This document shows positions 1-9,254 of a DNA stretch of 9,254 nucleotides, piece after piece. Position numbers and translations under genes: made by a program. Origin of the DNA: a virus (lineage: Duplodnaviria; Heunggongvirae; Uroviricota; Caudoviricetes). The number at the start of each line of letters is the position of its first letter. Positions within the stretch are counted from its first letter, which is position 1. The stretch lies in IMG/VR virus record IMGVR_UViG_2585427737_000005; one strand, given 5' to 3'. Under the pieces are notes generated by a model. It was not told the origin of the DNA, made no database searches, and was given only the letters and a program-made list of their open reading frames with translations.

Positions 1-1360
1 CCCGTAAGGCGTTCTCTGCGATGTTGTTGTCGATTTCCACCCAGCCATTACTGCAGTACACGTTCAGTGCATCCCACTGTTTCAGCAGGTATGCGAACGC
101 TTTTGCCGTATCTGAGTGACGCGACAGTGTTTTCATCTGTTGCTGTATCCAGTCATACAGTGACTGCATCAGTGGCGCGGCTCTGGCTTTTCTTGCCGCC
201 AGACGCTGTTCTGCTGAACAGCCCCGGACCTCTGCCTCGATGGCATACAGTTCACCGATACGCTGCAGGGCTTCCGTGGTGATGTAGGTGGGCGCTCTTG
301 CATGCACATCGTGGATTTTTCTCCGGGCATGAGCCATACACGCGGCTTCCGTTATTCTGCCGGATTCGTATAACGCCCGGTAACCACCGTAAGCATCGGC
401 CTGAAGCACACCGCTGTAACCGGCCAGGTGATTTTGTGGATGGATACCTTTCCGGTCCGGACTGTACGCGAACCAGACCGCCGGGGGCATCTGTGAACCG
501 GCGTTACGGTCATCACGGACGTAGACCCACAGCCGGGCTGTCCGGGTTTTACCGCTGCCCGGCTCCTGGACCGGGACGGGGATATCATCAGCATGGACTT
601 TACCGGGCATCAGCACATACTGGCGCAGGACGTCATACAGCGGCTCCAGCAGTTCAGCAACAGCACCTGTCCAGCGCCCCAGTGTGGCACGGCTCAGCTC
701 CACTCCCTGACGACGGTATATTTCTGACTGGCGGTATAACGGCAGATGGTCTGCATATTTCCCGGTGACAACATGGGCCAGAAGCCCCGCTCCGGCATAA
801 CTGCGTGCAATGGGTTTTGAAGGTACTGGTGCCTGCACGATATGGTCGCACCGGCAACAGGCCTGTTTCGGACGTTGTGTTTCGATAACCTTAAAGGCGC
901 TGCTGATAAGCTCCAGTTGCTCTGACACATCACATCCCAGAGAACTGAGTTCACCACCACAGGCAGGACAGCATTCCTCTTCCGGCCGGATAACCCGGGT
1001 TTCACGGGGAAGTGAGGCCGGTAACGGTTTACGGGCTGAAGACTGGCGCAGGGCGGATGGCAGTACCGGGTCATATTGCTCACCCAGCGTTTCCGCCATT
1101 TCTTCCTGAAGTGCGCTGATTCGCTCCTGTGCTTCCTGTATCTGCCGTTCGGTTTTTGCACGAAGTTTTTCTGAGCTTTTACCGAACTGCATACGTTGCA
1201 GTTTCGCAACCAGCGCCTTCAGCCGGTTGATTTCGGAAGCATAAGCCGCCACCCGCTGTGAGAGCAGGCGGTTGTATTCAGCCATCTGGCGGATGGTGTC
1301 CTGTTGCGTCTGCAACAGTGCCCGCAGGCGGGCGTTCTCATGAGCAAGTGAGGTGTCCAT
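1..1360 (-). CDS. tnpC: IS66-family transposase TnpC (orf3), C-terminus truncated by window edge
   Basis: Manual translation of the minus strand from ATG at 1360..1358 gives an uninterrupted 453-codon frame to position 1 ([33 protein letters not shown] ... [14 protein letters not shown]). It contains the CxxC pairs and DDE-region motifs typical of IS66 TnpC as I recall them. GAGG Shine-Dalgarno sits 7 nt upstream. The ORF track misses it because no stop codon falls inside the window; the listed 694..1209(-) ORF is a different frame. Confidence 0.9.
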
Positions 1361-1379
1361 ATCCTCACTTTACAACGGG

Positions 1380-1727
1380 TTATATGCGGATTCCAGCGCG
1401 TTCCGTTCGTTTCGGGTGCTTCCAGTTGATACCTTCAAGAAGCATGGATAACTGAGCCGGAGTAAGGTGCACCTTGCCGTCACGGGTGACTGGCCAGACG
1501 AAGCGGCCCCGCTCCAGGCGTTTGGTGAAGAGGCACAGTCCGTCACTGTCAGCCCACAACACTTTTATCTGGTCACCCCGGCGTCCGCGGAAGATGAACA
1601 GGTGTCCGGAGAACGGGTCATCCTTCAGGACGTTCTGAACTTTTGATGCCAGGCCGTTAAAGCCATTTCGCATATCGGTGATACCTGCAACCAGCCAGAT
1701 ACGCGAACCTGCAGGGAGAGATATCAT
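1380..1727 (-). CDS. tnpB: IS66-family accessory protein TnpB (orf2)
   Basis: 115-aa ORF (MISLPAGSRIWLVAGITDMRNGFNGLASKVQ...) matching the conserved IS66 Orf2 family by recalled similarity. Its ATG overlaps the tnpA stop in an ATGA arrangement. Confidence 0.9.
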   Translation of the reverse strand: MISLPAGSRIWLVAGITDMRNGFNGLASKVQNVLKDDPFSGHLFIFRGRRGDQIKVLWADSDGLCLFTKRLERGRFVWPVTRDGKVHLTPAQLSMLLEGINWKHPKRTERAGIRI

Positions 1728-2374
1728 CAGTGGCTGCTCCCTTTTATTTCGCGGATAAGTGTCTGTAATAACGCCGGCGTCAGTTTACCTTTAAGCCTGA
1801 GAGTTCCGGCCGGCAGAACCAGCTCACAACACAGACTGTCGGGCGGTGTATTTATCTGCTCTGGTTCCTGTGCGGGGGCCGGGATTTTATTATCCGGCTC
1901 CGGCGTTAACGTCACGGGAAGCAGTGCCGGCATATTTTTTCCGGAAGGCAGCAGGCCACCTTTCCGGTATTGATGGCGCCAGTTGAAGAGCAGGTTATCG
2001 TTGATTCCGTTTTCCCGGGCGATCTGCGCCACACAGGCTCCGGGCTGCAGTGACTGCTCCACTAAGGCGATTTTAAACTCATAAGGGAAGTTGGGCCGCC
2101 GGGGACGTTTTTTTACCACGGGGGCTTCGGATATAACGGTGCTTTCAGGACGTACGACTGGTACCGTGGAAAATTGTCCGTAAAGGCAGGCATCAAGTTC
2201 CTGCTCCGACATGCCTGCGGGCAAAGGCCACGAAAGGCCAGCTCTCCGAAAGCGCACGAACATACTACAAACAGTTGATTTTGGTACACCCAGGCGACGC
2301 CCGGCCACAACCCGGGGTAAATGTTCTTCAAAGTGAAGACGTAAAGCTTCAGTGATCCAGGTCCGGTGTTTCAT
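1727..2374 (-). CDS. tnpA: IS66-family accessory protein TnpA (orf1)
   Basis: ORF immediately upstream of and overlapping tnpB. Start taken as ATG 2374 (MKHRTWITEALRLHFEEHL...); an alternative in-frame ATG exists at 2404. Neither has a strong Shine-Dalgarno, so the start is uncertain. Confidence 0.75.
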   Translation of the reverse strand: MKHRTWITEALRLHFEEHLPRVVAGRRLGVPKSTVCSMFVRFRRAGLSWPLPAGMSEQELDACLYGQFSTVPVVRPESTVISEAPVVKKRPRRPNFPYEFKIALVEQSLQPGACVAQIARENGINDNLLFNWRHQYRKGGLLPSGKNMPALLPVTLTPEPDNKIPAPAQEPEQINTPPDSLCCELVLPAGTLRLKGKLTPALLQTLIREIKGSSH

Positions 2375-2440
2375 ACGATAGTGTCCATTAAAAATGATGG
2401 ACATTATTTTTGTAGAGCCGGAGGAAACAGACCAGACGGT

Positions 2441-2959
2441 TTAAATGAGCCGGTTACGTGTCACCTGCAAGATGTATTCATGCTCGACAGCCAGGACACG
2501 CTTCTCTTTCTTCCGTTCGTTCATTAACCGACTGCCGATCGTACCTTTCAGCTTTGAGCGTGTTTCTTTGATGGCGTAGCGGTGCTGCATTTCTTCGCCA
2601 ATTGCCATGCGGCGGCTCAGTTGTTCTGCCATCCAGTTGAATGCTGCGATATAGCTCTCCTTGATTGCCGCAGCAGCTTTCCCGGTGAACCCCATCACAA
2701 CCATGATCCAGCCATCTTTCGTCAGGCTGTACATCGGGCGAACCTTGCCCTGCTCATCGATATAATCAGCCGACGCAAAATTGCGTTGGCTAAACTCACG
2801 CGAGCAATCAGCCTTAACCTGCTCGATTTTCCTGAGAACATCACCGTGTCGCTTGCCGAAGTACTTGGCAATTTTTCTGGATGTGGTAACGACCTCTCCG
2901 TTTTTGGCTTGCACCATTTCTCGGAAGTCGAAGGCTGGAATAACTGAATGATTATTCAT
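2441..2959 (-). CDS. Rha-family phage regulatory protein (antirepressor-like), probably C-terminally truncated by the IS66 insertion
   Basis: N-terminal region (VVTTSRKIAKYFGKRHGDVLRKIEQ ... RPMYSLTKDGWIMVVMGFTGKAAAAIKESYIAAFNWM) matches the Phage_pRha domain pattern as I recall it. ATG at 2959 is preceded by AAAGGTAAAGA. The last 5 codons and the stop (2441-2457) fall inside the proposed IS terminus. Confidence 0.7.
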   Translation of the reverse strand: MNNHSVIPAFDFREMVQAKNGEVVTTSRKIAKYFGKRHGDVLRKIEQVKADCSREFSQRNFASADYIDEQGKVRPMYSLTKDGWIMVVMGFTGKAAAAIKESYIAAFNWMAEQLSRRMAIGEEMQHRYAIKETRSKLKGTIGSRLMNERKKEKRVLAVEHEYILQVTRNRLI

Positions 2960-3100
2960 AGCGTCTTTACCTTTTAGAAAGTGAGCCTGTCTCACAGAAA
3001 AGCCGCCCGAGAGAGGTCGCCACCTATAACGGCATTTCTCAGGCTCGCTTACTGAAAGGCTCTCGTTAATATGCGCGTGAGATGCGCTGTGAAATTCAGA

Positions 3101-3127
3101 TATAAAAAGCCCCGCGAATGCGAGGCT
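3101..3127 (-). terminator. Rho-independent terminator candidate downstream of the lysis cassette (minus strand)
   Basis: Minus-strand RNA reads 5'-AGCCUCGC-AUUC-GCGGGGCU followed by UUUUAUA: an 8-bp stem with one G-U pair, 4-nt loop and U tract, about 175 nt after the Rz stop. Confidence 0.55.
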
Positions 3128-3301
3128 AAATCCTGGTATTTGTAATGAACTGGCTCTTATCTCAACGCAGCCCCTTACTGCGCGCCAGATGCTCAATATC
3201 AAGCATCAGCAATGAGATGTTTAATCTGGATTTACTCCAGAAGTGATCACCACCCTGTCTACAGAGCCAGATGTGAAGGATGATGAGTAAAATTATCGCT
3301 A

Positions 3302-3769
3302 TCATCGAAGGCATTGCGTCCTAATGTATTCCTGAAGCGTTCTCAGTGCTGTTTGGTCGCGGATAATTCCGTCCCGGATATCGAGAACGTTTCGTCCAGC
3401 AACTGGAGAGAGTTCGACGGTGGCATCATTGCCCATGCCGGAGGCGCTGGAGGTTTCGGCAGAGGATGGCACAGGGCATTTTCCTTTGACGAGCACCCTG
3501 CCACCATTATCAAGCTTCCGCAGAAGAGCATCATTTTCAGCTTTCGCATCAGCTAACTCCTTCGTGTATTTTGCATCGAGCGCAGCAACATCACGCTGAC
3601 GCATCTGCATGTCAGTAATTGCCGCGTTCGCCAGCTTCAGTTCTCTGACATTTTTGTCGCGCTGGGCTTTGTAGGTAATGGCGTTATCACGGTAATGATT
3701 AACAGCCCATGACAGGCAGACGATGATGCAGATAACCAGAGCGGAGATAATCGCGGTTACTCTGTTCAT
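3302..3769 (-). CDS. rzpD: Rz-type i-spanin (lysis protein, inner-membrane spanin subunit)
   Basis: ATG at 3769 overlaps the endolysin stop (ATGA). N-terminal TM segment ([23 protein letters not shown]) followed by a charged coiled-coil-like region, as in lambda/21 Rz. The track ORF begins at an upstream GTG (3781) that lacks a Shine-Dalgarno. Confidence 0.85.
3343..3549 (-). CDS. rzoD: Rz1-type o-spanin lipoprotein, embedded in the +1 frame of Rz
   Basis: 68-aa ORF lying wholly inside Rz. Lipobox IMVAGC places the lipidated Cys at residue 19, followed by a proline-rich stretch ([11 protein letters not shown]). Strong Shine-Dalgarno (AAGGAG) 9-14 nt upstream of ATG 3549. Confidence 0.8.
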
Positions 3770-4263
3770 TGCTGACCCCACAAACAGATTTCACGCTCAA
3801 TCTCACGACGAGTCATGAGACCTTTCCATTGCTTACCGCCAGCATATGTCCAGCGACGTAGCTGATCACATGCGCCTTTGATATCGCCCTGGTTTATTTT
3901 GCGAAGAAGCGTCGATGTTCTGAAATTGCCAGCACCCACGTTGTAAACGAATGAGTAAAGAGCGCCGCGCATTGTTTCCGGTATATCGACTTTGATGTAC
4001 GGGTTAATTTGTCTGGCGACCGTGGCAAGGTCTTTATTCAGGAGGGCTTTGCATTCTGCTTTGGTATACGTTTTACCGAGCATGATGTCTTTTCCTGTAT
4101 GCCCGTGACATACAGTCCATACACCAACAATATCTTTGTATGGTATGTAGCTGACACCTTCCAGACCATCGTTACCACTTGGGCCAGTAATTAACACTGA
4201 TGCTATAGCAATTGCTCCGCCACCAATAGCAGCAGCAACGGCTTTTCGTAATGATGGAGGCAT
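3766..4263 (-). CDS. rrrD: SAR endolysin (phage-21 R-type lysozyme, T4-lysozyme fold)
   Basis: 165-aa ORF with an N-terminal Gly/Ala-rich signal-anchor-release segment ([20 protein letters not shown]) and the lysozyme core ([12 protein letters not shown]...). Start overlaps the holin stop (TAATG); stop overlaps the Rz start. Confidence 0.9.
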
Positions 4264-4478
4264 TATTCACCTCTCGCAGCCTTGCGCTTATCTTCTTTAA
4301 TCTTGAAATAAAGGTTTGTCAGGTACGTCAGCAGGCCAAATACCAGGCTACCCAGCACACCTATTGCTGCCCACTGTGAGGGCGTGACTTTATCGAGCAG
4401 CTGTAAAAACCAGTAACCGGCACTACCTGCTGAGGTGCCATAGGCGACACCCGTTGTTAACTTATCCATGGATTTCAT
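4263..4478 (-). CDS. essD: Pinholin (phage-21 S-type class II holin) with dual start motif
   Basis: 71-aa [29 protein letters not shown]... with two TM segments. Met1 (4478) and Met4 (4469) give the antiholin/holin dual start. GAGGTG Shine-Dalgarno upstream. The track ORF is extended from an upstream alternative start. Confidence 0.9.
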
Positions 4479-4604
4479 AACCCCACCTCGCAGACAAAGC
4501 GGGTGTAAATTGAGGGAATACAACGTATCGCAAAAAAGCAGAAACGTAACAGACTCGGAGTCAGTGAATAACTCAGGTATTGGGTTATCAGCTAATATCG
4601 AGAC

Positions 4605-4639
4605 TCAAAAAATGGAAAAACCCGCTCGACGGCGGGTTT
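4605..4639 (-). terminator. Rho-independent terminator candidate about 130 nt upstream of the holin (minus strand); weaker on plus strand
   Basis: Stem AAACCCGC / GCGGGTTT (4618-4625 and 4632-4639) with 6-nt loop. On the minus strand it is followed by UUUUUCCAUUUUUU. Confidence 0.55.
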
Positions 4640-5065
4640 AAGCTGTGTGACGAAGTAACCACTCTTAACAGCATAACCAATTTTTTACGTACGTAAACCA
4701 CTAAATGATATTTGCGAGAATGCTACCGAGTATTGAAAACACCACTACAAATACATAAGCAAATCTCAACAAATAACCAACAAATAATTTCCAGCGTTAT
4801 TTTTAGCTGGTTTAAATTGAATCTTCAAATTATAGAGCACTTATAAATAACAGCCATTAATATAAATTGGCTAATAGATTTATTTTTATTCAGCCAAGAG
4901 CCATGAATAGGATTCGATAGAAAAAGTTCAGATAAAAATAGAGATCTACTTCACAAATCAAATGAGAAACCAAAACTTACATCTTGAAATAATCACATTG
5001 ATTAGATGAATATTTATCGCGCAGTGACATCATTTTTTAATAATAGTTCAAAAAAAGGGCTCACG

Positions 5066-6148
5066 ATGAAAAAATTAACAGTGGCAATTTCTGCTGTAGC
5101 TGCATCAGTACTGATGGCGATGTCTGCTCAGGCAGCTGAAATTTATAATAAAGACAGTAACAAGCTGGATCTGTACGGGAAAGTTAATGCTAAGCACTAC
5201 TTCTCCTCTAATGATGCAGATGATGGTGATACTACTTATGCCCGTCTTGGCTTCAAAGGTGAAACCCAAATCAACGATCAACTGACTGGTTTCGGTCAGT
5301 GGGAATATGAATTCAAAGGCAACCGCGCTGAATCTCAAGGTTCCTCCAAAGATAAAACCCGTCTTGCCTTCGCTGGCCTGAAATTCGGTGACTACGGCTC
5401 CATCGATTATGGCCGTAACTACGGTGTAGCATACGATATTGGTGCATGGACCGACGTTCTGCCAGAATTCGGTGGCGATACCTGGACCCAAACAGATGTA
5501 TTCATGACTGGTCGCACCACAGGTGTTGCAACTTATCGTAACAATGACTTCTTTGGTCTGGTTGATGGTCTGAACTTTGCTGCTCAGTATCAGGGTAAAA
5601 ATGACCGCACTGACGTAACTGAAGCTAATGGTGATGGTTTCGGTTTCTCCACTACTTATGAGTATGAAGGATTCGGTGTAGGTGCAACCTATGCTAAATC
5701 TGACCGCACTAATAATCAGGTTATCTACGGTAACAACAGCCTGAATGCATCTGGTCAAAATGCTGAAGTATGGGCAGCTGGTCTGAAATATGATGCGAAC
5801 AACATCTATCTGGCTACCACCTATTCTGAAACCCAGAACATGACTGTTTTTGGTAATAACCATATTGCCAACAAAGCACAAAACTTCGAAGCTGTTGCAC
5901 AATATCAGTTCGACTTCGGCCTGCGTCCATCCGTTGCTTACCTGCATTCTAAAGGAAAAGACTTGGGTGTTTGGGGTGATCAGGACCTGGTTGAATATGT
6001 TGATGTAGGTGCAACCTATTACTTCAACAAAAATATGTCCACTTTTGTTGACTACAAAATCAACCTGATTGATAAGAGCGATTTCACGAAAGCATCTGGC
6101 GTTGCTACCGATGATATCGTTGCTGTAGGTATGGTTTACCAGTTCTAA
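5066..6148 (+). CDS. nmpC: Outer membrane porin NmpC/Lc (OmpC/OmpF/PhoE family), apparently intact
   Basis: 360-aa ORF from ATG 5066 ([23 protein letters not shown], signal peptide, then [17 protein letters not shown]...) ending in the porin C-terminal motif VYQF. AAAGGG Shine-Dalgarno 7 nt upstream. The track ORF (from 5006) includes a 20-codon upstream extension that is unlikely to be translated. Confidence 0.95.
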
Positions 6149-6310
6149 TTTGATTACTAAAAGATATGTTGTGGGAGGCTTTGCCTCCCCAACATATAAG
6201 TGGCTCCCTCAAGCCACTTCCTTTAGAAGCACAACCTTGCTTCTAACTATACAAACCTTCTGTTATATATTACCCTTTATTTTTGGGGGCGTTTCAACGC
6301 CCCATTTTTA
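6149..6310 (+). ncRNA. ipeX: Structured nmpC 3' UTR, IpeX-like regulatory RNA region
   Basis: Four stem-loops within about 160 nt after the nmpC stop (6164-6197, 6198-6219, 6222-6247, 6285-6303), the last followed by a T tract. IpeX was described as arising from the untranslated region between the nmpC stop and its terminator in DLP12 and PA-2. Identity rests on position and structure, not on sequence comparison. Confidence 0.4.
6285..6310 (+). terminator. Rho-independent terminator candidate for nmpC / 3' UTR transcript
   Basis: GGGGGCG-TTTCAA-CGCCCC stem-loop followed by ATTTTTA on the plus strand, lying between the convergent nmpC and quuD genes. Confidence 0.6.
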
Positions 6311-6336
6311 ATAACTTTTAGTAAATAATTGGCGTA

Positions 6337-6720
6337 TTAATTAGAGTTATTAACAACGATATCCATCTCTAACCGGATATCTAATGCCATTAACATCCCT
6401 TCAATTATGCCCTCAGCCTTCTGTAACCTTTTCCCGATATAACCATCAGAGCAGCAATGCTTACCTGCCAGTGACATGAATGTCATACCGACTACATAAT
6501 AATCTACTAATAAATCGTGCAAATCGCTGTTGTTCTTTTTCAGACGGGCCATGCACCCGCAAATGATCATCGCGTCATCGTCACAACATTGCGGGCGAGA
6601 TTTTACTTTTGAAGTAATTAATCCCTTAAAACCGGCGGCAATGGACGACCAGGTCACATCTTCATGATTATTAGCCGCCCACGCTCCCCAACGCTCAAGA
6701 ACCATCTGAATATCACGCAT
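6337..6720 (-). CDS. quuD: Late-gene antiterminator Q (QuuD-type, small Cys-rich Q)
   Basis: 127-aa ORF from ATG 6720 ([22 protein letters not shown]...) with GGAG Shine-Dalgarno 8 nt upstream. Cys clusters ([20 protein letters not shown]) suggest Zn binding. Product and position after rusA/ylcG match the DLP12 gene order from memory. Confidence 0.8.
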
Positions 6721-6805
6721 CAACTTACTCCACAAAAATCAGACCAGAACGCCAATTACAAGCAAAAATCAACAAAACAGTATTAGTTGATTGTTATCTC
6801 TGACT

Positions 6806-6946
6806 TCATACTCCTGCTCCTGTCAGGGTTTTGGCGTAATTCTTCAGTATTCGGTAATCGGTCAAAACAGAACCGGGGAAACGATATAAGCGCAGACGCC
6901 CCCAGCGGTGGCGAAGACGTCCTGCCATATAAAACTCAAACATCAT
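6806..6946 (-). CDS. ylcG: Small nin-region protein (YlcG-like, 46 aa)
   Basis: [49 protein letters not shown] found by manual translation. Its ATG overlaps the rusA stop (ATGA). It is below the ORF-track size cut-off. Identity rests on size and position recalled from DLP12. Confidence 0.5.
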
Positions 6947-7305
6947 TCATTCCCCATTTCGGTGATGGTCAGTTCCAGCCTCCCACCTTTGGTAACAGGC
7001 ATCTTCACAACGCGGTAATCAACGACCTGAGCATCATCCAGCCAGAAACCTGCTTTAGTGAGTGCGTCAAAAGCGGCTTTTTGCAGATTATCCAGGTCAC
7101 GGCGACGGCGATCCGGCATGTGGCACTCAATGCGGATTTTCACAGGCATAGCCAGGCCGATATCCAGCATTGCGTTTTTAATGATTCGGGCGACGTTATC
7201 GCGGTATGCCTGCCCCTCTGCGCTGACGTGCGTGCGCCCGCGATTATGGCGGTAATAGCGATTATTGCTCGGAGGCCAGGGTAATGTGATGCTGTAGGTA
7301 TTCAC
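6943..7305 (-). CDS. rusA: Holliday junction resolvase RusA
   Basis: 120-aa [41 protein letters not shown]... beginning at a GTG (7305..7303) that overlaps the ybcO stop (GTGA). Confidence 0.9.
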
Positions 7306-7592
7306 GCCTTAATAACCCCCTCTTTCAGCCAGATAACCTGTGTTCTCGCCATACCTTCCAGCGCGCATTCTTTTGCATATGCAGCATCGACAAAATGAGT
7401 GCGGCGGTCGATTTCGTCGTGGCAGGCAGAACATGCAATGGTGGCAATCAGGTCTGGCGGTTTCGTACCGGTGCCGCACAATCCAGTCAGCCGGATATGT
7501 GCCAGTACAGACGTTTCAGGGTTGCCATTACATACGCCAGGGATTCTTACCTGGCATTCCCGACCACGCGCTGCTTTTCTCAAATCAGCCAT
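7302..7592 (-). CDS. ybcO: DUF1364-family putative nuclease YbcO (nin region)
   Basis: 96-aa ORF from ATG 7592 ([35 protein letters not shown]...) with a strong Shine-Dalgarno (AAGGAGGAG). Cys/His-rich. The track ORF extends from an upstream alternative start. Confidence 0.85.
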
Positions 7593-7755
7593 GACTCCTC
7601 CTTGCTGCCAGTCGCAACCATTTTTTATCAACCAGGCTGGCGGTATATCCGAGCAGTGTTGGTATTTCGGATGGCTTCAGCTCAGGTTTACGCTTACGAC
7701 GATTTGGTACTCTGTAGATGTGTCCGTTCATGACACGAATAAGCGGTGTAGCCAT
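7585..7755 (-). CDS. ninE: NinE-family protein
   Basis: 56-aa [59 protein letters not shown]. Its ATG overlaps the ybcN stop (TAATG). Confidence 0.85.
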   Translation of the reverse strand: MATPLIRVMNGHIYRVPNRRKRKPELKPSEIPTLLGYTASLVDKKWLRLAARRSHG

Positions 7756-8210
7756 TACGCCTCCTGCTTGTCGCGCAGCAGCTGGAACTCGCAGCTCTGT
7801 GGAATAGTCAGGTGGCAACCAATATTCATCGCCCAGGCTTCAACCTTACACAGGAAGACATACATCTCTCCGGTATCAAGATCGGAGGTATGGCGTAACG
7901 ACTGGATAGTGGTGATATCACCGGTTACGACATCAACCAGGTCTTTGGTTTCATAACCGAGATATGTGTGTTTGAGAGCATCTTTTACCCAAGCTGGAGT
8001 GGCGAACGTTTTACCCCTGCTGATGAGGTATTCACTGATTTCGCTGTACCACATGTGGCTGAGTGCATTCTGGGAAAGACTGCGTCTCTCGCACCACGGT
8101 TTAAGCACCATGCGAAAGCATTTGCCTTCCTCCAGATAAGGCTGGATCTGCTGGCCGATAGCGGTGAAGTTGCCGCGATGTAATTTGATGCCGTCTTGTG
8201 GGAGGTTCAC
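7755..8210 (-). CDS. ybcN: DUF1367-family protein YbcN (nin region)
   Basis: 151-aa ORF starting at GTG 8210 with GGAGGTG Shine-Dalgarno 7 nt upstream ([39 protein letters not shown]...). Confidence 0.85.
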
Positions 8211-8308
8211 GCTTCACCTCCGCAGAGGTCAAACGCTAGATGCAAAGAATTGCAGGTGCATTTCTGCATCTGTGAAAGGAGAAGATAGTTTGGATTGTAT
8301 GTGCGCAT
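8207..8308 (-). CDS. ylcH: Small ORF upstream of ybcN (YlcH-like, 33 aa)
   Basis: [36 protein letters not shown] found by manual translation. Its stop overlaps the ybcN GTG (GTGA). GGGGA lies 5 nt upstream of the ATG. Below the ORF-track cut-off. Confidence 0.45.
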
Positions 8309-8363
8309 AAACGTCCCCGTTTAGCGCAGAAGTCACCGGAGTTGTTCAGACTCCGATTACTTA

Positions 8364-8392
8364 ATTATGGCAAGTTGATTATCGCAAATCAA
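8364..8392 (-). promoter_or_regulatory. Candidate sigma70 promoter for the ylcH-ybcN-ninE-ybcO-rusA-ylcG-quuD operon
   Basis: Minus strand reads TTGATT, a 17-nt spacer, then CATAAT (-35 at 8392..8387, -10 at 8369..8364), about 50 nt upstream of the ylcH ATG. A CGGAGT/ACTCCG hairpin lies just downstream. Confidence 0.3.
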
Positions 8393-8473
8393 AGGTTTTA
8401 ATTGTGCTTTATTCTTTCAAGCGTTTCCTTCATACCAAAGCCTATAAAGTTTTTCTTCTTCGTTTGGGTTAAT

Positions 8474-9254
8474 GTAAGCGTCAACGGAGCACCGTATTGA
8501 CGCTTATTTATTGGTGAGTACTACGTTCCATGGCAGGAGTTCGTCAACACGGTTGGAGGGCCATTCCGGCAGTACGCTCAGAATATGGCGCAGATACGCT
8601 TCCGGATCGATACCGTTCAGTCGGCAGGTGCCGATCAGCCCGTACAGCAGTGCTCCACGCTCGCCGCCGTGATCGCTACCGAAGAACACGTAATTTTTCT
8701 TTCCGAGACAGACTGCACGAAGCGCTCTTTCCGCTGTGTTATTGTCCACCTCCGCCAGACCGTCATCACTGTAATAACAGAGGGCGTCCCACTGATTCAG
8801 TACATAGCTGAACGCTTCGCCCAGTCTGGATTTTTTCGACAGCGTGCCATTCTTCCCACCATCCATTCATGCAGCGACGTCAGTAACGCTTTGCTTCGCT
8901 GCTGCCTGGCTGCAAGACGCTCTGACTCTGGTAATCCCCGTATTTCATTCTCGATGGCGTACAGTTCACTGATTCGCTTCAGGGCTTCTTCTGCCGTCGC
9001 ACTTTTGCTGCTGATGTATACATCGTGGATTTTTCTCCGGGCATGAGCCCAGCACGCAACTTCTGTCAGCGCACTACCTTCACGTTCTGCACTGAACAGC
9101 CTGTCATAACCTGTGAACGCATCCGCCTGCAGGATACCCCGGAAGGGGCGGAGGTGTTGCTCCGGGTGTTTCCCCTGCCGGTTCGATGAGTACGCGAACC
9201 AGACCGCCGGAGGAGATGACGAACCCGCATTGCGATCATCCCGGACATACGTCC
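8474..9254 (-). mobile_element. Second IS66-family insertion sequence, partial; tnpC-side terminus in window, remainder beyond window end
   Basis: Plus strand at 8474 reads GTAAGCGTCAACGG... (5'-GTAA terminus) immediately followed by the tnpC 3' end. Its protein is related to but clearly different from element 1 TnpC, so this is a distinct family member. Confidence 0.8.
8504..9254 (-). pseudogene. tnpC: IS66-family transposase tnpC, frameshifted (apparent 1-nt deletion near 8860/8861); N-terminal part beyond window
   Basis: The frame entering from the window end ([34 protein letters not shown] ... LTSLHEWM) stops shortly after 8861. The C-terminal 120 aa (DGGKNGTLSKKSRLGEAFSYVLNQWDAL ... LPWNVVLTNK) continue in the -1 frame from 8866. 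Aligned to element 1 TnpC ([20 protein letters not shown] versus EW-I/M-GGKNGTLSKKSRLGEAF), one nucleotide is missing in TGGAT-GGTGGG. Confidence 0.75.

Follow-up and report, generated by a model that had tools for sequence, protein, structure and literature searches.

Results

The window analyzed here, 9254 bp in length, is an entire draft contig, JORD01000133.1 (GCA_000713025.1), taken in reverse complement. It carries DNA of a DLP12-like lambdoid prophage and, on the minus strand, a gene of the Rha family. The reading frame of this gene (2441..2959) runs from an ATG at 2959..2957 to a TAA at 2443..2441 and comprises 172 codons and the stop, exactly as the initial annotation had described it. 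Its product is WP_032215362.1, which RefSeq files as an ordinary 'Rha family transcriptional regulator' despite the fact that the last five residues are encoded by an insertion element. Residues 25-111 match the Phage_pRha domain (PF09669) with 99.2 bits against a cut-off of 29.9. The profile TIGR02681 scores 113.8 bits against a cut-off of 45.95 on the intact allele of the gene, and the matched residues 14-116 are identical in the window allele. Directly 5' of the rha ATG the same peptide, VRQAHFLKGKDA, is encoded in the window (2960-3000) and in phage phi80 (L009, 1465-1500). The phi80 record annotates the stretch encoding VRQAHFLKGKDA inside its rha CDS, with a GTG start; all aligned homologues begin at MNN. 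The conservation of this upstream peptide may point to a 5' leader or to an alternative start.

Downstream of rha, and co-directional with it, lie three consecutive IS66 genes whose products all score above the curated cut-offs of their Pfam and NCBIfam models. The first, tnpA (1727..2404, minus strand), encodes an IS66 accessory protein of 225 aa with an HTH (NF038385, 294 bits against a cut-off of 150), and its ATG follows the rha stop after 37 nt. The second, tnpB (1380..1727, minus strand), encodes an IS66 Orf2-like protein of 115 aa (NF033819, 129 bits against 50). The third, tnpC (1..1360, minus strand), codes for the DDE transposase (DDE_Tnp_IS66; NF033517, 401 bits against 180), and its first 453 codons are open to the contig end. 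The element that holds these genes is ISCro1 of the IS66 family, a name taken from the RefSeq annotation of the matching copies. The window includes 2457 of its about 2699 bp (1..2457, minus strand), and the left end lies beyond the contig. The terminal inverted repeat on the tnpA-proximal side occupies 2436..2457 and has the minus-strand sequence GTAACCGGCTCATTTAAACCGT. At 2382-2403 the minus strand has a 7-bp hairpin, UGUCCAU-N8-AUGGACA, which overlaps the annotated tnpA start codon (ATG, 2404..2402). Folding of window positions 2470..2360 gave a z-score of only -2.07. Such a hairpin could mask translation initiation of tnpA on transcripts that read through from rha.

The end of the element had been proposed to lie at 2457, and three independent comparisons confirm the boundary between 2457 and 2458. 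Escherichia coli genomes with an uninterrupted rha are 100% identical to the window starting at 2458 and match nothing before it (29 of 29 among the matches listed). The annotated ISCro1 copies of strains APEC17 and E7476 are 99.88% and 99.80% identical to the window over 1..2457, respectively, and both stop exactly at 2457, not downstream of the rha stop; a third copy, in strain 602354, is 100% identical over 2394 bp. The inverted repeat GTAACCGGCTCATTTAAACCGT also pairs with the opposite end of ISCro1, GTAAGCGACTCGTCAGAACCGT in the 2699-bp APEC17 copy, with which it agrees at 16 of 22 positions, and both ends begin with GTAA. The intact site has a T before the adjoining octamer GTGTCACC where the window has a C, and hence position 2457 belongs to the insertion element.

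Across this boundary the rha frame continues as a hybrid. The prophage-derived part (2458..2959, minus strand) contributes codons 1-167 plus one base, the first, of codon 168, and is identical to the intact 174-aa allele. The other two bases of this codon, codons 169-172 (N-R-L-I) and the TAA lie in the part derived from the IS (2441..2457, minus strand). Codon 168 (CGT, 2458..2456) straddles the junction, and the minus strand reads ...CAG GTG ACA C/GT AAC CGG CTC ATT TAA, with the slash at the boundary. The view that an IS66-family element supplies the end of the frame, stop codon included, was right: the last 14 coding bases and the TAA are ISCro1 terminal inverted repeat. The insertion site lies 20 nt before the native rha stop. 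Alignment to the intact allele shows residues 1-167 unchanged, and the native tail QPELLIN of seven amino acids exchanged for RNRLI with five. The intact protein ends in ...EHEYILQVTQPELLIN and the window protein in ...EHEYILQVTRNRLI, with ...VTRNRLI at its very C-terminus, and full-length homologues do not share these end residues.

The initial annotation had considered 172 aa short for a Rha protein and had suspected that a C-terminal domain following Phage_pRha was lost. Neither expectation is borne out. The intact allele, WP_001059339.1 from strain HS30-1, has 174 aa. Among 5426 complete E. coli genomes at least 141 carry it together with its 3' flank, and the prophage DNA around it is 98-100% identical to the window. 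Phages carry the intact protein as well, in phiv205-1 and PhiR70_1 with 100%, in 2B8 with 99.4% and in HK639 with 94% identity. The Rha protein of phi80 (AFV29199.1), after whose gene the family is named, is 73.4% identical over 173 aa, and counted from the equivalent MNN start it has 172 aa and ends in ...VTQPELLIG. Most of the 120 related cluster representatives have between 171 and 183 aa. Since the subfamily, including the phi80 prototype, is equally long, we rejected a missing C-terminal domain; only the tail of seven amino acids is exchanged. Longer Rha-like proteins do exist as other subfamilies (the PHROG 518 profile has 268 positions), and a length comparison across the broad Pfam family is therefore misleading. 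The right comparator is the orthologous subfamily with about 172-174 aa. Of the proposed insertional truncation, the insertion of an IS element into the 3' end of rha stands; with seven residues replaced by five, the net loss is two amino acids. The change is a tail swap, and the term truncation overstates it.

AlphaFold2 models were compared for the chimeric protein (mean pLDDT 86.5) and for an intact 174-aa homologue with 99% identity (P0003, mean pLDDT 84.4). Both show a winged-helix-like domain (residues 17-88), a long helix of 74 residues (94-167) that is kinked at residue 142 in one of the two models, and a tail modelled as a coil with low confidence. In these models the last helix ends precisely at the junction, and the chimeric protein is predicted to keep the entire folded portion. 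A Foldseek search against the PDB gave no significant match, the best hit being weakly winged-helix or PadR-like (E = 0.076), and a profile search of PDB sequences with Rha returned no match.

The tail that is exchanged belongs to the conserved parts of the family. At least 114 of the 120 homologue clusters, which range from E. coli to Vibrio and Providencia, have a motif [QNSC]-P-x-[LMI]-[LIVF] close to the C-terminus. Including the preceding threonine the conserved tail reads T-[QNSC]-P-x-[LMI]-[LIVF], a pattern that the window allele lacks. Pro169 is invariant in an alignment of 43 sequences. The swap destroys Gln168 and Pro169, while Leu171 and a hydrophobic residue at position 172 (Ile) are kept, comparable to the natural variants QPRLI and QPQLI. 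We attribute the retention of these two residues to chance.

The chimeric protein has a narrow distribution. WP_032215362.1 (KEM15666.1 and siblings, from E. coli 6-319-05_S1_C1) is encoded on only six contigs, which come from two drafts at NCBI and two Logan read-set assemblies, and the junction of rha and ISCro1 at 2457/2458 occurs in no complete E. coli genome of the collection that we searched. The window is a short draft contig with IS66-family repeats at both ends, a situation in which an assembler may join unrelated sequences at a repeat and produce a chimeric contig. That the junction is such an artefact is nevertheless next to negligible as an explanation. Two NCBI assemblies and two Logan assemblies, the latter independent and from different runs, agree on the junction and on the 172-aa product. 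The Logan contigs continue for 29-30 nt into the IS, and the breakpoint falls on the very base at which ISCro1 truly ends.

The remainder of the window contains several further features. A second IS66-family element, ISEc47-like, occupies 8474-9254; it is 99.9% identical to annotated copies, has its end, GTAAGCGTCAACGG, at 8474, and disrupts a hypothetical gene of the DLP12-like prophage. The transposase frame of this element is split into two ORFs (9254..8797 and 8866..8504) by a difference of 1 nt in length from intact copies. A sister assembly (L003) departs from the window at 8792, near this frameshift. As the source of the rha junction, recombination of the ISEc47-like element with the ISCro1 part of the window was considered and rejected, as the two share only a blastn match of about 300 nt with 68% identity. 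Within the Rz-like lysis gene (3302-3781) an out-of-frame ORF at 3343-3549 on the minus strand has a lipoprotein-like signal with a cysteine, the usual Rz/Rz1 (spanin) layout. A porin gene (5066-6148, plus strand) with two porin Pfam domains separates the Q antiterminator gene from the lysis cassette and lies on the opposite strand. Related records annotate it as ompC, and its location is presumably the nmpC position of prophage DLP12.

Discussion

The replacement of a gene's last codons by an IS is a routine event, and both partners, ISCro1 and the phi80-type rha gene, were already annotated. We consider it very probable that ISCro1 entered a phi80-type rha by transposition, 20 nt ahead of its native stop, and that this was a recent, lineage-restricted event without adaptive design. 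In the sequence of steps that we propose, ISCro1 with its genes tnpA, tnpB and tnpC would have transposed into rha, just downstream of the lysis cassette, in the DLP12-like lambdoid prophage of an E. coli 6-319-05-type strain. It would have settled with its tnpA-proximal inverted repeat adjoining rha and its genes co-directional with it. The rha frame would then read across the junction into the inverted repeat and stop after 14 nt. Transcription from rha or the late promoter that reads through into tnpA is also possible.

A simple insertion is inferred from the one junction that is visible. The other ISCro1 copies with two visible ends, in APEC17 and E7476, are flanked by clean 8-bp duplications, and for this reason the octamer GTGTCACC next to the IS (2458..2465) is the expected copy of an 8-bp target-site duplication, with the second copy expected beyond the contig end. 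If the insertion was simple, the second junction is predicted to read TCAATTAATCAGCAGTTCAGGCT-GTGTCACC-GTAAGCGACTCG on the plus strand, or, with a longer flank, TCAATTAATCAGCAGTTCAGGCT GTGTCACC GTAAGCGACTCGTCAGAACCG. Exact-pattern scans for the first junction in genome contigs and for the second in genome and metagenome contigs gave zero matches, but the collections do not include the source strain and the result is hence uninformative. The recovered contigs that encode the chimeric protein (the window, L003, L005 and L006) all end inside or at the IS without a second junction, and the opposite IS end is absent from all of them. This leaves some room for the view that the visible junction was made by an IS-mediated rearrangement, be it a deletion beside the element, an inversion or homologous recombination of two ISCro1 copies, and that the DNA beyond the element is not the rest of rha. 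Related strains do have multiple copies of ISCro1, a query of IS end and rha matching up to 18 places in one genome, and the near-identical prophage of strain 602354 has a 100%-identical ISCro1 elsewhere in rha, in opposite orientation and abutting another IS66 element. We regard such a rearrangement as unlikely, however. The junction sits at the exact IS terminus beside unaltered rha, as it does in a primary insertion, and the clean duplications at both sibling copies speak against it as well.

A different question is whether the new tail has any function. The initial annotation had raised the possibility of a neomorphic regulator, and one could argue that the swap takes out Gln168 and the invariant Pro169 from a conserved terminal motif and at the same time leaves Leu171 and a hydrophobic residue 172 in register with QPRLI and QPQLI. 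That the tail-swapped Rha is a selected, functionally altered regulator nevertheless appears very improbable to us. The allele is limited to one small group of isolates. Each of the three frames that enter the ISCro1 end meets a stop within 54 nt, the rha frame after 14 nt, and a short foreign tail is thus automatic for any insertion in this orientation. Furthermore, ISCro1 has also hit rha destructively at around codon 130 in strain 602354, and non-coding DNA 222 bp downstream of the gene in APEC17. The repeated insertions fit neutral or mutagenic hits by an active IS that lands in dispensable prophage DNA and do not suggest selection for a new regulator. Because the tail that was destroyed bears a conserved motif, the most likely effect of the swap lies between neutral and a partial loss of function, and a hypomorphic Rha product is possible.

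The sole biological lead of this locus is in our view the conserved motif of the C-terminal tail, which fell victim to the insertion by chance. In IHF-deficient hosts Rha blocks the growth and DNA synthesis of lambdoid phages, according to a secondary summary of the phi80 work of Mozola and Friedman (PMC4936722), and the annotation of phi80 rha carries the note 'DNA synthesis inhibition in IHF- hosts'. We speculate that the native T-Q-P-x-L-L tail docks to a host partner, which could be the beta sliding clamp, and that the IS-swapped allele would be a natural tail-less mutant without this activity. The clamp comes into question as a partner because of the phi80 annotation and because of the likeness of the tail to QPLLIP in MutL, but as it stands the idea is a long shot and quite unlikely to be correct in full. 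Clamp-binding motifs follow the consensus QL[D/S]LF, are usually located in flexible terminal regions and include 482-QPLLIP-487 of E. coli MutL (PMC6511837). The native Rha tail QPELLI likewise has the order Q-x-x-L-hydrophobic, in a terminus that is modelled as flexible, although this is a resemblance only, and the NPDMV-type tails of about a fifth of the Rha homologues fit poorly. The window allele no longer has such a motif in any case.

The element itself can be compared with three other ISCro1 insertions, of which those in APEC17 and E7476 are independent events. In APEC17 (L002, 5760-8458) it follows an intact rha at a distance of 222 bp, at the equivalent of window position 2244, and is flanked by an 8-bp duplication, TTATTCCC. 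In E7476 (L007) it sits between quuD and ylcG, with an 8-bp duplication at window positions 6755-6762. The third copy, in the ETEC strain 602354 (CP025847.1; L008, 4391/4392), is inserted inside rha at the window equivalent of 2568/2569, which is 111 bp upstream of the window site and in opposite orientation. The insertion in 602354 yields a chimeric Rha of 166 aa (P0053), in a prophage that is 99.95% identical to the window over 2569..6959, and this ISCro1 copy is truncated by 63 bp from the tnpA end, where another IS66-family element abuts. As in the window, all three have the gene order tnpA-tnpB-tnpC and a repeat starting with GTAA, and all three are located in late regions of DLP12-like or lambdoid prophages. 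IS genes and late genes point the same way in the window, APEC17 and E7476; the copy in 602354 has the opposite orientation.

Among the closest known systems for the target gene is phi80. The window and phi80 share the gene order holin-lysozyme-Rz/Rz1-terminator-rha. In the interval between the lysis cassette and rha the window has a terminator-like hairpin (3108..3127, minus strand), and the phi80 record annotates a putative terminator at the corresponding place, between Rz and rha. By this gene order and its sequence the window rha is best described as a syntenic orthologue of the prototype phi80 rha. The phi80 protein and the intact E. coli allele have the ...VTQPELLI tail in common, which in the window allele has given way to the end of ISCro1.

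Follow-up and report, generated by a model that had tools for sequence, protein, structure and literature searches.

In lambda, the arrangement of PR', 6S RNA and tR' follows a logic that the locus described here would share, in that a constitutive promoter, an early pause and a short terminated RNA are followed by Q-dependent read-through to S, R and Rz. Phage 21, known for its cassette of PR'21, QBE, SDPE and terminator (Guo, Kainz and Roberts 1991; Yin, Kaelber and Ebright 2019), has a Q of the same family as the present one. Its record places a QBE between the annotated -35 and -10 and also marks the TSS, a terminator spanning +3 to +50 and, at +2 to +8, a pause element. For the Stx phage Sp5, the start of PR' has been mapped by dRNA-seq (Sy et al. 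2020; PMC7547250). The lysis operon of the DLP12 prophage is, according to the passages of Pasqua 2021 that cite Rueggeberg 2013 and 2015, under the control of a phage Q-type antiterminator, RpoE and Hha, and the DLP12 porin transcript includes IpeX, a 167-nt RNA (PMC12197685).

The window, by which we mean the whole 9,254-nt stretch of viral DNA that was analysed (IMG/VR record IMGVR_UViG_2585427737_000005), carries a Q-porin-essD arrangement of which at least 80% of the query is covered in 2394 of 5426 complete genomes. Among ETEC strains, ETEC-2265 and TW10722 are examples in which the sequence is found unchanged. We consider it likely, with a probability of roughly 0.8, that a lambdoid prophage of the DLP12/434/PA-2 type has its Q-dependent late-gene switch in this region, organised in the manner of the Q21/Q933W family, with a late promoter at 4697-4670 whose transcript would start at about A4663, 24 bases upstream of a terminator hairpin. 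The features on which the argument depends are as follows.

6720-6337, minus strand: Q antiterminator gene, quuD type, 127 aa, Q21/Q933W family (Pfam PF06530, E 4e-53)
6149-6320, plus strand: porin 3' UTR with four stable hairpins (fold -60.3 kcal/mol, z = -9.3) and a plus-strand terminator at 6286-6303 (terminator scan)
5066-6148, plus strand: porin gene, nmpC / lc / OmpD type, 360 aa (Pfam Porin_1, E 1e-152)
5049-5016, minus strand: sigmaE-like motif, GAACTA (5049-5044), 16 nt, TCACT (5027-5023), with a start near 5016/5017 placed from the primers of Pasqua 2021
4857-4829, minus strand: promoter candidate of the earlier reading, ATGGCT, 17 nt, TATAAT; insert DNA, weakly conserved and outside the conserved cassette
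4697-4692, minus strand: -35 TTTACG of the predicted PR', aligned with TTTACG of the Sp5/933W PR'
4695-4681, minus strand: palindrome TACGTACGTA (4695-4686) and A tract (4686-4681), probable Q-binding element (covariation with Q clade)
4675-4670, minus strand: -10 TATGCT of the predicted PR', aligned with TATCAT of Sp5
4663, minus strand: predicted transcription start, an A, homologous to the mapped Sp5 start (L006:946)
4667-4641, minus strand: conserved block TAAGAGTGGTTACTTCGTCACACAGCT, -4 to +23 (similarity search: 933W, SfII, PhiR55_1)
4639-4607, minus strand: putative intrinsic terminator (tR' analogue), stem-loop 4639-4618 and U tract UUUUUCCAUUUUUU to 4607 (terminator scan, fold)
4606-4479, minus strand: untranslated leader from terminator to holin (fold, terminator scan)
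4478-4263, minus strand: S21-type pinholin/antiholin, 71 and 68 aa (Pfam Phage_holin_2_1)
4263-3766, minus strand: SAR endolysin (Pfam Phage_lysozyme)
3781-3302, minus strand: Rz (Pfam Phage_lysis)

Q, the porin insert and the position of the predicted late promoter

The Q gene lies upstream of the late genes and on the same strand. PF06530 is the only Pfam family matched by its product, whose similarity to the solved Q21 structures 6JNX and 6P18 is distant yet significant (E 7e-7); both results place it with Q21 and Q933W and not in the lambda family. Its identity is 100% to the Q of PhiR34_1 and PhiR68_2 and 78-81% to that of 933W-type Stx phages. Between Q and the predicted late promoter lies a 1.64-kb insert whose main cargo is the porin gene, opposite in strand to the late genes and matching the lc porin of phage PA-2 and nmpC of phage 434 and DLP12. 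In all porin-type relatives the Q stop is separated from the -35 by 1639-1658 bp. Homology to the Sp5 Q ends near 6350, at the start of the insert, and the continuing Sp5 sequence reappears at 4698. An earlier reading of this DNA, made from its letters alone (the sequence-only reading), had a porin moron sitting between Q and its site of action, and the placement of the porin within the insert supports this for the predicted target of Q.

Homology with late regions that lack the porin opens at 4698, one base upstream of the -35. From there to 4616, the window is 77-85% identical to the stretch that directly follows Q in 933W-type Stx phages, which record Y10775.2 annotates as "putative pR'" and "putative tR'". 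The mapped PR' start of Sp5 was assigned to A946 of the corresponding locus (L006) by three landmarks, as this base lies 7 nt after TTTACG-16-TATCAT, is exactly 257 nt ahead of the last U of the second terminator, and puts the RNase E site GU/AUU at +173. Nucleotides 1-47 of the Sp5 transcript align to 4663-4616 (E 3.7e-6), and A4663 likewise sits 7 nt after its -10, with 16 nt between TTTACG and TATGCT. Homology therefore points to a promoter of the sigma70 type that has a defined start and lies close in front of the terminator. The predicted promoter agrees with the consensus at 8 of 12 positions, against 9 of 12 for the Sp5 version, and this low agreement is why it is missing from the promoter-scan list. 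Among the approximately 125 copies from IMG/VR and phage records from which the family signature was drawn, all but one have A at position 2 and T at position 6 of the -10, and the other positions vary. The same arrangement and sequence are found in the viable phages 434, PA-2, ev243 and PhiR34_1 and in DLP12 of MG1655, where the sequence is identical here and the equivalent of A4663 is 577,229 on the plus strand. The record of phage 434 annotates no late promoter in this region. In the supplements of Adams 2021 and Ettwiller 2016, no start or 3'-end signal was found near MG1655 577,229 and 577,276-577,285, and Zhang 2018, which deals with Stx pR' regions, gives no start, pause or terminator detail for them.

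In phage 21, 933W and many other members of the family the promoter abuts Q or overlaps its end (distances of -24 to +11), which would favour a PR' that adjoins Q here as well. The sequence-only reading had kept this as its alternative, with PR' at 6200-6336, Q-modified polymerase reading antisense through the porin and the 4639-4618 hairpin serving only as a second barrier. However, this interval is occupied by the porin 3' UTR (6149-6320), an opposite-strand RNA of four hairpins that ends in a plus-strand terminator. It is probably the equivalent of IpeX. A promoter scan of the minus strand of 6150-6336 returned no promoter-like site, and the conserved late-promoter block has no second copy in the window, even with 3 mismatches allowed. 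Together with the break in Sp5 homology at about 6350 and its resumption at 4698, this makes a late promoter next to Q extremely unlikely.

The sequence-only reading had itself favoured a lambda-like design, in which a perfect TATAAT at 4834-4829 would give rise to a leader of about 200 nt ending at the 4639-4618 terminator, with Q acting there as at lambda PR'/6S/tR'. The hexamer is present, 190 nt upstream of the terminator stem and hence at a lambda-like distance, and is kept in MG1655 and in 30 of 34 unique porin-type relatives. The weak -35 is also where it was described (ATGGCT, 4857-4852, 17 nt upstream), matching TTGACA at 3 of 6 positions and with no TG extension in the candidate. Against this design, the -35 varies among the 34 relatives (ATGGCT in 17, ACGGCT in 8, others in the rest), and 4847-4808 is the least conserved stretch of the intergenic region. 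TATAAT is not more frequent than expected by chance (3 copies in the window, compared with 4.0 +/- 2.0 in dinucleotide-preserving shuffles), and the promoter scan of the window did not list the copy at 4834-4829. Since homology with the porin-less late regions starts only at about 4698, the hexamer belongs to the DLP12/porin-specific insert, and no related late region without the porin contains a counterpart. The lambda-type combination of Q-binding and pause signals was not found at the TATAAT, nor was a palindrome or any other Q-clade-specific element found beside it. The Q encoded here is not of the lambda family, and a conserved promoter homologous to a start-mapped PR' stands between the hexamer and the terminator. 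It is very unlikely that the late promoter is at 4834-4829, as homology to the Sp5/933W PR' puts it at 4697-4670, in a layout of the Q21-family type and not one resembling lambda 6S.

A further candidate has been published for DLP12. When the primers Pdlp12Fw/Rv and the reporter numbering of "-121 to +650" given in Pasqua 2021 are mapped onto MG1655 and the window, the +1 falls at MG1655 576,875, or window position 5016 approximately, just downstream of GAACTA-N16-TCACT. As far as these primers show, the sigmaE-like motif at 5049-5016 is probably the published "essDp". It lies antisense to the 5' end of the porin, about 540 nt upstream of the holin ATG and about 350 nt upstream of 4697-4663. 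It could be that this sigmaE-type promoter is both the target of QuuD and the operative lysis promoter, leaving 4697-4663 as a relic. The control by a Q-type antiterminator, RpoE and Hha stated for the operon is in keeping with this, as is the 99% conservation of the stretch among relatives; the latter, however, is explained by the overlap of the motif with the porin 5' end. The motif lies in the porin insert and is missing from relatives of the same Q clade that lack the porin, its transcript would still meet the 4639-4618 terminator, and no Q-loading site is found nearby. Loading by the Q21 family, as far as solved, uses sigma70, and the palindrome that tracks Q clade (see below) is at 4695-4686 and not at 5049. 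In the part of the Genomic SELEX data (Shimada 2017) that bears on this interval, an RpoS-holoenzyme peak and no RpoE peak is reported between insH and essD, at a resolution too low to separate the promoters. We regard "essDp" as an unlikely target for Q; both promoters can coexist, and the disagreement concerns only which of the two Q uses.

The early transcribed region, the terminator and the leader

Downstream of the predicted sigma70 promoter, the block at 4667-4641 contains candidate sigma-dependent pause signals, namely TAAGAG... and TTCG at 4654-4651, as well as a small GUGG/UCAC inverted repeat, and a role in pausing is suggested for it on these grounds. TAAGAG overlaps the predicted start (-4 to +2) and has no final T, which makes it geometrically awkward as a pause element, and no convincing -10-like pause element, that is no clean TAnnnT, was found downstream of +1 in the window. 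The IMG/VR copies were collected with +1 to +17 as the search pattern, which accounts for part of the invariance of this block among them. Within the GUGG/(C or U)CAC hairpin of +2 to +17, position +14 is always C or U and so compatible with pairing to G, with the flanking bases fixed by the search pattern; for that reason the hairpin was discounted as evidence for an RNA element. In the PA-2 record (1986), a CRP site is annotated over the first 21 transcribed bases. A conserved CRP site at 4663-4643 was considered and rejected, as CCACA stands in place of TCACA in most family members, the site has a poor left half, and the block also accompanies late promoters from which the porin is absent.

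The hairpin at 4639-4618 reads AAACCCGC-CGTCGA-GCGGGTTT followed by TTCCATTTTTT, with a stem of 8 bp (about -11.5 to -12 kcal/mol) that spans +25 to +46 and a U tract that is interrupted. The sequence-only reading had identified both this hairpin and a gap of about 130 nt to the pinholin, which agrees with a U tract 134-138 nt upstream of ATG 4478. Its estimate for the leader has to be shortened, since a start at A4663 and a hairpin from +25 predict a terminated RNA of approximately 48-57 nt. Terminator-like hits are not enriched as a class (12 in the window, compared with 8.6 +/- 2.4). The hairpin is found at a fixed distance from the conserved promoter in more than 100 related loci, and in most of the approximately 125 copies the hairpin and U tract begin at +25. 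Several lineages have other GC-rich hairpins with U tracts at the same place, by replacement of the whole element and not by pair-by-pair variation. This conserved spacing, combined with the replacement of one hairpin by another, argues for a real terminator. The short-leader terminator stands ahead of the late genes, of which the S21-type holin is the first, followed by the SAR endolysin and Rz, and the conserved module of promoter and terminator bears out the suggestion of a PR'/tR' analogue directly upstream of the holin.

Beyond the terminator, the leader is predicted to fold into a hairpin (4503-4482) that pairs the holin Shine-Dalgarno sequence GAGGUGGGG, and the terminator scan detected no second terminator-like site before the holin. 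A stretch of 16 bp of this leader (4606-4479) is missing in MG1655 and 434. The holin has a dual start, at ATG 4478 and at 4469, as annotated in phages 434 and 21. An Rfam scan of the whole window, with E up to 1, gave no match, and neither the PR' leader nor IpeX has a curated Rfam family.

Alternatively, the hairpin may be mainly a leaky attenuator, or a pause or RNA-processing element, with the silence of the lysis genes in lysogens coming from elsewhere. Its homologue in Sp5 has a better U tract and still passes polymerase without induction for the 258-nt StxS precursor; this first hairpin must leak without Q because the 258-nt transcript to the second terminator accumulates in lysogens (PMC7547250). 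The interrupted U tract of the present hairpin, a stem mismatch (GAGCTGG) in 17 PA-2-type loci and the absence of a second terminator ahead of the holin all point in the same direction. On the other hand, a GC hairpin with a U tract is kept in place across lineages despite replacement of its sequence, and the equivalent in phage 21 is annotated as a mapped late terminator. RNAs of about 50 nt are also easily missed by standard RNA-seq, so that the Sp5 data are no measure of termination efficiency at the first hairpin. We find it improbable that leakage or processing is the main function, and the hairpin is treated here as the likely tR' analogue.

The palindrome and Q specificity

The sequence TACGTACGTA is a 10-bp palindrome located at -32 to -23 and centred at -27.5. 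When Q proteins were clustered at 70% identity or more, the resulting 8 clusters corresponded one to one with palindrome classes across about 125 related copies, the classes being TACGWWCGTA, GCGTACGC, GCGGTCCGC, TGTTATAACA, TCGTTACGAA and TGGAATTCCA. The match between Q cluster and palindrome persists when 0.6-2.9 kb of cargo lies between Q and the promoter, and the types of flank downstream of the palindrome are shuffled among Q clusters. An example is one relative (L013) that is the same as the window from TAAGAG onward, yet has the GCGTACGC palindrome and a Q that is only 45% identical. Because the palindrome switches with Q clade despite the intervening cargo, the palindrome at 4695-4686 and its A tract are probably the Q-binding element. 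In position they correspond to the QBE of phage 21. The association could in principle be one of linkage, but the shuffled flanks count against this, and the comparison of 8 clusters fits a promoter-spacer element with specificity for the cognate Q.

Taken further, these data raise the possibility that the Q933W/QuuD branch recognises a short palindrome centred at -27.5 and then an A/T tract, with each Q clade having its own palindrome as a readable specificity code. We put this forward tentatively, at slightly less than even odds. If true, the palindrome code would allow late promoters, those of Stx phages among them, to be paired with the Q proteins that drive them. The target of QuuD would then be the sigma70 promoter at 4697-4663 and not the published sigmaE "essDp", and about half of E. 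coli genomes would constitutively produce a PR' leader RNA of about 50 nt. Should the correspondence between palindrome and Q clade hold, the compatibility of Q and promoter in mosaic Stx phages would become predictable.

Sequence and homology establish the elements, where they lie, how they are conserved in the family and how the palindrome covaries with Q clade; promoter activity, the exact start, Q binding, pausing and Q-dependent read-through are predictions built on them. The switch as a whole may work as follows. The sigma70 promoter (TTTACG 4697-4692, 16-nt spacer, TATGCT 4675-4670) would initiate at about A4663 on the minus strand. Without Q, most polymerases would halt at the 4639-4618 hairpin and its U tract, releasing an RNA of about 48-57 nt and leaving the lysis genes off. 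The QuuD-type Q (6720-6337) would bind TACGTACGTA and the A tract, which overlap the -35 and the spacer (4695-4681), and would load onto polymerase that is briefly held in the conserved +1 to +23 region. Polymerase modified in this way would then pass the terminator and continue into the holin, endolysin, Rz and the remaining late genes. Because Q acts in trans, the 1.64-kb insert, with its opposite porin, own promoter region and 3' UTR, should not interfere, and it would also escape head-on late transcription.

This reading would place the late-gene switch correctly for a very common prophage region of E. coli. It also yields a concrete position for the DLP12 lysis promoter that can be tested against the published one, which bears on work on biofilm and vesicle production with the DLP12 lysis genes. 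The understanding of Q antitermination itself is unchanged.

Comparison with known systems

The published DLP12 "essDp" (Rueggeberg et al. 2013, 2015; used by Pasqua et al. 2021) concerns the same locus, with an identical sequence in MG1655, and there too the DLP12 Q is said to switch on the lysis cassette. As far as the numbering of Pasqua 2021 allows it to be placed, it differs in being of the sigmaE type and in its position at window 5049-5016 approximately, 350 nt upstream of the sigma70 promoter placed by homology.

The Stx phages 933W and Sp5 have DNA homologous, at 77-79% identity, to window 4698-4616, which runs from the -35 through the first hairpin. They share the palindrome class, TACGATCGTA compared with TACGTACGTA, and have equal spacing of the -10, start and hairpin. 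The promoter of 933W and Sp5 reaches into the end of Q (distance -12), whereas here the 1.64-kb porin insert separates the two. Their Q is 144 aa long against 127 aa here, and the C-terminal tail differs. Sp5 continues to a second terminator at +258 and encodes the StxS sRNA, for which the window has no homologue, as it runs straight to the holin; only nucleotides 1-47 of the 258-nt Sp5 transcript align and no second terminator precedes the holin, so an RNA of the StxS type is not indicated.

Lambda shares 13 of 18 positions of its initial transcript, PR' +1 to +18 (AACGATGGGTTAATTCGC), with TAAGAGTGGTTACTTCGC of the window, including the TTCG of the lambda +16/+17 pause. The -10-like element of the lambda pause lies at +1 to +6, whereas its counterpart here would fall at -4 to +2. 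The lambda leader is 194 nt long compared with about 50 nt predicted here, and lambda Q comes from a different, unrelated family.

Phage 21, whose late promoter region the sequence-only reading had named for comparison, has an annotated PR' with the same layout as 4697-4607. The predicted -35, probable Q-binding element in the spacer, -10, start and candidate early pause signals of the window have an equal order and spacing, with the terminator ending near +46 to +50, and an S21-type holin, SAR endolysin and Rz lie downstream, as in the window. Its pause element is TAAGCTG, to which the conserved block of the window (-4 to +23) bears a resemblance. The phage 21 promoter has no DNA similarity to the window promoter, and Q21 is only about 30% identical to the window Q over 80 residues. 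In phage 21, moreover, tRNA genes follow the terminator, and Q and PR' are not separated by an insert. The element of Q21 consists of two 8-bp subsites (ATTGAGCA AATGAGCA) arranged as a direct repeat at -27 to -12, whereas the candidate element in the window is a palindrome that spans -32 to -23 and has an A tract behind it.

The predicted late promoter and its start

The minus strand of the window is a lambdoid late region, with a porin gene on the opposite strand between the antiterminator gene Q and the holin gene.

7305-6943, minus: rusA
6720-6337, minus: Q antiterminator, quuD type (Pfam PF06530)
6286-6303, plus: canonical terminator, end of the porin 3' UTR
5066-6148, plus: porin gene, between Q and the holin
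5016-5049, minus: sigmaE-like motif GAACTA-N16-TCACT, overlapping the porin 5' end and antisense to it
4697-4692, minus: predicted -35, TTTACG, by homology with the Sp5 late promoter PR'
4675-4670, minus: predicted -10, TATGCT, after a 16-nt spacer
4639-4618, minus: terminator hairpin AAACCCGC/CGTCGA/GCGGGTTT, then TTCCATTTTTT (terminator scan)
4478-4263, minus: S21-type holin, ATG at 4478
4263-3766, minus: SAR endolysin
3781-3302, minus: Rz

The porin-essD intergenic region is 96% identical to that of E. coli K-12 DLP12 and 94-99% identical to those of phages 434, PA-2, ev243 and many others, and the stretch 4712-4542, which takes in the entire promoter-terminator module, has no differences from K-12 DLP12. 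The Q-porin-essD arrangement occurs in 2394 of 5426 complete E. coli genomes at a query coverage of at least 80%. Between terminator and holin, 16 bp of the leader (CTGCTTTTTTGCGATA; 4526-4541, minus) are absent from MG1655 DLP12; phage 434 matches over 15 bp less than the query length and may lack them too.

A sensitive DNA search with 4720-4480 as query returned the relatives with a porin and, beyond them, some 300 Stx and other lambdoid phages that match 4698-4616 only. When the window is aligned with 933W, SfII and PhiR55_1, similarity begins at GTTTACG (4698) and ends with the U tract, and the flanks are unrelated. The matching stretch of the 933W record, which starts within the final Q codons, is annotated as 'putative pR'' and 'putative tR''. 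Both 933W and PhiR55_1 likewise encode a PF06530 Q, and Stx-phage Q is 78-81% identical to that of the window. For Sakai prophage Sp5, the PR' start was mapped in the dRNA-seq of Sy et al. 2020, who used Term-seq to locate the 3' end of the transcript made without antitermination, 258 nt further on, and report an RNase E cut at +173 between GU and AUU (PMC7547250). Their numbering follows an earlier version of the genome record, so the start was placed in the current one (L006) through three landmarks: A946 lies 7 nt past TTTACG-16-TATCAT, the hairpin GCCAGCC...GGCTGGC-UUUUUU has its last U exactly 257 nt after this base, and GU/AUU falls at +173 counted from it. The homologous base in the window, A4663, is the predicted start, which would place the hairpin at +25 to +46 downstream of TTTACG/TATGCT and give a terminated transcript of 48-57 nt. 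The PA-2 record J02580.1 (GenBank 1986) annotates AGTGGTTACTTCGTCACACAG as a CRP-binding site (L002 1730-1750; window 4643-4663, minus), and these are precisely the first 21 nt (+1 to +21) of the predicted transcript; a perfect TCACA half-site, created by a T at +14, is largely confined to the DLP12/PA-2 group, and most relatives have CCACA.

The sequence-only reading had instead let a TATAAT farther upstream drive the late genes through a leader of about 200 nt on the lambda model. Its elements exist where it put them: TATAAT at 4834-4829 (minus), ATGGCT at 4857-4852, 17 nt 5' of it and a weak -35 (3/6 matches), the hairpin 4639-4618 and the holin ATG at 4478. The hexamer is unremarkable, however, with three copies in the window against 4.0 expected. 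It is kept in 30 of 34 unique porin-type relatives, but among these its -35 is free to vary, and no part of the intergenic region is less conserved than 4847-4808. It also sits in the porin upstream region, within inserted DNA, and has no Q-specific element. Conservation, chance expectation and context thus all speak against a late promoter here, and the predicted promoter at 4697-4670, with its far shorter terminated RNA, takes its place.

The insert between Q and PR'

Homology between the window and Sp5 Q genes ends near 6350, and in Sp5 the promoter comes directly after, which marks 1.64 kb of the window (about 6350 to 4699) as an insert, comprising the porin, its upstream region and its 3' UTR. 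The suggestion that the porin lies between Q and its site of action holds for the homology-defined PR'. The 3' UTR (6149-6320, plus) has a fold of four strong hairpins (-60.3 kcal/mol, z = -9.3); it had no match in Rfam and is probably the IpeX part of the porin transcript, as in DLP12-type prophages. Alternatively, PR' had been thought to adjoin Q (6200-6336), but the window holds no second copy of the conserved late-promoter block and no minus-strand promoter match beside Q, where the space is taken by this plus-strand RNA. As far as sequence can do so, this excludes the placement.

The last few codons of Q (...IVVNNSN*, 6337-6352, minus) derive from the insert. Q of 933W and Sp5 runs about 20 codons longer, overlapping the -35 of its own PR', and PhiR55_1 Q ends earlier still, so the C-terminal tail looks dispensable in this clade. 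The Q-to-PR' junction (window 4699-6350) is a cargo hotspot, with inserts of 0.6-2.9 kb between Q stop and PR' -35 in most lineages among the IMG/VR matches listed (loci L005, L011, L013, L015, L017, L026, L027, L045, L047, L054, L058, L104 and others). Nearly all carry opposite-strand genes, encoding porins, small lipoproteins, a KAP P-loop NTPase, a KwaB-like (Kiwa) protein, an alpha/beta hydrolase and several proteins without a Pfam match.

A further promoter may be real and coexist with that at 4697-4663, namely essDp, the published DLP12 lysis-gene promoter, whose regulators, according to Pasqua et al. 2021, include a Q-type antiterminator and RpoE. The primers for their cloned '-121 to +650' fragment map to MG1655 576,754-577,524, and their numbering would put +1 at 576,875, or about 5016 in the window, directly 3' of the sigmaE-like motif and 350 nt upstream of the homology-defined PR'. 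As the operative late promoter it is disfavoured, since its DNA belongs to the insert, absent from other members of the same Q clade, and its transcript would meet the terminator without a Q-loading site nearby.

Palindromes, Q clades and the terminator

A search of IMG/VR for the conserved block TAAGAGTGGTTACNTNGNCAC found at least 119 contigs, or about 125 copies with phage records added, counting IMG/VR among the matches listed. In this set the -10 hexamer varies (TATGCT, TATCAT, TATCGT, TAATCT, TACTGT and others), but its second base is A and its sixth T in all copies except one. Centred 15.5 bp before the -10 (-27.5) lies a short palindrome, after which comes an A or T tract. Clustering of the upstream Q proteins at 70% identity gave eight clusters, each of which paired, among the matches listed, with a single palindrome class.

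TACG(A/T)(T/A)CGTA, variant TACAATCGTA: Q933/QuuD clade
GCGGTCCGC: one Q cluster
GCGTACGC: two Q clusters, variant GCGCACGC in one of them
TGTTATAACA: one Q cluster
TCGTTACGAA: one Q cluster
TGGAATTCCA: two Q clusters

The pairing holds both for Q genes abutting the promoter (-24 to +11) and for those 0.6-2.9 kb away, while sequences 3' of the hairpin are shuffled among clusters. One locus, L013, is the same as the window from TAAGAG on, yet carries GCGTACGC and a Q only 45% identical. On these comparisons the palindrome is read as the probable Q-binding element.

The hairpin (about -12 kcal/mol) starts at +25 in most of the roughly 125 copies among matches listed and phage records. In several lineages the stem is GC-rich but quite different in sequence (CCUCGC/GCGGGG, CCCUGCC/GGCGGGG, UCCGCC/GGCGGG), and a U tract comes after it each time, as would be expected for a terminator under selection. 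It may nevertheless be a leaky barrier: the homologous Sp5 hairpin passes enough polymerase to feed the precursor of the small RNA StxS (PMC7547250), and the U tract of the window is interrupted. The PA-2-type copies (L002 1770-1772 and 16 other IMG/VR loci) point the same way, with GAGCTGG replacing GAGCGGG in the 3' arm of the stem (window 4622-4624 equivalent), a C-U mismatch that should weaken termination. By blastn, only nt 1-47 of the 258-nt Sp5 transcript align with the window, which thus has neither a StxS equivalent nor a second terminator. Farther downstream, a 9-bp hairpin, CACCCGCUU...GAGGUGGGG (4482-4503, minus), pairs the Shine-Dalgarno sequence just 5' of the dual holin start. 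It is likened to the sdi structure of lambda S, which tunes the antiholin/holin ratio, and may do the same.

A proposed switch and its known relatives

Sigma70 holoenzyme would initiate at about 4663 and, without Q, most transcripts would stop at 4617-4607. QuuD, made from the early rightward transcript, would bind the palindrome, join polymerase during its stay in the conserved early transcribed region and take it past the hairpin to transcribe the lysis and morphogenesis genes. This account is weakest on the pause signal; with a start at 4663, the -10-like hexamer would lie at -4 to +2, and with lambda spacing the pause would fall at +12/+13 (4652/4651). As Q acts in trans, the insert would be irrelevant to the mechanism, and an opposite-strand gene upstream rather than downstream of PR' is spared head-on late transcription.

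In the annotations examined, the position of PR' in the DLP12/434/PA-2 group, the routine separation of Q and PR' by cargo and the correspondence of palindrome to Q clade all appear to be unrecorded. The early transcribed region resembles that of lambda despite an unrelated Q: TAAGAGTGGTTACTTCGC and lambda AACGATGGGTTAATTCGC are identical at 13 of 18 positions (window 4650-4667, minus, against 189-206 of lambda record L128: GGTTAATTCGC against GGTTACTTCGC), including TTCG, where lambda polymerase pauses at +16/+17. The likeness suggests that the two pause regions share an ancestor or that they converged on the needs of host polymerase. Phage 21 shares the plan of promoter, short leader and terminator, and the solved structures of Q21 match the window Q (E 7e-7). 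Its curated record annotates -35, -10 and start site, a Q-binding element ATTGAGCA AATGAGCA between -35 and -10, a sigma-dependent pause element TAAGCTG at +2 to +8, which the conserved block resembles in its opening, and a mapped terminator at +3 to +50; the leader folds as one hairpin followed by seven U. A leader of about 50 nt is thus the family norm, and this comparison, which the sequence-only reading had itself proposed, sets aside the 194-nt lambda model. The kind of system is textbook, with two close relatives characterised, phage 21 and 933W/Sp5.

Follow-up and report, generated by a model that had tools for sequence, protein, structure and literature searches.

The window, i.e., the whole analysed stretch of 9,254 nucleotides from the Caudoviricetes record IMGVR_UViG_2585427737_000005, contained an intact nmpC/lc-type porin gene at 5066–6148 on the plus strand, assigned from the list of open reading frames, a Porin_1 match and identity to the Lc porin of phage PA-2. 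The reading frame spans 5006–6148 (+), and its internal ATG at 5066 opens a protein of 360 amino acids. The surrounding phage genes lay on the minus strand. On one side was quuD, encoding a 127-aa antiterminator Q (PF06530, E = 4e-53), with an ORF at 6337–6735 and its ATG form at 6337–6720. On the other side were essD, encoding a phage-21-type holin (4263–4478; PF04971, E = 3.5e-35), the endolysin (lysozyme) gene rrrD (3766–4263; PF00959, E = 1.3e-45) and the spanin gene Rz (3302–3781) with Rz1 embedded at 3343–3549 (PF03245 and PF06085). Farther along, rusA, ybcO, ninE and ybcN had the same orientation as Q and the lysis genes. QuuD was 78% identical to the Q of VT1-Sakai and distantly related to the solved Q21 structure. 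Between the stop codon of Q and the start codon of the holin gene lay 1858 bp, in agreement with the sequence-only reading, in which the porin was described as opposite to quuD and to the holin–endolysin–spanin genes and as separating them by about 1.8 kb. The holin begins with MKSMDK (4469–4478, minus strand), which is the dual-start (antiholin/holin) motif known from S genes of the phage-21 type; in phage 434B, the annotation names the corresponding starts S71 and S68.

The prophage itself was interrupted by insertion sequences. An ISCro1-like element of the IS66 family occupied about 1–2440, downstream of rha in the late operon (tnpA, 1727–2404; tnpB, 1380–1727; tnpC running off the left end of the window), and E. 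coli APEC17 has the same insertion. Another transposase fragment of the IS66 family was found in the ORF at 8504–8866, which covered profile positions 296–385 of 387 and had an in-frame stop upstream. Homology to related prophages ended at about 8393–8471, and the early region may have been displaced or lost. In none of the complete genomes of the collection did a single place match over 80% of the window. Because IS66-family elements flank it on both sides, the prophage is probably defective; Q may seldom be made, and induction experiments may be uninformative.

The deduced protein had the sequence features of the general bacterial porins, a class marked by a cleavable signal peptide, a PEFGGD motif in loop L3 and a C-terminal aromatic residue. 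It covered the full length of the Porin_1 profile (PF00267, E = 1e-152, profile positions 1–337 of 337), and the solved chains of OmpK37, OmpC and PhoE aligned to residues 24–360 (E of about 1e-134 to 1e-136). Residues 1–23 (5066–5134, plus strand) were the same as the annotated 23-aa signal peptide of PA-2, the PEFGGD region of the constriction loop L3 was located at residues 131–140, and the protein ended in VYQF with the terminal Phe present. Homology to solved trimeric porins suggests that it forms a trimeric, 16-strand beta-barrel diffusion pore. Compared with PA-2 Lc, the protein was 92% identical, showed neither a stop nor a frameshift and agreed without a mismatch over residues 1–98; identity was 82% to Salmonella OmpD, against 64% to K-12 OmpC and 62% to K-12 OmpF. 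Given these higher values for Lc and OmpD, the porin is of the NmpC/Lc/OmpD type and not OmpC, despite the name under which the same CDS appears in RefSeq (WP_000737273.1, ‘porin OmpC’, without a pseudogene flag). ETEC genomes bearing WP_000737273.1 were 100% identical to the window over 4524–6336. An identity above that to the chromosomal porins, an antisense position between Q and the lysis genes and conserved flanks together mark an NmpC/Lc prophage porin. A 280-aa ORF runs antisense to the porin gene (5105–5947, minus strand) and is most likely a chance ORF; ‘ORF1’ of PA-2 is a similar case.

The NmpC/Lc identity and intactness proposed for the gene, for which a protein comparison had been asked, were thus borne out, as was the statement that nmpC of K-12 is disrupted by IS5: in MG1655 it is annotated as a two-piece pseudogene, with IS5B sitting 58 bp before the 3′ end of the gene. 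Intact copies are nevertheless common, because 2465 of 5426 complete E. coli genomes had the 1813-bp Q-to-holin interval unbroken (coverage of at least 80% at a single place), with up to six such places per genome. The interval was also whole in 36 of the 43 matching phage records, PA-2 included; the protein cluster at 90% identity that contains the window allele held 2741 member sequences, and the annotation of thousands of genomes includes intact nmpC/lc genes. An uninterrupted frame is the usual state, and K-12 is the exception. Among 41 alleles (out of the 52 best database hits, restricted to 340–380 aa), variable positions fell into seven patches, at 49–52, 87–95, 181–187, 216–227, 263–267, 294–306 and 335–347, while the L3 motif region was invariant. 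According to known porin topology, these patches would correspond to the surface loops L1, L2 and L4–L8.

The AT-rich porin regulatory region (4699–5065, plus strand) was delimited by GC content and by identity to PA-2 and K-12. The GC content was 0.29–0.30 over 4651–5100, against about 0.45–0.55 in the flanks, and the 5′ spacer was about 95%–97% identical to the PA-2 and K-12 spacers. A sigma-70 consensus scan found no site within 4700–5065 or elsewhere in either spacer, and the promoter positions given here come from homology and published work instead. In K-12, the nmpC promoter is active and drives the IS5 transposase, and deletion of −199 to −1 before the nmpC ATG removes promoter function (PMC11677980); this 199-bp PnmpC segment corresponds to 4867–5065 of the window. 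The counterpart of the promoter-proximal CRP site of PA-2 (misc_binding 1363–1383 in J02580), a predicted site mapped by alignment, is located at 4938–4958.

The upstream region had been described as AT-rich in the manner of horizontally acquired, H-NS-silenced DNA. Its base composition agreed with this description, and the nmpC/essD spacer of K-12 was scored as H-NS-bound in all ChIP-chip data sets and is one of 78 ‘promoter islands’, classed as poorly transcribed (PMC3661553). Silencing of nmpC by H-NS is not absolute, however, because the gene is expressed at 37°C both in K-12, where a 16.5-fold induction at this temperature was found (PMC8544407), and in CFT073, whose nmpC genes, which are intact alleles, show preferential expression at 37°C at the RNA and protein levels (PMC12890032). 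By analogy with the CFT073 alleles and the active K-12 promoter, the host could express the porin of the window, as had been suggested, although this refers to a potential only.

An alternative with a rather low probability is that the porin gene is intact but quiescent, being silenced by H-NS or part of a decaying element, so that it would contribute nothing to the envelope and would be turning into a pseudogene. The H-NS-bound, poorly transcribed promoter island of K-12 and a prophage riddled with IS66-family elements are in keeping with quiescence, and nmpC of E. coli B was reportedly described as quiescent by Prilipov et al. in 1998. Against quiescence stand an ORF, signal peptide, L3 motif and C-terminal Phe that are all intact, an allele cluster of 2741 sequences, the 37°C expression of relatives and a K-12 promoter that drives the IS5 transposase.

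Between the porin gene and the holin gene, a late promoter pR′ is predicted at 4670–4697 (−) from homology to VT1-Sakai, H-19B and Sp5. Its −35 box is TTTACG (4697–4692), followed by a 16-nt spacer and the −10 box TATGCT (4675–4670). After the −10 box, the alignment runs through the conserved block TAAGAGTGGTTAC, a hairpin at 4639–4618 and a T-run. The hairpin and T-run in the pR′ leader (4604–4639, minus strand; terminator scan and fold) constitute a candidate tR′, the stem of which was conserved in six phages. Overall, 4698–4616 (−) was 78% identical to the Stx-phage late segment over 83 nt (E = 4e-14), and identity reached 89% with Stx2a_1447. The boxes TATGCT and TTTACG are weak and were not flagged by the consensus scan, and one Stx record, AP005154, is annotated with different putative −35 and −10 boxes. 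The AP000400 record gives the segment the labels ‘putative late promoter’, ‘putative Q-utilization’ and ‘terminator for pR′ transcript’.

The transcription start of this segment has been mapped in Stx phages. In both Sakai Stx phages, dRNA-seq placed the pR′ start 258 nt upstream of the tR′ 3′ end determined by Term-seq (Sy et al.; PMC7547250). In AP000400, a step of 258 nt upstream from the T-run, a placement based on this distance and not on the published NC_002695.1 coordinates, leads to an A seven nt after the −10 box, in the same alignment column as A4663 of the window. The predicted pR′ start is accordingly A4663, seven nt after the −10 box; the holin gene begins about 185 nt farther downstream, and Q is about 1.65 kb away. 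The segment was found in 363 phage records and a QuuD-like Q in 401, and the counts of the two were equal among Stx2a (123), Stx1a (47), Enterobacteria (23), Stx2 (19), Shigella (12), Stx (6) and Stx1 (4) phages. Within the window, 4698–4616 (−) was the only homologue of a late promoter with a mapped start for a QuuD-type Q. Because this homologue is located between the porin and the holin gene, late transcripts need not cross the porin gene; most likely, judging from these alignments, the late promoter lies beyond it. The earlier proposal of a Q-dependent late transcript that begins beside Q and runs antisense through the porin gene therefore finds no support here.

The counterpart of the distal ‘CRP site’ of PA-2 (misc_binding 1067–1087 in J02580) is a predicted site at 4644–4664, mapped through the shared motif TAAGAGTGGTTAC. 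It coincides with +1 to +20 of the predicted pR′ transcript, in the block conserved in Stx phages, and possibly has no part in regulating the porin. This site is about 400 bp from the porin ATG and has a weak right half-site (AACCA vs. TCACA). A further feature of the late leader is a 16-bp stretch at 4524–4539, GTATCGCAAAAAAGCA on the plus strand, which was present in the window and PA-2 and absent from DLP12 of K-12.

Of VT1-Sakai, only positions 1501–1582 aligned to the window and nothing from 1585–1800 did, and the window had no homologue of the 74-nt StxS of Stx phages. The mapped 3′ end in these phages belongs to a second terminator, 258 nt downstream. Since that terminator is absent from the window, the single hairpin at 4639–4618 may be leaky, which would fit the low-level roles reported for the DLP12 lysis cassette in K-12 (PMC7918800). 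The same study describes a ‘fragment −121 to +650’; together with the primer sites, this seemed to put a lysis-cassette start on the strand opposite to the porin gene, some 49 nt ahead of its ATG. This start was dropped because the 771-bp amplicon can just as well be read as ‘−650 to +121’ counted from the essD start codon and so says nothing about where transcription begins.

A more far-reaching interpretation, which we regard as improbable, is that a constitutive pR′ and the porin promoter share one AT-rich island, H-NS-bound in K-12, with a leader RNA of about 55 nt or leakage past the hairpin as a regulated output. If this were true, thousands of E. coli genomes would give rise to this leader, which shares homology with the first part of the pR′ transcript of Stx phages, and the arrangement might couple the control of the porin by temperature, CRP and H-NS to low-level expression of the lysis cassette. 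Low-level expression of the K-12 lysis cassette is tied to vesicle and biofilm phenotypes.

On the other side of the porin gene, the 3′ untranslated region (6149–6313, plus strand) is the equivalent of the ipeX region, as indicated by about 95% identity to the K-12 and PA-2 spacers, which extended over the whole 3′ spacer (6149–6336). Three stacked hairpins (6164–6197, 6198–6219 and 6223–6246, plus strand; folding z = −7.15) were followed by a terminator-like GC hairpin and T-run at 6286–6303 (+; terminator scan). A scan of the whole window against Rfam at E ≤ 1 gave no match, with neither ipeX nor the pR′ leader recognised. Matches to the 3′ spacer were confined to 36 phage records, and each of these matched the porin interval as well. 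Since it was found only in porin-bearing phages, the Q-proximal spacer is, by this distribution, part of the porin cassette and does not belong to Q. In a comparison with the regions downstream of Q in Stx2 II and Lambda_ev245, only a terminator-like GC hairpin was alike. For PA-2 and DLP12, expression in lysogens and a lowered OmpC level are known from the literature, reportedly also from Castillo-Keller et al. in 2006.

These properties of the Q-proximal spacer bear on the position of the late promoter. If it adjoined Q as in lambda, about 1.8 kb of antisense transcription would pass through the porin gene and conflict with its expression. Such an arrangement has precedents, as pR′ abuts Q in lambda and the Stx phages, and the viable hybrid phage 434B, which has Q, nmpC::IS5 and S, must have its lysis genes transcribed across or beyond about 3 kb; −10-like strings also occur in 6149–6336. 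This stretch is, however, the porin-linked ipeX terminator stack, without similarity to any pR′ region and without a promoter-like site in the scan, and the pR′ homologue is found at 4698–4616 instead. We give a Q-adjacent late promoter little credence. The 434B record (OL657227) contains the K-12 DLP12 segment including nmpC::IS5 at 1177–4768 and marks, besides a crossover point for 434B in ylcG, roughly where homology to 434 is lacking; because it carries nmpC::IS5, 434B copes with about 3 kb between Q and the holin gene. That the gene is the host's chromosomal ompC and not phage cargo is scarcely credible, since the OmpC subfamily of NCBIfam as best hit above its cut-off (515 bits vs. 484) and the RefSeq name ompC are outweighed by the identities to K-12 OmpC (64%) and PA-2 Lc (92%), the position embedded between Q and the lysis genes and the presence of the gene in sequenced phage genomes.

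Several lines of evidence point to the porin gene as a moron-like insert, and the features of the locus are not a chance pattern. In H-19B, VT1-Sakai and Sp5, the segment homologous to 4698–4616 overlaps or adjoins the Q stop codon, whereas Q and this segment are 1.65 kb apart in the window. The intervening DNA has its own hairpin stack and terminator and a GC content of 0.29–0.46, against about 0.5 in the flanks. As to a promoter of its own, the scan was blank over 4700–5065, and the near-identical K-12 region is active within −199 to −1. Two other phages with a Q of the same family, Stx2a_1447 (AP012536, 2271–3834), the Q of which is 46% identical to QuuD, and SfII (829–2443), each carry two unrelated antisense ORFs between Q and the same pR′ segment, which follows the cargo. 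These ORFs were tested as porins and are not porins. Because unrelated antisense genes occupy the same slot in Stx2a_1447 and SfII, the Q/pR′ junction is a recurrent insertion point for antisense cargo, of which the porin is one. Lambda_ev245 has an antisense lipocalin gene, blc, directly after Q (4050–4574).

Comparison with known systems placed the window closest to PA-2 and DLP12. The Lc gene of PA-2 (J02580) is alike in its position between Q and phage-21-type lysis genes, its antisense strand, signal peptide and CRP annotations, with about 97% identity to the window in the 5′ region and about 95% in the 3′ spacer. In contrast to Lc, the porin of the window has two short deletions and substitutions, which are confined to loop-like patches (181–187, 216–227, 263–267 and 335–347). 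DLP12 of K-12 has the order ybcN, ninE, ybcO, rusA, ylcG, quuD, porin, essD, rrrD and rzpD in common with the window and near-identical spacers, but its nmpC is split by IS5B, whereas the copy in the window is uninterrupted. OmpD, OmpC and OmpF have the same Porin_1 architecture, PEFGGD motif and C-terminal Phe but are chromosomal and stand in another regulatory context. The Stx phages (H-19B, 933W/Sp5 and VT1-Sakai, from which StxS is known) have the 83-nt pR′–tR′ segment and a Q of the same family in common with the window; their module abuts Q and is followed by the second terminator and stx, whereas that of the window leads directly to the holin gene.

Taken together, the locus is very probably the complete NmpC/Lc cassette of a DLP12/PA-2-like lambdoid prophage, inserted antisense between Q and the late promoter of Q. 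The cassette would be a self-contained unit made up of the AT-rich promoter region, the gene for the 360-aa porin and the ipeX 3′ region ending in a terminator. In the lysogen, host polymerase would transcribe the porin gene and ipeX rightward from the AT-rich island, and this transcription may be modulated by H-NS, temperature and CRP by analogy with relatives, which are induced at 37°C and catabolite-sensitive. If expressed in this strain, the porin would add a further pore of the OmpC/OmpF kind whose surface loops vary, and ipeX RNA, by analogy with PA-2 and DLP12, might lower OmpC and OmpF. At the other edge of the island, pR′, the activity of which we infer from the Stx phages, would fire leftward, away from the adjoining porin promoter region. 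In the absence of Q, the pR′ transcript would end at the hairpin and T-run at 4639–4604; with QuuD, polymerase would read through into the holin, endolysin and spanin genes. As the porin promoter and pR′ would diverge, Q-dependent late transcription would not pass across the porin gene. The only converging transcription would be early transcription through Q, which would meet the ipeX hairpin stack; early transcripts extending past Q, if antiterminated, could cross the porin gene antisense during lytic growth.

An uninterrupted NmpC/Lc porin cassette is already known, and nothing at the locus departs from described biology; since the 1980s, NmpC/Lc has counted as a textbook case of a porin of lysogenic conversion. 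The one useful correction concerns the position of pR′ relative to the porin gene. In models of how the late genes of DLP12/PA-2-type prophages are transcribed, pR′ belongs immediately before the holin gene and not beside Q, and this position removes the supposed antisense conflict. In addition, the RefSeq label ‘porin OmpC’ hides prophage cargo that is only 64% identical to OmpC. Such a label matters for predictions of permeability, antibiotic uptake and phage receptors. The surface-loop patches differ between alleles.

Follow-up and report, generated by a model that had tools for sequence, protein, structure and literature searches.

A hairpin-dense interval between convergent nmpC and Q genes corresponds to the IpeX RNA of the porin strand, with the late promoter on the far side of the porin gene

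The window considered here is the whole 9,254-nucleotide stretch of IMG/VR virus record IMGVR_UViG_2585427737_000005 (Caudoviricetes), in which a Porin_1 reading frame on the plus strand, stopping at 6148, converges with a PF06530 Q reading frame on the minus strand, stopping at 6337 (open reading frame list and domain search). The gap between them is 188 bp, vs 189 bp between quuD and nmpC in prophage DLP12 of E. coli MG1655, and the holin, lysozyme and Rz genes lie further along from Q on the minus strand, at 4523-3302. As called mechanically, the porin reading frame begins at 5006 and spans 380 aa, with the porin domain present only from residue 49; the ATG at 5066 is the likely start of nmpC, since it is preceded by AAAGGGCUCACG with a Shine-Dalgarno-like AAGGG and yields a signal peptide of normal length. 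The mechanical Q frame begins at a TTG at 6735 and its stop codon occupies 6339-6337. The window carries an intact nmpC without IS5, while the K-12 copy is split by that element. The two flanking genes are:

5066-6148, plus strand: nmpC/lc-type porin gene (Porin_1, E 1e-152)
6337-6720, minus strand: Q antiterminator gene (PF06530, Q21/Q933W family), with a product of 127 aa when read from the ATG at 6720

The interval between these genes, 6149-6336, folds into four local hairpins (RNAfold), here named H1 to H4:

6164-6197, plus strand: H1, a long hairpin of 15 bp with a one-base bulge (-22 kcal/mol)
6198-6219, plus strand: H2, with loop CCCUCA at 6206-6211 and four of its eight stem pairs changed on both sides among relatives
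6223-6246, plus strand: H3, whose stem is swapped for other complementary sequences in the P7 and L160/L026 lineages
6286-6309, plus strand: H4 (hairpin 6286-6303, consensus scan) with its U tract, the intrinsic terminator of nmpC/IpeX

The original prediction had placed four stem-loops directly after the nmpC stop and proposed folding the transcript of each strand, and on both counts sequence, positions and RNAfold agree with it: minimum free energies are -67.5 kcal/mol (z -8.7 against dinucleotide shuffles) for the plus and -71.6 kcal/mol (z -9.1) for the minus strand, z thus being about -9 on both, and none of 200 shuffles folds as well on either strand. H4 consists of GGGGCGTTTCAACGCCCC followed by ATTTTTAATA and is called a plus-strand terminator by the consensus scan. 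It is one-directional, because on the minus strand the hairpin is followed by CAAAAAUAAAGGG. RepRanger tags ipeX as containing REP elements; we set this aside, as by eye the hairpins are unlike the canonical REP consensus.

The interval is the 3' UTR of nmpC/lc, that is, the already known IpeX RNA read on the plus strand, and its rediscovery here is routine, as this prophage sRNA is listed in textbooks. IpeX was reportedly described by Castillo-Keller, Vuong and Misra in 2006 as an RNA of the cryptic prophage DLP12 and of the lc 3' UTR of phage PA-2. It is a published 167-nt RNA of DLP12 that is processed from the porin transcript, and ipeX in multicopy has been reported to repress OmpC and OmpF. 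The feature in the window is:

6143-6310, plus strand: IpeX RNA (nmpC 3' UTR), 3' end placed by homology to K-12 Term-seq, 5' end presumptive

Of 5426 complete E. coli genomes, 2504 have this interval (90-100% identity), and in each it is flanked by quuD and a porin gene. It is 100% identical to the corresponding DNA of phages ev243 and PhiR70_1, 95-96% identical to that of K-12-derived strains such as MC1061, and 95.2% identical to the DNA downstream of lc in PA-2 (J02580). Published K-12 Term-seq data place nmpC-strand 3' ends at 574367/574366 and at 574476. By exact matching the first pair corresponds to window 6309/6310, 6-7 nt past the H4 stem, in agreement with the predicted role of the last hairpin as a plus-strand terminator, and the other corresponds to window 6200, 3 nt past H1, where a 3' end is as expected of a processing site or an exonuclease barrier. 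According to the K-12 Term-seq tables, read-through beyond H4 is terminated by Rho in antisense quuD. The presumed 5' end, at about 6143, adjoins the nmpC stop codon and comes solely from counting the published 167 nt back from 6309. The proposed match to the IpeX RNA of the nmpC 3' UTR is borne out by the shared locus, the identity to DLP12 and PA-2, and the mapped K-12 3' ends. Relative to these known examples, the window has the same flanks (quuD and nmpC), the same 188/189-bp gap and the same terminator, and differs by a few substitutions (in the H1 bulge and loop and in the H4 loop) and by one fewer A before H1; unlike K-12, its nmpC is intact, so that the RNA can come from the porin promoter as in PA-2. 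An Rfam search of the interval gave no match named IpeX and none at the gathering score, the hits at E<=10 being chance matches, and the MicF and MicC models did not match it either; Rfam 15 probably contains no IpeX model. The conserved, covarying four-hairpin structure, shared by lambdoid and P1-like phages, would be sufficient to build one.

We took nmpC 3' UTRs from viral contigs and examined the conservation of the hairpins in an alignment of nine sequences. Besides near-identical E. coli copies, these include two divergent lineages, namely the L026/L160 type and the type found in P1-like P7, of which L046 is a variant. The P7 porin gene adjoins ssb and lyz with no Q present, and still its 3' UTR, at ~70% identity, keeps the four hairpins, the CCCUCA loop, the terminator and, between H3 and H4, an unpaired block; the L026/L160-type UTRs likewise retain all four hairpins. 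Compensatory changes occur in the stems. For example, the outer 8 bp of H1 covary, with UA replaced by CG and by GC in the P7 type. Overall, 96.8% of the cells in the alignment are paired and 11 of 32 stem pairs are changed on both sides, a figure reached by none of 500 shuffles and falling to at most 2 when the partner is slid by 1-3 columns, with the caveat that these statistics rest on few events, in three to four independent UTR lineages. A scan of genome contigs with the pattern CTTCNTGTTATNTATTACC, which follows the P7 register only, returned 31 chance matches in unrelated taxa.

The substitutions also carry information about strand. There are 11 G-U cells in the plus-strand stems, representing about five or six independent events, vs a single C-A cell that favours the minus strand, and summed hairpin energies are -371.5 kcal/mol on the plus and -359.7 kcal/mol on the minus strand. 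A common E. coli variant in H3, in which A-U becomes G-U, pairs on the plus strand only. Judging by this wobble asymmetry, it is the porin-strand RNA whose structure is under selection, and the hairpins of the minus strand mirror it. The suggestion that the same DNA encodes structured RNAs on both strands is therefore not established: the hairpins accompany nmpC in the Q-less P7, and the wobble pairs favour the plus strand.

Between H3 and H4 lies a block that is predicted to be unpaired:

6254-6275, plus strand: conserved single-stranded block AACCUUCUGUUAUAUAUUACCC, nearly invariant across lineages, the proposed seed

The block is complementary to the translation-initiation regions of ompC and ompF. 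In duplex predictions with the 60-nt initiation regions of K-12 leaders, it forms 15 contiguous pairs with AUAUAACAGAGGGUU in the Shine-Dalgarno region of ompC, plus 9 pairs upstream, at -26.4 kcal/mol (z -5.6; equalled by none of 300 shuffles), and this duplex ranks 2nd among 619 background initiation regions, which were drawn from phage loci and not from the E. coli genome. With ompF the block pairs at GAGGGUAAUAAAUAA (-18.8 kcal/mol, rank 12 of 619), and its pairing with ompA is no better than background (-9.6 kcal/mol, rank 372 of 619). Complementarity to the leader of nmpC itself is weak (-12.5 kcal/mol, z -1.7, equalled by 18 of 300 shuffles). In the P7 and L160 lineages the block can still pair with both host porin mRNAs, and its match to ompF is perfect over 14-15 bp. 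In addition, the H2 loop CCCUCA, invariant across all lineages, complements UGAGGG, which is the Shine-Dalgarno sequence of ompF and also occurs within the ompC 5' UTR.

It is instructive to compare this block with known regulators of the same two porins. The predicted mode is like that of MicF and MicC, which pair across the Shine-Dalgarno/start-codon region of ompF and ompC, and the block and the MicF seed have TTATTTATTACC in common over 11-12 of 12 nt (TTAT(A/T)TATTACC, MicF nt 17-28). This shared seed, together with the complementarity, suggests ordinary anti-RBS pairing. There is no overall homology between IpeX and either MicF or MicC; IpeX comes from a 3' UTR rather than from its own gene and, unlike them, is a single RNA complementary to both porin mRNAs. 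In architecture it resembles the Hfq-type sRNAs derived from 3' UTRs, such as CpxQ, MicL, DapZ and SroC: these too come from the 3' end of an mRNA, keep its terminator as their 3' hairpin, and have a U-rich stretch and an unpaired seed. It differs from them in having three extra hairpins at its 5' side. Read on the minus strand, the block (reverse complement AAAUAAAGGGUAAUAUAUAACAGAAGGUU, 6254-6285) resembles the K-12 ompC leader (AAAUAAAGGCAUAUAACAGAGGGUU), and the seed may have arisen from an inverted fragment of a porin leader. On balance we favour a mode of action in which IpeX would work through an overlooked anti-RBS seed of 15-24 bp that resembles an inverted copy of the ompC leader. 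The abstract of the 2006 IpeX study is said to describe ipeX as not complementary to the ompC leader and its effect on ompC as independent of Hfq, and the Hfq requirement reportedly differs between ompC and ompF. A 2025 review is cautious in its wording, and the literature describes the mechanism as not simply complementarity-based. The predicted seed either conflicts with the published account of IpeX or was missed by it. Since it can base-pair with the ribosome-binding sites of ompC and ompF, the mechanism is open to a direct test.

On the minus strand, the original prediction drew attention to H1 followed by CUUUU some 150-180 nt past the Q stop, and likened this spacing to the arrangement of late promoter PR' and terminator tR' in lambda. 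The hairpin and tract are indeed there, at ~175 nt, where the sequence past H1 is CUUUUAGUAA, the complement of 6163-6154. The PR' homologue is found elsewhere. In 933W-type Stx phages, to whose Q the Q of the window is 78-81% identical, PR' follows Q directly, its start site has been mapped by dRNA-seq and Term-seq, and the PR'-to-tR' RNA is 258 nt long. From this published distance we placed the 933W promoter as TTTACG-16-TATCAT with +1 in TAAGAGTGG; the 933W module comprises this promoter and +1 region, then AGTGGTTACNTNGNCAC as conserved leader and AAACCCGCCG...CGGGTTTTT as terminator hairpin. The 933W leader motif TAAGAGTGGTTAC with its hairpin is absent from 6149-6336 and present at 4667-4618, and the 933W-type module aligns at 4716-4596 on the minus strand of the window:

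4607-4697, minus strand: late regulatory module, with -35 TTTACG at 4697-4692, -10 TATGCT at 4675-4670 and +1 A at 4663
4607-4697, minus strand: within this module, by homology to 933W, leader AGUGGUUACUUCGUCAC, terminator hairpin at 4639-4618, then UUCCAUUUUUU

The promoter has the form TTTACG-16-TATGCT, with its +1 A seven bases past TATGCT, and the module lies between nmpC and holin, ~130 nt upstream of the holin ATG (4478). An identical copy is found upstream of essD in K-12, and Q-dependent control of the DLP12 lysis genes has been attributed in the literature to the essD regulatory region. K-12 Cappable-seq (a list in U00096.2 coordinates, to which we added 777 for version 3) includes a Q-strand start site at v3 577229, which corresponds to window 4663, exactly the predicted +1, albeit a weak one (relative read score 1.7). 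The same list has no Q-strand start site in the quuD-nmpC gap, with the reservation that K-12 has a defective DLP12 with an IS5-split nmpC, so that its transcript maps stand in only imperfectly for those of the intact prophage of the window. The late motif lies beyond the porin gene in 88 of 89 loci of the window type with enough context, and in phiP27 the module is found 1.3 kb after Q, behind an inserted gene. Like the phages that make PR'-tR' leader RNAs (6S RNA in lambda, StxS in 933W and Sakai), the window thus possesses such a module, with a 933W-type +1 region and first leader hairpin; its leader is only ~50 nt long with one hairpin, and it is without the second, StxS-forming terminator of 933W.

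It follows from this layout that nmpC and IpeX form a moron, an accessory cassette complete in itself, which sits as an insert between Q and PR', and given such a cassette annotators should not assume that PR' and tR' come directly after Q. The four-hairpin module is also bracketed by a repeat:

6154-6324, either strand: 10-bp perfect inverted repeat, UUACUAAAAG at 6154-6163 and CUUUUAGUAA at 6315-6324 (arms also read as TTACTAAAAG and CTTTTAGTAA)

Pairing of the two arms over 10 bp is predicted in the RNAfold structure. The repeat could represent an end-to-end helix of the RNA, or the moron may have left it as a scar when it inserted; K-12 has an imperfect version of it, and P7 is predicted to have a different flanking pairing. 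The nmpC/IpeX locus is a frequent target of insertion sequences, as seen from the IS5 inside nmpC in K-12 and from a break in one copy on a viral contig (L064), which switches directly past the IpeX terminator to GGTAATGACTCCAACTTATTGATAGTGTTT, presumably an IS1 end. A strong K-12 Cappable-seq start site (v3 576858, relative read score 90) corresponds to window 5033 on the minus strand, opposite the plus-strand position 33 nt ahead of the nmpC start codon, and RNA from it would be antisense to the nmpC leader and promoter region, heading toward PR'.

We regard IpeX on the plus strand, combined with a moron between Q and PR', as the probable explanation of the locus as a whole. Under this model, transcripts from the porin promoter would pass through H1-H3 and end at the H4 terminator at about 6309/6310, and processing, as published for IpeX, would free a stable RNA with a 3' hairpin. 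The unpaired block would then pair with the ribosome-binding regions of host ompC and ompF, possibly assisted by the H2 loop, while H1-H3 would serve as structural and stability elements. As the nmpC leader is not complementary, such pairing would swap the host porins for the phage porin. On the opposite strand, PR', the initially transcribed pause region and the terminator would operate from beyond the inserted porin cassette.

Two other accounts of the plus strand deserve consideration. Highly expressed porin mRNAs often carry strong 3' hairpins, and the K-12 3' end 3 nt past H1 fits a barrier to 3' exonucleases, so that the hairpins might be only mRNA-stabilising structures and a terminator for nmpC, with no function in trans. 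We find this distinctly unlikely, as it is at odds with the reported repression of OmpC and OmpF by multicopy ipeX and leaves unexplained why the H2 loop and the unpaired block are both invariant and can both, in three lineages, pair with the ribosome-binding regions of ompC and ompF. The mechanical list of reading frames also contains one of 53 aa with a TTG start at 6150-6311 on the plus strand, and a small protein might be encoded there; we give this next to no probability. The frame begins right past the nmpC stop with no Shine-Dalgarno-like sequence seen ahead of it, and the lineages differ not codon-wise but by indels and compensatory stem changes, the P7 type having an 18-nt indel and several of 1-2 nt.

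The minus strand raises two further possibilities, both centred on the same feature:

6159-6197, minus strand: H1 as read on the Q strand followed by CUUUU, terminator-like, with no PR' before it

One is that a late promoter just after Q produces a short leader ending at H1, a tR' analogue comparable to lambda 6S RNA or StxS, which Q antiterminates for expression of the late genes. The strength of the hairpin, its position relative to the Q stop, and the presence of PR' directly behind Q in 933W-type phages all speak for it. This reading is nevertheless unsupported, since the required PR' would have to lie between Q and the hairpin and is instead located ~1.6 kb away, beyond nmpC, where the promoter, +1 and terminator homologues lie and a K-12 start site falls on that +1. 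On the minus strand of 6340-6200 no sigma-70 promoter rises above chance and K-12 has no start site; promoter-like matches in the gap number 4, vs 3.97 expected from shuffles. Given also that the hairpins travel with nmpC in the Q-less P7, that the wobble pairs favour the plus strand, and that phiP27 and ev245 show genes can insert between Q and the late promoter, a PR'-to-tR' arrangement directly after Q is very improbable. The other possibility, which is compatible with IpeX and the moron as described above, is that H1 on this strand is an ordinary intrinsic terminator, ending Q-strand transcripts before they run antisense into nmpC. Such transcripts would stem from read-through of the early operon or from a promoter inside Q, and would overlap the porin-strand RNA across the whole IpeX region. 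K-12 does have a start site inside quuD (v3 574183, window 6493, relative read score 9.3), RNA from which has to cross into the gap, and H1 is the sole candidate to stop it before nmpC, as H4 does not work as a terminator in this direction. The T-tail of H1 scores 2.03 in the window, 2.36 in K-12 and 2.63 in L160, similar to the 2.39 of the proven H4 on the plus strand. Moreover, a terminator inserted between quuD and nmpC in K-12 left IS5 transposition unchanged, which its authors ascribed to pre-existing intrinsic terminators, and the related phage ev245 has a canonical terminator ~100 nt past its Q. Against this, the two 933W leader hairpins score 4.7-4.9, the window barely exceeds the Q-less P7 context (1.91), and L026 is poor (1.6). 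The U tract has only 4 U and doubles as one arm of the flanking inverted repeat, the consensus pattern scan did not call H1 a terminator on this strand, and among the curated Term-seq ends of K-12 none falls on the Q strand of the gap, a weak negative given that the tables also miss the end of the PR' leader. Taken together, an ordinary terminator at H1 is possible, though we lean against it.

Were Q-strand RNA to arise from about 6493, or by read-through of the early operon, and to stop at H1, it would be fully antisense to IpeX. It is tempting to imagine such an RNA as a cis-antisense partner, a sponge or RNase III substrate, that would remove IpeX and silence nmpC at the lytic switch; we consider this unlikely, but if true, lysogenic conversion would be coupled to the lytic programme in the manner of an excludon. 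A further K-12 Q-strand start site, inside nmpC in antisense orientation, corresponds to window 6006 (minus strand, score 16.8).

Two promoter candidates in the gap were considered and rejected. TTGAAA-19-TAATAT (6297-6267) has a spacer of 19 and no associated start site, the number of such matches equals chance, and its TTGAAA hexamer varies among strains, being the H4 loop. The second, ATATAACAG, is shared with ev245 and might have been a Q-linked promoter; in the window it is part of the plus-strand seed block that is conserved in the Q-less P7. In ev245 itself, whose Q is 87% identical, the terminator after Q (L005, 2994-3024) consists of GCCAGCCTCCCCAAAGGCTGG plus eight T and closely resembles the StxS/tR' hairpin of 933W. 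The moron downstream of it is blc, not nmpC, and a PR'-like TTTACAATCGTAAAAA-TATGAT occurs ~1.85 kb further along (L165, about 2230-2260).

The -35 of PR' in the window sits in a perfect palindrome, TTTACGTACGTAAA, and TTTACGATCGTAAA takes its place in the 933W type. Where Q identity drops to ~50%, phages have other GC-rich, partly palindromic sequences there (around GCGGTCCGC in PhiR5_1 and GGAATTCC in phiP27), with an unchanged +1 region and hairpin. The palindromic element at the PR' -35 may be a candidate Q-binding site.
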